Part shown: one piece after another, positions 1-62,957 of the stretch | How positions within the stretch are numbered: the first letter of the stretch is position 1 | Layout: every line of letters starts with the position of its first letter | Source: Bacteroidales bacterium | GTDB taxonomy: Bacteria; Bacteroidota; Bacteroidia; Bacteroidales; UBA4417 | Direction: 5' to 3' | Length of the DNA: 62,957 nucleotides | Assembly (NCBI GenBank): GCA_038212135.1 | Contig: JBBQUX010000004.1 | Coordinates: 1 to 62,957 of the forward strand | The notes under the pieces: generated by a model | What the model was told of the DNA's origin: nothing | The model's database searches: none | The model's input: the letters and a program-made list of their open reading frames with translations, nothing else | Translations under genes and position numbers: made by a program

Positions 1-146
<146 letters not shown>

Positions 147-237
147 AAGTTGATCTTAAATGTCTCAGATTTATTCTTCTCTGTCAATACTAAAATTGAA
201 CAGGGGATATTCGCTGCTTTATGTTTTGACTTCAGTC

Positions 238-250
238 TTTCAAAGAACTT
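238..250 (-). promoter_or_regulatory. BoxA-like rRNA antitermination element
   Basis: Minus strand reads AAGTTCTTTGAAA in the rRNA leader, matching the boxA core GTTCTTTGA. Confidence 0.6.
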
Positions 251-347
251 GGTGATCTATGTGTAGCCCGAAGGCTGATCATTTCAATTTGTTGTTCCCG
301 CTCACTTTTTTGCTCCCTCGCTTTCAACTTCGTGTCGTGATTGGGAG

Positions 348-605
348 TGCAAAGGTAAAACCTTTTTTAACTCCTGCAACTATTTCGATAATTATTTTTT
401 AACAATTTAATAAAGAAACAATGTTGCTGTTAAAACGGAATGCAAAAGTAAAACAAGTATTAAAATCACCAGAACCTATTGCAAAAAAAATACTGTTGGT
501 GTAATCTGCTTATTTTCAGTTTAGTGTATTAATGGTGTTTTGTTTTGACTGCATTTTCCGCTTAAACTTTCAATGAACGTACCCGTTTAGGAGGGTGCAA
601 AGGTA
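348..605 (-). promoter_or_regulatory. Three tandem Bacteroidota -7 promoter elements for the rRNA operon
   Basis: Minus strand TACCTTTGCA (348-357), TACTTTTGCA (441-450) and TACCTTTGCA (596-605) all match TAnnTTTG and point into the 16S gene. Confidence 0.75.
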
Positions 606-762
606 AAAGTTATTTTAACTTATACAACAATGATGTAAAAATAATTGGAATAATTATTGAAAGTGACTGAAATTCAGTTAAATAAAATTTTATTTTAATA
701 GCTTTTTGTCATGATAAATAGAAATTTTGTTTCTTTGCAGCCCGTTTCTACAAAAGTTTCCT

Positions 763-1332
763 ATGCAAAACACGTTTTCAAATAGATATCGAATTATTCT
801 TTCCCTTTTCTTCGTCATTTTATGTTCTGCAAAACTTTTTGCACAGGATGAATATAATACATACAAGGAGAAAAGTGATTTTAAATCTAAACTATTTTTC
901 GGAGGAGGATTTGGACTGCAATTTGGGTCAGCAACTTTAGTGGAAGTTTCACCTATTGTAGGGTATAGTGTAACTCCTAAATTTGGAATTGGTGTAAGTC
1001 CCACGTATAAGTTCTATAAAATAAATGATTATTATGGTCCTTCAAATGATCTGACAACGAATGTTTTTGGTGGCAGTATTTTTGCCCGATATTCAATTTT
1101 TACGAATGTTTTTGCACATGTGGAATATGAGATACTTTACTACAATACTCGGGTAACCGGATATGAGACTGCCAGGCAACAGTTTAACAGTTTTTTTGTT
1201 GGCGGGGGATATAATCAGCGGCTTGGAGGTAATTCGGCAATGTATTTTCTTGTATTATGGAATTTGAATGATACCGCTGATTCACCTTATATAAATCCGG
1301 TTATACGTGTCGGTTTTAGTGTGGGATTGTAA
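763..1332 (+). CDS. Putative outer-membrane beta-barrel protein
   Basis: Signal peptide ending LFA-Q, Gly/aromatic alternating strands, C-terminal RVGFSVGL. Start moved from TTG 727 to ATG 763. Confidence 0.65.
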   Translation: MQNTFSNRYRIILSLFFVILCSAKLFAQDEYNTYKEKSDFKSKLFFGGGFGLQFGSATLVEVSPIVGYSVTPKFGIGVSPTYKFYKINDYYGPSNDLTTNVFGGSIFARYSIFTNVFAHVEYEILYYNTRVTGYETARQQFNSFFVGGGYNQRLGGNSAMYFLVLWNLNDTADSPYINPVIRVGFSVGL

Positions 1333-1673
1333 AATAAAGAGTGAGGCTGATTTCTGTTTCTGTCTATATTACCTTTCAGCTATTCCTGAAGAAGGCTGCA
1401 AATCCAGTTAAAAGGACTACCAGTTATGTCTATACATAAATATTATACAATGTAAAAGTTATTATTATATTACAAACGGGATAAATTTCCGTTTAAAAAA
1501 ATTTATACAAACCAGGATGCAGAATTCAAGTTCTGGTTGTAAACCTTTCGGAATTTGGTATTAAATACGTGGTCCGTCTATTGCGGTAATGTGTTCTGCG
1601 AAATGAATGTTTTATCGCGTTTCTTCTATCGCTAAAGATAGCTTACAGTGTTTTGCTTTTTTCAGGTCGAAGT

Positions 1674-3134
1674 TTACTCGTGCGGAATATTTTTCAAAAC
1701 TTCAAGAGTAAGATCCCAAAAACGTTGAACTGTATCAATCTGCAACCTTTCATCTGGTGAATGTGCTCCTTTAATGGTTGGGCCATACGAAATCATATCA
1801 ATTCCGGGATATTGTTCGCCAATAAGACCGCATTCGAGCCCTGCATGTATTGCAAGTACTTTCGGTTCCAGCCTGAAGAGTTTAACATAGGCTTTATGTG
1901 TAATATCAAGTATTGGTGATTTCGGATTAGGTGTCCAACCCGGATATCCATCGTTATGAGTAATTTTTGCACCAGCTAACCTGAAAACACTTTCCACCAT
2001 ATTCAATACATCTTCTTTGCCATGCTCAGATGAACTTCTCTGGCTGGTTCCAATTTCGATGACTTTATCGTTCATTTTAACCGAGGCCAGGTTGGTGGAG
2101 GTTTCAACAAAGTTGGGGACAACGGCTGACATGGCAATTACTCCATGCGGACAGGCATATAATGCATTAAGCAGGCGTTCCTGGGTGGATAAATCAATAA
2201 GAAAATCGGGTAATTCAATCGGATTGTAACTTACCAATAGAGCTGGTTCAGTAATCCTGAATTCCTCTTTAACTATAGTGTTGAATTTCTTTACAAACTG
2301 AATGAATTCATTACTGAAACGGTTTGGAACAACAATATTGGCAAATGATTCACGAGCTATTGCATTGCGAAGGTTGCCTCCGTCAATTTGCGAAATCCTG
2401 ACTTCGAAGTGATGACTTGCTGTCCACAAAAGCCTGTTTAGCAATTTTACCGCGTTTCCCCTTCCTTTATTTATGTCGTCGCCTGAATGACCTCCCTGTA
2501 AACCGGTTACTTTAACCTGATAGCCTGTGAAATCATAATTCACAGCTATGCGCGAATAATTCATAAATGCCTTCGTATCCTGACCTCCCGCACATCCGAT
2601 GAATAATTCACCTTCGTCTTCCGAATCGAGGTTTAATAGAATCCGCCCTTTCAGAAACCCGGGCTTGAGTCCTTTGGCACCTGTAAGCCCTGTTTCTTCA
2701 TCAACTGTGAAAAGCATTTCGAGTGGGCCGTGCTCAATGTCAGTAGCTTCGAGTATTGCCAGTTGAGCAGCAATGCCAATCCCATCATCAGCTCCTAATG
2801 TGGTGCCTGTGGCTTTTACCCAGTCTCCTTCAATACGGGGAACAATTGGATCGTTGTCGAAGTCGTGATAAGTATCGCTGTTTTTTTCGCATACCATATC
2901 AATATGACTCTGTAAAATCACGACCGGAAAATTTTCATAGCCTTTTGTTGCCGGTTTCCGGATCAGAATATTGCCAACTTCATCAGTCTCATTTTCGAGA
3001 TTCAGTTTACGGGCTACTCCTATTATATATTCGGTAATACGTTTTTCTTTCTTCGATGACCGTGGGATTTTACAAATCTCGCCGAAATAATACCAGACTT
3101 TTTCGGGGCTTAATCCTGCAAATACTTTGCTCAT
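1674..3134 (-). CDS. pepD: Aminoacyl-histidine dipeptidase (M20C)
   Basis: Motifs QSHIDMVCEK, TTLGADDGIG, TVDEETG, NLDSEDEG, GGHSG, IHAGLECG, HSPDE. Confidence 0.95.
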   Translation of the reverse strand: MSKVFAGLSPEKVWYYFGEICKIPRSSKKEKRITEYIIGVARKLNLENETDEVGNILIRKPATKGYENFPVVILQSHIDMVCEKNSDTYHDFDNDPIVPRIEGDWVKATGTTLGADDGIGIAAQLAILEATDIEHGPLEMLFTVDEETGLTGAKGLKPGFLKGRILLNLDSEDEGELFIGCAGGQDTKAFMNYSRIAVNYDFTGYQVKVTGLQGGHSGDDINKGRGNAVKLLNRLLWTASHHFEVRISQIDGGNLRNAIARESFANIVVPNRFSNEFIQFVKKFNTIVKEEFRITEPALLVSYNPIELPDFLIDLSTQERLLNALYACPHGVIAMSAVVPNFVETSTNLASVKMNDKVIEIGTSQRSSSEHGKEDVLNMVESVFRLAGAKITHNDGYPGWTPNPKSPILDITHKAYVKLFRLEPKVLAIHAGLECGLIGEQYPGIDMISYGPTIKGAHSPDERLQIDTVQRFWDLTLEVLKNIPHE

Positions 3135-3526
3135 AATACATGTGTGAATTTTGTAATATGCAAATATATACCATAAATATAGAATTCAACCCGAATAAAA
3201 AAAAAATAAGTAAAATACTCAGTGGCACTTTTAAGACTGAGTGAATTATGACCTTGAATAGTATAAAATTATGTGAAAATGATCCTATGAGATCCGAAGC
3301 TCACTAATTCCAGATTTAAATAAATGATTCTGAATATAAACTCATATTGCTTCAGCTGTGTATTTGTTATCGATTATTTCTTTTGGCTTCTGTATTCGCT
3401 TACAGATTACTTTACTTAATTGCATTGGTTTATTGAAATGCCAAAATCTCCATTATATGGAATCAACAAAAAATATTTACTTTTACCACCCAGTGAAACT
3501 AAACCGTTGAAAGAATTGAGTTTATT

Positions 3527-5191
3527 ATGAAGAATCTAACTATTTTGATGCAGAAACACCGTTATAGATTTCTATTTGCTGCTATACTGCTTGTTTATTT
3601 TTTCAATATGTTAATTGATGTTATGGAAATTGATGCTGCTCAGTACGCGTTAATTTCACTCGAAATGAGCTGGACCAGGAGTTTCCTGCATGTTTATCAG
3701 CAGGGACACGATTATCTGGACAAACCACCTTTACTGTTCTGGCTGTCGTCAATTTCGTATTTGATTTTTGGTGTCTCAAATTTCGCATATAAGCTGCCTT
3801 CTTTTTTAACAGCAGTATTAGGTATTTATAGTGTTTATCAGTTCTCCTGTTTATGGTACAGTAAAGAAAAGGCAGTCCTGGCTTCTTTAATATTAGCTTG
3901 TTGCCAGGCATTATTTCTGATTACCAATGATGTGCGGACCGACACAATCCTTTTAGGATTGGTAATGTTCTCAATCTGGCAGCTTACTGAGTATGTATTG
4001 AATGCCAAATGGAAAAATTTAATTCTGGCATCCATAGGAATTGGCGGGGCCATGATGGTAAAGGGTCCGATTGCTCTTATTATTCCCGCAGCTGCTTTTG
4101 GTACTGAATTTCTCTTAAAAAGGCAATGGAAAAATATCTTTAAACCAGAATGGATTATTTTGATAATTATTGTAGCAATCATTTTGATTCCAATGAGTTA
4201 TGGGCTGTACACACAATTCGATCTGCATCCCGAAAAAACAGTATATGGCCTAAAAGGTCCTTCCGGTCTGCGCTTTTTTTACTGGACCCAAAGCTTTGGA
4301 AGGATAACCGGGGAAAATTACTGGAAAAATGATGCCGGATATTTTTACTTCATGCATACCATTTTGTGGGATTTTCAACCCTGGATACTTTTATTCATTC
4401 CGGCGCTAATTCTTAAAATCAGAAAAATAATTGTTCAGAAATTCAGAAGCAACGAAAAGGAAGAATACATTACGCTTGGCGGATTTGTGCTGGTTTTGTT
4501 TGCCTTGTCGTTATCCAGTTATAAACTTCCACACTATATTTTTGTATTGTTTCCTTTTGCATCAATTATTACAGCCGATTTTATTTATCAGCTAAAGGGA
4601 AAACTTCAATCACGGATTGCTAAAGTTCAATTTGGCTTAATGCATATATTCTGGCTACTCATTTTGATTAGCTTCATCTTCATCTTTCCCTCGCGAAATT
4701 TTATACTACAATTTGTATTAATTGCCCTTTTTATTTTAAACTGGTTCATCTTCCGGTTTTATAAAGAGCAAGTTGAGCGGATTTTTATTCCGACAATTAT
4801 TACAGCCATTTCATTTAACCTGATGATGAGCCTGAATTTTTATCCAAACCTTTTAAAATATCAGTCATCGTCGCAACTGGGTAAATTAGTTTCTGAACGC
4901 ATTATTCCTGCTGATAAATTATACATTTATAACGGAACCTCTTTTTCGCTTGATTTTTATTCCCAGAGAATAAATCCGGTTATTACTTTAGAAAGCATAC
5001 ATAATTTGAAACCGGGAAGCCTGGTTTATCTTGATGAAAAAGGGCTTAACGATTTAATCGGGAACCAGGTTGCTTTTAAACAACGCAAGGTTTTTCATTC
5101 GTTCAGGGCAACCAGGCTTTCATTGCCGTTTTTATACTACAAAACAAGAGATAAAGAGCTTAAAAATGAATATTTAATTGAATTACAATAA
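3527..5191 (+). CDS. ArnT/PMT-family (GT-C) membrane glycosyltransferase
   Basis: DAAQYA, YLDKPPLLFW, KGP and KLPHY motifs; multiple TM helices. Confidence 0.85.
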   Translation: MKNLTILMQKHRYRFLFAAILLVYFFNMLIDVMEIDAAQYALISLEMSWTRSFLHVYQQGHDYLDKPPLLFWLSSISYLIFGVSNFAYKLPSFLTAVLGIYSVYQFSCLWYSKEKAVLASLILACCQALFLITNDVRTDTILLGLVMFSIWQLTEYVLNAKWKNLILASIGIGGAMMVKGPIALIIPAAAFGTEFLLKRQWKNIFKPEWIILIIIVAIILIPMSYGLYTQFDLHPEKTVYGLKGPSGLRFFYWTQSFGRITGENYWKNDAGYFYFMHTILWDFQPWILLFIPALILKIRKIIVQKFRSNEKEEYITLGGFVLVLFALSLSSYKLPHYIFVLFPFASIITADFIYQLKGKLQSRIAKVQFGLMHIFWLLILISFIFIFPSRNFILQFVLIALFILNWFIFRFYKEQVERIFIPTIITAISFNLMMSLNFYPNLLKYQSSSQLGKLVSERIIPADKLYIYNGTSFSLDFYSQRINPVITLESIHNLKPGSLVYLDEKGLNDLIGNQVAFKQRKVFHSFRATRLSLPFLYYKTRDKELKNEYLIELQ

Positions 5192-5282
5192 ATTGAAATT
5201 CATTAGCAAAAATCAAATTATGAAACTATCGGTTAAAGTTCGTATATATACAGAAGAAAAACGGATTCACATGATATTAATT

Positions 5283-5447
5283 AGTGTCTCTAAGAAAACT
5301 CATCATTTTACGTAAAAAATGGTCTTTTTCTTTAACTTTAGGTTTGGCAGGCAAAACTCAATCTCGTGTGCGCGAGGACTTTGCCCTACGGGGTCAAAGG
5401 GTGAGCGTGGGCAAAACTCATTTTAGACTCGTTTTCTTATACGCACT
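5283..5447 (+). mobile_element. MITE-like element, copy 1 (165 bp)
   Basis: Imperfect terminal inverted repeats AGTGTCTCTAAGAAAAC...GTTTTCTTATACGCACT; AATT direct repeat on both flanks; near-identical to 43224-43388. Confidence 0.8.
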
Positions 5448-5554
5448 AATTATGCCAATAAATGGCAGAGCATATTCAGGTTATAAAATGAAATATCTAT
5501 TGTTAGCGTTTTTTTGAAAACCAATAGGGGTAAGCCAATTCCAGGATTGATATT

Positions 5555-6205
5555 TTACTGGCCAGCCAATAGCTTGACTATGGTTTCTTTTGGATCAACA
5601 GATGCGAAAACAGTATTTCCTGCCACAAGCACATCAACTCCTGTTTGAATTAATTTACCGGCATTTGCGAGATCAACACCTCCGTCCACTTCAATACGGA
5701 TTTTTTTGCCTGTTGCCTGTATCATTTGCTTTAAGGCAGTGATTTTGTTATAGGTATTTTCAATAAATTTCTGTCCTCCAAAGCCAGGATTTACTGACAT
5801 CAGCAGAACCAGATCAAGATCAGGCAGAATTTCGGATAACACATTTACAGGAGTGTGAGGATTGAGAACAACGCCTGCTTTCATTCCAAGTTCGTGTATC
5901 AGGGCAACTGAACGGTGAATATGCACAGATGCTTCGTAATGAAAAGTCAGGATATCAGCACCAGCATCGCGGAAAGCTTCAAAGTATCGTTCCGGCTGAA
6001 CGATCATCAGGTGAACATCAAGAAGCTTTGAGGTTGCTTTCCGAACAGCTTTTACAATCGGAATGCCATATGAAATGTTTGGTACGAAAACACCATCCAT
6101 AACATCAATATGAATCCATTCAGCCATGCTGGTGTTGATCATTTCAATGTCGTTGCCAAGATGCAGGAAATTGGCCGATAATAAGGAAGGAGCAATGATT
6201 GGCAT
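5555..6205 (-). CDS. rpe: Ribulose-phosphate 3-epimerase
   Basis: IAPSLLSA, HIDVMDGVFVPN, DVHLM, MSVNPGFGGQ, EVDGG. Confidence 0.97.
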   Translation of the reverse strand: MPIIAPSLLSANFLHLGNDIEMINTSMAEWIHIDVMDGVFVPNISYGIPIVKAVRKATSKLLDVHLMIVQPERYFEAFRDAGADILTFHYEASVHIHRSVALIHELGMKAGVVLNPHTPVNVLSEILPDLDLVLLMSVNPGFGGQKFIENTYNKITALKQMIQATGKKIRIEVDGGVDLANAGKLIQTGVDVLVAGNTVFASVDPKETIVKLLAGQ

Positions 6206-6267
6206 AAATTATGATTTTGGATGATCTCTAATGGATGAAAGAATAAAATTATAGAAAAAAGGTATTC

Positions 6268-6296
6268 AAAAAAAAAGAGCGGACATAAATCCGCTC
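6268..6296 (-). terminator. Intrinsic terminator after the sigma factor gene
   Basis: GAGCGGA/TCCGCTC stem followed by a T-run on the minus strand. Confidence 0.75.
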
Positions 6297-6308
6297 AATT
6301 TTATATTA

Positions 6309-7172
6309 TTAACCAAGGTAGGTTTTTAATATTTTACTTCTTGCAGTATGTTTGAGCCTGCGGATGGCTTTTTCTTTGATTTGTCGAACACGCTCGCGGG
6401 TGAGATCGAATTTTTCGCCGATTTCTTCCAGTGTGTAAGGATGACTGCCGTTGAGTCCGAAATATAGTTTGATAACATCAGCTTCGCGAGGCGTCAAAGT
6501 AGAAATAGCACGGTCAATTTCCTTACGGAGTGATTCGTAAAGCAGGCCTGTTTCAGGTGTAGGACCATCATCACTGCGCAGAACATCATACATGGTGTTG
6601 TCTTCGTCCTGAATGAGAGGAGCATCCATCGATACATGACGGCCGCTGTTACGCATTGATTCTTTTACTTCATTCTCGCTTATTTCGAGCAATGTAGCAA
6701 TCTCATCGCTGTTAGGTTCGCGTTCGTATTCCTGTTCGAGTTTCGCGTACGCTTTGTTGATTTTATTGATGGCACCGATTTTGTTTAGCGGAAGCCTCAC
6801 AATACGCGATTGTTCAGCCAAAGCCTGTAGAATCGACTGACGGATCCACCAAACTGCGTAGGAAATAAACTTAAATCCACGGGTTTCATCGAAACGCTGG
6901 GCTGCCTTTATTAGTCCGAGGTTTCCTTCGTTGATAAGGTCGGGCAAGCTGAGACCCTGGTTTTGGTATTGTTTTGAAACAGATACAACAAAGCGAAGAT
7001 TAGCCTTTGTGAGTTTTTCGAGTGCCGCACGGTCGCCTTGCTTGATTCGCTGTGCGAGCTGGACTTCTTCCTCAGCTGTAATCAGTTCTACTTTACCGAT
7101 TTCCTGCAGGTATTTGTCCAGCGAAGCGGGGTCGCGGTGAGTGACTAGTTTTGTTATATTGAGTTGCCTCAT
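6309..7172 (-). CDS. rpoD: RNA polymerase primary sigma factor (Bacteroidota SigA/RpoD type, no region 1.1)
   Basis: MRQLxIT start, [55 protein letters not shown]; 287 aa. Confidence 0.93.
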
Positions 7173-7235
7173 AGTTTAAATTTGTGTTGGCGTTCTGTAA
7201 TACGCAATTAATTGAATAAGGGTTTCATATTTATG

Positions 7236-7272
7236 AAAAAATACACCTTCCCCGTGAAATTAAGGGAAGGTG
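7236..7272 (-). terminator. Intrinsic terminator after pnp
   Basis: CACCTTCCC/GGGAAGGTG stem plus T-run on the minus strand. Confidence 0.75.
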
Positions 7273-7287
7273 CTTCGATTCAATAAC

Positions 7288-9420
7288 TTATTTTGGGCCC
7301 TCAGTATTTTCCGGACGGGGAAGTAAAACTTTTCGCGAAAGTTTCAACTTTCCAGTTTTGGGATCAACTTCAATTAATTTAACATCAATTTTATCTCCGA
7401 CTTTCAGAACGCTTTCCACATCTTTCAGGCGGCTCCATTCAATTTCGGATATATGAAGTAACCCATCTTTTCCGGGAAGAATCTCAACAAAGGCACCGAA
7501 AGCGGTAATTGTTTTAACGGTTCCATTATAAACTTCTCCAACTTCAGGAACTGAAACAATGCGCTTGATTTTTTCTTTAACAGCGTCAATTGACGCTTTA
7601 TTGCTCGAAACAATATCAATAACTCCAAATTCACCCACTTCTTCAATCACGATGGTTGCACCGGTTTCGCGCTGCATTTCCTGAATGATCTTGCCACCTG
7701 GCCCTATTACTGCGCCGATAAATTCACGCGGAATGGTCAGTTTAACGATACGTGGCACATGAGGCTTGTAGTCTTCGCGCGGTTCGGTAATGGTTTTGGC
7801 CATTTCGCCAAGAATATGCAAACGGCCCAGTCGTGCCTGTTCCATGGCTTTTGCCATGATTTCGGCTGAAAGCCCGTCAACTTTTATATCCATCTGGCAG
7901 GCGGTAATTCCATCGCGCGTGCCGGTAACTTTAAAGTCCATATCCCCAAGGTGATCCTCATCTCCGAGTATATCACTCAATACCGAATATTTTTCTCCTT
8001 CAGTAATTAATCCCATCGCGATCCCGGCAACAGGTTTCTTCAGTTTAACACCAGCATCCAGCAGAGCAAGTGTTCCGGCACAAACCGTAGCCATAGATGA
8101 TGATCCGTTCGACTCAAGGATATCGCTTACAATTCTGACGGTGTAAGGATTCAGGTCTTTACCAGGCATCATCGGCTTAAGAGCACGTAAAGCAAGATTT
8201 CCATGGCCGATTTCGCGTCGGCCGACACCCATGATACGTTTAACTTCACCTGTCGAGAAAGGCGGGAAATTATAATGTAGCAGGAAATCCTGCTCACCCT
8301 GAATTACAACGCCATCAATACTCTGTGTATCCAGTTTCGAGCCTAATGTAACTGTTGTGAGTGACTGAGTTTCGCCACGGGTAAAAATTGCGGAACCATG
8401 CGCTGTGGGCAAATAATCTACTTCACTCCATATAGCTCTGATCTCGTCGAGTTTTCGTCCGTCGAGCCTGCGTTTGTCGTTAAGTATCATAGCGCGCATG
8501 GCTTTTTTCTCTACGTCGTGGTAGTAACGGCTGATGAGAGGAGCATTTTCGGAAGCATAATCTGCTTCGAGTGTCGCGATATATTCCTGTTTTATGGCAG
8601 CAAAGGCTTCGGTACGTTCTTTCTTACCTGAACCCGACATCGCAACTGTATAAATTTTGTCGTAACAGAATGCAGCGATAGCAGCTTTCAGATCTTCATC
8701 ATTTTTTTCGTGGCAATATTCGCGTTTGGTTTTTGACTTTTCAACCAGTGCAGCAAGCTCAACCTGGGCTTTGCAGGCCAGTTTAATATGTTTGTGGGCA
8801 AAAACAATAGCGTCGACCATTGATTGCTCCGAAACTTCTTTCATTTCGCCTTCAACCATCATAATGTTGTCGGCCGTGGCAGCTACGAGGATGTCAATAT
8901 CAGCTGTTTCAATAATACTGTATGCCGGATTAACGACATATTCGCCATTGATGCGCGCTATACGAACTTCGCTAACTGGTCCGTTGAAAGGAATATCCGA
9001 TACAGCAAGAGCACTTGAAGCAGCAAGACAAGCAAGTGCATCGGGCAGAATATCATCATCTGACGAAATCAGGGTAACAATTACCTGTACTTCTGCGTGA
9101 TAATTGTCAGGGAACAAGGGGCGTAACGCCCGGTCGATCAACCTGGAAATTAAAATCTCATTATCAGTCGGGCGAGCTTCTCTTTTGAAAAATCCGCCCG
9201 GAAACCTGCCTGAGGCAGCATATTTTTCACGATACTCAACAGAAAGTGGCATGAAATCCACATTTTCCTTGGCTTCTTTCATTGCTACTACAGTAGCAAG
9301 AATCATGGTGTTTCCCATTTTTACAACACAAGCTCCATCAGCTTGTTTGGCGAGTTTTCCTGTTTCGATCGAAATCATGCGTCCGTCGCCAATGTCGAAG
9401 GTTTTAACAATTCCTTCCAT
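7288..9420 (-). CDS. pnp: Polyribonucleotide nucleotidyltransferase (PNPase)
   Basis: [46 protein letters not shown] and S1 domains; lies downstream of rpsO. Confidence 0.98.
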
Positions 9421-9560
9421 AATTTACCTCTTTTTTTCTTTTTATGTAACAATTAGTGCTTTCGTTTTCTTTTTATAAAGGTTGAATTGAGCACCACGGA
9501 TCAACCTGATTTTGTTTTAGTGTTATTTCTGAATATTTCTATTCAGCATTCAGTATAAAA

Positions 9561-9672
9561 ATTCCAGGATTCAAATTCCAAGTTCCAAGACTAAAAATTT
9601 CAAGTCATCTATTTTCACTACAATCAATTATTCTTCCTTAATTTCTTTGGGATCTGGAATTTGGAACCTGGT
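9561..9672. repeat. Long imperfect inverted repeat with heptamer-periodic arms in the rpsO-pnp spacer
   Basis: ATTCCAGGATTCAAATTCCAAGTTCCAAG pairs with TTGGGATCTGGAATTTGGAACCTGG (about 25 bp stem, few mismatches). Confidence 0.7.
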
Positions 9673-9725
9673 AGTTATACTTGAAGTGTGTAATTTTTTC
9701 GTTTGAACCAAGTTCGTATCAATAC

Positions 9726-9753
9726 AAAAAAAGGCAACTTGAAGATTGCCTTT
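9726..9753 (-). terminator. Intrinsic terminator after rpsO
   Basis: AAAGGCAA/TTGCCTTT stem plus T-run on the minus strand. Confidence 0.75.
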
Positions 9754-9776
9754 CTTTATAATATATCGTTTTAGTA

Positions 9777-10046
9777 TTATTTACGAAGCCCAAGCTTTGC
9801 AATAATAGCGCGATAGCGCTCAATTTCTTTCTTTTTCAGATAATCAAGCATCTTACGGCGTTTACCTACCAAACGAACCAGCGAACGCTGGGTTGCAAGG
9901 TCTTTTTTGTTTTCTTTCAGGTGCTCTGTAAGATGTTTGATGCGGAAAGTGAAAAGCGCTATCTGGCCTTCAGCTGATCCGGTATCTGCATCAGATTGAC
10001 CGTTATCTTTAAATAAATCCTTTTTAATCTCAGGCGTCAAATACAT
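9777..10046 (-). CDS. rpsO: 30S ribosomal protein S15
   Basis: DTGSAEGQIALFT, HLTEHLKxNKKD, LVGKRRxMLDYL, LGLRK; 89 aa. Confidence 0.98.
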   Translation of the reverse strand: MYLTPEIKKDLFKDNGQSDADTGSAEGQIALFTFRIKHLTEHLKENKKDLATQRSLVRLVGKRRKMLDYLKKKEIERYRAIIAKLGLRK

Positions 10047-10252
10047 ATCTGTGTAACGTTTAATTGCTTATCTTTTCATTTTTCGGGCTGCAAAATTACT
10101 ACTTTTAGTTCAAATAAAAAACTTTTGTCAGTTTTTTTATTGATTTCCCGATCAATATTATATCAATCGTAAAATTAATGAAATTGCGGCAGCAAAGATA
10201 TATACTATATTTGTATTTAAAGGTATTCGTTAAAAGAAGTTAAAAACGGATA

Positions 10253-10285
10253 TTGTTTAATATATTTAATGGTTTTATTAAACAA
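10253..10285. promoter_or_regulatory. Candidate operator upstream of crtI
   Basis: Perfect 8-bp inverted repeat TTGTTTAA-N17-TTAAACAA ending about 40 bp before the crtI start. Confidence 0.4.
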
Positions 10286-10326
10286 AACAGCTTCATTTGC
10301 GTTATTAAATAAGCTTTAAACGAACT

Positions 10327-11811
10327 ATGATAAAAAGTAAGGTTATTATAATTGGAGCGGGATTTTCGGGGCTTGCGGCAGCCTCTGTTCTGGCTCAGGA
10401 TGGTTTCGAGGTTACTGTAATTGAAAAAAACACTACTCCCGGTGGTCGTGCCCGGAAGTTTGCTGAGAACGGATTTACCTTCGATATGGGACCAAGCTGG
10501 TACTGGATGCCTGATGTTTTTGAGAAATTCTTTGCACTTTTTGGTAAAACTCCTGCTGATTTTTACGAGTTACAGCGACTCGATCCTTCGTACCGCTTTT
10601 ACTTCGGTAAGGATGAGATAGTTGACGTGCCTTCGACTTTTAGTGAAGTGATTGATATTTTCGAGAAAGAGGAAGCTGGTGCAGGAGCAGCACTCACAAA
10701 ATTCCTGGTAGAAGCGGAGTACAAATACAAAATTGCCATGAGCAAATTTGTTTACAAACCTGGTTTATCAATGTTCGAATTTGTTCAGCCCGAGATGCTT
10801 GCATCCGTTTTCCGCCTCGATATGTTCAGCTCTTTTGATAAACATCTGAAACATTACTTTAAAAGTCCGCGCCTCAGGCAGATGCTTGAATTCCCGATTT
10901 TGTTTCTGGGTGGAACTGCAAAAAATACACCTGCTCTGTATAGCCTTATGAACTATGGCGATATCAAACTGGGAACCTGGTATCCTGTTGGCGGAATGTA
11001 CAATGTGGTTGAAGGAATGGTTCAACTTGCCACTTCGCTTGGGGTAAAATTTGTTTATAACAGCCCGGTCGAAAAACTTGAGATAAATAGTGGTAAAATT
11101 TCATCTGTAATTGCTGCCGGAAAGAGTTTTGAAGCTACTTACGTTCTGGCATCGGCTGATTATCATTACGTTGAAGAACATTTGCTTCCTGATGAATATA
11201 AATCCTATTCGAAGAAATACTGGGATTCGAGGGTATTGTCGCCATCATCACTGATATTTTTCCTGGGCATCGATAAGAAACTTGAAGGAATTGAACATCA
11301 TACCCTGTTTTTCGACCAGGATCTTGGAAAACACTCGGAAGCTATATATGAAAACCCAGGCTGGCCTGAGAATCCTTCATTGTATTTCAGCTGCACATCC
11401 AAAACGGATTTAACCACTGCTCCCGAAGGAATGGAGAATTTATTTGTACTGATTCCTGTCGCACCCGGACTTGAAGATACAAAGGAGACACGTGAAAAGT
11501 ACTTCCAGATCATTCTTGACAGGTTCAAATATCTCACCGGACAGGATATCAGCGAAAATATTGTTTTCAAACGCAGTTATGCACATTCCGATTTCGAAAA
11601 TGATTACAATGCTTTTAAGGGCAACGCTTACGGACTGGCTAACACTTTGTTACAAACCGCATTTCTGAAACCGAAAATGAGGAGTAAAAAAGTTAGTAAT
11701 TTATTCTATACTGGTCAGCTTACAGCTCCGGGGCCAGGTGTGCCACCTGCACTTATTTCGGGCGAGATGGCGGCTAAACTTATTTTGAAAGAATCGGGAA
11801 AGAGTAATTAG
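10327..11811 (+). CDS. crtI: Phytoene desaturase
   Basis: GAGFSG Rossmann motif, FDMGPSWYWMPD (Bacteroidota CrtI), PGPGVPP C-terminal motif; next to crtB. Confidence 0.92.
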   Translation: MIKSKVIIIGAGFSGLAAASVLAQDGFEVTVIEKNTTPGGRARKFAENGFTFDMGPSWYWMPDVFEKFFALFGKTPADFYELQRLDPSYRFYFGKDEIVDVPSTFSEVIDIFEKEEAGAGAALTKFLVEAEYKYKIAMSKFVYKPGLSMFEFVQPEMLASVFRLDMFSSFDKHLKHYFKSPRLRQMLEFPILFLGGTAKNTPALYSLMNYGDIKLGTWYPVGGMYNVVEGMVQLATSLGVKFVYNSPVEKLEINSGKISSVIAAGKSFEATYVLASADYHYVEEHLLPDEYKSYSKKYWDSRVLSPSSLIFFLGIDKKLEGIEHHTLFFDQDLGKHSEAIYENPGWPENPSLYFSCTSKTDLTTAPEGMENLFVLIPVAPGLEDTKETREKYFQIILDRFKYLTGQDISENIVFKRSYAHSDFENDYNAFKGNAYGLANTLLQTAFLKPKMRSKKVSNLFYTGQLTAPGPGVPPALISGEMAAKLILKESGKSN

Positions 11812-11850
11812 TAGAATTGATTTTAACCGTTAAGCTACTGTTAAACAGTT

Positions 11851-12687
11851 ATGAAGGAACTTTTTGATATGATATCGCGTAAGTCGAGCAAAATGACAAC
11901 GGTGATGTACAGTACATCGTTTTCGCTCGGAATACGTTTTTTTAGCAAGCGTTTTCATGATCCGATCTACGGAATATATGGATTCGTGCGTTTTGCCGAT
12001 GAGATTGTGGATTCGTTCCATGGATTCGATAAAAAGAAATTGCTTCAACGCTTTAAAGAAGATACTTACACTGCAATAGAAGAAAAAATAAGCCTGAACC
12101 CAATACTGAATAATTTCCAATACGTTGTAAATAAATACCTGATTGAAAAGGAACTGATTGATCTTTTTCTACAGAGTATGGAAATGGATCTGGAAAAAGT
12201 AGAATATGATCAGAAAAAATATGAGCAATATATTCTTGGATCGGCTGAAGTGGTTGGTTTGATGTGCCTGCGGGTTTTTTGCGAGGGCAGTGCCCGGAAA
12301 TACAATGAACTGAAACCTTCAGCTATGCGGCTGGGTTCTGCTTTTCAGAAAATAAATTTTTTACGCGACCTGAAAGCCGATTATAAAAGTCTTGGACGCA
12401 GTTATTTTCCCGGAATTGATATGAATAACTGGAATGACAAAACGAAGTCCGAGATTGAAGAAGACATAGAAAAAGATTTTGCCGATGGACTTTCCGGGAT
12501 ACGTAAATTGCCTGATGGCGCAAGGTTCGGAGTTTATGTTGCATATGTCTATTTTCATGAATTGCTGCTGAAAATACGACGTGTAAAAGCCGAAAAGTTG
12601 ATGCATGAACGCATCAGGGTAACCAATAACCGCAAATATGTGTTGCTGCTGAATGCTTATTTCCGAAATTTAACCAACAGGATATAA
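11851..12687 (+). CDS. crtB: Phytoene synthase
   Basis: YSTSFS, FVRFADEIVD, YILGSAEVVGLM, AFQKINFLRDLKAD. Confidence 0.95.
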   Translation: MKELFDMISRKSSKMTTVMYSTSFSLGIRFFSKRFHDPIYGIYGFVRFADEIVDSFHGFDKKKLLQRFKEDTYTAIEEKISLNPILNNFQYVVNKYLIEKELIDLFLQSMEMDLEKVEYDQKKYEQYILGSAEVVGLMCLRVFCEGSARKYNELKPSAMRLGSAFQKINFLRDLKADYKSLGRSYFPGIDMNNWNDKTKSEIEEDIEKDFADGLSGIRKLPDGARFGVYVAYVYFHELLLKIRRVKAEKLMHERIRVTNNRKYVLLLNAYFRNLTNRI

Positions 12688-12689
12688 GT

Positions 12690-13244
12690 ATGTTTAAGTT
12701 TATTTTTGCAGTGTTTTTTATGATTAGCCTGATTGCACCGGAAGTTGTGGCACAACAGGGAACGATTGAAATAGTGCGTGATCAGTATTTTATGCTCAGC
12801 AAAACTGAAGATGCTGCGCTGAAGCTGTATAAATCACTCGAAAAGGACGATCTGAATTCAAATCCGGTTCTTCTCGCCTACAGGGGGGCTTCCTCTGCAG
12901 CAGCTGCGGGATATGTGAGCGGTGTTCGCAAAAAACTTGAATTTTTTAACCGTGGTAAGGACGAACTTGAAAAAGCTGTTGGATTAAAACCACTGGATGC
13001 GGAAATCCGGTTTTTAAGACTTGCAACACAGCTTAATGCCCCCGGATTTTTAGGTTATACATCGGAGATCAGAAATGATAAAGCAATAATTATTAAAACG
13101 CTTCAAAGTGTGCCAGCCAATCATGCAAATGCATACCTTTATCAACGAATTTGCGGTTTTATGCTTTCTTATGCTGATCTTGAACCACTCGAAAAAGCAA
13201 CTGTAAACCAGCTTGTTACAAAGTTCAAACTTAAAGCAAAATAA
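12690..13244 (+). CDS. Exported hypothetical protein within the carotenoid cluster (TPR-like helical)
   Basis: Signal peptide; EIRFLRL...NAPGFLGY segment; tightly coupled between crtB and idi. Confidence 0.7.
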   Translation: MFKFIFAVFFMISLIAPEVVAQQGTIEIVRDQYFMLSKTEDAALKLYKSLEKDDLNSNPVLLAYRGASSAAAAGYVSGVRKKLEFFNRGKDELEKAVGLKPLDAEIRFLRLATQLNAPGFLGYTSEIRNDKAIIIKTLQSVPANHANAYLYQRICGFMLSYADLEPLEKATVNQLVTKFKLKAK

Positions 13245-13765
13245 TGGAAAATGTAATTCTTGTCGATACCGGCGATACTCCTGTCGGACAAATGGAAAAG
13301 CTCAAAGCTCATCTCAAAGGAGAATTGCACAGGGCTCTTTCAGTGCTTATTTTTAATAGTAAAGGTGAAATTCTTTTGCAGCAGCGTGCTTTTAGTAAGT
13401 ATCATACTCCCGGATTGTGGAGTAACAGTTGTTGCAGTCATCCGAGGCCCGGTGAGGACAGTCTTGAAGCAGCCTCACGTCGCCTTGGTGAAGAAATGGG
13501 GTTTATAGTTCCACTTAAAAAATCATTCGATTTTATTTACAAAGCGCATTTTGATAATGGCCTTATTGAACACGAATTTGATCATGTTTTTTTTGGCACT
13601 TTCGATGGTGAACCTGAAATAAATCCTGAGGAAGCCAATGATTTTAAATGGGTTAATCCTTCTGATTTGATGGAAGATATGCGATCCATACCCGAACAGT
13701 ATACCGTTTGGTTCAGGATAATAATGGAAAAAACTGAGGATCGGTTTCCTGAACTGTTTGTTTGA
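13244..13765 (+). CDS. idi: Isopentenyl-diphosphate delta-isomerase, type 1
   Basis: AHxxGxLHRA, KYHTPGLWSNSCCSHP, EHEFDHVF. Confidence 0.95.
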   Translation: MENVILVDTGDTPVGQMEKLKAHLKGELHRALSVLIFNSKGEILLQQRAFSKYHTPGLWSNSCCSHPRPGEDSLEAASRRLGEEMGFIVPLKKSFDFIYKAHFDNGLIEHEFDHVFFGTFDGEPEINPEEANDFKWVNPSDLMEDMRSIPEQYTVWFRIIMEKTEDRFPELFV

Positions 13766-13807
13766 AAAATTGTTTTACTAACCAGATAACAAATTACCTT
13801 TAATACA

Positions 13808-14278
13808 ATGGATACACTTTTTAGCCTTTTACTGATTGTACTGGCCTTTTTCTTCATGGAATTCATGGCCTGGTTTACACATAAATATGTAATGCACGGT
13901 TTTATGTGGTTTTTCCACCGCGATCATCATATACGCGATGGCCGAAAGATTGAGTGGAATGATGTGTTTGCTGTAATATTTGCTGTTCCCAGCATTTTGT
14001 TAATTTACCTGGGAGTAATGACACCAAACAGCTACCTTTTAAGTATTGGCATTGGAATAATGCTTTATGGTGCGGCCTACTTTATGTTTCATGATGTGTA
14101 TGTTCATCAGCGGATACCAATTCTGAAAAACTTCTCAAACCGTTATCTGCGGGCCACTGTGAAAGCGCACCTTCAGCATCATAATCCGCACGCTCAATAT
14201 AATTACGGTTTTCTTATCGCTCCGTTGAAATATTACAAGGAAGAATACAGTAAAACTAAAAATAAGAGTAGCAAATAG
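13808..14278 (+). CDS. crtZ: Beta-carotene hydroxylase
   Basis: His boxes HKYVMHG, HRDHH, HDVYVHQR, HLQHH. Confidence 0.9.
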   Translation: MDTLFSLLLIVLAFFFMEFMAWFTHKYVMHGFMWFFHRDHHIRDGRKIEWNDVFAVIFAVPSILLIYLGVMTPNSYLLSIGIGIMLYGAAYFMFHDVYVHQRIPILKNFSNRYLRATVKAHLQHHNPHAQYNYGFLIAPLKYYKEEYSKTKNKSSK

Positions 14279-14342
14279 TCAGCCTATTTCTTTGTCTTTT
14301 ATGGTTCTACCACGAATTTAATTGAAATGGTTTTTAAAAGGT

Positions 14343-14502
14343 AGAAGACCGAAGTCTGAAAGACCGAAGCAGATACCAAATGGATATTAAACTATAACAA
14401 TGGAACATAGGATCAGGAATAATAATTGAAATTAAGTTACTACCTGAAATGGATTTTTGTTTTTTCAGGAATACGTCTGTCTTATAGCTTCTGACTTCCG
14501 GC
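14343..14502. repeat. Heptamer-periodic inverted-repeat remnant between crtZ and the cyclase gene
   Basis: Left GAAGACCGAAGTCTGAAAGACCGAAG; right GCTTCTGACTTCCG. Confidence 0.45.
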
Positions 14503-14548
14503 AATTTGAATTGTACCCACTAAATTAACAGCTGATCCTCTTTTATAA

Positions 14549-15244
14549 ATGGAAAATTGGTTATATGTTTTTATTAATCTGGGGGCAATAAGCATTCCTT
14601 TTATTGCCGGCTTCGACAAACGCCTGAAATTTCAGAATCAGTGGCGATTCCTTTTTCCTGCCATGTTGCTGACAATGCTTGTGTTTATCCCATGGGATAT
14701 GCTTAAAACTGATCTGGCAGTCTGGGGGTTTAATCCAAAGTATTTATTGGGATATTATATTGGAAATCTGCCTGTTGAAGAGTGGATGTTCTTCATTGCA
14801 ATTCCGTATGCCTGCCTTTTTACTTACCATTCGCTGAATTACCTGGGAAAGAAAGATTACTTTGGTAAATATGCTGACCGGATTACACTTGTGCTTGCTG
14901 TTTTTTTGCTAATTGTTGGACTTATAAATACGGATCGCCTTTATACATCTGTAACTTTCGTTTCGACAGGAGGGTTCCTTCTTTTTCATCGTTTTGTGAT
15001 TCGGGCAGCTTATATGGGGCGATTTTACCTGATGTACCTGGTTACACTAATCCCGTTTTTTATTGTGAATGGCCTGCTTACAGGGTCATTTATCCCCGAA
15101 GAAGTTGTTTTTTACGACAATACCCAAAACCTTGGCATACGCCTGGGAACCATTCCCGTTGAAGATATGGTTTACGGACTGCTGATGCTATTGATGAATG
15201 TATCCTGGTACGAATATCTGAAAAGCAGGTTTAAACCTGTTTAA
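14549..15244 (+). CDS. crtY: Lycopene cyclase, CrtYcd/membrane type (two tandem lycopene-cyclase domains)
   Basis: WD...VWGFN...LPVEEWMFF and NGLLTG...TIPVED repeats; hydrophobic; in the crt cluster. Confidence 0.85.
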   Translation: MENWLYVFINLGAISIPFIAGFDKRLKFQNQWRFLFPAMLLTMLVFIPWDMLKTDLAVWGFNPKYLLGYYIGNLPVEEWMFFIAIPYACLFTYHSLNYLGKKDYFGKYADRITLVLAVFLLIVGLINTDRLYTSVTFVSTGGFLLFHRFVIRAAYMGRFYLMYLVTLIPFFIVNGLLTGSFIPEEVVFYDNTQNLGIRLGTIPVEDMVYGLLMLLMNVSWYEYLKSRFKPV

Positions 15245-15273
15245 GTCTAAATTCCGGTTAAGCCGGAATATCA

Positions 15274-16533
15274 TTAAACCGTATTGCTTTGCCGCAAATC
15301 CTCACCCGAAGGACTTTGGAAGACCCGTAATTCAAATTGAGGTATAATGGCTAGAATATGGTCAAAAATATCGGACTGAACTTTTTCGTAGCGGATAAAT
15401 GCGGTTTCGAGTGTGAAGGCATATATCTCTATCGGAATGCCGGATGAATTTGGTTGTAACTGGCGTACCAGTAAGTCGCTGGTGTTGTCAACCAACGGGT
15501 GATGAGCCAGATATTCTTCGAGATATGCTCTGAAAACACCTATATTGGTTTGACGGCGGCCATTAATAAAAACCGAATTATCGACCTTGTTTTCCTTGTT
15601 GTAGTTCTCAAGTTCGGCTTCGGTGCGGTCGATGTATTCCTGAAGAATGTTTATTTTTCTGAATCTATCCAACATTTCCTGGGTACAGAATTTTACGCTC
15701 GACATATCAATACTGATCGAACGTTTCATGCGCCTCACTCCTGATTCCTTCATACCGCGATAATTCTGAAACGACTCTGATACAAGCGAATACGTTGGCA
15801 AGGTCGAAATGGTATTATCGAAATTCTGAACTTTTACAGTTGTAAGCGAAATCTCCAGTACCGTACCGTCAGCACCGAATTTTGGCATGCTGATCCAGTC
15901 GCCCTGGCGCACCATATCATTGGCCGAAAGTTGTATTCCGCCTACAAAACCAAGAATAGGATCTTTAAATATCAATAAAAGTACAGCCGAAAAAGCACCT
16001 AGGCCTGTTAACATATAAAGTGGCGACTGGTTGAACAGAAGAGAAATAATCAGGAGAAAAACGATAATACCAACAATTATTTTTCCAATCTGGATATATC
16101 CTTTAATAGGGTGATACAATGCAAATTCACTCTTCTGAAACATGGTGTAAACTGAATTCAGAAAGGAGTTTATGATCAACAGAAAGATCACGATAATGTA
16201 AAGGTTGGTCAGCTTGAGTGCTACAGGGATAAATCCGGCAAATTCGTCGAGGGTTACGGGTATTGACTGGTAAACCATAATGCCTGGCACCAGGAAAGCC
16301 ATTCGCTGAAATACTTTGTGTTCGAGAAGCGCATCGTCCCAGGTGCTGACCGTTCGCAGGGCAATCCGTTTAATAACGCGGACTATAATGAGTTTTGAAA
16401 TATAATATATTATTACTCCGAGGAGCAGCACAATTATAAAGTCGGAAATGCCCGCTATTTTTAATGAAGCTTCAGGAGTAAAGCCAATTTTGTTCAGCCA
16501 CATTTCTATTGATCTGATCAGTGATTCTATCAT
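15274..16533 (-). CDS. Mechanosensitive ion channel, MscS family (YbdG/MscM-like)
   Basis: LLLIFKDPILGFVGGIQLSANDMVRxGDWI, TTVKVQNFD, TNIGVFRAY, VFQSPSG. Confidence 0.92.
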   Translation of the reverse strand: MIESLIRSIEMWLNKIGFTPEASLKIAGISDFIIVLLLGVIIYYISKLIIVRVIKRIALRTVSTWDDALLEHKVFQRMAFLVPGIMVYQSIPVTLDEFAGFIPVALKLTNLYIIVIFLLIINSFLNSVYTMFQKSEFALYHPIKGYIQIGKIIVGIIVFLLIISLLFNQSPLYMLTGLGAFSAVLLLIFKDPILGFVGGIQLSANDMVRQGDWISMPKFGADGTVLEISLTTVKVQNFDNTISTLPTYSLVSESFQNYRGMKESGVRRMKRSISIDMSSVKFCTQEMLDRFRKINILQEYIDRTEAELENYNKENKVDNSVFINGRRQTNIGVFRAYLEEYLAHHPLVDNTSDLLVRQLQPNSSGIPIEIYAFTLETAFIRYEKVQSDIFDHILAIIPQFELRVFQSPSGEDLRQSNTV

Positions 16534-16583
16534 TGACTTGTGTTTTTACAATTAATTTTAAAGTTTTTCAGGGTAATCAATTC

Positions 16584-16925
16584 TCAGCCACCGGCCAGTT
16601 TAGCTTTATATCCAGCCTTGGTGAGTAGTTCAAGAACTTTTGTCCTGAAATCGCCCTGTACAAGAATTTCATTTTCTTTGGCCGAGCCACCTACACCACA
16701 TTTACTTTTAAGCATGCGGCCAAGGTACTCAAGATCACTTTGTGCGCCGATAAATCCGGTGATAAGTGTTACCTGTTTTCCTCCCCGTTGCTTCCGGTCG
16801 AGCATCACGCGCAGGTTTTGCTGCTGCGGAGGCAAGGTCGCAGGCTCGGAACTGTTTTGAAACTGGTAACTATAATCCGGGTTTGTTGAGTAAACAATTC
16901 CGGTGGGTTTATCTTTTTTCGACAT
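16584..16925 (-). CDS. yciH: SUI1-family translation initiation factor
   Basis: [32 protein letters not shown]. Confidence 0.93.
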
Positions 16926-17054
16926 GTTTTTTGTAAGGGTTTAGGATTTGGGGGTTTGGGATTAGGGCGCGCTTTGGATGAATTACAGAGGATTTTTTTT
17001 AGTTGGATTTACACCTGTTCGTAAACAACTTGCGATTCTGCCTGAAAATTTTCA

Positions 17055-17945
17055 TCATGGTACTATGACACGTAAAGATAAAGGTTTGATGCTTATCGAA
17101 ATCGGGGATTTTACAGTTACAGGTTCTCCGTCAATATTCATTAAAGGATCGTGAACATTGTTAATAGTGATTTCTTTCCCTTTGAAATATTCAATATAAC
17201 CTGTTTTTTCAAGTGTTCCCCGCATAGTATGATAACCAACACTAAGGAGTTGGGCTGCAGGCATTTTCCGTATGACGCAAATATCGAGAAACCCATCGTC
17301 AACCTTAGCCTGCGGCGCAATACGTGTGTTAAATCCGAACTGGTCGCTGTTTGCAACTGTAACCATCAGCGCATGTTTTTCGATTTCCGTACCATCAATA
17401 GTAATTGAATAGGTCAGTGGTTTGTAAGCACTGAATTCTTTCAGTATGATCTGCATATACGAAATCATGCCCCTGATGCTTGATTCAGCAAATTTTTGAG
17501 CGACAAAGGCATCGAAACCAATCCCGGCAATGCTGGTGAAAAGCTTTTCGTTAACCGTTGCCACATCCATCAGTTTTGTATTGCCACGGATTATTGTACG
17601 CAAAGCCAGCGCATAATTCATCGAAATTCCCAGGCACCGTGCCAGTCCATTGCCTGATCCTGCCGGGAGAATTCCCATCGGAATATCTGTATCAACAAGT
17701 GCACAGGCAACTTCGTTAACAGTTCCGTCGCCACCTGAAGCAACTATTATATCAATTCCTTTTTCAAGAGCAGTTTTTGCAATTTCGGTTGCATGACCTG
17801 CCCTTTCGGTAAAAATAACTTCAGGCACAAACCGTGACGAGGGAATAATGTTACCTGCCAGCAATTCAATTACTACTTTGCTCTTAGGAGTGATTCCTGC
17901 TTTCGGATTGACGATAAAAACCAGCTTCTTCTTAACTTCTGTCAT
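17055..17945 (-). CDS. Diacylglycerol/lipid kinase (YegS/BmrU family)
   Basis: NPKAG, GGDGTVNEV, PAGSGNGLAR, GIGFDA, NIDGE. Confidence 0.92.
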   Translation of the reverse strand: MTEVKKKLVFIVNPKAGITPKSKVVIELLAGNIIPSSRFVPEVIFTERAGHATEIAKTALEKGIDIIVASGGDGTVNEVACALVDTDIPMGILPAGSGNGLARCLGISMNYALALRTIIRGNTKLMDVATVNEKLFTSIAGIGFDAFVAQKFAESSIRGMISYMQIILKEFSAYKPLTYSITIDGTEIEKHALMVTVANSDQFGFNTRIAPQAKVDDGFLDICVIRKMPAAQLLSVGYHTMRGTLEKTGYIEYFKGKEITINNVHDPLMNIDGEPVTVKSPISISIKPLSLRVIVP

Positions 17946-17950
17946 AAATT

Positions 17951-19903
17951 TTATTTTACCGAAAGCTTATTTTCAATCATACGGTTGTTATATTGCTGAA
18001 TTACAGACTTTAGTAGTTTGTCCATTTCAGTTGCAATATCTTTCTGAGTTTCAGCCAGATTCCTGGTAAGCAGGCTGTCTTTTTCAAAATTGTATAATGC
18101 TGACGATACGTTAAGATCGGTTTGCCAGGCATATCCGTTTTGAATCAGCTGATAATTTCCATTCAGGTAATTGATGCTGAACCGGGGTTCTTCGGTTCGT
18201 AAAACAGAACTTCCAAAAGCAATAAACGGCTTTGGATAATGTAACATATCAAGAACAGTAGGCATTATGTCGGTTTGCTGGGCAATCCTGTTCTGATGCC
18301 CGGCAGTATCACCATCCGGGAGATAAAAAATAACAGGCACCGCATATTGCCCAACCCTGTTTTTATAAAAAGGCTGGTAAGCCTCGGATGTATGATCGGC
18401 TGTAATTACAAAAATCGTATTCTTGAACCAGGGCATGGTGGATGCGGTTGCAAAGAATTTCTGCAATGCAAAATCAGCATACATAATGGTTTCCTGTATT
18501 TCGAGCGGTCCTTTCCGGAATTTATTTTTGTACTTTTCGGGAACTTTGTAAGGATGATGCGATGAAAGCGTAAAAACCGTTCCGAGGAAAGGCTCAGATG
18601 TATTGTTTAATGTTTTTGCAATGTATTGCAGGTATGGTTCATCCGATATTCCCCAGCTTCCGTCGAAATCAGCTTGGTTCGGATATTCATTTTTTCCATA
18701 ATAGAATTCGAATCCTGCCGATTTGCTGAATGCATTAAAACCCATCGTTCCGTTCTTTCCACCATGGAAAAAAGATGTATTGTATCCTTCTGCTCTTAGA
18801 ACACTTGCCAGGCTGTTGAATGTATTGGACGTATCGTGTGATGTGATAAAATCTTCTGTCATCCAGGTTGGCATCGAAGCCAGGATAGCGGGAATGCCTT
18901 CGATGCTGCGTTTGCCGTTGGCAAATCCTTCGAAAACAAGACTTTTAGTAGCCAGGCTGTCGAGGAAAGGAGTGAAATCAGTGTTTTTATTTCCTAACTG
19001 GTGTGTGAGTGCCCCAATATGTTCAGCCGAAAAGCTTTCAAGAATAATTACGAATACATTTTTTTTCTGCATCGGGATAACATTTCCAAGGCTGTCAGAA
19101 GTAGCATAGTTTTTCTGCACATTAAAAATGTCGGTCATTTCAGTTTCGTCCGTGTAAAAGCTAAGCTTTTGAATTCCACGCTGGTCGGATGAACGCATCA
19201 GCGTGAAGGCTGAGTTCAAAACAATCGCCGTTTCTTCGGAACGTGCATATTGCGCTGCGCTTAATATTCCGATAGGCTTCAGCTGTATTCCGCCACGAAC
19301 TCCAATTAAGGTTAATGCCAGGAAAAATATCATTGAAAAAGTCTGGACAAGGTAATACTGCGGTTGCTTTTGCATGACGTACCTGTTTGTAATTTTTATT
19401 CGTCGTGCAATAAAAATAAGCAGCAAAATCGCTGTAACCCAGAGTGCAAATATATACCAGAAGTCGCGAATAAACTGGGGCATCATACTGGCAGTATCGT
19501 CACCGGTGCTTATGTATTTAAAAATATCTATCGTCATTCGTTTCAGCGAGAAAGGGAAATAAGCTGAATCGGCGAAATTCGGAATCGTTAAAATAATATT
19601 CGAAATATAGAAAATTGTATCTGATACGATGCTGAATGCTCTTTTCCGCCTGAACCTGAAAGGTAAAACAAGCAATAAAATATAAAGGATATTTGCGTAC
19701 AGCACTGCAACGATGTCGAAACGCAGCCCGACAAAAGTATAGTAAAGCAGTTTAGATGTTGTAATGCCTGGGAACAGTGATGGATGTAAAAAGTAAAGTG
19801 ATAGCCTCGAAAATACCATTATTACCAGAACAAGCAGCAGGCGGAGCAGCAAAACTGACTGCGGGCTACCTGAAAAACGTAATTTCCGTAAAGATGTAAG
19901 CAT
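17951..19903 (-). CDS. LTA synthase family / sulfatase-like membrane protein
   Basis: N-terminal TM bundle, RGG motif, IILESF, TLSSHHPY, ITADH. Confidence 0.88.
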   Translation of the reverse strand: MLTSLRKLRFSGSPQSVLLLRLLLVLVIMVFSRLSLYFLHPSLFPGITTSKLLYYTFVGLRFDIVAVLYANILYILLLVLPFRFRRKRAFSIVSDTIFYISNIILTIPNFADSAYFPFSLKRMTIDIFKYISTGDDTASMMPQFIRDFWYIFALWVTAILLLIFIARRIKITNRYVMQKQPQYYLVQTFSMIFFLALTLIGVRGGIQLKPIGILSAAQYARSEETAIVLNSAFTLMRSSDQRGIQKLSFYTDETEMTDIFNVQKNYATSDSLGNVIPMQKKNVFVIILESFSAEHIGALTHQLGNKNTDFTPFLDSLATKSLVFEGFANGKRSIEGIPAILASMPTWMTEDFITSHDTSNTFNSLASVLRAEGYNTSFFHGGKNGTMGFNAFSKSAGFEFYYGKNEYPNQADFDGSWGISDEPYLQYIAKTLNNTSEPFLGTVFTLSSHHPYKVPEKYKNKFRKGPLEIQETIMYADFALQKFFATASTMPWFKNTIFVITADHTSEAYQPFYKNRVGQYAVPVIFYLPDGDTAGHQNRIAQQTDIMPTVLDMLHYPKPFIAFGSSVLRTEEPRFSINYLNGNYQLIQNGYAWQTDLNVSSALYNFEKDSLLTRNLAETQKDIATEMDKLLKSVIQQYNNRMIENKLSVK

Positions 19904-19999
19904 ATATTAAGTTGGAAGACTAAGAGCTTTAATGATAAGAACAGTGAATCTCTGTCAAAAAAAAAGGTAGACGGATTAACTGTTAGAGCCCGCAAAAAT

Positions 20000-20033
20000 A
20001 AAAAAATAAGAGATGCCGTGTGGCATCTCTTAT
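20000..20033 (-). terminator. Intrinsic terminator after the lipoprotein gene
   Basis: ATAAGAGATGCC/GGCATCTCTTAT perfect stem plus T-run. Confidence 0.8.
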
Positions 20034-20059
20034 CTGATGGTAGAGTTGAGTTCGGATTA

Positions 20060-20968
20060 TTATTGCTGAACTTTCACAGAATAAGTTATACTGCCTGATG
20101 TTGTTCCTGTAATTGCTTCAATTTTAATTAGTCCCATTTTACCTGTGACTGTTTTGAAAGCAACAATATTACCAACTGCAAGCATGTTTGCTTTTGTAGC
20201 TGACAAGCCAGTTGCTAAAGTAATTATTTCAGTATCTGTTGTAATATTATCCCAGGTAACACCGGTAGGTAAGGTAACAATACCTAATTTAGTGTCGTTC
20301 CGTACGCTCCAGCTAGCCGGACCGTTGACCCCTGAAAAAACTGAACTTGCAGTTGCATCTATTGGTGCTACAAGTGTAGCAAGATTGGTTGCTCCGCCAT
20401 AATAATACATCCAGTCAATTTTTGCTGCATTAGCTTTGGCTTCGGTAAGGGTATAAACAATTCCATCAGATGAAGCAAACGAACTGCCGTATAATAAATT
20501 GTCATATGAACCAAGAATTTTCTGGTTGTAGGAAACTATTGGTCCGCCGATGACAGCTGTAGTAGTAATATTGAATGATACTTCTGATGATTGGCCATCT
20601 TTATCAGTTATTGTAAATGTCCAGCGCTCTGAACCTGCCTCCGGATAAGCCAATGCTTCAATATTGATGTTAAATACATCGGTTGAACTTAATGTAGAAT
20701 CAAGAGCTGTAAAAGGTACATTGTCAAATGTCCTTACCACTTTAAATTTGGTCAGCTTTGCCTTGCTGCTGGTATTCGAAAAAGCATTGATACCAACTTT
20801 AAAATTTTCACCAGCTTGAAGAGTAACATCAGCAGCGGTAAATCCAGCTCCACCTACGAAATTGATGGTAGGTTTTACGTCGGTAGTTTCTTCATCTGTT
20901 CCGCATGAAGTTAAAAAAGGAACCGAAGCCATTAAAAGAATTGCAAATAGAAGACTTAATCTTTTCAT
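20060..20968 (-). CDS. Hypothetical surface lipoprotein
   Basis: Lipobox LTSC after a hydrophobic leader; acidic residues after Cys; beta-rich, Thr/Ser-rich two-domain body. Confidence 0.8.
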   Translation of the reverse strand: MKRLSLLFAILLMASVPFLTSCGTDEETTDVKPTINFVGGAGFTAADVTLQAGENFKVGINAFSNTSSKAKLTKFKVVRTFDNVPFTALDSTLSSTDVFNINIEALAYPEAGSERWTFTITDKDGQSSEVSFNITTTAVIGGPIVSYNQKILGSYDNLLYGSSFASSDGIVYTLTEAKANAAKIDWMYYYGGATNLATLVAPIDATASSVFSGVNGPASWSVRNDTKLGIVTLPTGVTWDNITTDTEIITLATGLSATKANMLAVGNIVAFKTVTGKMGLIKIEAITGTTSGSITYSVKVQQ

Positions 20969-21060
20969 TTTAATTTGTTTTTGGTTTGTAATGATTTAAT
21001 TGATGATTAGAGTGAAAATTGAGAAATTTCCAAAGTGATTTGTATAAAATGTCAGTTGTT

Positions 21061-21074
21061 CAAATTTCGTGCCA
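21061..21074 (-). promoter_or_regulatory. Sigma54 (-24/-12) promoter for the lipoprotein gene
   Basis: Minus strand TGGCACG-AAAT-TTG, about 95 bp upstream of ATG 20968. Confidence 0.65.
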
Positions 21075-21252
21075 TAAATTGATTTTATTCTTTAAAATAC
21101 GTGAAGCTTTCCTTAGGTGAATGAAAATTGAAATGAACTTCATATGTTAATGAAAAACGAAAAAAAGTTGACATATTAAAACTGAAGCGTACTCAAAGTG
21201 GGCTGTTATTGCCTGGTTTTGCACTAAATTAACCTCCTAAAACAAACAACAC

Positions 21253-21415
21253 TTGAAAAAACTGTTATTCTTACTTGCTGTTGCAGGTCTCATCCCGTTT
21301 GCAGCTTGCAAAATCAGGCGAAACAAAAGTTGAAGGTAATGCTGATAGCACAGCACAGATGGAAGTTTCTGCTGATACTGCCTCCATGGTTTCTGATTCA
21401 CTTGTTCCTCAGTAG
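21253..21415 (+). pseudogene. Small lipoprotein (about 53 aa) with a +1 frameshift just after the lipobox
   Basis: TTG start, MKKLLFLLAVAGLIPFAAC-K. Removing one A from TGCAAAATCA gives SGETKVEGNADSTAQMEVSADTASMVSDSLVPQ*; has its own terminator. Confidence 0.6.
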
Positions 21416-21449
21416 TGTTTCCAGCCTCAACCGGTTAATTTGGTATTTG

Positions 21450-21481
21450 AAAAGGAAACCGGTAGGTTTCCTTTTTTTTTT
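21450..21481 (+). terminator. Intrinsic terminator
   Basis: AAAAGGAAACC-GGTA-GGTTTCCTTTTTTTTT. Confidence 0.8.
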
Positions 21482-21656
21482 GCATTTTCAGTCCTAATTT
21501 ATTATCCATCAGTGGTTCCTGGCTTAAGTATAAATATTTTAAATATTAGCCTGATTATTGTTTGTTAAATTCCATGGCAAATGTACCTTTGTTGCATGTT
21601 TGTGAATTCATTCACAGCTTTACTAAATAGTATAACCGGAATATAATATACAGATT

Positions 21657-22883
21657 ATGGAGTTTCTAACCGACAAATTGGCACTTATAGGTAACAAAGG
21701 AAAAGGAATACGGTCCGATTGTCATGTTACCATGGAGCTTACTGAATCAGGAGGTGTCCAGATGGAATTGATCAGTAAGGTTGAAAGTATGTATGGCGAT
21801 GATATCCGAAAACTTTTGCTCGAAATCCTTGCTTTCTACAACCTTGAAAATGTGACGATTCTTGTTGAGGATACCGGAGCGCTTTCGCCTGTAATAGCTG
21901 CCAGGATGGAGGCAGCAATCAGGCAGTTGACACACTTGGAAGAAGAGTACCTTCTGCCAATGCTGATTAAAAACAGGTATGAAACTGCCCGTGACCGGAA
22001 TCGGTTCTCCCGTCTTTATTTGCCTGGCAATACGCCGGGCCTGATGATAAATGCCGGAATTCATAAACCTGATGGCATCATCCTCGACCTAGAGGATGCA
22101 GTAGCTCCGGGCAAGAAATATGAAGCCCGGTTCCTGGTTCGTAATGCGTTGCGGAATATGGATTTTTACGGTGCTGAGCGAATGGTTCGTATCAATCAGG
22201 TGCCCGCAGGTCTTGCTGATCTTGAATTCCTGGTTCCTCACAATGTAAACCTCATTCTTATTCCAAAATGCGAGAGCGCCGAACAGATCAGGCAGGTGAA
22301 TGAGAAAATCACACAGCTGAAAGTCAAATGCAATGTGAGTGGTAATATCTGGCTTATGCCTATTATCGAAAGTGCTCTTGGCGTTCTGAAATCGCTGGAA
22401 ATAGCACAAAGCGAAAATGTGGTTGCCATGGCTATCGGCCTCGAAGATTATACTGCCGACCTCGGCACACGCCGCACGCAGGAAGGAACGGAATCCTTTT
22501 TCGCGCGAAGCATGGTGGTAAATGCCTGTAAAGCCGCCGGGATTCAGGCCATTGATTCGGTATTCAGCGATGTGGCCGATATGGAAGCACTTAAAGAAAC
22601 CGTTATCCGTTCCAAAGCACTGGGTTTCGATGGAATGGGATGCATTCATCCACGCCAGATCAGGGTGATTCACGAAAATTATGCCCCGGATGCTGCCGAA
22701 ATTGAAAAAGCAAAGAAAATCGTGAACGCATTTTTTGAAGCTACTGCCAAAGGATTGGGCGTTGTTTCTCTAGGGACTAAAATGATTGATCCGCCGGTTG
22801 TAAAACGTGCCCAGAAACTCATTGATCTGGCTGTTACCATGGGCAAGCTTTCATCTGATTGGCGTGAAGAGTATATAAATTAG
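21657..22883 (+). CDS. citE: Citrate lyase ACP-like (CitD) domain fused to citryl-CoA lyase beta subunit (CitE)
   Basis: N-terminal ~90 aa SKVESMYGDDIR...VEDTGAL..VIAARMEAA is CitD-like; then RLYLPGN, DLEDAV, IIESALG, GLEDY, IHPRQI, MIDPPV (CitE). Confidence 0.88.
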   Translation: MEFLTDKLALIGNKGKGIRSDCHVTMELTESGGVQMELISKVESMYGDDIRKLLLEILAFYNLENVTILVEDTGALSPVIAARMEAAIRQLTHLEEEYLLPMLIKNRYETARDRNRFSRLYLPGNTPGLMINAGIHKPDGIILDLEDAVAPGKKYEARFLVRNALRNMDFYGAERMVRINQVPAGLADLEFLVPHNVNLILIPKCESAEQIRQVNEKITQLKVKCNVSGNIWLMPIIESALGVLKSLEIAQSENVVAMAIGLEDYTADLGTRRTQEGTESFFARSMVVNACKAAGIQAIDSVFSDVADMEALKETVIRSKALGFDGMGCIHPRQIRVIHENYAPDAAEIEKAKKIVNAFFEATAKGLGVVSLGTKMIDPPVVKRAQKLIDLAVTMGKLSSDWREEYIN

Positions 22884-22891
22884 AATGCAAA

Positions 22892-23061
22892 GGAGTCAGA
22901 AGCCAGAACACCAAAGCCAAAAGCTAAAGATAGTTGGAAATTTTTCATTTCGATAACTCAATAAACAATAGAATTTTAAAGTTGATAGAATAAAATGGTT
23001 TTGAATTATGAGTAAAAGATAGTGTGCACAGCTTCTGTCTTCCGACTTCCGACTTCTGACC
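22892..23061. repeat. Heptamer-periodic inverted repeat between citE and citF
   Basis: Left GGAGTCAGAAGCCAGAACACCAAAGCCAAAAGC; right GCTTCTGTCTTCCGACTTCCGACTTCTGAC. Confidence 0.55.
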
Positions 23062-23116
23062 GTTTTCAGTTTTACAAAGCAAAAGCTTAATACTTTCAAT
23101 AATTGATCAGAAAGAT

Positions 23117-24679
23117 ATGTCAAAATACGATAAACTTACAACAAACGCAGTTGGTCGCACTGTACCCCAGGTAGTTAACGGCAAGGATGCCACTCCATTT
23201 TTAGGTATTGGGAAATTCAAACCAACCGGTCGCAAACATGCCCCGCCAATCGTTAGCTGTGCCGATTATCCGGAAGATGGAAACAAAGTGGTGCCATCGC
23301 TGAAAGAAGCTTTGGTAAAAGCCGGAATTGCTGATGGCATGACAATTTCCACCCATCATCATTTTCGTAACGGCGATCTGGTCGGTAACCAGATTTTCGA
23401 TGCTGCCGCTGAACTTGGTATCAAAAATCTTACCTGGATGCCATCAGCCGCTTTCGAGTGCCATTCGCCTATGATAAAATACCTCGAAAATGGTGTGATT
23501 CACCATATCGAAGGAAGCATGAACGGCGCTTTGGGCCGCTTTACTTCCGAAGGAAATATGGCAGGTCTCGGAGTTCTCCGTTCGCATGGCGGTCGCTACC
23601 AGGCTATTCAGGACGGTGATGTGCATATTGATATTGCCGTTATCGCAGCTCCGACAGCCGACTGTTTCGGAAATGCAACCGGCGACCGTGGTCCTGCTGC
23701 CTGCGGTTTACTGGGTTTTGCCCTTGCCGATTCGCAATATGCTGACAGGGTTATTGTTGTAACCGACAACCTGGTGCCATTTCCATGTGTGCCCTGGCAG
23801 ATTCAAGGTAACTACGTTGATTTTGTGGTGGTTATGGATAAAGTAGGAATTCCTGAAAAAATCATTTCAGGTACAACCGAAATTACCAAAAGTCCCGACA
23901 GGCTGCTTCTTGCCGAAATGACAGCCCAGTTCTGCAAGGAAACAGGAATTGTACACGATGGATTTTCGTTCCAGGCTGGTGCAGGTGGTACTGCCTTATC
24001 CATAGGTATTTATTTCGCTGAGATGCTGCGGAAACAAGGTATGAAAGCCCGCTTTGCCCGTGGTGGAAGCAACAAGTACCTTGTAAAAATGCTTGAAGAC
24101 GGTTTAGTAGATTATATCCTCGATGGACAAACTTTCGACCTGGAAGGTGTGCGTTCGATGCGGGAAAATCCGGGCCACCTGAATACGAGTCCTTTTACAA
24201 GCTATAACTACCACGGAAAAGGAAATTTCGCTCAGTTTGTTGATGTGGTTATTCTCGGAGCAACTGAGGTTGATATCAATTTCAATGCAAACGTTGTAAC
24301 TCATTCCGACGGATATCTTTTGCACGGAATAGGCGGCTGGATGAATTGCCTGCTATCGAAGTGCGTGATCTTGCCTATTCCTTTGTTCCGCGACCGTATG
24401 CCCGTAATTCGCGATGAGGTAACCACCATTTGCGGCCCCGGCGAATTGATTGATGTAATTGTTACCGAGCGTGGTATCGCAATTAACCCTTTGCGACCTG
24501 ACCTGATCGAAAAAATGAAAGGCAGTTCACTGCCAATAAAAACCATTCACGAGCTGAAAGCTGAAGCTGAAAAAATTTGCGGTAAACCCCGCAAACCCCG
24601 ACTTACTGACGAAGTGGTTGCAGTAATAAAATGGATTGACGGAACCGTAATTGACTCTGTTTTCAGGATTGATAAATAA
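23117..24679 (+). CDS. citF: Citrate lyase alpha subunit (citrate CoA-transferase)
   Basis: GMTISTHHHFRNGD, LRSHGGR, FSFQAGAGG, LGATEVDINFNANV, VTERGIAINP, DGTVID. Confidence 0.93.
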   Translation: MSKYDKLTTNAVGRTVPQVVNGKDATPFLGIGKFKPTGRKHAPPIVSCADYPEDGNKVVPSLKEALVKAGIADGMTISTHHHFRNGDLVGNQIFDAAAELGIKNLTWMPSAAFECHSPMIKYLENGVIHHIEGSMNGALGRFTSEGNMAGLGVLRSHGGRYQAIQDGDVHIDIAVIAAPTADCFGNATGDRGPAACGLLGFALADSQYADRVIVVTDNLVPFPCVPWQIQGNYVDFVVVMDKVGIPEKIISGTTEITKSPDRLLLAEMTAQFCKETGIVHDGFSFQAGAGGTALSIGIYFAEMLRKQGMKARFARGGSNKYLVKMLEDGLVDYILDGQTFDLEGVRSMRENPGHLNTSPFTSYNYHGKGNFAQFVDVVILGATEVDINFNANVVTHSDGYLLHGIGGWMNCLLSKCVILPIPLFRDRMPVIRDEVTTICGPGELIDVIVTERGIAINPLRPDLIEKMKGSSLPIKTIHELKAEAEKICGKPRKPRLTDEVVAVIKWIDGTVIDSVFRIDK

Positions 24680-24700
24680 GGAATAAGCTAATTTTTAAAT

Positions 24701-24739
24701 CCTCAGTCATTAATTTATTGACTGGGGGTTTTTATTTTT
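24701..24739 (+). terminator. Intrinsic terminator after citF
   Basis: CCTCAGTCA/TGACTGGGG stem followed by T-run. Confidence 0.7.
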
Positions 24740-25253
24740 CGGGAATTTTGAAGCCTATTGGCTCTCTGAGCAATGGTTTCTCTTGTTTTTCAATCAGTTC
24801 ATCAAGATAACTGAAAACGAGTTCAATATTTTTATCCTGATTCTCTGTTTTTTTTCTGATGGCTAAACTTAAATTCTCAATCAGCATTTCCCTTACTTTT
24901 GTAAATATCCTCTTAATCTGTATGTTAACCAGAATAGCTCTGTCGCTGTTTTAAACTCCGGATAACATAGCAACGCCTTGTTCAGTAAATGCAAAAGGTA
25001 AACTTCGGGTGTTACCCCATCTTGATGTTCTAAATTGGAATTTCAGGTTTTCGAATTCAGGGTTTGAAAACCGGAACATAAAATCATCAGGAAATCGCTT
25101 TAGATTTCTTTTTACAGCTTTGTTTAAGTTTCCGGTTGAAGCTCCATAAAGTGATGCAATACCTTTGTCAAGCATACCCTTTTTCTCCCTTATGAGAAAT
25201 ATTTTACTTATTAAAAAATCGTCAGGCAGGACTGATGGAGTATCTTTTATCAT
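24740..25253 (-). pseudogene. ORF6N (KilA-N-like) DNA-binding protein, interrupted by a nonsense codon
   Basis: LNKAVKRNLKRFPDDFMF, PFAFTEQGVAMLSGV, then TAA (24951-24953), then in frame NSDRAILVNIQIxRIF... The 3' end is approximate. Confidence 0.8.
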
Positions 25254-25549
25254 AGATCAACCAGTATGATTATACGAAAATATAAATTTTATCTTCCATT
25301 TAAAGGTAAAGGAATCAAATTTTGATAAAAGGATTCTGATAGTAAATTTTATTAAACCAAAATTAGCGATTCAAATTTATCGTAATCCTCAGATATTAAT
25401 CGAATTCGAAATATTTATTTGATTTCTATTTACATTCTGCATTTTTATTCATTAATTTTATAGGTAATATCACAAATGCCGTTTCTATTCTTCAGTTTTC
25501 TTTACATTTCTAATAATCAGATTCATACAACATTTAATTTTCCTGAATT

Positions 25550-28500
25550 ATGCTCAAACACCTGATCCTTTTCGCATTGCTAGGCGTTGCCCTGGCATCG
25601 TGCAGTGATTTTAATGCTCTCAAAGTTAAGAAAACCAATTTTGAGGACGAAGTTTTGCGTTCCCAGAACCTCGTTTTTACCTTCAACAAGGAACTTATTA
25701 GTGATTCAAGACTGATAAATATATGGGATTCAACTCAGTATATAAAGTTCGAGCCTCCAATTCCGGGCAAATTCATGTGGACCGACAAGGCTGAGCTTAC
25801 TTTCTCTCCTTATGGTGCAATGCTTCCGGCATCTGCTTACAAAGCTACACTCAATAAGGAACTTGTAAAAAACAGTAAGGAAAAGTTCAGCATTGATGAT
25901 AAACCGCTGTTGTTTCACACGCCTTTTCTCCAAATATTAAGTATCAACAGTTTCTGGTCGCTGAGCGAGGAAATCACCAGCCAGGTTGAAGTCCGCTGCC
26001 AGATTTCGTTTAATAATCCTGTTTCACCATCGAAATTGAAGTCTCTGTTGAAGCTTCAGGTTTCAGGAAAGGAAATGTCATTCCGGATTATTACTCAAAA
26101 TGATGCCGAAACTATAGAAGTTGCATTTGCCTATGATCCGCAAGTTGCCGATAATGAGGCAAAAGGCGAGGTGATTATACAAAAAGGCTTGTTTTGTGCC
26201 GGCGGAAATACCTCAACCACGGAGCCTGTTAAAAGCGGATTCCTGATTCCTTCAAAGGATAAACTGACGATTACTGCTATTGAATCAGGTTTCGATAACG
26301 GCAAAGGATATATTGATGTTTTAACTTCACAACCTGTATTAGCCGTTGGCCTTTCCTGTTTTATCTCTACAATTCCTGCGCTGGATATTCAGGCTGAATT
26401 ATTATCGAATGGTTTTAGGGTGAAGGGTGAATTCCTTGGTTCGCAATCATACACGCTTAACGTAAAGAAAGGTGTGAAAAGTCTTTTAGGCCGCGAACTG
26501 GAGGAAGATTATACCACTGTGGTTTCTTTTGCTGACCCTGTGCCATATATTTCGTTCACCGAGCATAATGCCATATACCTTTCCACAAAGGGTGAGCGCA
26601 ACCTGGGTGTGAACATTATAAATGTGCCGAAAGTGAAAGTTTCTGTTTTCAAGATTTTTGAAAACAATATACAGCACTACATGCGGCAGGGGAAAAACTG
26701 GGATTATGATTACGAAGACGATCAATATTACGACTATAATACCTGGTCGTTCGACGAAAACTTTGGCAAACCGGTGATGACGAAAGAGATACAGACCCGT
26801 TCGTTGCAGAAGAACGGAAACATTTCGTTATTGAATCTTGATCTGAATGAACTTAATTTTAATGAAACGTATAAAGGCCTTTACCTTGTAAGAGTGGAAG
26901 CGACCGATCGGAAATACATACAGGATGCCCAGTTGCTTTCGCTTTCCGACGTGGGAATGATTGTAAAAGAAGGTTCTTCGGATGTTATGGTTTTTGTTAA
27001 TTCCCTGCGCGATGCAACACCTGTAAAAGGCGCTAAGCTTGATTTTATTAGTTCCAACAACCAGAAAGTTTATTCTGCAGTTTCTGATAACAATGGGGTT
27101 GCGGTTTTTAAAAATGTAAAGCAGGTTGCAGCCGGATTCCGGCTCAGTATGATTACCGCGAGGAGCGAAAACGATTTCAATTTTGTGCTTTTCGACCGGA
27201 CGCGGGTCGAAACTTCACGCTTCGATGTGGGTGGCAAGCGCACCGATAACGTGAATTACGATGTGTTTATCTACGGCGACCGCGATCTATACCGCCCCGG
27301 CGACACGGCGCATATCAATACTATAGTCCGCACTCCGCGCTGGGATGTTGTTAAGAATATTCCGATCAAAATCAAACTTCTCGCTCCTAACGGACGTGAG
27401 TATCTGAACCAGCGCCACCAGCTGAATGCATCAGGTGCTGCTGAAACCATGTTCTATATTCCGCGCCAGGCCATGACCGGTTCGTATGTTATTGAAGTGT
27501 ATGCCGCTAATGATGTGTTGCTTGCTTCGCGAAGGATTTCGGTTGAAGAATTTGTTCCTGACCGCATAAAAGTTACTTCCAAAACCAATAAAGCAGTTTA
27601 TCTGCCAGCCGAAGCAATCAACCTCGATATTACTGCTGAAAATCTTTACGGCACACCCGCAGGCGGAAGGCGTTTCGAGACCGAACTTCGTTTACGACGT
27701 AAGCAGCTTACTTCTAAAGCATTGCCTGAATACAATTTCAATATTGAATCGAAAAATATGCCTATTCTGGCATCCATTATGCAGCAGGGGACCACGGATG
27801 CGCAGGGCAAGGCCTCAGCAACACTGCATTCAGCAGCCTATAAGGATATCGGATTGCTCGAAGGTAAAATTTTTACCACCGTTTTTGACGAAACCGGTCG
27901 GCCGGTTAACCGGCTGAATGTGGTTGAAATTCCTACCCAGCAGGTTTATTTTGGGATACACTATTTCGATACCTGGCTATCAACCCGCAAACCACTGAAC
28001 CTGCAGTTTGCTGCTGTAGACCGCACTGGTAAAGTGCTTCCTGCTGCACAAGCCAGGATAGTGATACTGAATTACAAATACGAAACGGTTGTCGAACATG
28101 ACTATGGCCGTTATAATTACATTTCGCAAAAGAAGGAAAAAGTTGTTTTTAGCCGCGAAATGAATATTAAAGGTTCAGGCTCGGTTTTGCCGTTTATCCC
28201 GACAGAATCTGGCGAATACGAGGTCCGTATTATGGCTACGGGAAGCGACAATTATGTTTCGATGACATTTTGGGCATATGGCTGGGGCGATACCGATTAC
28301 TCGTCCTTTGAAGTGAGCCGCGAAGGAGAAGTAACTATAACTTCGGATAAAAATAACTACGCTCCGGGCGATAAAGCCAAGTTGCTGTTCAAAGCACCTT
28401 TCGACGGACAGTTGCTGGTTGCCGTTGAACAAGATAACGTGCTGAGCTATAAAATGCTGAGCCTATCAAATAAATCAGCCAGCATGGATATTACGATTAC

Positions 28501-30955
28501 AAACGAACATTTACCGAATATTTATATCGATGCCACCGCTTTCCGTAAATCGGGGGATATGTCGATTCCGATTACGGTTGCTCATGGCATTGTGTCACTC
28601 AAGGTGGACGATGCCTCGGCAAAAATGAATGTTGCCATTTCGGCTCCCGATAAGTCAGGATCAGGAATCAAACAGACTTTCAAAGTGAAAACTGCGGCGG
28701 ATGCCGAAGTAACCATTGCCGTGGTTGATGAAGGAATTCTTCAGATTACCGATTATAAAACTCCGGATCCATTCAGCTGGTTTTACCAGAAACGTGCACT
28801 TGGTGTAAATTCCTACGATGTTTATGCTCTGTTGTATCCTGAATTGAAGCGGTCGTCGAGTCCTGCGGGAGGCGAAGCGTTTGACCTTTCGCGACGGATA
28901 AACCCGCTTACCGGCGATCGTGTTAAGCTCATTTCGAAATGGAGCGGTATACTGAAAGCCAATTCGTCGGGGGAGTGTAATTTTACCATTGATATTCCTC
29001 AATTCTCAGGTGCGCTCAGGGTGATGGCTGTGGCTTATAAAGGAAGACAGTTTGGCTCAGCCGAAAAAACAATGAAAGTATCTGATCCCGTGGTTATATC
29101 CATGTCGCTGCCACGATTCGTTAGCCCGGGCGACAATTGTGTTGTGGCTGTCTCCATGACCAATACCACCGAAAAAGGAAGCAATGCAACCATACAGTTA
29201 AGTGCCACCGGACCGGTTAGCGTTGCGGGTAAAAGTTCTGCGTCGGCTAACCTGAAAGCTGGAGCCGAAGAGGTTGCCTTGTTTGCCATAAATGCGGATA
29301 AAGGCGTTGGCGCTGCCACCATAACGGTAACCGTTAGTGCGCTAGGGCAGAAGTTTACCCAACAGATCGATATTCCTGTTCGGCCTGCGGGAGGTCTTAC
29401 CTTCGTTACCGGTAATGGATCGGTGGCGGCAGGTTCAACCAAAACATTCAAAGTTGTATCCGATCTTTATACGAAAGGTTTAAAATCTGCTATCATGCTG
29501 AGCAAATCACCGGCCGTGGAATTTTCGAAGAACCTCGATTACCTGGTGAGGTATCCCTATGGATGTCTTGAGCAGACCGTTTCGGCTGCATTTCCGCAGT
29601 TATATCTTACTGACATCACGAAATTATTCCCGAAAGTTTCGGGCCGTAATTTTAACGAAGGCGGATCGCCAGGTTATAATGTGCAGCAGGCAATTCTGAA
29701 AATTGAATCAATGCAGTTATACAATGGAGGGTTGTCGCTATGGCCGCAGGGTGGAAGCACCGACTGGTGGGCTACGGCATACGCTGCTCATTTCCTTATC
29801 GAGTCGAAAGCTGCTGGTTTCGAAGTAAATAAAAAGGTATTGGAAGGAACGCTTAAATTCCTGGTTCAGAAAGTGAAAGAGCGCGAAATGGAAACCTATT
29901 TCTATATGGAGAATGGTGCAATGAAATCGCGGAATGTTCCCCGCCGGGAAATTCTTTACTCGGTTTATGTGCTGGCTTTGGCCGATATGGCTCCCGTTTC
30001 GACCATGAATTATTACAAATCGCTTTCCTCCACTTTATCGTCCGAAGGGCGTTACCTGCTGGCATCCGCCTTCATGCTTGCCGGCGATGTAAAAAGTTTC
30101 AGGAGCGTACTTCCCAATGTTTTCGGGAACGAAAAAGTGAGAACTGAGTTTGGAGGTTCGTACGCTTCGTACCTGCGCGACAGGTCACTAGCGCTCAATG
30201 CTTTGCTCGAGGCTGATCCGGATAATCCGCAGGTAAATGAATTGCTAAAAAGCATTTCGGTTGAAATGAAAAATGCACGATACGGTTCAACCCAGGAAAC
30301 CGCTTTCGCCTTGCTGGCCATAGGTAAACATGCCCGAAAAGCAAAGCTGTCGGATATTACAGCACAGATTTCGGTTGATGGGAAAGCAGTTGGCTCGTAT
30401 AATAATAAGGATATGCAGCTGCCTGCGGAAATTAATAACAAGTCGGTTTCCATCACGGCCAAAGGGAAAGGTACGTTGTATTATTATTATGAATTGTCGG
30501 GTGTTAAACTAACGCCTGCCATAGCAGATGAGGACAACTACCTGAAAGTGCGCCGCCGTTTCCTCGATCGCAACGGAAATGCGCTCAATACCAATATTTT
30601 TAGCCAGAACGACCTTGTAGTTGTTGAAATTACTGCGCAAACCCAATCCGGCATGAACGTGGAGAATGTGGCTATTACTGATATTCTGCCCGCCTGTTTC
30701 GAAATTGAAAATTCGCGCCTTGTGGCTGAGCGCGAAATGTCATTTATGAAAAACCGCACAACCCCTGAGTATACCGATATCCGCGACGACCGCATAAGTT
30801 TCTTTACCACCCTGGATGGAAATATTAGGACTTTCTACTATACAGTGCGGGTGGTAAGCAAAGGAACGTTTGTGATCGGCGCCGTTTCGGCTGATGCCAT
30901 GTATAATGGTGAGTACCATTCGTATTCGGGAAGCGGGAAGGTGGTTGTAAAATAG
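25550..30955 (+). CDS. Bacterial alpha-2-macroglobulin (MG2 family) lipoprotein
   Basis: Lipobox LASC; DRDLYRPGD, EEFVPDR, AVVDEGIL, thioester motif YPYGCLEQ, STQE, D-L-PACFEIEN, RDDR; 1801 aa. Confidence 0.93.
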   Translation: MLKHLILFALLGVALASCSDFNALKVKKTNFEDEVLRSQNLVFTFNKELISDSRLINIWDSTQYIKFEPPIPGKFMWTDKAELTFSPYGAMLPASAYKATLNKELVKNSKEKFSIDDKPLLFHTPFLQILSINSFWSLSEEITSQVEVRCQISFNNPVSPSKLKSLLKLQVSGKEMSFRIITQNDAETIEVAFAYDPQVADNEAKGEVIIQKGLFCAGGNTSTTEPVKSGFLIPSKDKLTITAIESGFDNGKGYIDVLTSQPVLAVGLSCFISTIPALDIQAELLSNGFRVKGEFLGSQSYTLNVKKGVKSLLGRELEEDYTTVVSFADPVPYISFTEHNAIYLSTKGERNLGVNIINVPKVKVSVFKIFENNIQHYMRQGKNWDYDYEDDQYYDYNTWSFDENFGKPVMTKEIQTRSLQKNGNISLLNLDLNELNFNETYKGLYLVRVEATDRKYIQDAQLLSLSDVGMIVKEGSSDVMVFVNSLRDATPVKGAKLDFISSNNQKVYSAVSDNNGVAVFKNVKQVAAGFRLSMITARSENDFNFVLFDRTRVETSRFDVGGKRTDNVNYDVFIYGDRDLYRPGDTAHINTIVRTPRWDVVKNIPIKIKLLAPNGREYLNQRHQLNASGAAETMFYIPRQAMTGSYVIEVYAANDVLLASRRISVEEFVPDRIKVTSKTNKAVYLPAEAINLDITAENLYGTPAGGRRFETELRLRRKQLTSKALPEYNFNIESKNMPILASIMQQGTTDAQGKASATLHSAAYKDIGLLEGKIFTTVFDETGRPVNRLNVVEIPTQQVYFGIHYFDTWLSTRKPLNLQFAAVDRTGKVLPAAQARIVILNYKYETVVEHDYGRYNYISQKKEKVVFSREMNIKGSGSVLPFIPTESGEYEVRIMATGSDNYVSMTFWAYGWGDTDYSSFEVSREGEVTITSDKNNYAPGDKAKLLFKAPFDGQLLVAVEQDNVLSYKMLSLSNKSASMDITITNEHLPNIYIDATAFRKSGDMSIPITVAHGIVSLKVDDASAKMNVAISAPDKSGSGIKQTFKVKTAADAEVTIAVVDEGILQITDYKTPDPFSWFYQKRALGVNSYDVYALLYPELKRSSSPAGGEAFDLSRRINPLTGDRVKLISKWSGILKANSSGECNFTIDIPQFSGALRVMAVAYKGRQFGSAEKTMKVSDPVVISMSLPRFVSPGDNCVVAVSMTNTTEKGSNATIQLSATGPVSVAGKSSASANLKAGAEEVALFAINADKGVGAATITVTVSALGQKFTQQIDIPVRPAGGLTFVTGNGSVAAGSTKTFKVVSDLYTKGLKSAIMLSKSPAVEFSKNLDYLVRYPYGCLEQTVSAAFPQLYLTDITKLFPKVSGRNFNEGGSPGYNVQQAILKIESMQLYNGGLSLWPQGGSTDWWATAYAAHFLIESKAAGFEVNKKVLEGTLKFLVQKVKEREMETYFYMENGAMKSRNVPRREILYSVYVLALADMAPVSTMNYYKSLSSTLSSEGRYLLASAFMLAGDVKSFRSVLPNVFGNEKVRTEFGGSYASYLRDRSLALNALLEADPDNPQVNELLKSISVEMKNARYGSTQETAFALLAIGKHARKAKLSDITAQISVDGKAVGSYNNKDMQLPAEINNKSVSITAKGKGTLYYYYELSGVKLTPAIADEDNYLKVRRRFLDRNGNALNTNIFSQNDLVVVEITAQTQSGMNVENVAITDILPACFEIENSRLVAEREMSFMKNRTTPEYTDIRDDRISFFTTLDGNIRTFYYTVRVVSKGTFVIGAVSADAMYNGEYHSYSGSGKVVVK

Positions 30956-31131
30956 GGTAGGTTAAGTGTGCATTACAAGTCGTTGTTAGTAATTAACTCT
31001 TATTGTGAATTGAATAGAGGTTAATTCACTGAAAAGGGGAGGTAATTTTGTTTCGCTTTACGATTAATTGTTTTGAGCAATTCTAAACTACTAAACAATT
31101 ATTTACCAAATATTTAGCTTCAAATCTAAGG

Positions 31132-31162
31132 AGGTTTCACTCGTAGTGAAACCTTTTTTTTT
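31132..31162 (+). terminator. Intrinsic terminator after the A2M gene
   Basis: AGGTTTCACT-CGT-AGTGAAACCT followed by a long T-run. Confidence 0.8.
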
Positions 31163-31203
31163 GTATTCTTCCGGTGGATTTCAACTGAAGAAAAGTTTAT
31201 AAA

Positions 31204-31240
31204 TTTGTCGAGGTACTTAAATAAGTACGTATATTTGTAC
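31204..31240 (+). promoter_or_regulatory. yefM-yoeB promoter with palindromic operator
   Basis: TTTG (31204-31207) ... TATATTTG (31230-31237) with palindrome GTACTTAAATAAGTAC (31213-31228) between them. Confidence 0.6.
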
Positions 31241-31258
31241 TTGAAAATAATCTTTGTT

Positions 31259-31513
31259 ATGAAAGCTACAAATTATTCTGAGTTCAGGTCAAAACTTAAA
31301 CAGTTTCTTGATGATGTGGAAAACAATAACGAGACACTTATCATCAAACGGGGAAGTGGAAATGGCACTGTACTCGTTTCGTTAAATGAATTCAACTCAT
31401 TGATTGACACGGGACATTTGCTGCGTTCAAAAGCAAATGCCGAAAGGCTGCAGGAATCAATCCAGCAGATAAATGACAGAAATATTGTAGAACTTGACTT
31501 AAGCGAAGACTAA
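31259..31513 (+). CDS. yefM: Phd/YefM family antitoxin
   Basis: MKATNYSEFRSKLKQFLDDV, VLVSLNEFNSL, LLRSKANAERLQESI; start moved to ATG 31259; overlaps the toxin start (TAATG). Confidence 0.9.
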   Translation: MKATNYSEFRSKLKQFLDDVENNNETLIIKRGSGNGTVLVSLNEFNSLIDTGHLLRSKANAERLQESIQQINDRNIVELDLSED

Positions 31514-31773
31514 TGAAAATCCTGTTTTCACGTCATTCATGGGAAGATTATAATTCATGGCATATAAATGACAAAATGGTTCTGCTAAAGATAAATCGTC
31601 TCATTGCAGAAATTCAACTTGAGCCTGATCAGGGATCAGGGAGACATGTATACCTCAAATTTGATCTCAATGGATTATGTTCGCGGCGTATTGAACGGGA
31701 GCACCGGTTAGTATACAAGGTTATTAATGATGAACTGCTCATTTACAGTTGCAGATATCATTATGATAAATAG
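31513..31773 (+). CDS. yoeB: Txe/YoeB family toxin (possibly catalytically degenerate)
   Basis: WEDY, KINRLI, SRRIxxEHRLVY, SCRYHY. Confidence 0.9.
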   Translation: MKILFSRHSWEDYNSWHINDKMVLLKINRLIAEIQLEPDQGSGRHVYLKFDLNGLCSRRIEREHRLVYKVINDELLIYSCRYHYDK

Positions 31774-31842
31774 AAGAGCCGAAAATTGGTTATTGTCCGA
31801 TATCGACTTCCAACTACACCTTTCCTGAAAAGTCTGAAAAAC

Positions 31843-31877
31843 AAAAGCCGGACTACAGAATTTGAAGTCCGGCTTTT
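31843..31877. terminator. Bidirectional terminator between convergent genes
   Basis: AAAAGCCGGACT/AGTCCGGCTTTT. Confidence 0.75.
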
Positions 31878-31903
31878 GTAGAAAAAACCGATAGCTATCC
31901 CAC

Positions 31904-32341
31904 TTATTTATAGATAACTTCCCTCATCAATTTGGTGCCATACATTGTTCGCATATTTACACGACTATCCCTTAGTTTCTTTTGGTCGCCCTCATTACCA
32001 ACAACTTTAGCCTGAATAGCATCCCACTTTGCTTCGTTGCCTTCCATACTGCCAAGGCTTTTATATTCAACCATCAGCATGATCTGCCAATCGTCGGGGT
32101 TAGATGCGGTTCCTTCTAAAATCTTATAGGATAAAATTAATCCCTGCTTCACTGCTTCATCCTGAACCGCCTTCCAGGAAGTCTTCAGGCTGTTAATATA
32201 ATCACGACCCATACCATTTTTAACCTGAATAAAAGATACTGTCCAGGCAGATCCGTCTTTGTATGTACGTTCCTGAGCAAAACTGTTTACACTAAATGCA
32301 ATAACAAGCACAACAATAAATAGGGTAATTTTTGTTTTCAT
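31904..32341 (-). CDS. Exported hypothetical protein (possible dimeric alpha/beta-barrel fold)
   Basis: Signal peptide SFA-Q; 145 aa; fold is only a guess from the pattern. Confidence 0.7.
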   Translation of the reverse strand: MKTKITLFIVVLVIAFSVNSFAQERTYKDGSAWTVSFIQVKNGMGRDYINSLKTSWKAVQDEAVKQGLILSYKILEGTASNPDDWQIMLMVEYKSLGSMEGNEAKWDAIQAKVVGNEGDQKKLRDSRVNMRTMYGTKLMREVIYK

Positions 32342-32462
32342 GATTTTCTGGTTTTTGGTTAGTAAGATTTGAATTGGAAATTGTTTATATCAAATGAATT
32401 ATAAAATAGTTTAAAAAGATTCTAAATAGCGAAGTACTAGGCAGGTTAACCTATTGTATTAA

Positions 32463-32663
32463 AACAAAAACGCAGCAAGCAAAAGCCCACTGTGCTTTAA
32501 TTCAAACAAAATATTTTTTTAAAACGGCCAGAACTGGTTATTCAAACCAAATGCTTTCATTCAGTGCTTCGTTCAGATCATATAAGATTTTATGATGTCC
32601 GATTTCCCAATCGGAAAGCCATATATACATCTCTTTTTCATTTGGATCGGTTGCTTCCTCGGA
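32463..32663 (-). pseudogene. Decayed duplicate of the 3' end and terminator of the rubrerythrin-like gene
   Basis: 32519-32663 closely matches 33040-33183 (SEEATDPNEKEMY...GHHKILYDLNEAL...NQFWPF) with a 1-nt insertion; degenerate terminator at 32463-32498. Confidence 0.85.
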
Positions 32664-32883
32664 TATTTTCCGACTTCTTGATTTCTTCGACTCGTATGGA
32701 CAATTAGTGAAAGTTAAAAGCAACATTCAAATCTGCCGTGATTTAAAAGATAATTTTCTCTTATCCCTATCAAAAGATAGTAAAGCTGATTATCTGATAA
32801 CAGGCGATAATGATTTATAAGACCTTAAAAAGTTTGGCAAAACAAATATCCTGACAATTACTGAATTTGAATCATTAATATAG
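32662..32883 (+). pseudogene. C-terminal remnant of a PIN-domain toxin (PIN_3 type)
   Basis: Translates ...ICRDLKDNFLLSLSKDSKADYLITGDNDL*DLKKFGKTNILTITEF; 5' part missing, internal TAA. Confidence 0.8.
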
Positions 32884-32981
32884 CATCAATCTGATTCGTC
32901 TTTTCAGTGTTGTCCTTAGTACCCGGATGGTACTCGTCTCCTGTCCCGAAACGGTAAAGAATCCCTGATTTTAACTCACGC

Positions 32982-33017
32982 AAAAAGCGCAGTCAGCTTT
33001 CGACCCACTGCGCTTTT
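32982..33017 (-). terminator. Terminator of the rubrerythrin-like gene
   Basis: AAAAGCGCAGT/ACTGCGCTTTT stem. Confidence 0.75.
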
Positions 33018-33039
33018 AAATATTAAAGTCATAAGGCTA

Positions 33040-33543
33040 TTAAAACGGCCAGAACTGGTTATCGTACCATATACTTTCTTTAAGTGCTTCGTTCAGATCA
33101 TATAAGATTTTATGATGTCCGCTTTCCCATTCCGCAAGCCAGCGGTACATCTCTTTTTCATTTGGATCGGTTGCTTCCTCGGAGCGTTTCGAGTATAGGT
33201 CAACGGCGCGGGTTTCAAAATCCATAGCAGCCGAAATAGCAGCCGCTTCGAAACTGGCTGCTGAAATTTCCCTGATAAGCTGTGGATTCATGATTTCGTG
33301 CGAGATATCCTCTGGTTCGGCATAGGAAGTATCTGGTTTACTGAATTTCCCTTCCTTTACATAATTTGCAAACTGAACCGAAAGAAACTCAACATGCGCT
33401 TTTTCTTCCTCAGCCATGGTTGTAAAAATTTTCCTTGCTTCGGGGCTGTCGGTTTGTTCAGCCATTTTCTCGTAGAAAGCTTTTCCGCGCTTTTCCAACA
33501 GGATCGCGGTCTTCAGGATTTCCAATGCTTTTGTATTTTCCAT
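33040..33543 (-). CDS. Rubrerythrin/ferritin-like di-iron protein
   Basis: AILLEKRGKAFY...MAEEEKAH and AMDFETRAVDLY...LAEWESGH (two E...ExxH half-sites); start moved to MENTK at 33543. Confidence 0.85.
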   Translation of the reverse strand: MENTKALEILKTAILLEKRGKAFYEKMAEQTDSPEARKIFTTMAEEEKAHVEFLSVQFANYVKEGKFSKPDTSYAEPEDISHEIMNPQLIREISAASFEAAAISAAMDFETRAVDLYSKRSEEATDPNEKEMYRWLAEWESGHHKILYDLNEALKESIWYDNQFWPF

Positions 33544-33672
33544 AATGGTATTTGTATAAATGTCGTCGCTGTGATTGTGCAAATATACCATGTTTAACAA
33601 TTAAATGACTTTCTTGTTAAAGATTATTGACTTTATTCCGGACTAAAAACCATAAATTTGCATTATAGCTGA

Positions 33673-35136
33673 ATGTTAAAACCCTTATTAGGAATTCTTG
33701 TGTTAAATACTGACCAAACTGATATACTTCAGGGCCTTTTTGAAAAATGGGCCGGGGAACAGGGAATAGAAATCCTGCCTATTCCCCAGGCTGGCTCATA
33801 CAGGCAATATTACAGGCTAACCGGTCAAATGAAACAGGCCATTGGTGTGTATAGCCCTGATAAAAAAGAAACCCGCGCTTTTGTTGAATTCACCAACCAT
33901 TTCAGGCAACTCGGATTACGTGTTCCGGCAATATATTCTTCTGATCTGGCAAACGACTGTTATCTTGTAAGCGATCTGGGTGATGTATCGTTGCTTGACC
34001 ACCTTGAGAAGAACAGGAATGGCGGAATTCCTGCTGAAGAAACGTATAATTATTATAAACAGGCAATTGCTGAATTGCCACGTTTCCAGGTAGATGCATG
34101 CAAAGATCTTAATTTTTCAGCGTGTTATCCTTCAGGTGTATTTGATGGGAGATCGATGCGATGGGATCTGAATTACTTTAAATACTACTTTCTCCGGCTT
34201 TTGAAAATTCAGTTTAATGAAGCTGCATTGGAAGATGATTTTGACAGGTTGATTGTTTATCTCCTTCAAAGTGGTAATCAGTATTTTATGTATCGCGATT
34301 TTCAGGCCCGTAATATAATGATCTACGAAGGGAAACCATGGTTTATTGACTACCAGGGAGGGCGGAAAGGCCCGTTGCAATACGATCTGGCATCACTGCT
34401 CTTCCAGGTAAAAGCTTCATTGCCTTATGCTTTCAGGGAAGAAATGTTACAATGGTATCTCGAAAATCTTAAAATATATATCAGCATTGACGAAAAGAAA
34501 TTTGTAGACGATTACTACGGATTTGTACTTATACGGCTGCTCCAGGTAATGGGAGCTTACGGATTCAGGGGATATTTTGAGCGCAGAGCACACTTTCTGC
34601 AAAGTATTCCTTATGCCATTGAAAATTTGCGCTGGCTGATTTCAAATGTAAAGTTTAGGGTTGAGATGCCTGAACTGATGAAAACACTTGAAGAAATTGC
34701 CAAAACCGAAATCACATTACCTGCTTCACCCGAAGTTGGTGTACTAAATGTTCGGGTGAATAGTTTTTCATTTAAAAATGGCTCTCCACCTGATTACTCC
34801 GGCAACGGAGGTGGTTTTGTTTTTGATTGTCGTGCTTTACCTAATCCCGGCCGATACGATCACTATAAAAAGTTTACCGGCCTTGATGAGCCTGTAATTC
34901 AATACCTTGACAGGGAACCTGTGGTTGTAAAATTTTTGCAGAATGTGTATAAAATTGTCGACCAAAGTATATTGGAATACCAGCGAAGGGGATTCAGTCA
35001 TTTGCAGGTTAATTTCGGTTGTACCGGAGGGCAGCACCGTTCGGTTTTTTGTGCTTCTCGCCTGGCGGCTTATCTGGAAGAGAACTATTCAGTAAAAGTG
35101 ACGGTTTTTCACCAGGAAATGAAGAAGTTTATTTAA
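33673..35136 (+). CDS. AmgK-like (APH) phosphotransferase fused to a RapZ C-terminal domain
   Basis: AGSYRQYYR, YRDFQARNIM, IDYQG, YDLASLL; then SFSFK, FVFDCRALPNP, FGCTGGQHRSV. Confidence 0.85.
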   Translation: MLKPLLGILVLNTDQTDILQGLFEKWAGEQGIEILPIPQAGSYRQYYRLTGQMKQAIGVYSPDKKETRAFVEFTNHFRQLGLRVPAIYSSDLANDCYLVSDLGDVSLLDHLEKNRNGGIPAEETYNYYKQAIAELPRFQVDACKDLNFSACYPSGVFDGRSMRWDLNYFKYYFLRLLKIQFNEAALEDDFDRLIVYLLQSGNQYFMYRDFQARNIMIYEGKPWFIDYQGGRKGPLQYDLASLLFQVKASLPYAFREEMLQWYLENLKIYISIDEKKFVDDYYGFVLIRLLQVMGAYGFRGYFERRAHFLQSIPYAIENLRWLISNVKFRVEMPELMKTLEEIAKTEITLPASPEVGVLNVRVNSFSFKNGSPPDYSGNGGGFVFDCRALPNPGRYDHYKKFTGLDEPVIQYLDREPVVVKFLQNVYKIVDQSILEYQRRGFSHLQVNFGCTGGQHRSVFCASRLAAYLEENYSVKVTVFHQEMKKFI

Positions 35137-35217
35137 ATAAGCTTATCCGTTATGATTGAACTTCATACCATTCATTATGCTTTATCACCTGTAAATAGTT
35201 ACAAATAAAGGGAAAGT

Positions 35218-35352
35218 ATGTCAAAAACAATGTGTGAAACCAAGGATGCAGACAAAAGAGCTAAAAAACAAGCCGATCCGAAGTTTGAGTGTAAAAAATG
35301 CGGTAAAAAAGTGAATAAGGAAAAGTACGTTTGTAAACCTGAAAAATTATAG
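35218..35352 (+). CDS. Small 44-aa basic Cys-rich protein (not in the ORF track)
   Basis: MSKTMCETKDADKRAKKQADPKFECKKCGKKVNKEKYVCKPEKL*; four Cys (C...CxxC...C); abuts the next gene. Confidence 0.7.
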   Translation: MSKTMCETKDADKRAKKQADPKFECKKCGKKVNKEKYVCKPEKL

Positions 35353-35724
35353 TTGATTTTGGAATCGTTTGATATTGCGCTTTATAAGACTAAAACGGAA
35401 GTTATTCGCCAGACTGTTGAGCAGATCATAAAGGATTTTACGATGTTCGCAATGGATATAGAATTTACCGGGAATACCGGTATGGCTTATGAAGAGATGT
35501 TTTTTCAGCTTGCCACACATGTGTCGCGATTACTCGAAATTGATCCTCACAGACTTTCGGCATTATTATACCAGGTTGATTTGGGCGAAAATGAAATTAT
35601 CGAATCCAGCACTTTGCATCCGGAATGGTCCTTGCCGGAAGTAATTACTGAACTCATCATTCACAGGGAATTGAAAAAAGTACTGATTCGTAATTATTAC
35701 AAAAACAATCCCGATAAATTATGA
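35353..35724 (+). CDS. Hypothetical protein
   Basis: 123 aa; LLYQVDL.E and RELKKV motifs; overlaps the next gene (ATGA). Confidence 0.7.
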   Translation: MILESFDIALYKTKTEVIRQTVEQIIKDFTMFAMDIEFTGNTGMAYEEMFFQLATHVSRLLEIDPHRLSALLYQVDLGENEIIESSTLHPEWSLPEVITELIIHRELKKVLIRNYYKNNPDKL

Positions 35725-36458
35725 AGGCTATGATATTTGCCGCTGGTTTGGGTACAAGGTTAAAGCCTTTTACCGATACTATGCCCAAAGCCCTTGTGCC
35801 GGTTGCCGGAGTTCCTATGCTCGAAATTCTGATAAAGCATCTTCAGAAGCATGGGATCAAGGATATGATTATTAATGGGCATCATTTTGCTGAACAGGTG
35901 ATTGAATTCCTTAAGAAGAACAATAATTTTGGCGCAAACATTGCTGTTTCGGATGAATCTGACTTGCTGCTCGATACCGGTGGCGGTCTGAAAAAGGCAG
36001 CCTGGTTTTTTAGTGATAATAAACCATTCCTGGTTCACAATGTGGATGTAATCAGTGATCTGAACTATCAGTATATGCTTGATACACATCTGGATAGCGG
36101 ATCATTCGCTACACTGGCAGTAAGCAATCGGAAAACATCAAGATATTTCCTTTTTGACAATAAGCTTCAGCTTTCTGGCTGGGAGAACAACAAAACCGGT
36201 GAAGTGAAAATTGTTAGACCAAATGTTCAAAAACTGAATCGATTTGCTTTCAGTGGCATTCATATTATAAATCCTGAGATTTTTACGTTCATGAGTCAGA
36301 AAGATAAATTTTCTATTGTTGATACCTACCTCGAACTAGCTTCGACCCATAAAATATCAGGTTTTGCGCACAATCCTGAAAATTGGGTAGATATGGGAAA
36401 ACCGGAGGAACTGATCAAAGCTAAATCAATACTTGATAGAATAAAAAGTTTGCAATAG
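35721..36458 (+). CDS. Nucleotidyltransferase (MurU-like)
   Basis: MKAMIFAAGLGTRLKP, PKALV, LLDTGGGL, HNVD, FSGIH, WVDMGKPE. Confidence 0.9.
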   Translation: MKAMIFAAGLGTRLKPFTDTMPKALVPVAGVPMLEILIKHLQKHGIKDMIINGHHFAEQVIEFLKKNNNFGANIAVSDESDLLLDTGGGLKKAAWFFSDNKPFLVHNVDVISDLNYQYMLDTHLDSGSFATLAVSNRKTSRYFLFDNKLQLSGWENNKTGEVKIVRPNVQKLNRFAFSGIHIINPEIFTFMSQKDKFSIVDTYLELASTHKISGFAHNPENWVDMGKPEELIKAKSILDRIKSLQ

Positions 36459-36490
36459 TTCATATTGCTTACAATACCTGATTTTCTCGT

Positions 36491-36533
36491 CACCACCCGC
36501 TCTCCTCAAAGGAGAGGGGGCTGGGGGTGAGGT
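36491..36533. repeat. REP-like GC-rich palindrome
   Basis: CGCTCTCCT-CAA-AGGAGAGGGGGCTGGGGGTGAGG; single copy in the window. Confidence 0.5.
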
Positions 36534-36546
36534 TAAACAAACCCTT

Positions 36547-39435
36547 ATGCAACCCTTTCTCGATAAACTTGCGAAACACCTTCTCGATTCACATGGAGAA
36601 AACTTCAGCCGCATTTGCCTGGTATTCCCAAGCAGGAGGGCAGGTCTGTTCTTTAAGCAATATGTTTCACGGTTCATCGATAAGCCCATCTGGCTCCCTG
36701 ATATTTATGCACTCGAGGATTTTGTAGCTCATAAATCGGGCCTCACTCTAAGTGATCCTCTTGATCTGATTTCCCGCCTTTATAAAGTATATAAGTCGAT
36801 TGAAAAGGAAAAGGCTCAGCCTTTTTCCGAATTTATTTCATGGGGAAATATGTTGCTTGGCGATTTTGATGAAATTGATCAATACCTGGCCGATGGAGAA
36901 AAGGTTTTTCAATACCTGGATGAGATCAAAGCTATGAAACACTGGAATCCGGATGGAAAGCTGCTTACTTCTTTTGAACTGAATTATCTGCGGTTTTATA
37001 ATTCTCTTGCGCCAACATATACAAGGTTTCGTGAAGAATTGCTTATTAACAATGAAGCCTATTTCGGACTTGCTTTTGATACTCTTCTTAATGATATTGA
37101 ACATAAGTCATTTCAAGAATGGGATAGTGTTGTATTTGCAGGGTTTAATGCACTAACAGCAGCTGAAGAGAAGCTCTTTAAATACCTGATCGGGGTTAGG
37201 AAAGCTCAAATTTATTGGGATGCTGATGATTATTATCTTTTGGATCCACGCCAGGAGGCAGGCCGTTTTTTAAGGGAATATGTACATAAAAATACATTTG
37301 GACCCTTAAACTGGATTGGAAATTCGTTAAGGGAGGGTGAAAAATCAATTCATGTGATAGGCGTTCCCGGGAATGTTGGACAGGCAAAGCTTGCAGGTGG
37401 TTTACTTCGCGATGCAATCAGTAATAAAGGTACAGCTGATGGTGTAGCCCTGGTACTGGTTGATGAAGGCTTACTCTTGCCTGTTCTGAATTCTATCCCA
37501 CCCGAAACCGGAGATTTTAATGTAACTATGGGTTTCCCGCTCAAACAAACACCGGTGTTTTCATTAATTAACATTGTGATTTCCATGTTTGTAAATGCAA
37601 AACGCTTTGCTCAGCCTAAGGCAGATTCACAAGAGGGAGATTACCCGGTACTGAGGTTTTATTACAAAGATATTCAGCGATTTTTATCTCATCCTTTTAT
37701 TATTTCTGTGGAATCAGATTCAGATCGCATATCCGGAAAACAAGGGAAAACGGAAATTTCCCGATCATTTTATAATCCGGCTGATTTACTTGCCTTGATA
37801 CATGGTTTCAATAAGTCACTCTCCGAAGTTTTTAATTCCTCTCTCAAGAAAAAACAAATTGAACCAGCAGATGTATTGCAACTGCTTAAGGACATAATTT
37901 CGTTTTTACGTGATTCAATTTCTGATGTAAAATCGAATGCAAGTGCAAATAAAGTTCAAAGTCAATCCCTTGAATCCGAATATCTTTATCATGCGGCCCA
38001 ATTGTGTTTCAAACTTGAAGAAATTGCCAATGATCCCGAATTAAAGCCGGATATTGAAACAGTTCAGTCACTGGTAAGCAATCTTATTGCGGGCATGCGT
38101 CTCCCGTTTTACGGAGAGCCACTCAATGGTTTGCAGGTTATGGGAATGCTCGAAACCAGGTTACTGGATTTTACAGATATTATCATGGTCTCAGTAAATG
38201 AAGGCTTATTGCCTCGTGGCAAACACCAGACGACATTTATCCCAGATGAAGTTCGTACACATTTCGGTATGCAACGTTATACTGAGCGAACGGCAGTTTT
38301 TGCATACCATTTTTACCGTCTTTTGCAAAGGGTCGAAAATGCCTGGCTTATTTACAATACTGAAGGTGACGAACTTGGTGGAGGTGAAAAAAGCCGGTTT
38401 ATCAGCCAGTTGTTGTACGAATTGCCTTCGAAAAATGCCAGGTTAACAGTTTCGGAGCAAACCCTTTCTGTTGTTCCCGGGAGTACGGGGGTAGGTGAAA
38501 TTGCTATTGAAAAAACACAGGAAATTTTAGCTCGCTTGCGACAATTAGCCGAAAGAGGACTATCTCCAACAGCTCTCGCTATGTATATGAAGTGCAAACT
38601 CCAGTTTTACTTTTCACAGGTATTAAGGATTAGTGAACCCGACCAGATTTCTGAAACAATTGATGCTGCTACCCTTGGTGAAATTGTTCATGATGCTTTG
38701 CAAAGAACATATGAAGCCAGAAAAACTGCTCCTATTACACCAGCTATACTGTTTGACATGCTACCGGAAGCGATTTTACAGGTAAAGGCTGCTTTTGCAG
38801 CAAAATATAATTCACTGGAACTCGCTACCGGAAAGAACCTTCTTATTGTGAAAGTAGCTGAAAATATGGTGAAACGCTTTCTTTTAGCCGAAAGGAAATA
38901 TCTTGAGCAAATGGGAGGAAACATTGAAATACTCATTCTTGAAGAAGAACTTGTATCATCGGTTGAGACAGCAGATCCATTTAGTGGTGAGGTTTATAAA
39001 GTGAAACTTCATGGTAAAGCTGACAGGATCGACAGGGTAGGAGGGGTAACCCGAATTATCGATTACAAAACCGGAAAAGTTGAAATAAAAGACCTGAAAC
39101 TGGATGAAATTCAAAAGTTTCGTGAGAAAGATGATTCAGGAAAACTGCTGCAGGTGCTTGCCTATGCACTTATGTACACAGATATGCATAAAGATGAGCA
39201 CATGGAGCTGATATCAGGTATAATATCATTGCGTAAGACTTCTGCCTATCTGATAAAAACTGAAATTAATAAAACCGATAGGATAGATTTGGAATTGCTA
39301 AATGCTTTCAGAAGAGAGCTTGAAGCAATCATTGGCAGCATTTATAATACTTCGGAATCATTCAACCAGACTGAAAATCTGGAAACCTGCAACCTCTGTG
39401 CATTTAAAGCTATTTGTAACCGTACTGTAAATTAG
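36547..39435 (+). CDS. AddB/RexB-like PD-(D/E)XK nuclease (inactive helicase-like N-terminus)
   Basis: VFPSRRAG, GLQVMGMLETR, SPT...C..QFYF, GKADRID, IIDYKTG, Q...YA, C-terminal CxxCxxxxxC. Confidence 0.88.
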   Translation: MQPFLDKLAKHLLDSHGENFSRICLVFPSRRAGLFFKQYVSRFIDKPIWLPDIYALEDFVAHKSGLTLSDPLDLISRLYKVYKSIEKEKAQPFSEFISWGNMLLGDFDEIDQYLADGEKVFQYLDEIKAMKHWNPDGKLLTSFELNYLRFYNSLAPTYTRFREELLINNEAYFGLAFDTLLNDIEHKSFQEWDSVVFAGFNALTAAEEKLFKYLIGVRKAQIYWDADDYYLLDPRQEAGRFLREYVHKNTFGPLNWIGNSLREGEKSIHVIGVPGNVGQAKLAGGLLRDAISNKGTADGVALVLVDEGLLLPVLNSIPPETGDFNVTMGFPLKQTPVFSLINIVISMFVNAKRFAQPKADSQEGDYPVLRFYYKDIQRFLSHPFIISVESDSDRISGKQGKTEISRSFYNPADLLALIHGFNKSLSEVFNSSLKKKQIEPADVLQLLKDIISFLRDSISDVKSNASANKVQSQSLESEYLYHAAQLCFKLEEIANDPELKPDIETVQSLVSNLIAGMRLPFYGEPLNGLQVMGMLETRLLDFTDIIMVSVNEGLLPRGKHQTTFIPDEVRTHFGMQRYTERTAVFAYHFYRLLQRVENAWLIYNTEGDELGGGEKSRFISQLLYELPSKNARLTVSEQTLSVVPGSTGVGEIAIEKTQEILARLRQLAERGLSPTALAMYMKCKLQFYFSQVLRISEPDQISETIDAATLGEIVHDALQRTYEARKTAPITPAILFDMLPEAILQVKAAFAAKYNSLELATGKNLLIVKVAENMVKRFLLAERKYLEQMGGNIEILILEEELVSSVETADPFSGEVYKVKLHGKADRIDRVGGVTRIIDYKTGKVEIKDLKLDEIQKFREKDDSGKLLQVLAYALMYTDMHKDEHMELISGIISLRKTSAYLIKTEINKTDRIDLELLNAFRRELEAIIGSIYNTSESFNQTENLETCNLCAFKAICNRTVN

Positions 39436-39545
39436 CCTATTGAAGCAATTGTTGTAAATGAAATAAAAAATTTCAAAAAAAATACTCCGGAATATTTTGG
39501 AGTCTGATAAAAAGTGTTACTTTTGCAGTCCCAATAACTATACTT

Positions 39546-39619
39546 GGTTCGGTAGTTCAGTTGGTTAGAATACGTGCCTGTCACGCATGTGGTCGCGGGT
39601 TCGAGTCCCGTCCGGACCG
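39546..39619 (+). tRNA. tRNA-Asp(GTC)
   Basis: Acceptor GGTTCGG/CCGGACC, D-arm GTTCAGTTGGTTAGAAT, anticodon loop CT-GTC-AC, T-arm GGTTCGAGTCCC; CCA not encoded; TACTTTTG promoter at 39518. Confidence 0.96.
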
Positions 39620-39634
39620 CTTAAACACAAAAAT

Positions 39635-39666
39635 AAAGCCTGTAAATAATTCATTTACAGGCTTTT
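39635..39666 (+). terminator. Terminator-like hairpin after tRNA-Asp
   Basis: AAAGCCTGTAAAT/ATTTACAGGCTTT. Confidence 0.7.
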
Positions 39667-39881
39667 GTGTTTTTAGTAAAATAGGTTATACAACCGGGGT
39701 ACAACATTTGAAAAATTTACTTTTTATCATTAGTCTACAACTTCTAATCCTGATCCAATTGCTTGCTGCTGTGGGGCAGTGGAAGGCATGAAATGAACGG
39801 AGCGAAATGAAGATTGTAATGAAATTAGTGAATGAATGGCCTGCAATTGCTTGTGTGGATGTTATTTTGGGAGAAAGCGGC

Positions 39882-40187
39882 TTATTTCAATCCTTTTGTC
39901 AGATAATTCAAGATTAATTTTTTCTCCTGAAGTTTTAGATTTGATTTCTGTTCCATATCATCGAGCCAAAAAGGCCATTGATCTGTACTATACTTCTCTG
40001 GTAAAAATAAAGTATGGCAACTGCCGCATTTGCTTATGTACAGCTTTCTTCCAGCTTGTAAATCGAGCATATTAGAACCTGGTACTATATTATTCTGATC
40101 AGGGATATACAATGCCGATGAACATGCAACTGTTATCGAAATGATGGCACCTATAAACATGCTGCTTTTTATCTTCTTAGAAAACAT
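39882..40187 (-). CDS. Small monoheme c-type cytochrome lipoprotein
   Basis: Lipobox TVAC, GRKLY..KCGSCH, distal Met in W...M; start moved to ATG 40187. Confidence 0.8.
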   Translation of the reverse strand: MFSKKIKSSMFIGAIISITVACSSALYIPDQNNIVPGSNMLDLQAGRKLYISKCGSCHTLFLPEKYSTDQWPFWLDDMEQKSNLKLQEKKLILNYLTKGLK

Positions 40188-40995
40188 AGGAGAATAATAA
40201 TCTGATTTGGATTTTTTCAAATTCGTTAAGATTCAAATTGCTTGAAGTTTCACCTTTAAAAGAGACTACTTGTGGCAATACTGTAAAGTTTATCCAGAAA
40301 TTCTCCTGAACGCAGGCAATGCCAAGTCCTGAATAGAGTGCACTATGATTGAGGATGCCTTCTTCAAAGACATTTTTAAATGCATTTTCCATCGTAATAT
40401 GAAATTTAGGGCTGAATGAATATCCCAGGGCAAGGTAATACTCGTTTTTGGTTTCTTTTTCCCATTCTGTTTCATTGTTTTCGATGCCGGGTTTCAGTTC
40501 AAGTTCATACACTGCATTTCCGGCAAGGGTAAAATCCCTGATTTTTTTATCAACGATAAGTTTACCTTCCAATTCATATTCGCTGCTCCCAATTCCATAT
40601 TCACCGTACAATGCCAAGCCTACCGGATTAGCCACGGGATCGAGCAGTTTTAATTTCCATTCGTTCGAAAAACTTATCTCATGTTCTGTTTCTAATAATT
40701 TGGCTGAATTTGATTTAACTGTTTTTGTTATAGAGGTCAGATTCAGATAAAACGCGGTTTGCAGATTTTTGCCCATTCCAATTTCAAATTCTGATCGATT
40801 ATCAAGACGCGTATAATAATCTTCTCTCCCGGTACGCAGTGTATTCCAAATTTCCAATTCCCGCTGTCCTTTATTTAATACGGTACTTTGATAGGTGTAA
40901 GTAAATAGCCTGTCCTGAGCGAATGAGAAGACTGACAATACAAGGAGCAATCCTGTGAGACAGATTTGTCTGCTCGAAATAATTTTTAGTTTCAT
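40177..40995 (-). CDS. Putative outer-membrane beta-barrel (DUF6662-like)
   Basis: Signal peptide, RLFTYTYQS..L..G..ELE, SNEWK...DP, ELEGKLIVDK, C-terminal Phe. Confidence 0.7.
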   Translation of the reverse strand: MKLKIISSRQICLTGLLLVLSVFSFAQDRLFTYTYQSTVLNKGQRELEIWNTLRTGREDYYTRLDNRSEFEIGMGKNLQTAFYLNLTSITKTVKSNSAKLLETEHEISFSNEWKLKLLDPVANPVGLALYGEYGIGSSEYELEGKLIVDKKIRDFTLAGNAVYELELKPGIENNETEWEKETKNEYYLALGYSFSPKFHITMENAFKNVFEEGILNHSALYSGLGIACVQENFWINFTVLPQVVSFKGETSSNLNLNEFEKIQIRLLFSYVF

Positions 40996-41108
40996 CTTAA
41001 GGTTAATTAAAGTTTAACATTTGAGATGACAAAACTACTCTCACATAAAATATCAAACAATCCCTATTAGTAGGGATATTTAAAACGAATCTAAACAGGA
41101 GTTAAATA

Positions 41109-41672
41109 TCAACTAATCAAGTTATTGATAAGAGCATAAAGCGTAAGGCCGGATATGGTTTTTATTTCGAGTTTCCGGCAAATGTTCTTCCTATGTGAGA
41201 TTACTGTATGCAAACTGATTGATAAATAATCAGCAGTTTCTTTGTTGCTGTTACCCATTGCAACAAGTTTGAGAACTTCTTTTTCACGAGTTGAAAGTTC
41301 AGTGGGTTCTACTTTTTTTATAGGAAGAGCTGGAAAAATAGTATTCAGTTTCTTTTGAATAGCTGATAAATTGTCATTTATACACAAAACGCCATCATAA
41401 GAGATAGGTTGAAAAGATGCATCAAGACTAACTGTTATCAGGTAGACAGAATTTCCTTTTTGTTTAAGTTTTGCCAACATATTTTCGCTTGCATACATCA
41501 GTTCAGCGTCCAAAAAAAGTATTGCATTCTTTAAGCTAGATATTTGATTAACAAGTGAATAATCAACTATGAAATCCGAAACGGAAACATTGCATATATG
41601 CAAAAGCAAGTCAGCCAAACCTTTTTGAATTATGGCAGAGCAATGAATGATTACTACCTTTTGCTTACCCAT
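41109..41672 (-). CDS. LuxR C-terminal HTH transcriptional regulator
   Basis: LSTREKEVLKLVAMGNSNKETADYLSISLHTVISHRKNI. Confidence 0.9.
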   Translation of the reverse strand: MGKQKVVIIHCSAIIQKGLADLLLHICNVSVSDFIVDYSLVNQISSLKNAILFLDAELMYASENMLAKLKQKGNSVYLITVSLDASFQPISYDGVLCINDNLSAIQKKLNTIFPALPIKKVEPTELSTREKEVLKLVAMGNSNKETADYLSISLHTVISHRKNICRKLEIKTISGLTLYALINNLIS

Positions 41673-41673
41673 T

Positions 41674-42363
41674 TCATTCAGGCTTGTGTTTTAACAACTT
41701 TATAAGTTTCGGAATCAGAATCTTGTCCTCAAATCGCGCATGGTCAAGAAGTTCCTGTTCAAAGCGTGAAAGCTCAAACAACAGTTCATTGGCCGAATTT
41801 TCATTTACCTCCAGGGGAAGAAATTTTATCAGTATGGTTTTCAAATCGCTGAGTTTATCCTCAACATTTAAATGTTCATGCTGAATCTTGTCAGAATAAT
41901 AATTTGACTTTTCGGGAATATTTATCTGCTTATTTAAAATTTTAACAATTAATGGAAAAAGTTCAGTTTCTTCGTAATCAATATGTATTGTCAGTTGTTT
42001 TTTATATTCAAAATAATATGATTCAATCATTGCCAGTGGCTTATTTCCGGGGCATTCAGTTGAAAGTTCGGCTAGAAGATTTTCAATACGGGGCAGCGTG
42101 TACTTCAGGTAATACGTATGAGTTTGTTTCAAAAAATTAACCAGCAAATTGATTTCGACTTCTTCCGGTTTTGGGAAATATTCCTGACTGTTATACGTGT
42201 TAAGAATCGCAAGAAATGTTTTTAACTCAATTCCGTTTTGACTGCATAATGTCTTTAACGTTTTTTCGCCAACACCTGGTTTTATTCCAAACCGGTTTAA
42301 AACAGGAATCAGAAGTATATTCTGCCCGATAATGTCGGACATTTTCATGCTTTCGGTGATCAT
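41674..42363 (-). CDS. Hemerythrin-like domain protein (Ric/ScdA-like N-terminus)
   Basis: RFGI..G.GEKT...C, H.YYL, HIDYEE..LFP, EH..VEDKL, HARFEDKILIP. Confidence 0.85.
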   Translation of the reverse strand: MITESMKMSDIIGQNILLIPVLNRFGIKPGVGEKTLKTLCSQNGIELKTFLAILNTYNSQEYFPKPEEVEINLLVNFLKQTHTYYLKYTLPRIENLLAELSTECPGNKPLAMIESYYFEYKKQLTIHIDYEETELFPLIVKILNKQINIPEKSNYYSDKIQHEHLNVEDKLSDLKTILIKFLPLEVNENSANELLFELSRFEQELLDHARFEDKILIPKLIKLLKHKPE

Positions 42364-42674
42364 TTGTTCATGTATTTAAAACAACATTGGAGATAATAAC
42401 AAAGTTATGTTGCTAATGGCTTTTCATTATGATAAAAGAAATCTAGTATAAGAATATTAAACGGGTAACAGTCTGCAGAATATAAGCTATAATGACTGAA
42501 TGGCTTTCTCAGGAGGGTATGCCGAAAGGCTATATTTAATTTCAGAATGACCTTTTATTTGTGATTGCTCTAATAGCATAAATCACCTTTACTTTGAAAT
42601 ATTATGTAATCAGAAACCTGGAACGCAAATAACAAGATTGCTAAAGCAAGAATGTTTTTTACAACCCTTTGCTG

Positions 42675-43403
42675 TTATCCATTATGTTCCCAACAATATT
42701 TTCACACCTATCCCAATAAGTATAAGACCTCCGATAATTTCCATTTTTTTACCAAACCATTTGCCGGCGCGTTTCCCAAATAGCATGTCGAGCATAGCTA
42801 CGATGTATGTTATCAAACCAATTATCAGCATAGTATAGAAAATATTAACATTGATATACGCAAAGCTTACACCTACAATTAAGCATCAATACTTGAGGCT
42901 ATAGCCATTCCAATAAGTACAACGGGCTTGAATAGATTAAATTCTTTTTTAGTCTTCATCCTTTTAAAAACTCTCTAAAATCATTTTAGCCCCGATTATT
43001 GCAAGAAGGCCGAAAGCAATCCAATGTTCGTAATTGACGATAAGATTTTTAATTTGGGAACCAAGGAACCAACCAATCAGTGGCGAATGCCTGAAAGAAT
43101 GCTAATGTTACGGCAATTTTGGTTGCTTGCCAGAATCGTATATGCCTAACAGCCAAACCGGTAGAAATAGAAACAGCGAAAGTATCAAAATTTAAACCTA
43201 TAGCTATCAATAATAATGTAATTAGTATCTCCAAGAAAACTCACCATTTTACGTAAAAATGGTCTTTTTCTTTAACTTTAGGTTTGGCAGGCAAAACTCA
43301 ATCTTCTGTGCGCGAGGACTTTCCCCTACGGGGACTATGGGGTGAGCGTGGGCAAAACTCATTTTAGACTCGTTTTCTTATAGGCACTAAATAGAAACTT
43401 CAT
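42675..43403 (-). pseudogene. mntP: Manganese efflux pump MntP, disrupted by a MITE and further frameshifts/stops
   Basis: Reconstructed MKFL|ITLLLIAIGLNFDTFAVS...FQA/PLIGW...HWIAFGLL..IG.KMI...AIASSIDA.IVGVSFA...EIIGGLILIGIGVKIL; several indels and TAA codons. Confidence 0.85.
43224..43388 (+). mobile_element. MITE-like element, copy 2 (165 bp), inserted near the start of mntP
   Basis: Near-identical to 5283-5447; flanks AATT/AAAT. Confidence 0.8.
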
Positions 43404-43442
43404 GCAAGTCAGAAAAAATAAAACATAAGGATATGAAGGTTA

Positions 43443-43895
43443 TTATTTATGCCTGAAATCCCAGGGTGGTGTGGGGTCAGGTAATGACCACAGGCCAATT
43501 TTCATTGATCGGGCATTGGTTTCCAGTTTCATCATTGTGGAATCATGATTGTATTTTGTGTAATGCCAAGCCATGCCTTGGCTGAGAAGCTCATTATTTA
43601 CACATAAATCCCCCACGTAAACAAATGCCAGGGTTCGGCCATAGCAGTCAACACCGGATTTTACGATACGTACATTTTTTTTGAAACACAAAGCAGTCGT
43701 AGCTTCCTTAGCTTTTTTTCCAAAATCCTGATCAGGTTCGGGACAGTCGATACCCTCAAGTCGGATTTTCAGCTGTTTGTTATCGCATGTAAGTATTATA
43801 ATGGAATCGCCATCGGCGATTCCGATAACTGTTGCATAAAAAACATCCGAAAAAGGGATTAATAAGAGCAGATAAGACAATAAATAGAGTTTCAT
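43443..43895 (-). CDS. Thermonuclease (SNase family)
   Basis: DGDS, IRLEGIDCPE, YGRTLA, NNELLSQGMAW, GLWS...PPW; start moved to MKLYLL. Confidence 0.88.
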   Translation of the reverse strand: MKLYLLSYLLLLIPFSDVFYATVIGIADGDSIIILTCDNKQLKIRLEGIDCPEPDQDFGKKAKEATTALCFKKNVRIVKSGVDCYGRTLAFVYVGDLCVNNELLSQGMAWHYTKYNHDSTMMKLETNARSMKIGLWSLPDPTPPWDFRHK

Positions 43896-44042
43896 TTTAT
43901 TTTGAGTTGACAAGTGTTATTAAGGATAATGTTATTTTCAACAGGGTTACAATAAAGACATTTTACAGGAAGAATTCTGAGATCGAAAAAAATGCATAGA
44001 ATTAACCTGGATTAAAACAGGCTCAGGATGCACCGCCGGAAA

Positions 44043-44258
44043 TCAGGATGCTCTCGATTGTAGTTTCTCCTTCCTTCGTTTGGCAAACTCATCCGATTCC
44101 TTCGCCAGGCTATTGATTGTTTGATTGCTTACTAAAAGCTCCAATACTTCTTCTATGCTGTTCAAATCATAATCCTTTTGAATTTGAAGCAGTTTATCGA
44201 AATTGTCACCAGCAATCTTGATCCACAGATTACTATGTAATTTTCCCCATTTATTCAT
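44043..44258 (-). CDS. Small hypothetical protein
   Basis: 71-aa ATG ORF with plausible composition; no recognised motif. Confidence 0.4.
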   Translation of the reverse strand: MNKWGKLHSNLWIKIAGDNFDKLLQIQKDYDLNSIEEVLELLVSNQTINSLAKESDEFAKRRKEKLQSRAS

Positions 44259-44653
44259 TGTTCATTTTTTCGAATTCAGTTTTGTACTATTCTGATAGCA
44301 ATGTGTCAATTTAATCCGTTTAATCTGCTATGGATTGATGTATCTTAAATATACTATCAGTTAAGCGCAGGATTCGTAATTATTTCGAAATATTTTAAGA
44401 TCAATAATTATTCCAATTCTGTATTTGTTTGATTAATAGGTTTATAGCCTACATTGACTTTGAAGTATCAGGCAAAATAAGTTCCAAAATGAAACGGCAA
44501 CAGCCTGATTATTTCTAATTGTTACAATTGATACTCAAATTCAAACAAGGTTGGAATTATATCATAAAAATATTCGATAAATTGATATTTGCAATATTTT
44601 CTCTTACTTACACACCACATCAATTGTTTTTTCAGATACGATTACTCGAAAAG

Positions 44654-44759
44654 TGTTGAGAAATACATCAGGTGTATAAAAAATATACAATATGCCTTAA
44701 GCGGTTGGAAAATAGAGTCTTGTAGGCTATATATAAAAATAGTGTATAAATATTCAACA
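44654..44759. promoter_or_regulatory. Candidate upstream activator sites (TGT-N11-ACA) for a sigma54 enhancer-binding protein
   Basis: TGTATAAAAAATATACA (44673-44689) and TGTATAAATATTCAACA (44743-44759), each preceded by a degenerate copy (44654, 44721). Confidence 0.55.
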
Positions 44760-44823
44760 TAGACTTGTGTATTATTTATTCAAACATACCTATAAAGTAA
44801 TGAAAATCAGTATTATATAATCG

Positions 44824-44839
44824 TGGCATTGTTATTGGA
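44824..44839 (+). promoter_or_regulatory. Sigma54 (-24/-12) promoter of the 44876-49461 operon
   Basis: TGGCATT-GTTA-TTGGA with correct spacing (GG rather than GC at -12), ending about 37 bp before the ATG. Confidence 0.6.
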
Positions 44840-44875
44840 TAGCAAAATGTATTATGAATTGAAATCCTCGAAATC

Positions 44876-46558
44876 ATGAAAGCAACATTCTATTTAATCA
44901 TCGGATTCTTACTGCTCTTCGCCACAAGTAGCATAAGCAGTCAAGAAATTACAAGCAAGAATACTAACTTGCAGACAGGATCAGTGTGTATCAAGTGTAC
45001 TCCTGACCTATATGAACTTACTTCTAAATGGGCCAGTGAATTTAGTAGCCTTAACCCGGAAGTGAAAATAAATGTATCTGAAGCAGACTTTGGGAGTACC
45101 GGTTTTGGAACGGGCGGGAGCCTGGGTTTTATTTCCGGCAAAGCCACGTCTGCAATCAGTAATGAATCAAACTGGAAAATGGTAGTAGGCCGCGATGTGG
45201 TTGTAGCTATTATGAATACAGAAAACCCGTTTTCGGCTGAAGTGAATAAACGAGGGATAGCGCAGGAGCAGCTTGCCCAAATGCTCATTAACCCGCAAAA
45301 GCGGAATTGGGGAGCAATGCTTGTTAACAGCCTTGCTGAACCTGTTCATATTTATATAGTAAATGATGAAACCGTTAAAGCCTGCCTGGCTAAGTTTATA
45401 AACAAAAGCAGCATCGAGTTTACGGGGATTACAGTTAGCAACAGGGACGAAGTTATTTCGGCTATTCAGAAAGACCCCTACGCTATCGGCTTTTGTGCAT
45501 TAGTTAACATTATGAATGAAAGTGACCAGGATTTAGCCGGTAATGTGACGTTATTACCAATTGACAAAAACAGAAATGGCACACTCGATTATATGGAAAA
45601 TATTTATACTGATCTCAATACTTTTCAACGTGGGGTTTGGATAGGGAAATACCCAAAATCACTTGTCAGCAATGTTTATGCTGTCAGTAGTGCTCAACCT
45701 GCAAACGAAAACGAACTGGAATTTCTGAAATGGGTAATTTCCGAAGGTCAGCAATATATGAATGCTAATGGTTACTGCGAACTGGTGGGCAGCGAGAGCC
45801 AGGCACAACTTGATAAGTTAACTATAGCTTCGGTAAATGTATCGCCGGTAAAAGATGCCTCACAAGCTGGCACTGTGTTACTTATTCTGGCTTTTGTTCT
45901 GGTTGCTGGTTTGGTGATCACTGCGGTAGTCCGGAACTACAGAAAGCAAAAAAATATAGCACCGGATTTTAATGTTTCACAGACGGGCTTTTCAGAAGAC
46001 ACCGTAATTCTTCCAAACGGTTTATATTTCGACAAGTCGCACACCTGGTCCTTTATGGAAAAAGACGGAAATATAACGGTAGGGGTTGATGATTTTCTGC
46101 AACATATTACCGGTCCGGTAACCCGCATTGAAATGAAAAGCCCGGGTGAAACTATCAGGAAAGGAGATGTGCTTTTTTCAATCATTCAATTTGGGAAACA
46201 ACTGAATATATACGCTCCTTTTTCGGGAATTATTAAAAAGCAAAATGTTAATCTTCTTTCTGATTCGTCGGTTATTAATTCGTCTCCTTATGAAGCAGGC
46301 TGGGTATATAGAATTGAGCCTTCAAACTGGATTAAAGAAGTTCAGTTAATGGATTTATCAGAAAAGTATCGTAGATGGCTTGGAGCCGAATTTATTAGGC
46401 TCAAAGAATTTATGACAGCAATTCTCAGACCGGAGAGTCTCGAATCTGCTCACGTTGTGCTTCAGGACGGTGGTGAATTGAAAGAAGGAGTCCTGGGAGA
46501 TTTCGGGCCAAAAGTGTGGGAAGATTTTCAGACAAACTTCCTTGATACTTTTAAATAG
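44876..46558 (+). CDS. PstS-like periplasmic binding domain + TM helix + cytoplasmic GcvH-like domain
   Basis: Signal peptide; WASEF...NPEVKINV, VGRDVVVAIMN, VISAIQKDPYAIGF, EFLKWVISEGQ (PBP type 2); TM at about aa 331-352; GLYFDKSHTW, VGVDDF, YAPFSG, INSSPYEAGW (H-protein fold). Confidence 0.8.
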   Translation: MKATFYLIIGFLLLFATSSISSQEITSKNTNLQTGSVCIKCTPDLYELTSKWASEFSSLNPEVKINVSEADFGSTGFGTGGSLGFISGKATSAISNESNWKMVVGRDVVVAIMNTENPFSAEVNKRGIAQEQLAQMLINPQKRNWGAMLVNSLAEPVHIYIVNDETVKACLAKFINKSSIEFTGITVSNRDEVISAIQKDPYAIGFCALVNIMNESDQDLAGNVTLLPIDKNRNGTLDYMENIYTDLNTFQRGVWIGKYPKSLVSNVYAVSSAQPANENELEFLKWVISEGQQYMNANGYCELVGSESQAQLDKLTIASVNVSPVKDASQAGTVLLILAFVLVAGLVITAVVRNYRKQKNIAPDFNVSQTGFSEDTVILPNGLYFDKSHTWSFMEKDGNITVGVDDFLQHITGPVTRIEMKSPGETIRKGDVLFSIIQFGKQLNIYAPFSGIIKKQNVNLLSDSSVINSSPYEAGWVYRIEPSNWIKEVQLMDLSEKYRRWLGAEFIRLKEFMTAILRPESLESAHVVLQDGGELKEGVLGDFGPKVWEDFQTNFLDTFK

Positions 46559-46613
46559 AAGATAAGTATATCATCTGTTCTGACCTAATTTTTAACCAAT
46601 TGAAACCAGAATC

Positions 46614-47480
46614 ATGGATCTGAATCGACGAAGTTTTTTTAAAGTAATGGGTGCAACCGGATTAACTCTCGCAGTTGGTAAGGACATGGATGCATCACCG
46701 AAACCCACCAAAGATAAAGAATTCTATGGCGTTTTATATGACTCGGCTCGCTGCAAGGGATGCCGGGGTTGCGAATACGATTGCGCCGAAGCTAACGGTT
46801 TGCCTGAGCCGCTTCCCAACAAAGAAATCAAAGGCTTGCGTAAGCCGGATGACAAGCATCGTACGGTTGTAAACGAATATAAAACATCAAAAGGAATAGT
46901 TTACGCCAAAATGCAGTGTATGCATTGCAACGAACCCGCCTGTGCGGCCGCCTGCCTCACGCAGGCTATGTGTAAAACCAAAGACGGTCCGGTTATCTGG
47001 AGGGCCGACAAATGTATGGGCTGCAGGTACTGCATGGTTTCGTGCCCGTTCGATATCCCAAAATTCGAATACCACAGTGCAAACCCTAAGATTGAAAAAT
47101 GTACCATGTGTTTCGAAACCAGGGTACAAAAGGGGGAACTGCCGGCTTGCGTGGAAAATTGTCCGAATGAGGCACTGATGTTTGGTACACGCCGCGAACT
47201 GATAACCGAAGCACGCCGGAGAATTTACGAAAAGCCGGATGAATATGTTGATCACATTTATGGTGAACATGAAGCCGGAGGAACTTGTTGGCTGCATATT
47301 TCACCGGTGCCGTTTAATGAACTGGGAATGAAATCAGTACAAACTGAATCGTACCCGGCATTGACAAAAGGATTCTTATACACCGTGCCGTCTGTGTTTG
47401 TGCTTGTTCCAGCATTGTTGTTAGGAATCCAGCAAGCAACCAAAAAGAATAACCTTAACGAAGATACCGAAGATGAATAA
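46614..47480 (+). CDS. Tat-exported 4x[4Fe-4S] protein, HybA/HmcB/DmsB type, with C-terminal TM anchor
   Basis: NRRSFFK; CxxCxxCxxxC, CMHCNEPACAAAC, CMGCRYCMVSCP, KCTMC...PACVENCP; IYGEHEAGGT. Confidence 0.9.
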   Translation: MDLNRRSFFKVMGATGLTLAVGKDMDASPKPTKDKEFYGVLYDSARCKGCRGCEYDCAEANGLPEPLPNKEIKGLRKPDDKHRTVVNEYKTSKGIVYAKMQCMHCNEPACAAACLTQAMCKTKDGPVIWRADKCMGCRYCMVSCPFDIPKFEYHSANPKIEKCTMCFETRVQKGELPACVENCPNEALMFGTRRELITEARRRIYEKPDEYVDHIYGEHEAGGTCWLHISPVPFNELGMKSVQTESYPALTKGFLYTVPSVFVLVPALLLGIQQATKKNNLNEDTEDE

Positions 47481-48735
47481 CAGGACCTTACTAGCCGCAG
47501 ATAACGATGGGAAATCCATCTGTAAGTTCCTGTTACGGGAACTGAAACCAAAAGGAAAGGCATTTACCCCTTTTAACATCATCTCTGTACCAATTATTCT
47601 TTTAGGCATAGTGTTGATTGTTTACCGTTTTATTCATGGAATCGGGGCAATTACAAATCTTTCGCAGGAAATCCCCTGGGGATTATGGATAGGATTTGAT
47701 GTGGTTACAGGCGTTGCTTTTGCCGGTGGTGCTTATGTGCTTACATTCATGGTTTACATCCTCAATATGAAAAAGTACCACTCCATTGTAAGAGTTACAG
47801 TGTTGAATGGTTTCCTTGCCTACCTGTTTTATGCAGGTGCTTTATTGCTCGATCTGGGGCGCCCATGGAATGTAATAAACCCAATTATTGGGAATAACTT
47901 TGGTGTAAGTTCAGTCCTATTCCTCGTAGCATGGCATTTTCTTTTGTATATGATTGCACAACTCATTGAATTTTCGCCTGCTATTGCCGAATGGCTTGGT
48001 GCCAGGCGGGCGCATAAAATTCTTTCAGGAATGACTCTGGCAGCTGTAATTTTTGGTATAACGCTGTCAATGCTTCACCAATCAGGATTAGGTGCGTTGT
48101 TCCTGATGGCGAAAGAAAAGATACACCCGCTGTGGTACAACGAATTTATACCGATCATGTTTTTCGTTTCCAGCATATTTGCCGGACTCTCCATGGTGAT
48201 TTTCGAAGGTTCCATCAGCCATAAAGTGTTCTCGAATCAGATCACTGATAAAAACCATAAGGCGCATAAAGGGATTGTTCACGGTTTAGCTAAAATATGT
48301 ACAGCAACACTTTTTGTGTATTTTTTCCTGCAAGTGCTGGTATTTCTTCATGGCAAACACTGGGATTTAATCAATACACCAATGGGTTACTGGTTCCTTG
48401 TCGAAATGCTCGGATTTGTGCTTGTGCCCATGATACTCTTTTTCTATAGTTTCCGCACAAGCAATAACTTTATGATCAGGCTGGCAGCACTTCTCACAAT
48501 GCTGGGTGTAATAATTAACAGGCTGAATGTTACTGTGATTGGTTTCAGATGGGATGCAGCTGTGCATTATGTCCCATCCTGGATGGAAATTGTAGTGACC
48601 CTCACTGTATTGTTTACTGAAATCTGGATTTTCAGGTGGGTAATCAACCGCATGCCTGTATTACGCGAATCACCTAAATGGGTAAATGAAACTAAAACTC
48701 AACAAGCTTTCGGAAAAGATAGTCTGAGGGCATAA
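47473..48735 (+). CDS. NrfD/PsrC-family integral membrane protein (HybB/HmcC type)
   Basis: TNLS..PWGLWIGFDV, DLGRPW, SMLHQSGLG, IHPLW, NRLNV, YVPSWMEI. Confidence 0.9.
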   Translation: MNNRTLLAADNDGKSICKFLLRELKPKGKAFTPFNIISVPIILLGIVLIVYRFIHGIGAITNLSQEIPWGLWIGFDVVTGVAFAGGAYVLTFMVYILNMKKYHSIVRVTVLNGFLAYLFYAGALLLDLGRPWNVINPIIGNNFGVSSVLFLVAWHFLLYMIAQLIEFSPAIAEWLGARRAHKILSGMTLAAVIFGITLSMLHQSGLGALFLMAKEKIHPLWYNEFIPIMFFVSSIFAGLSMVIFEGSISHKVFSNQITDKNHKAHKGIVHGLAKICTATLFVYFFLQVLVFLHGKHWDLINTPMGYWFLVEMLGFVLVPMILFFYSFRTSNNFMIRLAALLTMLGVIINRLNVTVIGFRWDAAVHYVPSWMEIVVTLTVLFTEIWIFRWVINRMPVLRESPKWVNETKTQQAFGKDSLRA

Positions 48736-48747
48736 AAAAACAATAAA

Positions 48748-49461
48748 ATGGACGGATTCACTTATACTAATATCTTTGATACAAAAGGAATTGAATACCT
48801 GATTGTTATTGCTTTCCTTTTGTTGCTCATCCCTTTCTGGCTGGCATTGAACAAGCGGGTAAAAACAAGGGAGAGGATACATAAAGCGTTGGGAGTGCTT
48901 TCTGCGAGTATGTTGCGGATTCCGCAAGGCATATTTTATAGCAAAAATCACACCTGGGCTTACCTTGAGAAATCGGGAGTGGCAAGGATCGGGCTGGATG
49001 ATCTTTTACTCCATATCACAGGCGAAGTGAGTGTAAGCCATTGTAAAAGCCCTGGCGAAACAGTAAAAAAAGGAGATTTACTGGCAGAAATTGATCATAA
49101 AGGAAAGTCGCTGAACATTTATTCTCCTATTTCCGGGGAGGTAATAAGTGCTAACTCCGTACTAAGTGTGAACCGGGAATTGCTGAACGCGGATCCCTAC
49201 GGAAATGGCTGGATTTATAACATTAAACCTTCTGACTGGGTAGCCGAAATCTCTTCGCTTTTCCTGGCAGGCAATGCAACAGACTGGTTAAAAAGAGAAC
49301 TGGTCAGGTACAAAGATTTTCTGGCTATGAGTATGCCAAAATATTCGCCCGAAACTTCGATGGTAATGCTTCAGGATGGAGGTGAACTGGTAGAAAATTC
49401 ACTATCGGAAATGCCACAGGAAATATGGCAGGATTTTCAAAAGGAATTTCTAACTCCATAA
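48748..49461 (+). CDS. Membrane-anchored GcvH-like protein
   Basis: IFDTKGIEYL then one TM; GIFYSKNHTW, RIGLDD, YSPISG, NADPYGNGW, LQDGGEL. Confidence 0.85.
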   Translation: MDGFTYTNIFDTKGIEYLIVIAFLLLLIPFWLALNKRVKTRERIHKALGVLSASMLRIPQGIFYSKNHTWAYLEKSGVARIGLDDLLLHITGEVSVSHCKSPGETVKKGDLLAEIDHKGKSLNIYSPISGEVISANSVLSVNRELLNADPYGNGWIYNIKPSDWVAEISSLFLAGNATDWLKRELVRYKDFLAMSMPKYSPETSMVMLQDGGELVENSLSEMPQEIWQDFQKEFLTP

Positions 49462-49493
49462 TATGATCCGGACAGGCCGGAACCTGAAAGGTT

Positions 49494-49667
49494 GAAAAGT
49501 CAAAAAAGCAAAGATCAAAAAGCAAAGATCAAAAAGATTGTTAAGAGAGTAACATATTTTAAAGTAAAACGAAAACAACTTTTCCTGAAAACAACTCTTT
49601 TAATAGCACAAGTATGAATATTTTGAATGACCAGAACTTTGAACTTTGAATTTTGCATTTTGAATTA
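49494..49667. repeat. Heptamer-periodic inverted repeat downstream of the operon
   Basis: Left AAAAGTCAAAAAAGCAAAGATCAAAAAGCAAAGATCAAAAAG; right ACTTTGAACTTTGAATTTTGCATTTTGAATT. Confidence 0.55.
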
Positions 49668-49811
49668 ATAGAAATGAATATTGTGCAAAAAAAAAAATAC
49701 ATCAACTTAAGAGTTTAGACACTAAAAATGGGAAATGGCTTTCCTGATTTTGAAATGCAATCTCAATGGTCGCTTCGGTATAATATCCCGGAGTAATTTG
49801 TCGAAAAATAC

Positions 49812-49840
49812 AAAAACCGGTTAATTATCGCCGGTTTTTT
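49812..49840. terminator. Terminator-like hairpin upstream of the kinase
   Basis: AAAAACCGG...CCGGTTTTTT. Confidence 0.55.
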
Positions 49841-49936
49841 GTTATATTGCGATGTCATATATACAATCCGGAATATATGCTCCTGGCTTTGAATTAAAAC
49901 TGAATAAGTATATCTGGTTCTCAAAAAAATAATTGT

Positions 49937-51607
49937 ATGGTTTTCATTAAGAAACAGAAAGAGCAAAAGAGTTTTGTACGTACTTTCTTAGGAAAATACC
50001 TCAAATTCGGACGATCCATCTATGGGCGGGTTGTGCTCATTATCACCATATTGTCTGTATTCCTGTTTGTATCGTTTGGTATTATTTTCCGTTCAGTTTA
50101 TGAGCAATACCTCAATACAGTTATTCTGCAAAGCGGAAACAATGTTGGTTCGCTGGTTGAAGGTGCTCTATCTCATTCAATGCTCGAAAATGACAAAGGC
50201 GCACTTCAGTATACACTTGATGTCATCCATACCATGCCTGGTATTGAGGATGTGAATATGTACGACAGCGATGACAGCCTGGTATATTCCTCTTTCCCTG
50301 CTGATACTTCCGGCCATTTCAATGCCAATTGTAAGGGATGCCACGCTGATATCGGCACGATGTTCCCAAAGCATGAAAAGTCGTATAAAATCATTACGGC
50401 CGAAAGTGAGTGTAAAATGAGCAAGAATACTAAAGGCCAAAGGCACCTTTTGATACGATCGCCGATTCTGAATTCGAAATCATGCTACGAAAGCAATTGT
50501 CATGCTCACGGTCCCAAAGAAAAAGTGTTAGGTTCACTCGTTATAAAAGTACCGTTGAAAGATTTTGATGCAGCGGTACAAAAGTCGTCGGTCGAATTTT
50601 ACCTGCTGGCTATTTTTACTACTATACTTCTGGCTTCCTTTCTGATTTTATTTACGCGGCGTGAGATTAAAAAACCATTAAATAAACTTATTGAAGCAAG
50701 CATTGCTGTAGCGGACGGAGATAAAAGCACTCGTGTAGAAATACGCCCCAACCAACTCGACGATATGCGTATGGTTTCGGTTGCATTTAACGATATGCTC
50801 GATAACCTACAGACAGCAACCACTGAACTCGAAAACTGGTCGCAACAGCTTGAATACAAGGTACAGAAAAAATCGGAAGAATTGGGTGCAGCCCAGAATG
50901 AACTGATGCATATTGAGAGGCTGGCTTCGCTCGGGAAATTATCGTCATCGGTTGCGCACGAAATCAATAATCCTTTATCAGGGATATTGGTTTATACCAA
51001 GCTTGTTCACAAGCAATTAAGCAATCCTGATCTTACTCCCGAAAAAAAAGAACTTATGCTTAAGCACCTGAAACTCATTGAAAACGAAACCAAACGCTGC
51101 GGCGATATTGTAAAAGGTCTTCTCGATTTCTCCAAAAAGGATCAGGAAGATTTTGAACCATTACATTTGCATACTATTTTGCAGGATACAGCCGATTTAA
51201 TGTCACATTCCATCAAAATCGCCGATGTAAAGTTTACTAAGGAATTCTCAGCCAAATCCGACCTCGTATATTGCAGCCCGAACCAGGTGAAGCAGGCGTG
51301 CATGGCCATTCTTGTAAATGCAACCGAGGCCATTACTGAAAATGGAGAAATTGTTGTGCGTACTTCGAATCCCGATCCCGATACTATCAACCTCGAAATC
51401 ATTGATAACGGCATAGGAATTGCCCCGGAAGATATCCCGCATATTTTCGAGCCCTTCTTTTCGACCAAGCAGGAAGTGCGTGGTATAGGGCTGGGACTAT
51501 CCATCGCCCATGGAATTATTCAAAGCCACAAAGGGAAAATCCAGGTGAGATCCGAACCCGGTCTTGGTACCACGATTTCGATAACATTACCTTTAATCAG
51601 AAGTTAA
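49937..51607 (+). CDS. Sensor histidine kinase (2 TM, HAMP, HisKA, HATPase) with periplasmic CxxCH and CxxxxCH motifs
   Basis: CKGCH and CYESNCH between the TMs; AHEINNPL, NATEA, DNGIG, FEPFFSTK, GIGLGLSI. Confidence 0.93.
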   Translation: MVFIKKQKEQKSFVRTFLGKYLKFGRSIYGRVVLIITILSVFLFVSFGIIFRSVYEQYLNTVILQSGNNVGSLVEGALSHSMLENDKGALQYTLDVIHTMPGIEDVNMYDSDDSLVYSSFPADTSGHFNANCKGCHADIGTMFPKHEKSYKIITAESECKMSKNTKGQRHLLIRSPILNSKSCYESNCHAHGPKEKVLGSLVIKVPLKDFDAAVQKSSVEFYLLAIFTTILLASFLILFTRREIKKPLNKLIEASIAVADGDKSTRVEIRPNQLDDMRMVSVAFNDMLDNLQTATTELENWSQQLEYKVQKKSEELGAAQNELMHIERLASLGKLSSSVAHEINNPLSGILVYTKLVHKQLSNPDLTPEKKELMLKHLKLIENETKRCGDIVKGLLDFSKKDQEDFEPLHLHTILQDTADLMSHSIKIADVKFTKEFSAKSDLVYCSPNQVKQACMAILVNATEAITENGEIVVRTSNPDPDTINLEIIDNGIGIAPEDIPHIFEPFFSTKQEVRGIGLGLSIAHGIIQSHKGKIQVRSEPGLGTTISITLPLIRS

Positions 51608-51618
51608 AGTGCCTAATC

Positions 51619-52956
51619 ATGGAGAAAAAAATATCAATACTTATTGTTGATGATGAAGAATCAGTCAGGGATTCGCTGAACAGCTGGTTTGTCGAAGACG
51701 GGTACCGTGTGGAATGTGCCGAAGATGCGAAGAAAGCGTTATCGATTCTCGAAGCCGGTAATTTCGACATTATCCTGGCCGATATTAAAATGCCTGGCAT
51801 GGACGGACTGGAAATGCTGCGCCGGATCAAAGCACTGAATAAGGAATCGATAGTAATTATCATGACGGCATTTGCCACAGTTGATACAGCCGTGAAGGCA
51901 TTGAAGGATGGAGCCTTTGATTATGTTACAAAACCTTTCGATCCTGACGACCTTTCGCACCTGATCCGCAATGCATCCAAGCAGATTTCGCTGTACCACG
52001 AAAATGAAACCTTAAAGAAAAGGGTAGATTCACTCGAAAGTGTCGAAGATTTGATTGGCAAAAGCGAAGCCATCAAAAAAGTATTACGTGAAGTTGAAAG
52101 TGTTGCCCCTACGAATTCATCTGTTATAATAACCGGCGAAAGCGGCACAGGTAAAGAACTTGTTGCCAGGGCTATACATGCTAATTCGCTGCGAAAATTT
52201 TATCCTTTGGTGAGTGTTCATTGCGGTGCCCTCACTGAAAGTTTGCTCGAAAGTGAGCTGTTCGGACACGAAAAGGGTGCTTTTACAGGAGCAATGTACA
52301 ACCGTAAGGGCCGTTTCGAAATGGCTGACTGCGGTTCTATTTTCCTGGATGAAATTGCTACTATTTCCACTAAAATGCAGATTGAACTCTTACGCGTTCT
52401 GGAGACCAAAAGTTTTATGAGGGTTGGCGGGAATAAGGAAATTACTTCTGATTTCAGGGTGATTTGTGCCACAAACCGCGATCTGAAAAGCATGGTCGAA
52501 AAAGGAACTTTCCGCGAGGACCTGTATTACCGGTTAAATGTGATGAATATTCATGTACCTCCATTGCGCGAACGTGTGGAGGATATTCCATTACTGGTTG
52601 AGTATTTCATCAGGAAGTATTGTACCTCTATGAACCGGCCGCTTATCACTGTCGATGCACCGGCTCTGAAACGGATGCTCGACTACGCGTTTCCGGGCAA
52701 CATCCGCGAATTGGAGAATATGGTGGAACGTGCTATTGTTGTTGGCAATGGTAAAAAAATAATGCTGAAAGATCTGCCTCTGGCTAAAGATGTTGTTGAT
52801 AGTTCCATTGAGAGTCTGGATGATTTTGAAAAAGCATTTATCCTTCAGATCCTGAACAAATACAGCTGGAATATCTCCCGCACCGCTACAGCACTGAAGG
52901 TTGACAGGGTGACACTGTACAACAAGATTAAGAAGTATGGGTTGAAACCGAAATGA
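51619..52956 (+). CDS. NtrC-family sigma54-dependent response regulator
   Basis: REC (VDDE, DIKMPGMDG, KPF), GESGTGKE, GAFTGA, FLDEI, FREDLYYRL, PGNIRELEN, Fis-type HTH. Confidence 0.96.
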   Translation: MEKKISILIVDDEESVRDSLNSWFVEDGYRVECAEDAKKALSILEAGNFDIILADIKMPGMDGLEMLRRIKALNKESIVIIMTAFATVDTAVKALKDGAFDYVTKPFDPDDLSHLIRNASKQISLYHENETLKKRVDSLESVEDLIGKSEAIKKVLREVESVAPTNSSVIITGESGTGKELVARAIHANSLRKFYPLVSVHCGALTESLLESELFGHEKGAFTGAMYNRKGRFEMADCGSIFLDEIATISTKMQIELLRVLETKSFMRVGGNKEITSDFRVICATNRDLKSMVEKGTFREDLYYRLNVMNIHVPPLRERVEDIPLLVEYFIRKYCTSMNRPLITVDAPALKRMLDYAFPGNIRELENMVERAIVVGNGKKIMLKDLPLAKDVVDSSIESLDDFEKAFILQILNKYSWNISRTATALKVDRVTLYNKIKKYGLKPK

Positions 52957-53031
52957 TGTCGGATATCGGATGTCAGATCTGCAATATTCACTCTTCACGA
53001 ATCACCAACCACAAATCGTTTCAACAACTGA

Positions 53032-53565
53032 ATGGATCATCCAACTATAACTATAGTATCATTTGCACATCTCAGGAGGGGATTTCTTGAGAAGCTCAGT
53101 GCGGATGTTCAGCATCAACTGCAAAGCCAGGTGTTGATAAAAGAGATGCACCTCGATTTAAGTGAATATTTTGACGCCGGACGCAGGCAATACAATGGTG
53201 ATAAATTGCTGAAAGCGGTTGATCAGTTTGATTTTCCTAATTCTGATAAGACTATTGCCTTAGTTAATGTTGACCTTTTTATTCCTATACTAACCTATAT
53301 TTTCGGGCAGGCACAATTAGGAGGCCGTACAGGTATTGCTTCCATATACCGCCTTAGCAACGAGCGCTACGGGATTTCGGATGGCGATAATTTCCTGCTG
53401 CAACGGTTCACTAAAGAAGTGATTCATGAACTGGGTCATTTATTCGGGTTAATTCACTGCCACACACCCACCTGTGTAATGCGCTCAAGCACCTACGTGG
53501 AGGATATCGATCAGAAGGGAATGGGGCTTTGTTCCAAATGCAGGTACGAATTGAAGCTGGATTAA
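53032..53565 (+). CDS. Archaemetzincin (M54) zinc metalloprotease
   Basis: RRQY, DLFIPILTYIFG, HELGHLFGLIHC...CVM...C..C. Confidence 0.92.
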   Translation: MDHPTITIVSFAHLRRGFLEKLSADVQHQLQSQVLIKEMHLDLSEYFDAGRRQYNGDKLLKAVDQFDFPNSDKTIALVNVDLFIPILTYIFGQAQLGGRTGIASIYRLSNERYGISDGDNFLLQRFTKEVIHELGHLFGLIHCHTPTCVMRSSTYVEDIDQKGMGLCSKCRYELKLD

Positions 53566-53582
53566 AATCCGGTCAACGAATC

Positions 53583-54185
53583 TCACATATGAAATTTTAC
53601 TCCTTTACTTAACATCTCTATTATTTCTTTCATTCGCTTTTCTCTTGTTTCGGGTCTTTTGGCAGTTTGTATCCTCCAGCATATAGCATATTTATTTACT
53701 TTGCCGAGCGATTCGTAAAACGTAAAAGCTTTTTTATCCTTTGTAAGTTCAGCGAGGAAATCCTCCGGCATAACCATATTTCCCGGCGAGTCGTAGGCCT
53801 GCTCCCAGCGACCATCAGATTTGGCAGCTTCAACCTGTTTTATTCCCGTGGGTTTCATCCGGCCTTCTGTTGTGAGCCTGGCAATATGTTCAATATTCCG
53901 TTTCGACCAAATGCTTTTGGGGCGGCGGGGTGTAAAATGCTGTTTGTAAGAAAGTTCATCAATTGATTTCAACTGCGCATCGATCCAGCCATAGCAAAGG
54001 GCAACATCCAATGCCTCAGGATATGTAACAGATGCAATACCAGAACCTTTTTTGTAAAACTGGAGCCAGATGCCATTCGCCTCAAGGTGGTTTTGCTCAA
54101 GCCATTGTTCCCATATTTGCGCATTTGCAAACGGAATAATTTGCTGATCTTCTTTACCAGGTTTGTTCTTATCCTTAGCAGTCAT
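53583..54185 (-). CDS. YdeI/OmpD-associated family protein
   Basis: ALCYGWID, FTPRRPKSIWS, AKRPETREKR. Confidence 0.9.
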   Translation of the reverse strand: MTAKDKNKPGKEDQQIIPFANAQIWEQWLEQNHLEANGIWLQFYKKGSGIASVTYPEALDVALCYGWIDAQLKSIDELSYKQHFTPRRPKSIWSKRNIEHIARLTTEGRMKPTGIKQVEAAKSDGRWEQAYDSPGNMVMPEDFLAELTKDKKAFTFYESLGKVNKYAICWRIQTAKRPETREKRMKEIIEMLSKGVKFHM

Positions 54186-54191
54186 TTCTAT

Positions 54192-54497
54192 TTATTTTGT
54201 TTCAGTTGGTTGTTGCTGTGTTCGGGTTGTGGAATCGTTAACATCTTGAGCTACATTTTTCTTTTTAAACCAATTCCATGGGTTGAAATACGATTTGTAT
54301 TTAGTGAAAAGTTCTTTGCCCAGTAATATCCCGCCGGACCAGAAAGTGATTTCGCCAAGTACAACTAAAGCTGTTGTGACTGTTATTTTAGTCTTTACTG
54401 AAAAATCAATAAAAGGAATACCCAGCAATGATGTGAATAGTAAAGTCGATAAAATGATTAAAAATATTCCTGTCTTGAATTTCCAGTTTTTGTTCAT
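54192..54497 (-). CDS. Small two-TM membrane protein ('transporter suffix domain'-like)
   Basis: Two TM helices, GEITFW.G..LLGKE motif. Confidence 0.75.
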   Translation of the reverse strand: MNKNWKFKTGIFLIILSTLLFTSLLGIPFIDFSVKTKITVTTALVVLGEITFWSGGILLGKELFTKYKSYFNPWNWFKKKNVAQDVNDSTTRTQQQPTETK

Positions 54498-54554
54498 TTC
54501 AGCTCTTTTTGCAGATAAACCAACTCATTCAATTAATGTTTGCATCCACAAAGG

Positions 54555-54642
54555 CCCAAATACCAATACCCAAAATTTGAGAACCAAGACCTGCTCAACA
54601 AACCGATTGGAATTTGGAGCTTAGGATTTGAATTTTGAGACT
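54555..54642. repeat. Heptamer-periodic inverted repeat downstream of guaC
   Basis: CCCAAATACCAATACCCAAAATTTG versus TTGGAATTTGGAGCTTAGGATTTGAATTTTGAG. Confidence 0.5.
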
Positions 54643-54689
54643 TGATCAATGTGGAAATTTATTCCGTTTTCAGTACAATTGTTCTGTTT

Positions 54690-55739
54690 TTATTGATTGT
54701 CATCCGTATAAACCCTGTTCTCCTGTTCAGCTACACGAATAAAAGTTGTCCGCTTGGTAAGTTCTTTCAGTTGCGATGCTCCCACATAGGTACAGGTACT
54801 GCGAATGCCGCCCAAAATATCGAGCAAGGTATTTTCAACCTGTCCACGGTAAGGAACTTCAACAGTTTTACCTTCGCTGGCGCGGTAATCGGCAACTCCG
54901 CCTGCATGCTTGTCCATGGCAGTGGTAGAACTCATTCCGTAAAACTGTTTCAGTTTTTTACCGTTTTTTTCAATAATGTCACCACTACTTTCGTCGTGCC
55001 CCGCCAGCATACCTCCCAGCATTACAAAGTCAGCACCTGCTCCGAAAGCTTTTGCTACATCGCCTGGTGTAGTGCACCCGCCGTCGCTGATGATCTGGCC
55101 ACCCAGTCCGTGAGCTGCATCGGCACACTCAATAATGGCTGAAAGCTGAGGGTAGCCGACGCCCGTTTTCACGCGCGTGGTGCAAACCGAACCCGGTCCG
55201 ATACCTACTTTAATAATGTCGGCACCAGCCAGTAAAAGCTCTTCAACCATTTCGCCTGTAACAACATTGCCGGCAATGATCACTTTATCGTGAAATTTTT
55301 TCCTGGTTTGTTTCACAAAAGCTACAAAATGTTCGGAATACCCATTGGCCACATCTATACATAAAAACCGCAACTGTGGGTTAGCAAGGATAACTTTACT
55401 GATTTTATCTAAGTCGTGCGATCCTGTGCCAGTACTCAATGCAATGTGGTTTTCGATTCCTTTAGGTGCTTTGCTTAAAAAATCAGTCCACTCTTCAACT
55501 GTATAATGTTTATGAACTGCAGTGAATAATTTCTTTTCATACAAGGCCAATGCCATTTCGAAAGTGCCTACCGTATCCATATTGGCTGCCATTACCGGAA
55601 TTCCGGTCCATTCGGAATTGCTGTGTTTAAGGCGGAACGTACGTTCGAGTTTTACCAGCGAACGGCTGCTCAGCGTCGAGCGTTTCGGCCTGAACATCAC
55701 ATCTTTAAATCCTAATTTTATTTCATATTCTATTCGCAT
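54690..55739 (-). CDS. guaC: GMP reductase (type 1)
   Basis: [46 protein letters not shown]. Confidence 0.97.
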
Positions 55740-55833
55740 CTGATTTTTTGTTTCTGTGGGTAAAGTTACGTGTTTTCGGTTTTATGGGAGAGCTCAATTC
55801 AGTGTGATTAAAAATTGTGAATCAAGGCAAATG

Positions 55834-56050
55834 CTCGTCCCCAATATACCCCCAAGGGATTTTGGGTTCCTTGTAAACCTCAAAATTCAAAATGTAAGAT
55901 TTTCTCGTCCACAATAAGCCCCAACGGGGTTTGGGGCTCCTTGTAAACTCAAAATGTAAAACTCAAAATGTAAAATTCAAAATTCAAATGTAAGCTACAC
56001 TCGTCTACAATAAGCCCCAACGTGGTTTGGGGTCACTGGTATACTCAAAA
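55834..56050. repeat. Three tandem ~50-bp hairpin units with low-complexity linkers
   Basis: Consensus CTCGTCCACAATAAGCCCCAACGGGGTTTGGGGCTCCTTGTAAACTCAAAA at 55834, 55904 and 56000; linkers built of TCAAAAT/GTAAAAT. Confidence 0.8.
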
Positions 56051-56065
56051 CACATAACATTAAAT

Positions 56066-56246
56066 AGTGTCAATAAGAAAACGAGTTAAAAATAATTTCT
56101 GCCCACGCGTACCCCTTTGCTTCGACTTCGCTCAGCAACCATAGGGGAAAGTCCTCGCGCACAGAAGATTGAGTTTTGTATACCAAACCTAAAATTTAAG
56201 AAAATGAGCATGTTTACGCAAAAAGAGGAGTTTCCTTGCTGACATT
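56066..56246 (-). mobile_element. MITE-like element, copy 3 (inverted, more diverged, 181 bp)
   Basis: Reverse complement aligns with copies 1 and 2 (CAAAACTCAATCTTCTGTGCGCGAGGACTTTCCCCTA); AAAT direct repeat on both flanks; extra internal segment. Confidence 0.75.
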
Positions 56247-56342
56247 AAATTAATGATTATTCAAGTTACTATTCTTACAACCTTCTTCAGCGATTATTCC
56301 ATTTCAACTTTTTCTCCTACTTTTACTACAAAAAATATACAT

Positions 56343-58082
56343 ATGGTAACCCGTGTTTTCCTGATTTCAATTCTCATTCAAGTCCTTGTAAGCGTTACAG
56401 GAGTTGAAGCTTGCACTAATTTTTTAGTAACCAAAGGTGCTAGCAGCGATCGTTCTGTGATGATCACCTATAACGCTGATTCGCACACACGCTATGGTGC
56501 CATGGCTTTTTACCCGGCGGCTGATCACCAGGCCGGTGATATGTGTGAAGTGTATCATTATGAAAACGGTAAACTGCTGGGTAAAATTCCTGAGGTGGCG
56601 CATACATATTCGGTGATACAGTTTATGAACGAATACCAGTTAGCCATTGGAGAAACAACTTTTGGTGGACTTGATTCACTTGGCTCACAACCAGGTGCCA
56701 TCCTCGACTATGGCTCGCTGATGAAAATAGGGCTGCAGCGTTCGAAAACCGCCCGCGAATTGATACGTGTAATGACAGAACTCATTGAGCAATACGGATA
56801 TGCATCAGTAGGCGAATCCTTCTCAATCTCTGATGCCAACGAGGCCTGGATCCTTGAAATGATTGGCAAAGGCAAGTACGAAAAAGGTGCTGTTTGGGTA
56901 GCGCGTTTAATTCCGGATGGATATGTAAGCGGGCATGCCAACCAGGCACGCATTACAACTTTTCCATTTCAGAAATCAAACAACTGGAGCGATCCGAAGC
57001 AGACTGTTTTTCACTCGCCTGATGTCATCAGTTTTGCAAAAAAATATGAATTTTATAAAGGTACGTATGAAGCTTTCAGCTTTTCGGATGTTTACAATCC
57101 TTTAAATTTCGGAGGAGCCCGTTTCTGCGATGCCAGGGTTTGGTCCTTTTTTAGAAAAATAAATAGCGAAATCCGCGAAAATAATGATTTTACAAGGTAT
57201 GCAATGGGACAGTTTTCTCATAATTCTACATTCATGGATGGTGGTAAAAACCCGAATGGTTTTGTTTCGAACAGGTTACCGTTGTGGGTTAAACCAGATT
57301 CGCCTGTTACACTTCAGCAGGTAAAGGCCGCTATGCGCGATCATTATGAAGATACTCCTCTCGATATGCGCAACGATCCGGGAGCCGGACCATTCAAACT
57401 CCCTTACCGCTGGCGTCCGATGGAATTTGTAGTGGACAGTGTGATGTATCTCAACGAAAGAGCTGTGGCTACTCAACAAACCGGTTACAGTTTCGTAGCA
57501 CAGTCGCGCAGCTGGCTTCCCGACCCGATAGGCGGCATTTTCTGGTTTGGTGCCGACGATGCCGATGGCTGCGTATACGCTCCGATGTATTGTGGCATAA
57601 CTGAAATTCCGAAGAGTCACGCTATCGGCAATGGTTCCATGATTACCTGGTCCGAAACTTCGGCTTATTGGGCCTTCAGCCAGGTAAATAACTGGGCGTA
57701 CAGCCGTTATAACGTTATTCATCCGGAAATTGAAAAATATCAGCAGCAGATTGAAAATCAGTATTTAGCTGAAGTTTCAGTCGTCGATGTTCAGGCTTCG
57801 GAACGATATAAGCAAAATCCAGCTTCCGGTCGCGAATACATAACAGCTTATTCGGGTTATACCGGGAATAAACTTGTAAGTGATTGGAAATCATTTTACC
57901 ACTACCTTTTTATGAAGTACCACGATGGTAATATTAAGAATACTGAAGGACAAAAATTACTTGATAACGGAAATGGTAAAAATGTTCCTAAAATGCCATC
58001 ACAGCCCGGTTATGGAAAAGATTGGGAGCGGATTATGATACAGGGAACTGGCGATAGATTGAAAGTGCCAATGCACGAATAA
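56343..58082 (+). CDS. C69-family dipeptidase (Ntn hydrolase)
   Basis: Signal peptide ending EA-CT (N-terminal nucleophile Cys), YNADSH, MNEYQLAIGETT, HANQARI, MRDHYE; start moved to ATG 56343. Confidence 0.9.
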   Translation: MVTRVFLISILIQVLVSVTGVEACTNFLVTKGASSDRSVMITYNADSHTRYGAMAFYPAADHQAGDMCEVYHYENGKLLGKIPEVAHTYSVIQFMNEYQLAIGETTFGGLDSLGSQPGAILDYGSLMKIGLQRSKTARELIRVMTELIEQYGYASVGESFSISDANEAWILEMIGKGKYEKGAVWVARLIPDGYVSGHANQARITTFPFQKSNNWSDPKQTVFHSPDVISFAKKYEFYKGTYEAFSFSDVYNPLNFGGARFCDARVWSFFRKINSEIRENNDFTRYAMGQFSHNSTFMDGGKNPNGFVSNRLPLWVKPDSPVTLQQVKAAMRDHYEDTPLDMRNDPGAGPFKLPYRWRPMEFVVDSVMYLNERAVATQQTGYSFVAQSRSWLPDPIGGIFWFGADDADGCVYAPMYCGITEIPKSHAIGNGSMITWSETSAYWAFSQVNNWAYSRYNVIHPEIEKYQQQIENQYLAEVSVVDVQASERYKQNPASGREYITAYSGYTGNKLVSDWKSFYHYLFMKYHDGNIKNTEGQKLLDNGNGKNVPKMPSQPGYGKDWERIMIQGTGDRLKVPMHE

Positions 58083-58118
58083 GATTATTGTAAATTCAAA
58101 AAAAATATTTCAGTAAAA

Positions 58119-58565
58119 AAGGAGAGGAAAACAGCAGTTTTACTCATCCTGGTTCTGGTATGCAGTTTTATCAATGCCAGGGCACAACAAAAACATAGTT
58201 TTACAATCAGCGACGGTGAATTTGTGTATGATGGAAAACCAATAAAAATACATAGCGGTGAGATGCATTATTCCCGTATTCCACACGAATACTGGAAGCA
58301 CCGCCTGCAAATGGTTAAAGCCATGGGATTGAATACGGTGGCAACCTATATTTTCTGGAATCATCATGAAGTTGCTCCAGAAGTATGGGATTTTACAAGC
58401 GGCAACCGCAATCTGAGAGAATTTATAAAAATGACTGCCGACGAAGGACTGATGGTAATTCTGCGCCACAATGAAATTATAATCTTCGAGCAACAAAACG
58501 ATGTGATTCAGACTTCAATCAGCAGTTTGGCCTTATGGATCCTGGATGAATTAAAGAACAAGTAG
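58119..58565 (+). pseudogene. GH35 beta-galactosidase remnant with a large internal deletion
   Basis: Signal-like leader with no ATG; SGEMHYSRIP.EYW.HRL...KAMGLNTVATYIFWN.HE; GLMVILR joined directly to a C-terminus-like NEIIIFEQ. Confidence 0.8.
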
Positions 58566-58603
58566 AATCCTTTTATGACATCAGGTATCTCATATAGAAA
58601 TAT

Positions 58604-58638
58604 AAAGAGAGATTTGCCTTTACGGAAAGTCTCTCTTT
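58604..58638. terminator. Bidirectional terminator
   Basis: AAAGAGAGA/TCTCTCTTT between convergent genes. Confidence 0.7.
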
Positions 58639-58681
58639 AAATCAGATTGTTTGAAAGATAGTTTTTACAATCCCTTAATTT

Positions 58682-61600
58682 CTAACGTATCAGCGTAATC
58701 GTCCCCCACACCGGTTCCGACAATCCCTTGTGCTCGCCTACATCCTGGTTGTACCACACAGAGCCATCGCGGAAAATGGCTTGTATTTTCCAAACATAAA
58801 CATCCTGCTGGCAGAGTTTTTCGTTATAGGTTCCGTCCCAGGCTTCGGCAGGTGCACCTTTCGCGTCAAGTTTCGAGCTTTTCCACAAAAGTGCGCCATA
58901 ACTGTTATAGACTTCAACATTGTAAGATGCAAGGTTTACGCCCACCGGTTTCCAGTAACGCGTTGCCTGAATGGTGCCTCCCGGTGCAAATGCGTTGGGT
59001 ACCCACAGCCCTTTGAAGATCATTTCGTAAATGATGGCAGCCGTGTCATGGCAGCCTGTTTCACTCACGCTCACCAGATTTACCAGGTAGATGCCATCTT
59101 CAGCGTACGTAATTATCGGCGATTCGGAATAGGCGGTTTCCCCATTTCCGAAATCCCAGAAATATTGTTCTGCACCAACCGATCCGTTCGTAAACTGTAT
59201 CTGCCCCTGAATTTCGTCTACATTTTCAGTATAACTGAACGCGCTGGCCGGCGAAGGATTTACCGTAACCTGCTGAATAATGGTATCGGCACAGCCAATG
59301 CTGTCGGCTACGGTAAGCATCACCTGGTAGCGCCCGGTGGAAGCGAAAGTGAATGCCGGTGTGTTGCCCTGCATGCTGCCGATTAACCCCAGGCTGTCGT
59401 TCACCCGCCATCCCCAGGCTGCGATCGGGACAATATACGGCTGCGAAGCGTCAAAGAAATACGTAAGCTGCCCCGAACAGGCCAGGCTGTTCGTATAACC
59501 TGCATCCGGTAATCCGTTCACCGTCAGTTCCGCTGTTGCTGTATCCTGGCATCCAAACTGGTTTTTCACGATCAGTTCGGGGTGGTAGGTTCCGGGAACG
59601 GTGTACAGGTAATCCGGGTTGCGCAGGTTCGATGTATCCGAAGTGCCTGCATCGCCGAACTCCCAGTGGAAATAGAGAGCCGTGGCACCGTTGGCCTGTG
59701 TGGTATCGTTGAATTCTGCCTTTATGCCCATGCAAACCGGATCTACACTAAACCCGGCCGAAGGAGTAGGTTTTACCAGTATCTGCAGCGTGGTGCTGTC
59801 GCTGATGGTGGAAGTTCCTACCTGTGTGCTTACTTTCAGGCTGATGGTGTAAGGACCTGGATTAAGGAAACTATGGCTGACGAAAGGCTGATAGGTTCCG
59901 TAATTCAAAGCGGGAGTTCCATCACCAAAATTCCAGTTCCATTGGGTGATGGTACCGTCGCAGGTGCTTATATCGGCAAAGGTCAGATTGTAGTTTTGGC
60001 ATAATAAGCTTTCGGTGCTGATAGCAGCGGCCACAATGCAGGCTGAGCGGGTAACGGTATCGGTAAATGTATCGGCGCAACCATTGTTGTTGATAATTGT
60101 CAGCGTGGTGATATACTCGCCCGGAGCGGCGTATTTATGTGTGCTTGTCGAAGTGGTGAGTGTATCCGAAGCTCCGTCACCGTATTGCCAGATGTATGTG
60201 TTTATGGTGCTGCTGGTATCCACACTCGTGCTGCTGAAAATAAGCGTACTGTCGCATTGCCCCGTGGTATAACTGAAACTTGCTACCGGTAACGCATTTA
60301 CCTGAACCGACTTGTAACTGCTTGCCACACATCCATATTTATCAGTGGTTGAGAAATTTACGGTATAAAATCCTACGCTGCTGAAATTGTGCGAAGGTGT
60401 TTTTTGTGTTGAAACATTGTTGCTTCCGGTTGAGGGATCACCAAAATTCCAGCTGAACTCCACCAGCGAATCGGCAGGTGGTTCGGGGGTGAGCAATTCA
60501 GGGGTGAAGGTTACCGGGTCACCAAAACAAGTCAGAGTGGTGTTAAAACTAACTGTGAGTTCTGCCGGAACGCAGATTTGCTGAACTACCGTATCTATGC
60601 ATCCGCGCAAATCTTCGATCATCAGTTTTACATCGTAACAGCTGTCCACCGCATAATACTGGTGCGTTGGATTGGTCCCTGTGCCAAACTGGTACGGCTC
60701 AAACTCCCATTGCCAACTGTTTACCGTTCCCTGGTAGCTCCACGACGAATCCTGGAAAGTCACCAATCCATTGGCACAAGGACTTGCCGAATATTTGAAA
60801 TAGGCGGTCGGCTTGTTCCATATCTGAACCGACAGTAACCTGGTGTTGTCGCATCCGTTTTCAGTAAAGGTGGTCAGTTTCACACTGTAGGTTCCCGGAA
60901 GCGGGAAGGTAAACTCAGGGTTCTGAACCGTGTCGGTGCCAAGCAAATTTGCTCCCTTCATAAACTCCCAGTACCAGCTTACGATAGTTTCGCCCTGGGG
61001 CGGAAGGCTCAGATCGGTAAACTGAGTGGGTGCATTTTCGCAAATCCCTGCATAGTTGAACATGGAAGTAGGTGCCGTATGTATGGTTAGCGGTCGGGTT
61101 ATCGTATTTGTGCACCCTGCCGTATCCTGAACGCTGAGTGTTACATTAAATGTTCCGGGTACATTGTACTGATGCGAAGCATTCTGTGTAAAAGCATGCG
61201 GGCTTCCATCACCGAAATCCCATTCATAGTAAGTAATGATATCCGTATTGGTTAAGAGTGTATCGGTAAAAAGTGTGGTCAAATCACCGAAGCATACCAG
61301 GCTGTCATTGTAAAAATCAACACCGGGTTTGGGCGAAATGGCAACTGTTTGTTCCAGCGTATCGGCACAACCGCCTGCATTTAAGGTTACAAGAGTAACT
61401 ACATACTGCCCCGGATTGGCAAAATTATGGATGGGGTTCACAAGCCCGGAGGTGTTGAGTATGCCTGAAGCCGGGTCGCCAAAGTCCCACGAGCGTTGTG
61501 TGAGCGAACTTCCGCCGTTCAGGCTGGTCATATCGGCGAACTGGGTGCTTTGCCCCTGGCAGGTGTTGGTATAGTCAAAGCCGGCAATGGGCGAGGGTGA

Positions 61601-62957
61601 GATGGTAACCGTGTTTTGAGCCGTATGTTCACAGCCCAGTGCAGTTGTTACATGAAGGCTGACCAGGAAAGTTCCGGGTTGTGCGTAGGTGTGCGTGAAA
61701 CTGCTGATGGATGAACTGTAAGTGGTATCCGTTCCATCGCCGAACGTCCAGTACCAGTTTGCCAGGCTTCCGCCGTTGGCACTGCTCAGGTCGGTAAAAG
61801 TGATCGGTAATCCTGAACAACTCGGTGTACTGCTGCTGAAAACGGCCAGCGGACCTTGAATAACCGTTACTGGTTTTACTTTTACATTTGTGCAACCTGT
61901 CGTATCAGTGATGGTTAGAGTAACAGTATATATTCCCGCTGTGGCATAAATATGGATGGGATTGGCTATAAATGCTGTTCCGCCGTCGCCAAACTGCCAG
62001 TAGTAACCTTGTGTTGTAGCTAGGTTCACTGTAGAAGTAAACTGCGTGGTATCACCGTTGCAACCCGCCACCGGAGTAAAATCAACCGAAGGCGGCGGGC
62101 TGACAGTGATCTGATGCGTTATCGTATCGCTGCAACCACCGGGAATTGAAACGATCAGGGCAACGGTATAATTCCCTGCGGTGTTGTAAGTATGAGTTGG
62201 ATTCTGAAAACCTGAAGAATTAGCAGTTCCCGAAGCCGGATCGCCGAAATTCCAGGTCCATCCGTTGATAGTTCCTGTTGTATTACTGATACTCAAATCG
62301 TTAAAGGTAACCTGATTTCCCTGACAGGCCGGGCCATGCATAAAGGCGGCTGTTGGTTTTGGCAGGATGGTAACCACACGGGTTAATTCGTTGGTGCAAC
62401 TATCGTTGGTTTTTACAATCAGTTTCACATTGAAGATGCCTGCATTGGTATAAGCGTGGTTCACGTTGGGGCTTGCCGGAAAGGTAATTGTTTGGGCATT
62501 TCCATCGCCAAAATCCCATATCCATTTGGCAATAAACCCGGATGCAGTGCTGCTCATATCTGTGTAACTCACTATATTACCCTGGCAGGTCGGTGTGGTA
62601 TAGCCGAAATTGGCATCCGGAACTGGCGAAATGATAATCGGTTTTGTACGGGTATTGCTACAGCCAGCCGTATCAGTCACCGTAAGGGTTACGGAATAGG
62701 TTCCCGGCGAACTGTAGGTGTGCGTTGGAGCCTGCAGGGTGGAACTTCCACCGTCGCCAAAAGTCCAGCTCCAGCTGGCGATTGCTCCGACCGTCATACC
62801 TGTTGGCGTAAACGAGGCCAGGTTGTTGGCGCAGGCACTTTGGGTATTGAAGTCAACAACCGGTTTGGATTTTATGGTAATGTTCCGGGTGATGGTATCC
62901 GAACAGCCGTTACCTGTAAAGGTGATCAGTTTTACAACATAGGTCCCGGCAGTTGCA
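58682..62957 (-). CDS. Large PKD-repeat surface protein with T9SS type-B (gliding-motility-associated) C-terminal domain; 5' end outside the window
   Basis: More than 12 repeats of WxWxFGDG...P.H.Y..PG.Y.V.L.....GC; C-terminus VPNAFAPG...EVYNSYG...WDGTYN...DVYVWKI; the frame stays open from 62797 to the window end. Confidence 0.93.
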   Translation of the reverse strand, partial: ATAGTYVVKLITFTGNGCSDTITRNITIKSKPVVDFNTQSACANNLASFTPTGMTVGAIASWSWTFGDGGSSTLQAPTHTYSSPGTYSVTLTVTDTAGCSNTRTKPIIISPVPDANFGYTTPTCQGNIVSYTDMSSTASGFIAKWIWDFGDGNAQTITFPASPNVNHAYTNAGIFNVKLIVKTNDSCTNELTRVVTILPKPTAAFMHGPACQGNQVTFNDLSISNTTGTINGWTWNFGDPASGTANSSGFQNPTHTYNTAGNYTVALIVSIPGGCSDTITHQITVSPPPSVDFTPVAGCNGDTTQFTSTVNLATTQGYYWQFGDGGTAFIANPIHIYATAGIYTVTLTITDTTGCTNVKVKPVTVIQGPLAVFSSSTPSCSGLPITFTDLSSANGGSLANWYWTFGDGTDTTYSSSISSFTHTYAQPGTFLVSLHVTTALGCEHTAQNTVTISPSPIAGFDYTNTCQGQSTQFADMTSLNGGSSLTQRSWDFGDPASGILNTSGLVNPIHNFANPGQYVVTLVTLNAGGCADTLEQTVAISPKPGVDFYNDSLVCFGDLTTLFTDTLLTNTDIITYYEWDFGDGSPHAFTQNASHQYNVPGTFNVTLSVQDTAGCTNTITRPLTIHTAPTSMFNYAGICENAPTQFTDLSLPPQGETIVSWYWEFMKGANLLGTDTVQNPEFTFPLPGTYSVKLTTFTENGCDNTRLLSVQIWNKPTAYFKYSASPCANGLVTFQDSSWSYQGTVNSWQWEFEPYQFGTGTNPTHQYYAVDSCYDVKLMIEDLRGCIDTVVQQICVPAELTVSFNTTLTCFGDPVTFTPELLTPEPPADSLVEFSWNFGDPSTGSNNVSTQKTPSHNFSSVGFYTVNFSTTDKYGCVASSYKSVQVNALPVASFSYTTGQCDSTLIFSSTSVDTSSTINTYIWQYGDGASDTLTTSTSTHKYAAPGEYITTLTIINNNGCADTFTDTVTRSACIVAAAISTESLLCQNYNLTFADISTCDGTITQWNWNFGDGTPALNYGTYQPFVSHSFLNPGPYTISLKVSTQVGTSTISDSTTLQILVKPTPSAGFSVDPVCMGIKAEFNDTTQANGATALYFHWEFGDAGTSDTSNLRNPDYLYTVPGTYHPELIVKNQFGCQDTATAELTVNGLPDAGYTNSLACSGQLTYFFDASQPYIVPIAAWGWRVNDSLGLIGSMQGNTPAFTFASTGRYQVMLTVADSIGCADTIIQQVTVNPSPASAFSYTENVDEIQGQIQFTNGSVGAEQYFWDFGNGETAYSESPIITYAEDGIYLVNLVSVSETGCHDTAAIIYEMIFKGLWVPNAFAPGGTIQATRYWKPVGVNLASYNVEVYNSYGALLWKSSKLDAKGAPAEAWDGTYNEKLCQQDVYVWKIQAIFRDGSVWYNQDVGEHKGLSEPVWGTITLIR

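What the first reader, a model, noticed from the sequence alone, without database searches (positions are those of the whole stretch)
44654..53565. Candidate undescribed sigma54-controlled membrane redox/signalling system built on lipoyl-less GcvH-like domains
Seen: seven co-oriented genes, in order PBP-TM-GcvH-like, Tat 4Fe-4S (HybA/HmcB type), NrfD (HybB/HmcC type), TM-GcvH-like, heme-motif histidine kinase, GAFTGA activator and archaemetzincin, with a -24/-12 promoter and UAS-like sites in front. Established: HybA/HybB and HmcB/HmcC pairs pass electrons between quinone and a periplasmic catalytic or cytochrome subunit, and H-proteins are soluble lipoyl carriers for GcvP/T/L. None of those partners is here. 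Inference: a dedicated complex coupling periplasmic ligand binding and quinone redox state to cytoplasmic H-fold domains, with its own two-component regulator and a protease. I know of no functional characterisation of this arrangement, though similar neighbourhoods may exist unannotated in other anaerobes.
Basis: partly seen in the sequence, partly recalled or inferred. Interest (0 to 1): 0.9.

Follow-up and report, generated by a model that had tools for sequence, protein, structure and literature searches.

The report
Sigma-54 quinone module with H-fold partners
A conserved, undescribed seven-gene set pairs a quinone-linked iron-sulfur membrane module with two membrane-anchored copies of the glycine-cleavage H-protein fold that probably carry no lipoate, under a haem-motif kinase and a sigma-54 activator; it probably controls electron flow between quinones and periplasmic cytochromes.

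Summary
All seven co-oriented genes exist with the stated domains. All seven are complete and in the same order in 51 of 80 related loci. A TGGYAY-N5-TTG promoter lies upstream of gene 1 in 57 of 63 loci, and GTGT-N10-14-ACA palindromes in 53 of 63.

The H-fold domains closely resemble true H-proteins. The canonical lipoyl lysine is missing, and the neighbouring Lys is replaced by R/N/H/G in distant homologues. The PBP domain is absent from all 56 distant loci.

Of 35 distant loci with plain H-like genes, 31 keep HmcB+HmcC and 23 keep the whole core set. A sister system has HmcB, HmcC, a 13-haem cytochrome, a homologous kinase and two receiver–H-fold response regulators (24 of 24 loci; homologues named Ignavibacteria).

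No hydrogenase or molybdoenzyme is found in the own genome or G004.

Best reading: an Hmc/Nhc-like cytochrome c:menaquinone module, induced by a periplasmic haem sensor, with H-fold proteins as cytoplasmic accessory or regulatory subunits. I found no paper describing it.

The parts
44672..44690 (+). UAS-like palindrome GTGTATAAAAAATATACAA, distal (204 nt before the g1 start)
   Evidence: A GTGT-N10-14-ACA[CGT] palindrome is present upstream of g1 in 53 of 63 related loci, typically about 90 and about 180 nt upstream of the -24 element.
44742..44760 (+). UAS-like palindrome GTGTATAAATATTCAACAT, proximal (consensus in relatives GTGTTGA-N5-TCAACAC)
44767..44787 (+). Third, weaker GTGT...ACAT repeat
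   Evidence: window line only. Its conservation was not examined separately.
44824..44838 (+). Sigma-54 type -24/-12 promoter TGGCAT-TGTTA-TTGG, 52 nt before the g1 start
   Evidence: motif in 57 of 63 loci upstream of g1; 15 of 30 distant H-first operons have it, against 0 of 24 HmcB-first (type B) operons. RpoN is present in the own genome.
44876..46558 (+). g1: signal peptide, periplasmic PBP_like_2 domain (res 33-290), TM helix (about res 331-353), cytoplasmic lipoyl-less H-fold (res 383-496), conserved C-terminal extension of about 60 aa
   Evidence: Topology is inferred from the hydrophobic segments and the flanking positive charges.
46614..47480 (+). g2: Tat-exported HmcB/HybA-like ferredoxin with four Cys4 motifs and a C-terminal TM anchor
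   Evidence: R5 invariant, R6 in >=90%; C47/50/53/57, C102/105/110/114, C134/137/140/144, C163/166/179/183.
47473..48735 (+). g3: NrfD-family membrane subunit, HmcC/HybB type
   Evidence: 29% identical to E. coli HybB. D109, S129, R89, Y99, E148 and H184 equivalents are invariant or nearly so in 69 sequences.
48748..49461 (+). g4: short conserved periplasmic N-terminus, TM helix, cytoplasmic H-fold, long helix and small C-terminal subdomain
   Evidence: AF2 pLDDT 84.6. TM-score 0.91 normalised to target, rmsd 1.3-1.6 A, 34% identity to solved H-proteins.
49812..49839 (+). Terminator-like hairpin between g4 and g5 (10 pairs, then T-run)
   Evidence: It is the longest-stemmed terminator-like site in 44200-53800. 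The total number of such sites (10) is not above the shuffles (8.6).
49937..51607 (+). g5: sensor histidine kinase. Periplasmic PAS/PDC-like domain (res about 52-218; 50090-50590) with invariant CxxCH, Cx4CH, an extra Cys and His; then HAMP, HisKA, HATPase_c
51619..52956 (+). g6: NtrC-type response regulator (REC, sigma-54 AAA+ with GAFTGA, AAA_lid_14, HTH_8)
53032..53565 (+). g7: cytoplasmic archaemetzincin (M54) with HELGHxxGxxHC and a C-terminal CxxC

Best explanation
The cluster is two transcription units that form one conserved system.

Unit 1 (g1-g4) is read from a sigma-54 promoter. It encodes a haem-free NrfCD-type module. The Tat-exported HmcB-like protein carries four Cys4 motifs, read as four [4Fe-4S] clusters, in the periplasm. 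The HmcC-like NrfD subunit holds the menaquinone site and a proton path to the cytoplasm. By analogy with Hmc/Nhc/Qrc, this module passes electrons between the menaquinone pool and periplasmic multihaem c-type cytochromes encoded elsewhere in the genome.

Two single-pass membrane proteins are made with it. Each carries a cytoplasmic domain with the glycine-cleavage H-protein fold but no lipoyl lysine, plus a family-specific C-terminal extension. I infer that these sit at the cytoplasmic face of the module as accessory or regulatory subunits.

Unit 2 (g5-g7) encodes the controller. The kinase's periplasmic PAS-like domain carries two c-haem attachment motifs and presumably reads periplasmic redox state or a haem ligand. 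It phosphorylates the NtrC-type activator, which binds the GTGTTGA-N5-TCAACAC-like palindromes and opens the sigma-54 promoter. A cytoplasmic archaemetzincin always travels with the activator and may process one of the components.

Shown: gene content, domain identities, conservation of order, promoter and UAS, conserved residues, and absence of hydrogenase and molybdoenzyme partners. Inferred: direction and partners of electron flow, haem attachment, physical association of the H-fold proteins, and the protease target.
For: 1. Conservation. Order g1-g7 recurs in the 80 loci, and all seven ORFs are complete in 51 of 80. Flanking genes are not conserved; the largest flank cluster covers 6 loci.

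2. Deep conservation. Of 35 distant loci with a plain H-like gene, 31 have HmcB+HmcC, 28 have HK+NtrC, 26 have M54 and 23 have the whole set.

3. Regulation. The sigma-54 motif is in 57 of 63 loci and the palindromes in 53 of 63. The motif is in 15 of 30 distant H-first operons but 0 of 24 operons of the NtrC-less sister system. RpoN is present, as are GAFTGA and HTH_8.

4. Module function. 16 conserved Cys (15 invariant, C179 in >=90%) and a twin-arginine motif in g2. In g3, the HybB residues that the NrfD review lists as important for quinone handling and the N-side proton path (D109, S129, R89, Y99, E148, H184) are invariant or nearly so (PMC8076601, passages).

5. Partner class. The sister system places a 13-haem c3/HmcA-like cytochrome directly after HmcC in 24 of 24 loci, fused to HmcC in L092. 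Two loci that lack HmcBC carry a cytochrome b + 12-haem c fusion (L086) or a 4-haem cytochrome c (L098). The own genome has 8-, 5- (T9SS-tailed), 20- and 35-CxxCH proteins on C1. It has only this one NrfD gene.

6. No other catalytic partner. No NiFe hydrogenase in the own genome or in 4 of 5 cluster-bearing genomes. No molybdopterin enzyme in the own genome or G004.

7. Sensor. Exactly one CxxCH and one Cx3-4CH sit in the first 260 aa of all 122 kinases examined: 68 Bacteroidales-type, 32 distant type A, 22 type B. The model is a PAS/PDC fold. The c-haem sensor of Geobacter GSU0935 (3b42) ranks 6-7.

8. H-fold as a signalling or accessory part. In the sister system the same H-fold is the output domain of two response regulators next to the homologous kinase (24 of 24 loci). 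The longer regulator also keeps the C-terminal extension, and in the four examined it has an N-terminal TM helix.

9. Precedents in print. An orphan NrfCD pair in Melioribacter roseus was proposed to feed periplasmic multihaem cytochromes (PMC3534657, passage). The Geobacter quinol oxidase operon cbcBA is induced at low potential from a sigma-54 promoter by the NtrC-type BccR (bioRxiv 10.1101/2021.04.15.440034, passages).
Against: - No cytochrome gene lies in the window's own cluster, so the periplasmic partner is inferred.
- g2 and g3 score below the NCBIfam equivalog cut-offs for HmcB/HmcC and HybA/HybB. They are a separate subfamily whose substrate could differ.
- E133, S105 and S190 of HybB are replaced by L, A and A.
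- Four of 35 distant loci lack HmcBC. L103 has neither HmcBC nor a flagged cytochrome. L116 shows HmcC but no HmcB and is cut by a contig end.
- Seven of 35 lack HK/NtrC nearby, and four of those have several kb of further sequence. The parts can therefore exist apart.
- Haem attachment, phosphotransfer, DNA binding and subunit contacts are untested.
- Only 15 of 30 distant type A operons show the strict promoter motif.
- The -12 element lacks the canonical GC.
Confidence: 0.55

Rival explanations
1. The H-fold proteins are genuine prosthetic-group carriers. The conserved hairpin Lys would be lipoylated or otherwise modified, giving membrane-tethered swinging arms for thiol, redox or sulfur chemistry, as LbpA does in sHdr systems or GcvH-L does in Streptococcus.
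For: A Lys is >=90% conserved in the hairpin of both g1- and g4-type proteins of the Bacteroidales-type loci (K120). The domain is 34% identical to true H-proteins with rmsd about 1.5 A. The genome has a canonical GcvH, so lipoylation enzymes presumably exist (not tested).
Against: The Lys lies one residue after the canonical lipoyl column in gapless HMMER and MAFFT alignments, and a Gly occupies that column. In distant family members the position holds K, R, N, H, G, A, T, E, D or Q, and the canonical column holds no Lys outside the window row's poorly conserved K118. No lipoate ligase, GcvP/T or Hdr genes are conserved in or beside the cluster. NrfD modules have no cofactor to carry electrons across the membrane to a cytoplasmic arm (established knowledge, NrfD review PMC8076601).
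Confidence: 0.1
2. The H-fold proteins are assembly, stabilising or targeting factors for the Tat-exported Fe-S protein and the NrfD subunit, with no regulatory role.
For: They are co-transcribed with g2-g3 (gaps of 55 and 12 nt). H-like genes sit next to HmcBC in 31 of 35 and 24 of 24 distant loci. The g4 N-terminal periplasmic motif (F10, T12, K13, G14, E16, Y17 invariant) suggests a specific contact.
Against: Fusing the same H-fold behind receiver domains next to a dedicated kinase is hard to reconcile with a pure chaperone. Two paralogous H-fold genes are maintained per system.
Confidence: 0.2
3. One reading: the system is a ligand-sensing device in which the PBP domain binds a periplasmic solute and signals through the membrane to the H-fold domain.
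For: The PBP-TM-H-fold fusion is common: 93 of the best 150 representatives are 520-600 aa. It is kept in the Bacteroidales-type loci.
Against: No PBP match was scored in any of the 56 distant loci, and the first H-like gene there is about 220 aa. The PBP part is the least conserved segment of g1. It barely reaches the Pfam cut-off (28.1 against 27) and fails TIGR02136 (32.8 against 206.6). The best PDB sequence match has E = 0.22, so no ligand can be assigned.
Confidence: 0.1
4. The Fe-S/NrfD pair is the membrane anchor of a hydrogenase, formate dehydrogenase or other molybdoenzyme encoded elsewhere, and the neighbours are incidental.
For: HybA/HybB and FdnH are the next best matches.
Against: PF00374 is absent from the own genome and from 4 of 5 carriers. 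PF00384 is absent from the own genome and G004. In G002 and G003 a molybdoenzyme gene lies 1-2 kb from another NrfD gene. The own genome is only 82% complete, so absence there is weak on its own.
Confidence: 0.05

Closest known systems
Hmc / Nhc complexes of sulfate reducers (HmcB-HmcC, NhcB-NhcC with a multihaem cytochrome c)
   Same: Tat-exported ferredoxin with four Cys4 motifs plus a haem-free NrfD subunit. HmcB and HmcC are the best NCBIfam matches. The sister system even carries a c3/HmcA-like 13-haem cytochrome.
   Different: Scores are below the equivalog cut-offs. There is no HmcA, D, E or F in the window cluster. Two H-fold membrane proteins, a dedicated haem-motif kinase, an NtrC activator and an M54 peptidase are added. 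The host is Bacteroidota, not Desulfobacterota.
E. coli hydrogenase-2 HybA-HybB
   Same: Same two-subunit electron and proton module. Key HybB residues are conserved.
   Different: 29% identity. No hydrogenase in the own genome or in 4 of 5 carriers. HybB E133, S105 and S190 are replaced.
Geobacter sulfurreducens BccR / cbcBA (Cbc5)
   Same: An inner-membrane quinone:cytochrome module is expressed from a sigma-54 promoter, under an adjacent REC-AAA+-HTH activator, together with small 'hypothetical' proteins and a receiver protein. It is induced as redox potential falls (bioRxiv 10.1101/2021.04.15.440034, passages read).
   Different: The electron module there is a dihaem cytochrome b plus a 7-haem cytochrome c, not NrfCD. 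Whether GSU0597 or GSU3489 are H-fold proteins could not be tested here. No M54 peptidase is reported there.
Glycine cleavage H-protein (GcvH) and H-like carriers (LbpA, GcvH-L)
   Same: Same fold (TM-score 0.91 to 1onl/3a8i/3ab9). HxW, GxDD, PxSG and GW motifs are kept.
   Different: No lipoyl Lys in the canonical column. The protein is membrane-anchored or receiver-fused and has an extra C-terminal extension of about 60 aa. It is not linked to GcvP/T/L. Scores are below the GcvH cut-offs (75-82 against 116-117 bits).
Periplasmic c-haem PAS-like sensors of Geobacter chemoreceptors GSU0935/GSU0582
   Same: Periplasmic PAS-like fold with a c-haem attachment motif. 3b42 ranks 6-7 in Foldseek. 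There is a weak match to the Pfam family Mcp40H-20_sensor.
   Different: Two haem motifs (CxxCH and Cx4CH) rather than one (the count of one in those proteins is recalled). The output is a histidine kinase. The Pfam score is below the cut-off (13.3 against 27).

Membership tests
Glycine cleavage H-protein (GcvH) | H-protein barrel-sandwich fold | tested here: met
   Pfam GCV_H 80 and 79 bits. AF2 model against 1onl/3a8i/3ab9: TM-score 0.91, rmsd 1.3-1.6 A.
Glycine cleavage H-protein (GcvH) | Lipoyl-lysine in the hairpin motif E-[SA]-V-K | tested here: not met
   Gly occupies the canonical column. A Lys at +1 is conserved only in the Bacteroidales-type proteins and is K/R/N/H/G/A/T/E/D/Q in distant members.
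Glycine cleavage H-protein (GcvH) | Reaches the curated equivalog or subfamily score; soluble protein of about 130 aa | tested here: not met
   75-82 bits against cut-off 117 (NF002270) and 62-72 against 115.85 (TIGR00527). The proteins are 237 and 560 aa with TM helices. A canonical 128-aa open frame exists elsewhere (C8, 141.7 bits).
Hmc complex (HmcB/HmcC equivalogs) | Curated equivalog score | tested here: not met
   HmcB 319 bits against 420. HmcC 391 bits against 550.
Hmc complex (HmcB/HmcC equivalogs) | Operon partners HmcA (16-haem), HmcE (cytochrome b), HmcF (HdrD-like) | tested here: not met
   None among the seven genes or their flanks in the window. A 13-haem c3-like cytochrome occurs only in the sister system.
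NrfD family (quinone-interacting, haem-free membrane subunit) | Pfam NrfD above gathering score; conserved acidic residue on TMH2 and Ser near the quinone pocket; N-side proton-path residues | tested here: met
   47.9 bits against 25.8. D127 (HybB D109), S147 (S129), R107, Y117, E166 and H202 are invariant or nearly invariant in 69 sequences. Residue roles are taken from PMC8076601 passages.
HybA/HybB of hydrogenase 2 | Equivalog score and a co-occurring NiFe hydrogenase | tested here: not met
   230 against 263 and 255 against 450 bits. PF00374 is absent from the own genome and from 4 of 5 carriers.
NtrC-type sigma-54 enhancer-binding response regulator | REC + Sigma54_activat with GAFTGA + HTH_8; sigma-54 in the genome; -24/-12 target with upstream palindromes | tested here: met
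   DNA binding itself was not tested.
Archaemetzincin (peptidase M54) | Curated score and the HExxHxxGxxH zinc motif with C-terminal Cys pair | tested here: met
   NF033823 156.9 bits against 145. HELGHLFGLIHC and CSKC are in the sequence, and the motif is conserved in 65 sequences. Proteolytic activity was not tested.
c-haem PAS-like periplasmic sensor (Pfam Mcp40H-20_sensor; GSU0935 type) | Family score, PAS-like fold, covalent haem | tested here: inconclusive
   Pfam 13.3 bits against 27; 20.4 bits for the type B kinase. The fold is PAS/PDC-like, with 3b42 at rank 6-7, E about 1e-4. Haem motifs are invariant in 122 of 122 kinases. Haem attachment is not testable here.
PstS-type phosphate-binding protein | Family score and phosphate-binding residues | tested here: inconclusive
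   PBP_like_2 28.1 against 27. TIGR02136 32.8 against 206.6. Best PDB sequence match E = 0.22. Binding residues were not examined.

The most novel reading that the evidence does not exclude
The H-protein fold, stripped of its lipoyl lysine, has been recruited as a new signalling and gating domain for respiratory NrfD modules. Tethered at the cytoplasmic mouth of the proton path, it would set whether quinone turnover is coupled to proton uptake. Control would be by expression in the sigma-54 type and by phosphorylation in the Ignavibacteria type, where it is the output domain of two response regulators. A periplasmic dihaem kinase reads the redox state of the cytochrome pool. This would be a dedicated switch that matches energy conservation to the available redox span, and a previously undescribed class of response-regulator output domain.
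Probability: 0.22. Interest if true: 0.88.

Novelty: new variant of a known kind. Interest (0 to 1): 0.72.

Why it matters
Orphan NrfCD/HmcBC pairs are common in anaerobes, and it is not known how they are wired and regulated. This system offers a conserved, widely distributed context. The H-fold family has 1,123 clusters at 50% identity with E <= 1e-30. It was seen in up to 49 of 180 sampled genera of the phylum, a count that includes some canonical GcvH matches.

That context comes with clear handles: a defined promoter and operator, a haem-motif sensor, and cultured carriers (Sunxiuqinia species, loci L039, L040, L047, L049).

It also shows that thousands of proteins now auto-annotated as 'glycine cleavage system H protein' or 'CheY-like/H lipoate-binding protein' are very probably not part of glycine cleavage.

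If the H-fold proteins regulate coupling, the system would bear on how bacteria that use multihaem cytochromes tune energy yield to redox potential. That question is currently studied mainly in Geobacter.

Tried and rejected
- Complex prediction of g2+g3+g4 with alignments gave 'no answer' (score 0.14, mark 0.32). This is no evidence either way.
- The look-up of sequencing runs listed no RNA holder, so co-transcription could not be examined and read laying was not used. The DNA holders with at least half of the words were four runs labelled freshwater, sediment and aquatic metagenomes. The best of them may be the source sample.
- The strict TGGCAC-N5-TTGC search of the window with 1 mismatch gave 5 matches against 3.8 expected. 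It missed the real site, whose -12 reads TTGG. I rejected it as a test and replaced it with comparative motif counts.
- The first motif pattern, TTG[CG] only, found 24 of 64 loci. Widening it to TTG[ACG] after reading the sequences gave 57 of 63. The pattern was therefore tuned on these loci. The control is its rarity elsewhere in the same loci.
- ESM Atlas returned only GCV_H clusters from Bacteroidota, which added nothing.
- Rfam found no family in 44000-53800.
- Clustering of flanking ORFs found no further conserved neighbour; the largest cluster covers 6 loci.
- PDB sequence search found nothing for g3. For the kinase sensor it found only an E = 2.3 match.
- I considered that the conserved Lys means lipoylation. 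I rejected this as the main reading.
- I considered hydrogenase, FDH or molybdoenzyme anchoring. I rejected it.
- I could not test whether Geobacter GSU0597 or GSU3489 belong to the H-fold family. The papers read call them only 'hypothetical'.
- Supplementary files of the Geobacter preprint and of the NrfD review were not seen. They could show whether the review's two Bacteroidetes 'NhcC' entries are this family.
- I did not classify one by one why 29 of 80 loci lack a complete set. Many are short contigs. L073 shows no g2 or g3 match. L080 shows partial g2 and no g3 or g6. L078 and L079 show fragmented matches.
- ORF starts were chosen by a simple rule and may be off by some codons.
- In one search, three 'g4' entries (L076, L079, L080) were g1 C-termini. 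I left them out of alignment A1.
- One search's threshold (E <= 1e-20) also admits some canonical GcvH genes, so 67 of 401 genomes overstates the family.

Full report
WHAT IS THERE. Pfam and NCBIfam give the following.
- g1 (44876-46558): a signal peptide, a weak PBP_like_2 domain (28.1 bits, cut-off 27), a TM helix and a GCV_H domain (80 bits).
- g2 (46614-47480): a Tat-signal (RRSFFK) polyferredoxin. Its best matches are HmcB (319 bits, below the 420 cut-off) and HybA (230, below 263).
- g3 (47473-48735): overlaps g2 by 8 nt and is an NrfD-family protein. Its best matches are HmcC (391, below 550) and HybB (255, below 450).
- g4 (48748-49461): an N-terminal TM helix plus GCV_H (79 bits).
- g5 (49937-51607): a HAMP-HisKA-HATPase_c kinase with CKGCH and CYESNCH in its periplasmic loop.
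- g6 (51619-52956): REC, sigma-54 AAA+ (GAFTGA) and HTH_8.
- g7 (53032-53565): an archaemetzincin (156.9 bits, above the 145 cut-off).

Upstream of g1 lie TGGCAT-TGTTA-TTGG (44824-44838) and GTGT...ACA palindromes at 44672, 44742 and 44767. Between g4 and g5 there is a 475-nt spacer holding the longest-stemmed terminator-like hairpin of the region (49812-49839).

IS IT MORE THAN CHANCE? They are almost all Bacteroidales/Bacteroidia MAGs by their record titles. Cultured Sunxiuqinia species and 'Bacteroidales bacterium 6E' are among them.

tblastn with the seven proteins shows the same order and strand wherever the contig reaches. All seven ORFs are complete in 51 of 80 loci. L073 lacks g2/g3 matches and L080 lacks g3 and g6. 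L078 and L079 are fragmented, and many others are short contigs. Genes beyond the seven are not conserved.

The promoter motif TGG[CT]A[CT]-N5-TTG[ACG] lies within 400 nt upstream of g1 in 57 of 63 loci. It occurs only 80 times in all 1.117 Mb of + strand. Palindromes of the GTGTTGA-N5-TCAACAC kind are present in 53 of 63 loci, about 90 and 180 nt upstream of the -24 element. I tuned the motif on these loci after reading them, so its rarity elsewhere in the same loci is the control. RpoN is encoded in the genome.

THE H-FOLD DOMAINS. An AlphaFold model of g4 (pLDDT 84.6) has a TM helix (7-48), an H-fold (62-167), a long helix (175-199) and a small C-terminal subdomain. Foldseek places the H-fold on solved H-proteins with TM-score 0.91, rmsd 1.3-1.6 A and 34% identity.

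In gapless alignments the canonical lipoyl Lys column holds Gly. A Lys one residue later is >=90% conserved in both g1- and g4-type proteins, so 'lipoyl-less' was at first not secure. In distant members of the family, however, that position is K, R, N, H, G, A, T, E, D or Q. That fits an electrostatic or structural role and not a modification site.

Both paralogues share a family-specific C-terminal extension with invariant W180, G211, G212 and F234 across 27 divergent sequences. The genome has a separate canonical GcvH (128-aa open frame on C8, 141.7 bits).

THE ELECTRON MODULE. g2 keeps 16 conserved Cys (15 invariant, C179 in >=90%) in four ferredoxin-type motifs, the twin arginines and a C-terminal anchor. 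g3 was aligned with E. coli HybB, fetched from NC_000913.3. It keeps the residues that the NrfD review lists for quinone handling and the cytoplasm-side proton path: D109, S129, R89, Y99, Y141, E148, E155, H184, K198, H200, E291 and R329 (PMC8076601, passages read). These are invariant or nearly so in 69 sequences. S105, E133 and S190 are replaced.

It is the only NrfD gene in this 82%-complete genome. NiFe hydrogenase is absent from the own genome and from 4 of 5 cluster-bearing genomes. Molybdopterin enzymes are absent from the own genome and G004. In G002 and G003 a molybdoenzyme gene lies 1-2 kb from another NrfD gene.

DEEP CONSERVATION AND VARIANTS. A profile of g4 found matches in 67 of 401 sampled genomes of the phylum, 49 of 180 genera. 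All are labelled 'same phylum', and some weak ones are canonical GcvH. I fetched 56 of these loci and annotated them with the window's domains, an H-fold HMM and CxxCH counts.

Type A has this order: TM-H-fold of about 220 aa with no PBP domain, HmcB, HmcC, a second H-fold protein of about 270 aa, kinase, NtrC, M54. Of 35 loci with plain H-like genes, 31 have HmcB+HmcC, 28 have kinase+NtrC, 26 have M54 and 23 have everything. Two of the four loci without HmcBC carry other quinol:periplasm modules instead. L086 has a divergent cytochrome b561 + 12-haem c fusion. L098 has a 4-haem C554/NapC-like cytochrome.

Type B covers 24 loci. Its order is HmcB, HmcC, a 13-haem c3/HmcA-like cytochrome (fused to HmcC in L092), a kinase of about 625 aa with a homologous sensor, then two response regulators whose output is the H-fold. 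One is about 265 aa. The other is about 385 aa and keeps the C-terminal extension; in the four examined it has an N-terminal TM helix. Further 14- to 19-haem cytochromes follow in 11 of 24 loci. Homologues of the long regulator are named 'response regulator' from Ignavibacteria by NCBI and 'CheY-like/glycine cleavage H lipoate-binding protein' by JGI.

The sigma-54 motif precedes 15 of 30 distant type A operons and 0 of 24 type B operons, which have no NtrC. All 122 kinases examined carry exactly one CxxCH and one Cx3-4CH in their first 260 residues.

The sensor model (pLDDT 78.8) is a PAS/PDC fold. The best matches are WalK extracellular domains, and the c-haem sensor of Geobacter GSU0935 ranks 6-7. 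The Pfam family for that sensor is matched weakly.

HOW IT MOST LIKELY WORKS. The constant association is H-fold proteins with an inner-membrane quinone:periplasm electron module and a dihaem-motif kinase. The module in the window is of the Hmc/Nhc kind without its cytochrome gene. The genome encodes 8-, 5- (T9SS-tailed), 20- and 35-CxxCH proteins elsewhere. I therefore read g2-g3 as a menaquinone:cytochrome c oxidoreductase, direction unknown.

Its synthesis is switched on by the g5-g6 two-component system through the sigma-54 promoter, in response to periplasmic redox state or a haem ligand. The H-fold proteins are most simply cytoplasmic-face accessory or regulatory subunits. The strongest hint for regulation is that in type B the same domain is placed under direct phospho-control. 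The archaemetzincin's role is unknown. It travels with NtrC and is absent from the pure type B loci.

Gene content, conservation and motifs are shown. Contacts, haem attachment, electron partners and direction are inferred.

COMPARISON WITH THE KNOWN. The module resembles HmcBC/NhcBC and HybAB but fails their equivalog scores and lacks their partners. The regulatory logic parallels Geobacter BccR/cbcBA. There a sigma-54 promoter drives an operon with two hypothetical proteins, a receiver protein and a quinol oxidase, induced at low potential (bioRxiv 10.1101/2021.04.15.440034, passages). Homology of those hypotheticals to the H-fold family could not be tested.

An orphan NrfCD pair in Melioribacter roseus was proposed to feed periplasmic multihaem cytochromes (PMC3534657, passage). 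I could not check whether it is the same cluster. The NrfD review does not contain the word 'glycine' and reports HybB in no Bacteroidetes and NhcC in two.

Full-text searches for GcvH-like with NrfD, HmcB/HmcC, response-regulator output domain, multihaem/sigma-54 and Ignavibacterium/Melioribacter found no description of this arrangement. The library lacks most subscription journals.

VERDICT. This is a new, widespread variant of NrfCD-type respiratory modules, with undescribed H-fold partners and a dedicated haem-motif/sigma-54 controller. The H-fold profile finds 1,123 clusters at 50% identity with E <= 1e-30.

Noticed in passing
L099:1348-8575 (and L091, L092, L094, L122-L141): Sister 'type B' system, with homologues named Ignavibacteria: HmcB, HmcC, a 13-haem c3/HmcA-like cytochrome, a kinase of about 625 aa with a zinc-ribbon insert, and two response regulators whose output domain is the H-fold. 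The longer one starts with a TM helix in the four examined. Often followed by 19-, 16-, 4- and 14-haem cytochromes.
   Followed up: partly
L088:10798-11631, L095:10648-11469 and 19 others: The second H-fold protein of distant type A clusters is not predicted to be membrane-bound. In 21 of 25 cases it has an N-terminal C-x12-C-x5-C-x2-C motif (CxWxxAGxxxYxLCxxxFxCxxC), a possible zinc or iron-sulfur site. It matches no Pfam family.
   Followed up: partly
L086:9540-11582: In a locus that has the H-fold genes, kinase, NtrC and M54 but no HmcBC, a divergently oriented 680-aa fusion of a 12-CxxCH cytochrome c7/c3 and cytochrome b561 sits next to them. By recall this resembles Geobacter CbcL. Two further multihaem genes follow.
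   Followed up: partly
G000 contig C1:60230-73743 (L142:3731-17244): The window's genome carries a cluster of multihaem cytochromes with 8, 5, 20 and 35 CxxCH motifs. The 5-haem one has a T9SS sorting tail. Cytochrome b561, a dihaem peroxidase and a ferredoxin-flavoprotein lie nearby. These are possible periplasmic or extracellular partners of the g2-g3 module.
   Followed up: partly
window 49500-49540 and 49620-49670: The g4-g5 spacer holds a short tandem repeat (aaagcaaagatcaaa twice) and repeated 'tttgaa(c/t)tttg' words. No Rfam family matches.
   Followed up: no
L092:2178-4560: HmcC fused in one 795-aa ORF to the 13-haem cytochrome. In this locus and in L091 a type A and a type B system lie side by side.
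   Followed up: no
sample (G handles): All 66 other matching genomes in the phylum sample are labelled 'same phylum'. No matching genome is labelled same order or same class, although the 80 close loci carry Bacteroidales names in their records. The close form seems confined to families that the even sample barely touched.
   Followed up: no
window 41674-42363 (-), 43443-43913 (-), 53583-54185 (-), 54690-55739 (-): Flanking genes: a hemerythrin-domain protein, a staphylococcal-nuclease homologue with a hydrophobic N-terminus, a YdeI/OmdA protein, and a GMP reductase/IMPDH-family protein. The upstream genes recur in no sizeable cluster of related loci. The downstream ones recur in at most 6 loci, close relatives such as L001.
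   Followed up: partly
window 48748-48800 (g4 residues 1-17): The short periplasmic N-terminus of g4 (MDGFxYxNIFxTKGIEY) is almost invariant in the Bacteroidales-type proteins. It reappears in one distant locus (L116) but is absent from most distant TM-H-fold proteins. It is a candidate contact with the periplasmic side of the module.
   Followed up: no

Follow-up and report, generated by a model that had tools for sequence, protein, structure and literature searches.

A predicted one-pass membrane protein joining a PstS fold to an H-protein fold in a conserved Bacteroidales gene cluster

P0001 is a widespread but unstudied Bacteroidales membrane protein, and its gene heads a conserved cluster in the window (the whole stretch of 62,957 nucleotides that was analysed). 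Sequence and structure modelling predict a type-I, one-pass inner-membrane protein with a PstS fold outside and a GcvH fold inside. We tentatively favour, at somewhat less than even confidence, the reading that P0001 is a non-catalytic adaptor serving both an HmcBC-type module linked to quinones and the neighbouring redox-sensing two-component system.

The full-length fusion occurs in 44 of 401 sampled genomes of the order (about 1 in 9), so the architecture, which the original prediction proposed to look for in other genomes, is not unique to this assembly. Searching with the fusion returned 1574 matches at 90% clustering, of which the best 120 are about 560 aa long and near full-length; the best 150 cluster representatives at 50% identity are likewise full-length, save a few. 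Carriers are mostly uncultured anaerobes from sediments and fresh water; one locus, L045, comes from a cultured isolate. Among titles and abstracts, we found no paper on the fusion, its cluster or gcvH in company with nrfD or hmcC.

Domains and topology of the fusion

The open reading frame has exactly the boundaries given in the original prediction, and its features are as follows.

44876..46558 (+): fusion gene P0001, 560 aa (open reading frame, Pfam, structure model)
44876..44944 (+): signal-peptide-like N-terminus, residues 1-23, hydrophobic at 3-21 (hydropathy, model)
44972..45835 (+): predicted PstS-fold ectodomain, residues 33-320, phosphate-ligand segments degenerate (Pfam, Foldseek, alignments)
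45563..45598 (+): EF-hand-like loop D230-x-N-x-N-G-x-x-D-x-x-E241 (alignments)
45869..45934 (+): predicted transmembrane helix, residues 332-353, followed by RNYRKQK (sequence, model, hydropathy)
46016..46360 (+): predicted cytoplasmic H-protein-fold domain, residues 381-495 (Pfam, alignments, model)
46193..46198 (+): hairpin G440-K441 of the H-like domain (alignments; turn at 439-440 in the model)
46361..46555 (+): family-specific C-terminal tail, residues 496-560 (LQDGGEL and W-x-DFQ-x-x-F motifs)

The original prediction had described a receptor-like, one-pass topology with a PBP-type-2 ectodomain and an H-protein fold inside, and all three elements were recovered. In the domain scan that it proposed, both families exceeded their Pfam cut-offs: PBP_like_2 barely, over residues 33-290 (28.1 bits, cut-off 27), and GCV_H over residues 383-496 (80.1 bits, cut-off 22.2). 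An AlphaFold2 model built from an alignment of 105 relatives has a mean pLDDT of 86.6; its ectodomain resembles PstS-type proteins of known structure (Foldseek E 3e-15 to 4jwo; TM-score, normalised to 1twy, of up to 0.73) and its H-like domain superposes on solved H-proteins with a TM-score of 0.94 and an rmsd of 1.1-1.3 Å. Kyte-Doolittle windows detect two hydrophobic segments, a signal-like one at residues 3-21 and a transmembrane one at 334-352, and the model places helices at 2-20 and 330-357, with a low-confidence linker at 22-32. Lys and Arg are enriched on the C-terminal side of the transmembrane helix in 33 of 37 relatives of P0001 and in 52 of 53 rows of a PBP-less paralog, consistent with the predicted orientation.

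The seven-gene cluster and its promoter

Comparison of 69 related loci shows that only seven families are conserved, in the order fusion, FeS protein, NrfD protein, paralog, kinase(s), sigma-54 regulator and archaemetzincin, between variable flanks. No ABC-transporter family is among them, in agreement with the earlier remark that this binding-protein fold comes without a transporter. The features around the fusion gene are the following.

44824..44839 (+): sigma-54-type promoter-like element TGGCAT-N5-TTGGA, 52 nt before the start codon of the fusion gene (motif scan)
46614..47480 (+): Tat-signal (RRSFFK) protein with four [4Fe-4S] motifs and a C-terminal transmembrane helix, HmcB/HybA-like (NCBIfam, Pfam, hydropathy)
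47473..48735 (+): NrfD-family membrane protein with about 10 hydrophobic segments, HmcC/HybB-like (NCBIfam, Pfam, hydropathy)
48748..49461 (+): PBP-less paralog of 237 aa with transmembrane helix, H-like domain and the same tail (38% identity to P0001 residues 335-557)
49812..49839 (+): terminator-like hairpin between the four-gene unit and the kinase gene (the region's best-scoring site, where the number of sites is not above chance)
49937..51607 (+): histidine kinase with a PAS/PDC-like periplasmic domain carrying CxxCH and CxxxxCH (domain search, model)
51619..52956 (+): sigma-54-dependent response regulator (domain and NCBIfam searches)
53032..53565 (+): archaemetzincin-family metalloprotease, the last conserved gene of the cluster (156.9 bits, cut-off 145)

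The first four genes are closely spaced, with a gap of 55 nt, an 8-nt overlap and a gap of 12 nt. The FeS protein, with 16 invariant Cys and the RRSFFK motif, finds its best NCBIfam match in HmcB (319 bits, cut-off 420), with HybA next, and the NrfD protein in HmcC (391 bits, cut-off 550), with HybB next; the Pfam families Fer4_11 (69.5 bits, cut-off 26.2) and NrfD (47.9 bits, cut-off 25.8) are both exceeded. The Hmc-like character first ascribed to these neighbours is thus borne out at the level of best matches that stay under the cut-offs. Equally, no cytochrome subunit stands where an Hmc-like operon would have one, as had been pointed out: the seven families conserved across the 69 loci include no cytochrome, hydrogenase, haem-b or HdrD-like subunit, and the cluster contains neither counterparts of HmcA, HmcD, HmcE and HmcF nor any catalytic or electron-input periplasmic subunit.

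In known systems, an NrfD-type membrane module serves to anchor a catalytic or cytochrome subunit. The module described here comes without either, and its constant companion is an H-like protein. An HmcC-like match (E<=1e-50, so that 'absent' means not found with this query) was obtained in 49 of the 401 genomes: 38 with the fused protein, 7 with a PBP-less P0001-type protein, 2 on fragmentary contigs and 2 that are distant homologues (44-48% identity). At >=55% identity, 45 of 47 genomes with the HmcC-like gene have an H-like partner, the remaining 2 being those on fragmentary contigs. Conversely, 6 of the 44 genomes with a full-length fusion, mostly draft assemblies, yield no HmcC-like match, and in 7 of the 69 loci the fusion is directly followed by kinase, regulator and protease; the 5 genomes searched from these seven minimal loci gave no NrfD match at E<=1e-5. 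The dependence is therefore one-way: HmcBC is not seen without an H-like partner, and P0001 is sometimes seen without HmcBC.

The fusions of the minimal loci are full-length and keep the invariant residues, and identity of the H-like domain and tail to the window protein is 57 and 54% in five minimal full-length loci versus 59 and 55% in 36 full loci of comparable divergence. This arrangement is found in several separate lineages, including three Rikenellaceae species, and in two of four genomes of one genus, the other two of which keep HmcC. One minimal locus (L022) retains a remnant of the paralog C-terminus, indicating a recent deletion. In addition, 7-9 of the 401 genomes have PBP-less forms in the first operon position. 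Since these serve the same operon, the complex does not require the ectodomain, and since the fusion persists intact and with undiminished conservation where no HmcC-like gene was found, the fusion does not require the complex. Both observations speak against the original view of P0001 as an input to the membrane complex.

In 57 of 58 loci, the 300 nt ahead of the fusion gene contain the motif TGGCA[CT]-N5-TTG, which has 0 occurrences on the reverse complement and a mean of 0.12 in shuffled sequences. It is this recurrence that carries weight, since the window alone contains 5 sites against 1.44 expected and a single site is not significant by itself. Scans of the region for sigma-70 promoters and terminators were not above chance overall, and candidate regulator sites, sought as repeats farther upstream than the promoter, amounted to weak AT-rich matches only. 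The kinase motifs CxxCH and CxxxxCH are invariant in 63 sequences. The modelled sensor domain resembles PAS/PDC ectodomains, among them the haem-c sensor GSU0935 (3b42, E 2.7e-5) and 3b47 (E 8.6e-3); the Pfam scan of the periplasmic part gave no family above threshold and, below it, cytochrome matches only (Cytochrome_C554, E 0.019). Kinase and regulator are closest to AtoS/AtoC in NCBIfam, with ZraS/ZraR lower and all below cut-off.

Possible roles of P0001

We propose, tentatively, the following course of events. A Bacteroidales PstS copy would have been joined to a membrane-anchored H-like module (transmembrane helix, GcvH fold and 65-aa tail), which also stands free as the fourth gene of the operon, and the former PstS part would later have lost its phosphate site. 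In most genomes, P0001 and the paralog would be subunits of a four-protein HmcBC/HybAB-type module touching the quinone pool, with their transmembrane helices probably packed against the NrfD-type subunit, their H-like domains on the cytoplasmic face, and the ectodomain next to the Tat-exported FeS subunit on the periplasmic side, a place taken in relatives by a cytochrome, hydrogenase or molybdoenzyme. The kinase, through the two haem-c motifs of its periplasmic PAS-like domain, would sense the periplasmic redox state, and its sigma-54 regulator would activate the promoter ahead of P0001. As to the physical contacts, the direction of electron flow, the signal of the kinase and the binding of a small ligand or a protein by the ectodomain, this scheme is what we infer.

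Some observations sit uneasily with an adaptor. The ectodomain is the least conserved part of P0001 (27-83% identity versus 51-94% for the FeS protein), which fits poorly with a fixed FeS interface. No electron route to the cytoplasmic H-like domains is visible, because the cluster has no haem-b or HdrD-like subunit and NrfD-type subunits lack a redox cofactor, according to a review of the family (PMC8076601), in the consulted passages of which single-pass H-protein-like subunits do not appear; a redox role is therefore hard to draw. Moreover, no output of the two-component system beyond its own operon was identified. Complex prediction for the FeS protein (36-288), the NrfD protein (20-420) and P0001 (33-360), with a 37-row alignment each, scored 0.00 against a mark of 0.32, a result that speaks neither for nor against binding.

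We also entertained the possibility, which we regard as rather unlikely, that P0001 is mainly a co-sensor or feedback regulator of the adjacent kinase and that the HmcBC-like genes are merely co-regulated cargo. LuxP-LuxQ and TorT-TorS are established cases of binding-protein co-sensors acting on kinases, and ZraP feeds back on ZraS; by analogy, the ectodomain might dock on the PAS-like domain of the kinase or feed back on it. Consistent with this, loci that lack the FeS, NrfD and paralog genes still have the fusion together with kinase, regulator and protease, its conservation undiminished, and the sigma-54-type site is present in such loci too (L022, L024, L050, L051 and L056, all five of them). 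The PAS/PDC-like sensor of the kinase points the same way, the LuxQ periplasmic domain in complex with LuxP (2hj9_D) being among its Foldseek matches. A co-sensor, however, leaves unexplained why the HmcC-like gene is never found without an H-like partner and why both a PBP-less paralog and PBP-less first-position forms exist, and a two-component system needs targets beyond its own co-sensor, of which we found none.

That P0001 is only a structural subunit of the HmcBC-like module, with loci lacking FeS and NrfD genes as decaying remnants, seems quite unlikely. Operon order and spacing, the 45 of 47 genomes in which HmcC-like gene and H-like partner come together, and the deletion in L022 all favour it. 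Against it, the minimal-locus fusions are intact down to their invariant residues, and the minimal form recurs in several lineages.

The H-like domain bears on a further mechanism. To our knowledge, the H-protein fold has so far been described only in soluble lipoyl carriers, and we know of no described complex that contains a membrane-tethered H-protein-like protein. Although P0001 retains most H-protein core motifs in the alignments, alignment to E. coli GcvH and to the genome's own canonical GcvH (126 aa, encoded elsewhere) places G440 at the canonical lipoyl-lysine position and the lysine, K441, at +1. G440 is found in 105 of 105 H-like sequences and K441 in 104 of 105. At the canonical lipoylation site there is thus no lysine. 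Scores are under the equivalog cut-offs for TIGR00527 (62.1 versus 115.85 bits) and NF002270 (75.1 versus 117), gcvT and gcvP are absent among the conserved cluster neighbours, and P0001 is a membrane-anchored protein of 560 aa; its identity as a true GcvH was rejected on the glycine, the scores and the anchor. The tail shared by P0001 and the paralog gave no Pfam family in either protein, and in the ESM Atlas, residues 330-560 matched nothing but Bacteroidota GCV_H clusters, with scores <0.9, which we treat as leads.

The H-like domains might nevertheless be lipoylated on K441 and act as membrane-tethered dithiol/disulfide swinging arms that link cytoplasmic redox chemistry to the quinone-linked module, a mechanism that we consider improbable. 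It would find analogues in LbpA of sHdr sulfur oxidation or in lipoyl proteins of peroxide defence; LbpA and GcvH-L are H-like lipoate carriers, in part according to a preprint abstract (bioRxiv 10.64898/2026.10.01.755906). The near-invariant hairpin, the near-identical GcvH fold on the predicted cytoplasmic side, where ligases act, and an LplA-type ligase encoded in the genome (414 bits, cut-off 280) are compatible with such an arm. Yet 6 of 53 paralog sequences carry R or N instead of the shifted lysine, hairpin turns of the form N/D-G-K are also common with a purely structural role, and LipA and LipB were not found in the genome, which is only 82% complete. Furthermore, in a lipoyl domain, a lysine moved to the neighbouring turn position was not lipoylated (Wallis and Perham 1994, as summarised in review PMC6270654).

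A still broader proposal would make P0001 the founder of a new class of one-pass receptors, in which a degenerate solute-binding ectodomain controls an H-fold output, possibly lipoylated at a non-canonical lysine, and which together with the haem-c kinase, sigma-54 regulator and archaemetzincin forms a new Bacteroidales redox-sensing system able to recruit a catalytic-subunit-free HmcBC wire to the quinone pool. We hold this to be unlikely.

Turning to the ectodomain, alignments indicate that it descends from the Bacteroidales' own PstS, with the fold retained and the phosphate-ligand segments gone. Its nearest non-fused relatives are proteins of about 325 aa (25-31% identity) adjoining pstC-pstA-pstB. 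A single-sequence search against PDB sequences reached only E 0.2-0.3, so that a profile search was needed for alignment. Compared with phosphate-bound 4gd5 and three true Bacteroidales PstS proteins, the segments SGAF, AGGAGKG...S(R/K) and TRSDACGA are replaced or shortened, and the phosphate-ligand Arg is present in 0 of 57 aligned ectodomain sequences; we take the roles of the phosphate-binding residues (N-terminal S/T-F segment, Gly/Ser-rich loop and R...SGT-type loop) to be as in E. coli PstS. A PstS-like pocket is unlikely because these three segments are lost, and the sequence indicates no ligand. Of the original prediction of PstS-type binding, the fold therefore stands and the binding site does not. 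The best-conserved part of the ectodomain is the DxNxNGxxDxxE loop, shared with the order's true PstS and a candidate Ca2+ site; a G-x-YP motif is likewise common to both, and no conserved Cys or His cofactor motif is present in the ectodomain.

It is very improbable that P0001 is a working phosphate receptor, with PstS signalling the phosphate level across the membrane: fold, ancestry and the marginal PBP_like_2 match speak for it, and the altered ligand segments, the missing Arg and a TIGR02136 score of 32.8 bits (cut-off 206.6) against. A true PstS was rejected on the ligand segments, that score and a location away from pstCAB. Automatic annotation as 'phosphate ABC transporter substrate-binding protein / glycine cleavage H protein' probably misnames both halves.

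The probability that misassembly produced the fusion, or that a frameshift joined two separate genes, is practically nil, since contigs from other studies' runs bridge the domain junction with no joints reported (X2 record 3 covers 45736-46447 with 0 differences; an X4 record 8 contig spans 45591-45952), matches and carrier genomes are as numerous as given above, and no evidence in its favour was found; a mis-join is ruled out.

The anchored H-fold, the shifted lysine and the fusion to a former PstS suggest that both folds serve a different purpose here. The cluster is common and self-contained, and its regulatory handles (haem-c sensor kinase, sigma-54 promoter) make it a tractable entry to Bacteroidales membrane and redox physiology.

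Comparison with known systems

With Hmc of Desulfovibrio and HybA-HybB of E. coli hydrogenase 2, the cluster shares the Tat signal, the four [4Fe-4S] motifs and C-terminal anchor of the FeS protein, and the about 10 segments of the NrfD protein. It differs from HmcB-HmcC and HybA-HybB in scoring under every equivalog cut-off, and where the Hmc and Hyb modules have a cytochrome or hydrogenase, it has two single-pass H-protein-like proteins.

Each half of P0001 has a familiar counterpart. GcvH has a near-identical fold, but is a small soluble partner of the P-, T- and L-proteins, whereas P0001 is anchored, carries the extra 65-aa tail and has glycine in place of the lipoyl-lysine, with lysine at +1. 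Bacteroidales PstS, of the PstSCAB system, has the same fold as the ectodomain and is its nearest relative, but adjoins pstCAB, which P0001 does not, and lacks the C-terminal transmembrane tether and fused cytoplasmic domain.

The regulatory genes likewise recall known systems. The Geobacter haem-c PAS sensors GSU0935 and GSU0582 share the PAS/PDC-like model and the invariant CxxCH; the sensor of the cluster has two haem-type motifs and belongs to a kinase rather than a chemoreceptor. As in LuxP-LuxQ and TorT-TorS, a protein with a binding-protein fold accompanies a kinase whose periplasmic domain is PAS-like, here by gene adjacency, although LuxP and TorT are soluble periplasmic proteins and P0001 is anchored with a cytoplasmic domain. 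ZraPSR, finally, resembles the cluster in having a sigma-54 promoter before an accessory gene next to kinase and regulator genes.

Anatomy of the fusion protein and its gene cluster

P0001 joins a PstS-fold ectodomain, a transmembrane (TM) helix and an H-protein-like endodomain, and its gene opens the following cluster:

44876-46558, +: P0001, the fusion ORF, 560 residues
Downstream of P0001: FeS protein with Tat signal, four [4Fe-4S] motifs and C-terminal anchor; best match HmcB (319 bits versus a cut-off of 420), then HybA
Downstream of the FeS gene: NrfD-family protein, about 10 hydrophobic segments; best match HmcC (391 versus 550), then HybB
Downstream of the NrfD gene: paralog, 237 aa, with TM helix, H-like domain and the same tail; 38% identical to the C-terminal half of the fusion
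49812-49839: terminator-like hairpin (weak evidence) between the four-gene unit and the kinase gene
49937-51607: histidine kinase, the cluster gene after the paralog
After the kinase gene: sigma-54 response regulator
53032-53565: archaemetzincin (156.9 bits versus a cut-off of 145)

Pfam assigns PBP_like_2 to residues 33-290 of P0001 (28.1 bits, cut-off 27) and GCV_H to residues 383-496 (80.1 bits, cut-off 22.2), and the protein falls far under the cut-offs of all matched gcvH and PstS-family models in NCBIfam. The AlphaFold2 model, built with 105 relatives (mean pLDDT 86.6), has two well-folded domains and a long helix at 330-357. Foldseek searches of the PDB found PstS-type phosphate-binding proteins for the N-terminal domain (E 3e-15, TM-score at most 0.73 normalised to the target) and H-proteins for the C-terminal one (TM-score 0.94, rmsd 1.1-1.3 Å). 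Since hydropathy gives two hydrophobic segments in all, 3-21 and 334-352, with an enrichment of basic residues behind the second segment (33 of 37 relatives, 52 of 53 paralog rows), these data, together with Pfam and the model, support the receptor-like order of the original prediction: signal-like segment, ectodomain, one TM helix and cytoplasmic H-like domain.

Over 69 related loci, from species-level genomes with the P0001 gene (nearly all named Bacteroidota), P0001 and the FeS, NrfD, paralog, kinase, regulator and archaemetzincin families are the sole conserved ones, and the flanks vary. A hemerythrin-domain protein and a LuxR-type regulator a few kb upstream (41109-42363, -) are not conserved with the cluster. 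The archaemetzincin-family metalloprotease, cytoplasmic and the last conserved gene, holds the same position in at least 42 related loci and is kept even where the FeS and NrfD genes have been lost. Of 58 loci, 57 have a sigma-54-type element, TGGCA[CT]-N5-TTG, in the 300 nt ahead of the fusion gene (controls: 0 on the reverse complement, 0.12 in shuffles). Taken by itself, the window has no significant excess of the pattern (5 sites versus 1.44 expected; 2 of 100 shuffled sequences have as many); other loose matches lie at 6055-6068 (-), 6770-6783 (+), 21061-21074 (-) and 55542-55555 (-).

CxxCH, CxxxxCH and C-x-M motifs are invariant in the periplasmic part of the kinase (residues 55-215; n=63 sequences), which matches no Pfam family above threshold and takes a PAS/PDC-like fold in its model (pLDDT 76). 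The model resembles kinase ectodomains and Geobacter haem-c sensor domains, among them that of GSU0935 (3b42, E 2.7e-5). These motifs and this likeness assign the putative cytochrome-like element of the cluster to the sensor kinase rather than the operon. Two kinases stand in tandem at about 10 of the 69 loci. A divergent sub-group of ten (L014, L025, L036, L038, L040, L043, L055, L061, L066 and L067), with FeS and NrfD proteins 51-59% identical to those of the window, has two tandem haem-motif kinases ahead of the regulator.

Co-occurrence with the HmcBC-like pair

We cross-tabulated by hand, from two search outputs, the fusion and HmcC-like matches (E<=1e-50) in 401 genomes evenly drawn from the window's order. 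The full-length fusion was present in 38 of the 49 genomes with an HmcC-like match and was replaced by a PBP-less protein of P0001 type in seven; two lay on fragmentary contigs that gave partial evidence, and two matches were distant homologues (44-48% identity) with no partner. First genes of this PBP-less kind, otherwise of P0001 type, encode 229-238 aa ahead of the same FeS-NrfD-paralog genes at two related loci (L062:1150-2795, in two tandem copies, and L064:645-1334). The HmcBC-like pair seems to depend on an H-like partner anchored in the membrane.

An HmcC-like match was not found in 6 of the 44 genomes with a full-length fusion, and one genus has both forms. At 7 of the 69 loci the kinase, regulator and archaemetzincin genes come straight after the fusion; five of these genomes, when searched, gave no NrfD match at E<=1e-5 and no second H-like paralog except a remnant in L022. 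All absences given here mean that the query used had no match, and most of the genomes are drafts. That remnant, a short piece of the paralog C-terminus directly after the fusion gene (L022:9695-9820), indicates that the FeS and NrfD genes, with most of the paralog, were deleted recently. The H-like domain and tail are equally well conserved in the five short loci that have a full-length protein (57 and 54% identity to P0001) and in 36 full loci that have diverged to a similar degree (59 and 55%). We read these patterns to mean that the fusion can do without HmcBC, that its ectodomain is dispensable, and that fusion, kinase, regulator and protease go together. The proposal that P0001 provides input to the membrane complex thus keeps its Hmc-like neighbours but, as worded, is not supported, given the fusions retained without an HmcC-like match and the PBP-less forms.

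Because the pair seems to need an H-like partner, the fusion seems independent of the pair, and the fusion co-travels with kinase, regulator and protease, we tentatively favour a non-catalytic adaptor that plays two parts. First, P0001 and the paralog would belong, as subunits, to an HmcBC/HybAB-type module that has no catalytic subunit; second, the haem-sensing sigma-54 two-component system would have P0001 as its partner or target. Physical contacts within either role are proposed. The weak points of this adaptor reading are that no part of P0001 is less conserved than the ectodomain and that NrfD-type subunits, according to a family review, are without a cofactor able to hand electrons to the cytoplasmic domains (PMC8076601). 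A purely co-sensing or feedback-regulating P0001 would suit the short loci and sits poorly with the partner requirement of the pair; we consider it unlikely. A pure complex subunit would suit the frequent company of HmcC and not the fusions that lack it, and is distinctly improbable.

The hairpin lysine and the phosphate segments

The P0001 hairpin aligns ungapped with E. coli GcvH (profile alignment) and with the genome's own 126-aa GcvH (BLASTP), both placing G440 opposite the lipoyl-lysine and K441 opposite the next residue; the model turns at 439-440. G440 occurs in 105 of 105 and K441 in 104 of 105 sequences, and the paralog keeps the corresponding lysine in 47 of 53 (3 Arg, 3 Asn). According to the excerpt of PMC6270654 citing Wallis and Perham 1994, a lipoyl domain was lipoylated only on its turn-tip lysine, and a lysine introduced beside the tip went without. 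Because of this +1 position and the reported neighbour, and because the genome (82% complete) encodes an LplA-type ligase while LipA and LipB were not found in it, lipoylation of the H-like domain is possible but disfavoured. H-like domains working as a lipoyl swinging arm, which the fold and the ligase would allow, are an alternative we rate as quite unlikely. Past the fold, a 65-residue tail carries the invariant motifs LQDGGEL and W-x-DFQ-x-x-F, and no Pfam family was found for it; conserved in the H-like proteins, such tails are a candidate archaemetzincin substrate.

Many genomes of the order match only residues 5-316 of P0001 (25-31% identity, ORFs of about 325 aa). Four such matches were fetched and three examined; each of the three lies directly upstream of ORFs sized like pstC, pstA and pstB, and in the one locus tested PstC, PstA and PstB were confirmed, PstB at 336.6 bits just under its NCBIfam cut-off of 343.2. 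In the alignment of P0001 with the three true PstS an EF-hand-like loop, D230-x-N-x-N-G-x-x-D-x-x-E241, is shared, which shows that P0001 has it from this PstS lineage; the loop is the best-conserved ectodomain part (P228, N232, N234 and E241 in 57 of 57). The true Bacteroidales PstS (L073-L075) also carry the DxNxNGxxDxxE loop, which suggests a calcium site in the Bacteroidales-type lineage.

From E. coli PstS, we take the segments SGAF, AGGAGKG and TRSDACGA to carry the phosphate ligands. Throughout the fusion family SGAF becomes [CS][TS]P[DE], the AGGAGKG loop is variable and three residues shorter, and TRSDACGA, shortened by one residue, becomes x-x-[ND]-[DN]-E-x, where 0 of 57 have Arg; the same differences hold against the phosphate-bound structure 4gd5. 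Since all three are replaced or shortened, a PstS-like phosphate site is very unlikely: of the predicted PstS-type binding domain the fold stands but the phosphate segments do not, and a working phosphate receptor, for which that fold speaks, has little credibility left.

Spread of the architecture and comparison with known systems

A word-seeded search returned 1574 relatives of P0001 at E<=1e-3, those with a source name being Bacteroidota, mostly Bacteroidales; the best 120 of the 1574 are near full-length proteins of about 560 aa with 51-99% identity. Among representatives of 50%-identity clusters, a full HMMER scan gave 346 at E<=1e-30; of the best 150 of these, only a few are not full-length. 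The domain junction is bridged by contigs from public runs that belong to studies distinct from the likely source, with no joints reported within them: one (X2 record 3) spans 45736-46447 with 0 differences and another (X4 record 8) spans 45591-45952. With these contigs, and a full-length match in 44 of the 401 genomes, the fusion is neither unique to the assembly nor a mis-join, and an assembly artefact has practically no probability.

Automatic annotation already names both domains of P0001, so the architecture is present in databases. Our literature search found no paper describing the fusion or its H-like/NrfD/archaemetzincin context, and no complexes with such H-like subunits appeared in the excerpted NrfD-family review (PMC8076601). 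We rate the novelty as that of an NrfD-type module with unprecedented subunits, in which the PstS and H-protein folds are newly used.

Follow-up and report, generated by a model that had tools for sequence, protein, structure and literature searches.

Two membrane-tethered GcvH-fold domains with glycine in the lipoyl-lysine position accompany a predicted quinone module in Bacteroidales

The window, which is the whole stretch of 62,957 nucleotides analysed here (contig JBBQUX010000004.1 of a Bacteroidales bacterium), encodes two proteins, termed the long and the short H-like protein, each of which contains a domain resembling the H protein GcvH with Gly in the lipoyl-lysine column and a conserved Lys one residue later (Table 1). 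Both are, by sequence and by structure prediction, genuine GcvH-fold domains, and alignments and models indicate that both are probably non-lipoylated. The reading favoured here, which we hold to be reasonably probable, is that GcvH-fold domains have been converted into lipoate-free, membrane-tethered accessory subunits of a quinone module, with the hairpin as a fixed contact surface. The lipoyl-lysine defines H-protein-type carriers, and here a large natural family keeps the fold (about 1.5 Å rmsd) with a fixed Gly at that place. If this family is cofactor-free, a swinging-arm carrier would have been re-used as a fixed subunit of a membrane complex, and the automatic name "glycine cleavage system H protein" would be wrong for it; a modification of the shifted Lys would call for a revision of the rule that places the acceptor Lys precisely at the turn. 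In either case, the gene cassette is an uncharacterised part of the machinery for respiration or sensing in Bacteroidales that are common in sediment, groundwater and digesters.

Table 1. Features of the H-like cassette in the window (positions are those of the whole stretch).
Feature	Position	Strand	Basis
Sigma-54-type -24/-12-like element, TGGCAT-N5-TTGG	44824-44839	+	one mismatch to consensus; consensus match only
Long H-like protein, 560 aa	44876-46558	+	Pfam, AlphaFold, Foldseek
Predicted TM helix of long protein, residues 331-352, then RNYRKQK	45866-45931	+	helix 331-353 in model
GcvH-fold domain 1	46022-46363	+	GCV_H 82.4 bits, genome scan
IIQFGKQLNIYAP, residues 436-448 of long protein	46181-46219	+	DNA read, script-located
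Gly440 (codon 46193-46195) in lipoyl-lysine column, Lys441 (codon 46196-46198) at +1	46193-46198	+	sequence, alignment, DSSP on model
C-terminal extension 1, residues 497-560, LQDGGE motif 528-535	46364-46555	+	60-sequence conservation
Predicted Tat-exported 4x[4Fe-4S]-type protein with C-terminal anchor, HmcB/HybA-like	46614-47480	+	NCBIfam, Pfam
NrfD-family integral membrane subunit, HmcC/HybB-like	47473-48735	+	NCBIfam, Pfam
Short H-like protein, 237 aa	48748-49461	+	Pfam GCV_H 78.8 bits (64-182), AlphaFold
Predicted TM helix of short protein, residues 15-34, then NKRVKTRERIHK	48790-48849	+	single helix 9-48 in model
GcvH-fold domain 2	48937-49293	+	GCV_H 80.5 bits, genome scan
IDHKGKSLNIYSP, residues 115-127 of short protein	49090-49128	+	DNA read, script-located
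Gly119 (codon 49102-49104) in lipoyl-lysine column, Lys120 (codon 49105-49107) at +1	49102-49107	+	sequence, profile, structure alignments, DSSP
C-terminal extension 2, residues 183-237, LQDGGE 207-214	49294-49458	+	60-sequence conservation
Sensor histidine kinase; CKGCH (50330-50344) and CYESNCH (50483-50503) in outer domain	49937-51607	+	HAMP, HisKA, HATPase_c
Sigma-54-dependent response regulator	51619-52956	+	Response_reg, Sigma54_activat 232.1 bits, HTH_8
Archaemetzincin-family metalloprotease-like gene, last of cassette	53032-53565	+	NF033823 156.9 bits (cut-off 145)

An earlier note on this DNA had placed Gly at the lipoyl-lysine position of both H-like domains and a Lys one residue later, out of register, and sequence, profile and structure alignments agree with it, the hairpin being ungapped. 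In phmmer comparisons with solved structures, both hairpins match those of Escherichia coli GcvH (3a8i_E, "...esvkaasdiyap...") and Thermus thermophilus GcvH (1onl_A, "...esvktasdiyap...") without gaps, with the Gly of both hairpins on the lipoyl Lys and the adjacent Lys on Ala or Thr. Profile–profile alignment of 44 short-form proteins with 23 canonical GcvH proteins (hhalign, probability 99%) pairs G119 with K63 of the canonical GcvH from the same genome. The alignment with bona fide GcvH that the note had suggested as a check puts Gly, not the adjacent Lys, in the lipoyl-lysine column. Residues 57–184 of the short-form model superpose on residues 2–128 of 3ab9 (126 residues, rmsd 1.5 Å, Z 17.8), and G119 takes the place of 3ab9 residue 64; a structural alignment with Lys at the hairpin tip, which the note had named as evidence against its claim, was not seen. 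In the AlphaFold models, with pLDDT blocks of 92–97 at the hairpin turn, DSSP assigns strands 432–438 and 441–446 around the two-residue turn F439–G440 in the long form, and strands 111–117 and 120–125 around K118–G119 in the short form. In both predicted structures, Gly fills the second turn position, and Lys lies past the tip, opening the returning strand.

Long-form representatives, taken from 106 clusters less than 50% identical to one another, have Gly in 106/106 and Lys(+1) in 105/106 cases, and both residues are present at all long-form genome loci (60/60 each). In the short form, Gly is found in 20 of 31 representatives and 57 of 60 loci and Lys in 25 of 31 and 57 of 60; Arg, Gln, His or Ile fills the Lys column in the remainder (6/31 representatives, including four with Arg; 3/60 loci, two with Arg and one with Ile). 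The lipoyl column of canonical GcvH of relatives is Lys in 23/23. On these counts, the Gly–Lys pair is a family trait, far beyond chance. The near-invariance of the out-of-register Lys suggests a functional residue rather than a leftover, and leaves room for a shifted or different modification; the Arg or Ile found at this column in some short forms could not accept an amide-linked cofactor. The family comprises 315 clusters at E <= 1e-30, and species-representative genomes contain at least 298 stretches that match it. A search of the ESM Atlas returned only clusters of the H-like family itself, and in a quick tree a long branch (SH-aLRT 100) divides the H-like sequences from canonical GcvH. 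Cultured carriers include Sunxiuqinia species, which makes the role of the cassette testable.

A purely structural hairpin, with Gly for a tight turn and Lys for solubility or folding, would leave the hairpin partnerless and function wholly to the TM helix, N-tail and C-terminal extension. Asn/Asp-Gly is typical of tight two-residue turns, and the residue preceding Gly is mostly Asn or Asp (60/106 long and 15/31 short representatives; 45/60 short-form loci); in the short form, moreover, the extension and N-tail contain more invariant positions than the hairpin. However, an exposed Lys in all but one of such divergent long-form clusters is more than folding usually demands, and the conserved Gln residues at −2 (74/106) and +2 (75/106) of the long-form representatives point to a recognised surface, which makes this explanation quite unlikely.

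Both domains belong to the GCV_H family (PF01597; 80.1 and 78.8 bits vs gathering cut-off 22.2), but they score below the cut-offs of bona fide GcvH for TIGR00527 (62.1 and 72.0 vs 115.85) and NF002270 (75.1 and 81.9 vs 117), and have Gly440 and Gly119 where GcvH has the lipoyl Lys. The fold is shared throughout the H-like domain with GcvH of E. coli (3ab9, 3a7a), T. thermophilus (1onl) and pea (1htp), at 34–35% identity and with Z 17–18.5 and rmsd 1.3–1.6 Å over 125–130 residues of the H-like model; the HxW and GW core motifs of GcvH are present. In Foldseek, domain 1 matches E. coli H-protein chains with a TM-score of 0.92–0.95 and rmsd 1.1–1.4 Å, and domain 2 gives a TM-score of 0.89–0.91 (structural alignment with solved H-proteins: Z 17.1–18.5, rmsd 1.3–1.6 Å, 125–130 residues). 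Unlike GcvH, which stands alone, the H-like pair is membrane-tethered according to the models, carries a private C-terminal extension and is encoded with a quinone module. The genome also encodes a separate canonical GcvH (141.7 bits).

The long H-like protein is predicted to consist of a signal peptide, a periplasmic PstS-like domain, one TM helix, a cytoplasmic GcvH-fold domain and the private C-terminal extension, in this order. Pfam finds PBP_like_2 (28.1 bits, residues 33–290) and GCV_H (residues 383–496) in it, and its model (mean pLDDT 81.3) matches PstS-type binding proteins and GcvH in Foldseek. The short H-like protein has a conserved 14-residue N-tail, a TM helix, a GcvH-fold domain likewise predicted to be cytoplasmic, and the same extension (mean pLDDT 84.0). 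The cytoplasmic placement of both H-like domains follows the positive-inside rule. Extension 1 has no Pfam match; E505, R508, F512, Q530, G532, G533, P545, W548 and Q552 of extension 1 and E184, F191, Q209, G211, G212, E213, W227 and F230 of extension 2 are each invariant in 60 sequences.

The H-like genes flank an Fe–S/NrfD-like gene pair, one on each side. The NrfD-like gene overlaps the preceding Fe–S gene by 8 nt and is separated from the short H-like gene by 12 nt. The Fe–S protein, with RRSFF at residue 5, scores 69.5 bits for Pfam Fer4_11, and the NrfD-like subunit 47.9 bits for Pfam NrfD, so that a Tat-signal Fer4_11 protein adjoins an NrfD-family membrane protein, as in general NrfC/NrfD-type quinone modules. 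NrfD-type subunits carry no cofactor passing electrons across the membrane. A pair of like kind is found in HybA/HybB of E. coli hydrogenase 2 and in HmcB/HmcC and NhcB/NhcC of Desulfovibrio, for which a review describes a Tat-exported four-cluster Fe–S protein with a C-terminal anchor and a cofactor-less NrfD-type quinone-interacting subunit (PMC8076601). The genes fall below the NCBIfam cut-offs for HmcB (319.3 vs 420 bits) and HmcC (391.3 vs 550), with no multihaem HmcA with HmcDEF alongside, and below those for HybA (230.4 vs 263) and HybB-type proteins (255.2 vs 450), with no hydrogenase gene in the cassette. None of the complexes listed in that review includes a subunit comparable to the H-fold pair, and words beginning with "glycine" or "lipo" are absent from its text (PMC8076601).

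All seven cassette genes (PBP/H-like, Fe–S, NrfD-like, H-like, kinase, regulator and metzincin-like) occur together at 62 of the 80 loci; of the 18 incomplete loci, 16 run into a contig end. No hydrogenase, molybdoenzyme, multihaem cytochrome, cytochrome c or HdrD-like gene is among the seven. The sigma-54-like element precedes the first gene by 37 nt, and TGGCA[CT]N5TTG is present within 200 nt upstream of that gene in 60/64 related loci vs 0/64 control coding stretches. Both Cys–His motifs of the kinase, which may bind haem, are kept in 74/75 loci. A literature search covering article texts found no paper on the cassette and none joining a GcvH-like protein with HmcB, NrfD, HybA or HybB. This quinone-linked gene cluster of anaerobic Bacteroidota with an H-like pair is undescribed.

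In the proposed arrangement, a single TM helix would suspend each H-like domain on the cytoplasmic side, one of the proteins adding a periplasmic PstS-like domain, and the two paralogues would serve the Fe–S/NrfD-type quinone module as accessory subunits at its cytoplasmic face. Gly would take the lipoyl-lysine position and close a tight two-residue turn ([N/D/x]-Gly), and the conserved Lys after it would begin the returning strand and act by charge, not as a cofactor attachment site. The Gly–Lys hairpin and the private extension shared by both proteins (about 55–64 residues with the invariant LQDGGE) would form fixed contact surfaces. The sigma-54-type promoter would drive the genes, which adjoin those for the kinase with putative haem motifs and the sigma-54 activator. 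The 8-nt overlap, the 12-nt gap and the conservation of seven genes favour the subunit reading, and we infer that lipoate is absent, that the domains are cytoplasmic, that the proteins belong to one complex and that the hairpin has a contact role. Complex prediction for the NrfD-like subunit, the short H-like protein and residues 320–560 of the long protein as partner gave scores of 0.61, 0.61 and 0.62; replacement of the partner gave 0.00 and 0.00, and replacement of the NrfD-like chain gave 0.57, a pattern that counts neither for nor against binding. A bolder and unlikely idea is that the invariant Gly–Lys hairpin defines a new functional class descended from the H protein, in which Lys441 and Lys120 either receive a modification from an unrecognised enzyme or form a lysine "finger" that reaches into the cytoplasmic (N-side) face of the NrfD-type subunit and links its proton or quinone chemistry to the cytoplasm; the cassette, widespread in anaerobic Bacteroidota, would then be an undescribed device for energy coupling or redox sensing.

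Both H-like domains have lost the acidic GcvH surface. Their domain cores have pI 6.09 and 6.46 and a net charge of −1 each, whereas the canonical GcvH of this genome has pI 4.05 and a net charge of −15, and the family median pI is 8.05 (106 long) and 8.18 (31 short) vs 4.05 (94 canonical). A preprint reports that canonical Lpl(AB) requires the acidic surface of GcvH and that its 18 GcvH and LbpA proteins keep the lipoylated Lys without exception; it colours pI <4.5 as GcvH-like (10.64898/2026.10.01.755906). The same preprint describes LbpA of sHdr sulfur oxidation as likewise GcvH-like, with a redox role outside glycine cleavage and a non-acidic surface, and reports that dedicated sLpl(AB) ligases lipoylate such basic acceptors; a non-acidic surface therefore does not exclude lipoylation (10.64898/2026.10.01.755906). 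LbpA, however, strictly conserves the lipoylated Lys and usually has two Cys near its termini, as stated there (10.64898/2026.10.01.755906), whereas the H-like pair has Gly, with no Cys in domain 1 and one (C105) in domain 2; nor are sHdr, sLpl(AB) or LipS genes present in the cassette.

Shifted lipoylation would mean that the resident LplA, or a ligase not yet recognised, attaches lipoate to Lys441 and Lys120 despite the offset of one residue, so that redox-active dithiol arms link the quinone module to a cytoplasmic partner. The near-invariant Lys of the long form, the intact GcvH fold and the capacity of dedicated ligases for basic acceptors speak for it, as does a lipoylation route in every cassette genome tested (20/20; 19 with an LplA-type match, of which 17 are over the cut-off and 2 just under, and one with LipA at 359.5 bits, LipB at 161.5 bits and a canonical GcvH). 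None of these genomes thus shows the cassette working without lipoate. E. coli LplA accepts short peptides. Of 151 genomes scanned in the order, about 21 have a match that reaches the H-like half, and the other matches cover the PstS-like half only. The Lys is nevertheless out of register in sequence and model, and other residues replace it in some short forms. No ligase gene is among the cassette genes, and the PF03099 members of the genome, which is 81.7% complete, are one LplA-type and one BirA-type only, with no second lipoate ligase or sLpl(AB)-type ligase in the scan. In E2 lipoyl domains, as distinct from GcvH, a Lys displaced by one residue (D41K/K42A) was no longer lipoylated and an additional Lys at +1 (A43K) gave no second lipoylation, Lys moved to +1 alone not being among the cases described in the passages concerned (PMC6270654). 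The NrfD-type subunit also lacks a cofactor for transmembrane electron transfer to a cytoplasmic arm (PMC8076601). Shifted lipoylation is accordingly very unlikely. The register, the mutagenesis precedent, the lost acidic surface and the Arg substitutions uphold "probably non-lipoylated" as the earlier note had put it; its "interaction modules" are a plausible role.

Different chemistry at the Lys, either another modification (e.g., another acyl group) or binding of an anionic ligand or lipid head group by an H-fold sensor or carrier, would suit the conserved Gly and Lys, the move of the domain from acidic to neutral or basic, the tether that keeps it close to the membrane and the metalloprotease-like gene, but it is highly improbable, as the seven genes include no modifying enzyme, the Arg tolerated in some short forms fits charge better than a covalent role, and positive evidence was found for no ligand. 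Biotinylation was also considered: the genome encodes a BirA-type ligase, but FGKQ and KGKS at the hairpins differ from Met-Lys-Met, the context of biotinyl domains.

GcvH-L of Streptococcus pyogenes (5a35) is another H-protein-like domain outside glycine cleavage; encoded in a macrodomain/sirtuin operon, it receives first lipoate and then ADP-ribose. It matches the H-like model with Z 12.2 and rmsd 2.1 Å over 111 residues, but is soluble and 17% identical to it, and the macrodomain/sirtuin context is absent here. HlyD-type adaptor proteins and the RnfC N-terminal domain use the barrel-sandwich-hybrid superfold as a contact or structural module without lipoate or biotin. These proteins (HlyD 5c21_B, Z 6.1; RnfC_N, 18.9 bits in Pfam, below the cut-off of 25.6) are distant fold relatives only, whereas the H-like domains are close to GcvH itself.

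The turn at which the glycine cleavage H protein (GcvH) bears its lipoyl-lysine is occupied by Gly440–Lys441 in the long H-like protein and by Gly119–Lys120 in the short one. The two peptides on which an earlier note had based this reading, IIQFGKQLNIYAP (residues 436–448, long) and IDHKGKSLNIYSP (residues 115–127, short), were found where that note had located them, and its placement of a glycine in the lipoyl-lysine column is borne out by four independent alignments, all gap-free near the hairpin. In phmmer comparison with solved structures, "...aeidhkgkslniysp..." of the short protein lies over "...avaesvkaasdiyap..." of Escherichia coli GcvH and over "...vvesvktasdiyap..." of T. thermophilus GcvH, and the long protein gives the same register. 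Comparison of a profile of 44 short-form proteins with one of 23 canonical GcvH proteins from relatives places Gly119 on Lys63 of the GcvH of the same genome (probability 99%), and aligning the two forms jointly with that GcvH in MAFFT yields the same Gly/lipoyl-Lys column. Residues 57–184 of the short-protein AlphaFold model superpose on residues 2–128 of lipoylated E. coli H-protein (3ab9; 126 residues, rmsd 1.5 Å, Z 17.8), so that Gly119 stands in for residue 64 (numbered from the phmmer alignment), the lipoate-bearing lysine, in keeping with the title of that entry. Superposition is just as close for the H-like domain of the long protein (TM-score 0.92–0.95; rmsd 1.1–1.4 Å).

DSSP assigns strands 111–117 and 120–125 with the turn at Lys118–Gly119 in the short-protein model (mean pLDDT 84.0), and strands 432–438 and 441–446 with the turn at Phe439–Gly440 in the long-protein model (mean pLDDT 81.3). 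In both, the glycine takes the second position of the turn, and the returning strand opens with the conserved lysine. A structural alignment with this lysine at the hairpin tip, which the earlier note had named as grounds for giving up its view, was looked for and did not emerge.

The wider family (2071 proteins at E ≤ 0.001 from 2861 candidates; 315 clusters at 50% identity and E ≤ 1e-30) shows the same two architectures, long and short. Hairpin residues were counted in 137 full-length representatives classable by length among the 150 listed, and in loci of species-representative genomes.

Hairpin residues in family representatives and genome loci (+1, the residue after the lipoyl-lysine column)
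Set	Form	n	Gly in lipoyl-Lys column	Lys at +1	Other at +1
Representatives	long	106	106	105	Arg 1
Representatives	short	31	20	25	Arg 4, Gln 1, His 1
Genome loci	long	60	60	60	none
Genome loci	short	60	57	57	Arg 2, Ile 1

Asn and Asp are the commonest residues just ahead of the glycine. In a quick maximum-likelihood tree, a long branch separates all 139 H-like rows from the 7 canonical GcvH rows (SH-aLRT 100); the long forms cluster, together with one row classed as short by length. Conservation and tree argue that the Gly/Lys state is old and maintained, reflecting neither chance nor decay. The +1 lysine, described in the earlier note as out of register, is a functional residue, which that note had no means of knowing.

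The H-like domains are probably non-lipoylated. The alternative, that lipoate is attached at the conserved +1 lysine, is distinctly less probable, and the register and geometry of the hairpin stand against it. According to a review of lipoyl-domain work (PMC6270654, section 4.2), D41K and A43K variants of the Bacillus stearothermophilus lipoyl domain carry lipoate solely on the correct lysine, although these are E2 domains and a lysine moved to +1 alone is not among the variants described in that section. [quoted passage not shown] That surface is lost in the H-like domains, whose aligned cores have pI values of 6.09 and 6.46 and a net charge of −1 each, against 4.05 and −15 for the GcvH of the same genome; median pI is 8.05 and 8.18 in the families of the two domains and 4.05 in 94 canonical proteins. 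Basic LbpA proteins nonetheless receive lipoate from dedicated ligases of their own (same preprint). The cassette contains no ligase gene. The near-invariance of the lysine in the long form is compatible with lipoylation or favours it, and its replacement by Arg, Gln, His or Ile in some members opposes it. A cassette-bearing genome without a lipoylation route was sought, but all 20 tested possess one. The genome studied here (81.7% complete) has a single lipoate-protein ligase (TIGR00545, 414.8 bits) alongside a single biotin ligase; within this assembly LipB was not found and no LipA scored over the cut-off, and the organism may rely on salvaged lipoate. Its canonical GcvH (126 aa) and these two ligases, of LplA type (333 aa) and BirA type, are on contigs C8, C36 and C98.

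Beyond non-lipoylation, a fuller reading in which the H-like proteins are lipoate-free fixed contact subunits is favoured with less confidence. Pfam GCV_H covers residues 383–496 of the long protein (80.1 bits) and 64–182 of the short protein (78.8 bits; cut-off 22.2 for both). The long protein begins with a signal peptide and a periplasmic PstS-like domain (PBP_like_2, 28.1 bits), for which the top Foldseek matches are phosphate-binding proteins (TM-score up to 0.72), followed by a transmembrane helix (331–352) and a basic stretch. In the short protein, an N-terminal tail of 14 residues precedes a transmembrane helix (15–34) and NKRVKTRERIHK. By the positive-inside rule, the H-like domains of both would lie on the cytoplasmic side. 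The two proteins also share a private C-terminal extension, in which the motif LQDGGE is invariant and aromatic residues are conserved. The tail of the short protein (residues 1–17) is among its best conserved parts, Phe10, Thr12, Lys13, Gly14, Glu16 and Tyr17 being invariant in 60 sequences, a pattern suggestive of a contact at the outer surface of the membrane.

Features of the cassette in the window
Feature	Position	Strand	Remarks
TGGCAT-N5-TTGG element			37 nt upstream of the first gene (long H-like)
Long H-like protein, 560 aa	44876–46558	+	first of four tightly packed genes
EF-hand-like loop, residues 230–241	45563–45598		PstS-like domain
Gly440 (long)	46193–46195		
Fe-S protein, 288 aa, Tat signal	46614–47480	+	HmcB model 319.3 bits, HybA 230.4
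NrfD-family membrane protein, 420 aa	47473–48735	+	HmcC model 391.3 bits, HybB-type 255.2; 8-nt overlap with Fe-S gene
Short H-like protein, 237 aa	48748–49461	+	starts 12 nt past NrfD-family gene
N-terminal tail (short), residues 1–17	48748–48800		
Gly119 (short)	49102–49104		
Terminator-like hairpin and T run	49812–49839		in 475-nt gap between short H-like and kinase genes
Histidine kinase, sigma-54 activator, archaemetzincin-family genes			in this order 3′ of the terminator-like hairpin
Kinase outer-domain motif CKGCH	50330–50344		CxxCH
Kinase outer-domain motif CYESNCH	50483–50503		Cx4CH

Among 64 related loci, 60 have an element of the TGGCAT-N5-TTGG kind, against none of 64 control stretches. 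Given the terminator-like hairpin, the kinase/regulator pair may be transcribed separately from the four structural genes. The CxxCH and Cx4CH motifs, both retained in 74 of 75 related loci, suggest a kinase outer domain with two c-type haems.

By fold, the H-like domains belong to the GCV_H domain family; they differ from bona fide GcvH in score, lysine and acidic surface, and from LbpA in lysine and gene context. The two central genes encode a pair of HybAB/HmcBC type that is the equivalog of neither, all four model scores being below the equivalog cut-offs. A literature search, supplements aside, found no report joining a GcvH-like protein to an Fe-S/NrfD-type module; the cassette with GcvH-like subunits is new to the searchable literature.

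The Fe-S/NrfD pair is most likely the familiar quinone module facing the periplasm, and the seven conserved cassette genes include no catalytic subunit. As is characteristic of the family (PMC8076601), an NrfD-type subunit has no cofactor able to bring electrons to the cytoplasm, which would leave a cytoplasmic dithiol arm with no obvious route for electrons. Most simply, the two H-fold paralogues would be accessory subunits held to the cytoplasmic face by their transmembrane helices, contacting other proteins through the conserved surfaces of the Gly–Lys hairpin, more strictly kept in the long form than in the short, and of the C-terminal extension. Such contacts could stabilise the module, gate an N-side proton path or connect it with the kinase and the regulator.

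The complete seven-gene cassette is present in 62 of the 80 best related loci from species-representative genomes, with identical gene order in 60 of these; 16 of the other 18 loci are truncated by contig ends. Sources include Bacteroidales, Lentimicrobiaceae, Prolixibacteraceae and, among others, the four cultured species Sunxiuqinia elliptica, S. dokdonensis, S. rutila and S. indica. In a Chlorobiota MAG (L078), both H-like genes, kinase, regulator and metzincin-like gene are present, and the 1.7 kb separating the two H-like genes (6295–8001) has no match to the Fe-S or NrfD-like proteins. In a Rikenellaceae MAG (L023:8001–8708), the short H-like gene is broken by an in-frame stop at codon 141, for which reason L023 was excluded from both 60-row locus sets; the stop may reflect either pseudogenisation or a fault in the assembly. 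Stand-alone relatives of the PstS-like half (about 315–375 aa; E 1e-41 to 1e-66, covering model positions 1 to about 350) are numerous in genomes of the same order without the cassette, and a whole-protein profile of the long form therefore overcounts cassette holders.

In a loop of the PstS-like domain, the 12 residues DKNRNGTLDYME match the pattern of EF-hand calcium loops, D-x-N-x-N-G-x-[ILV]-D-x-x-E. Across 60 loci, Asp230 and Glu241 are each conserved in all 60, Asn232 in 57, Asn234 in 58, and Gly235 and Asp238 in 54 each; in the long-protein model, the loop runs into a helix.
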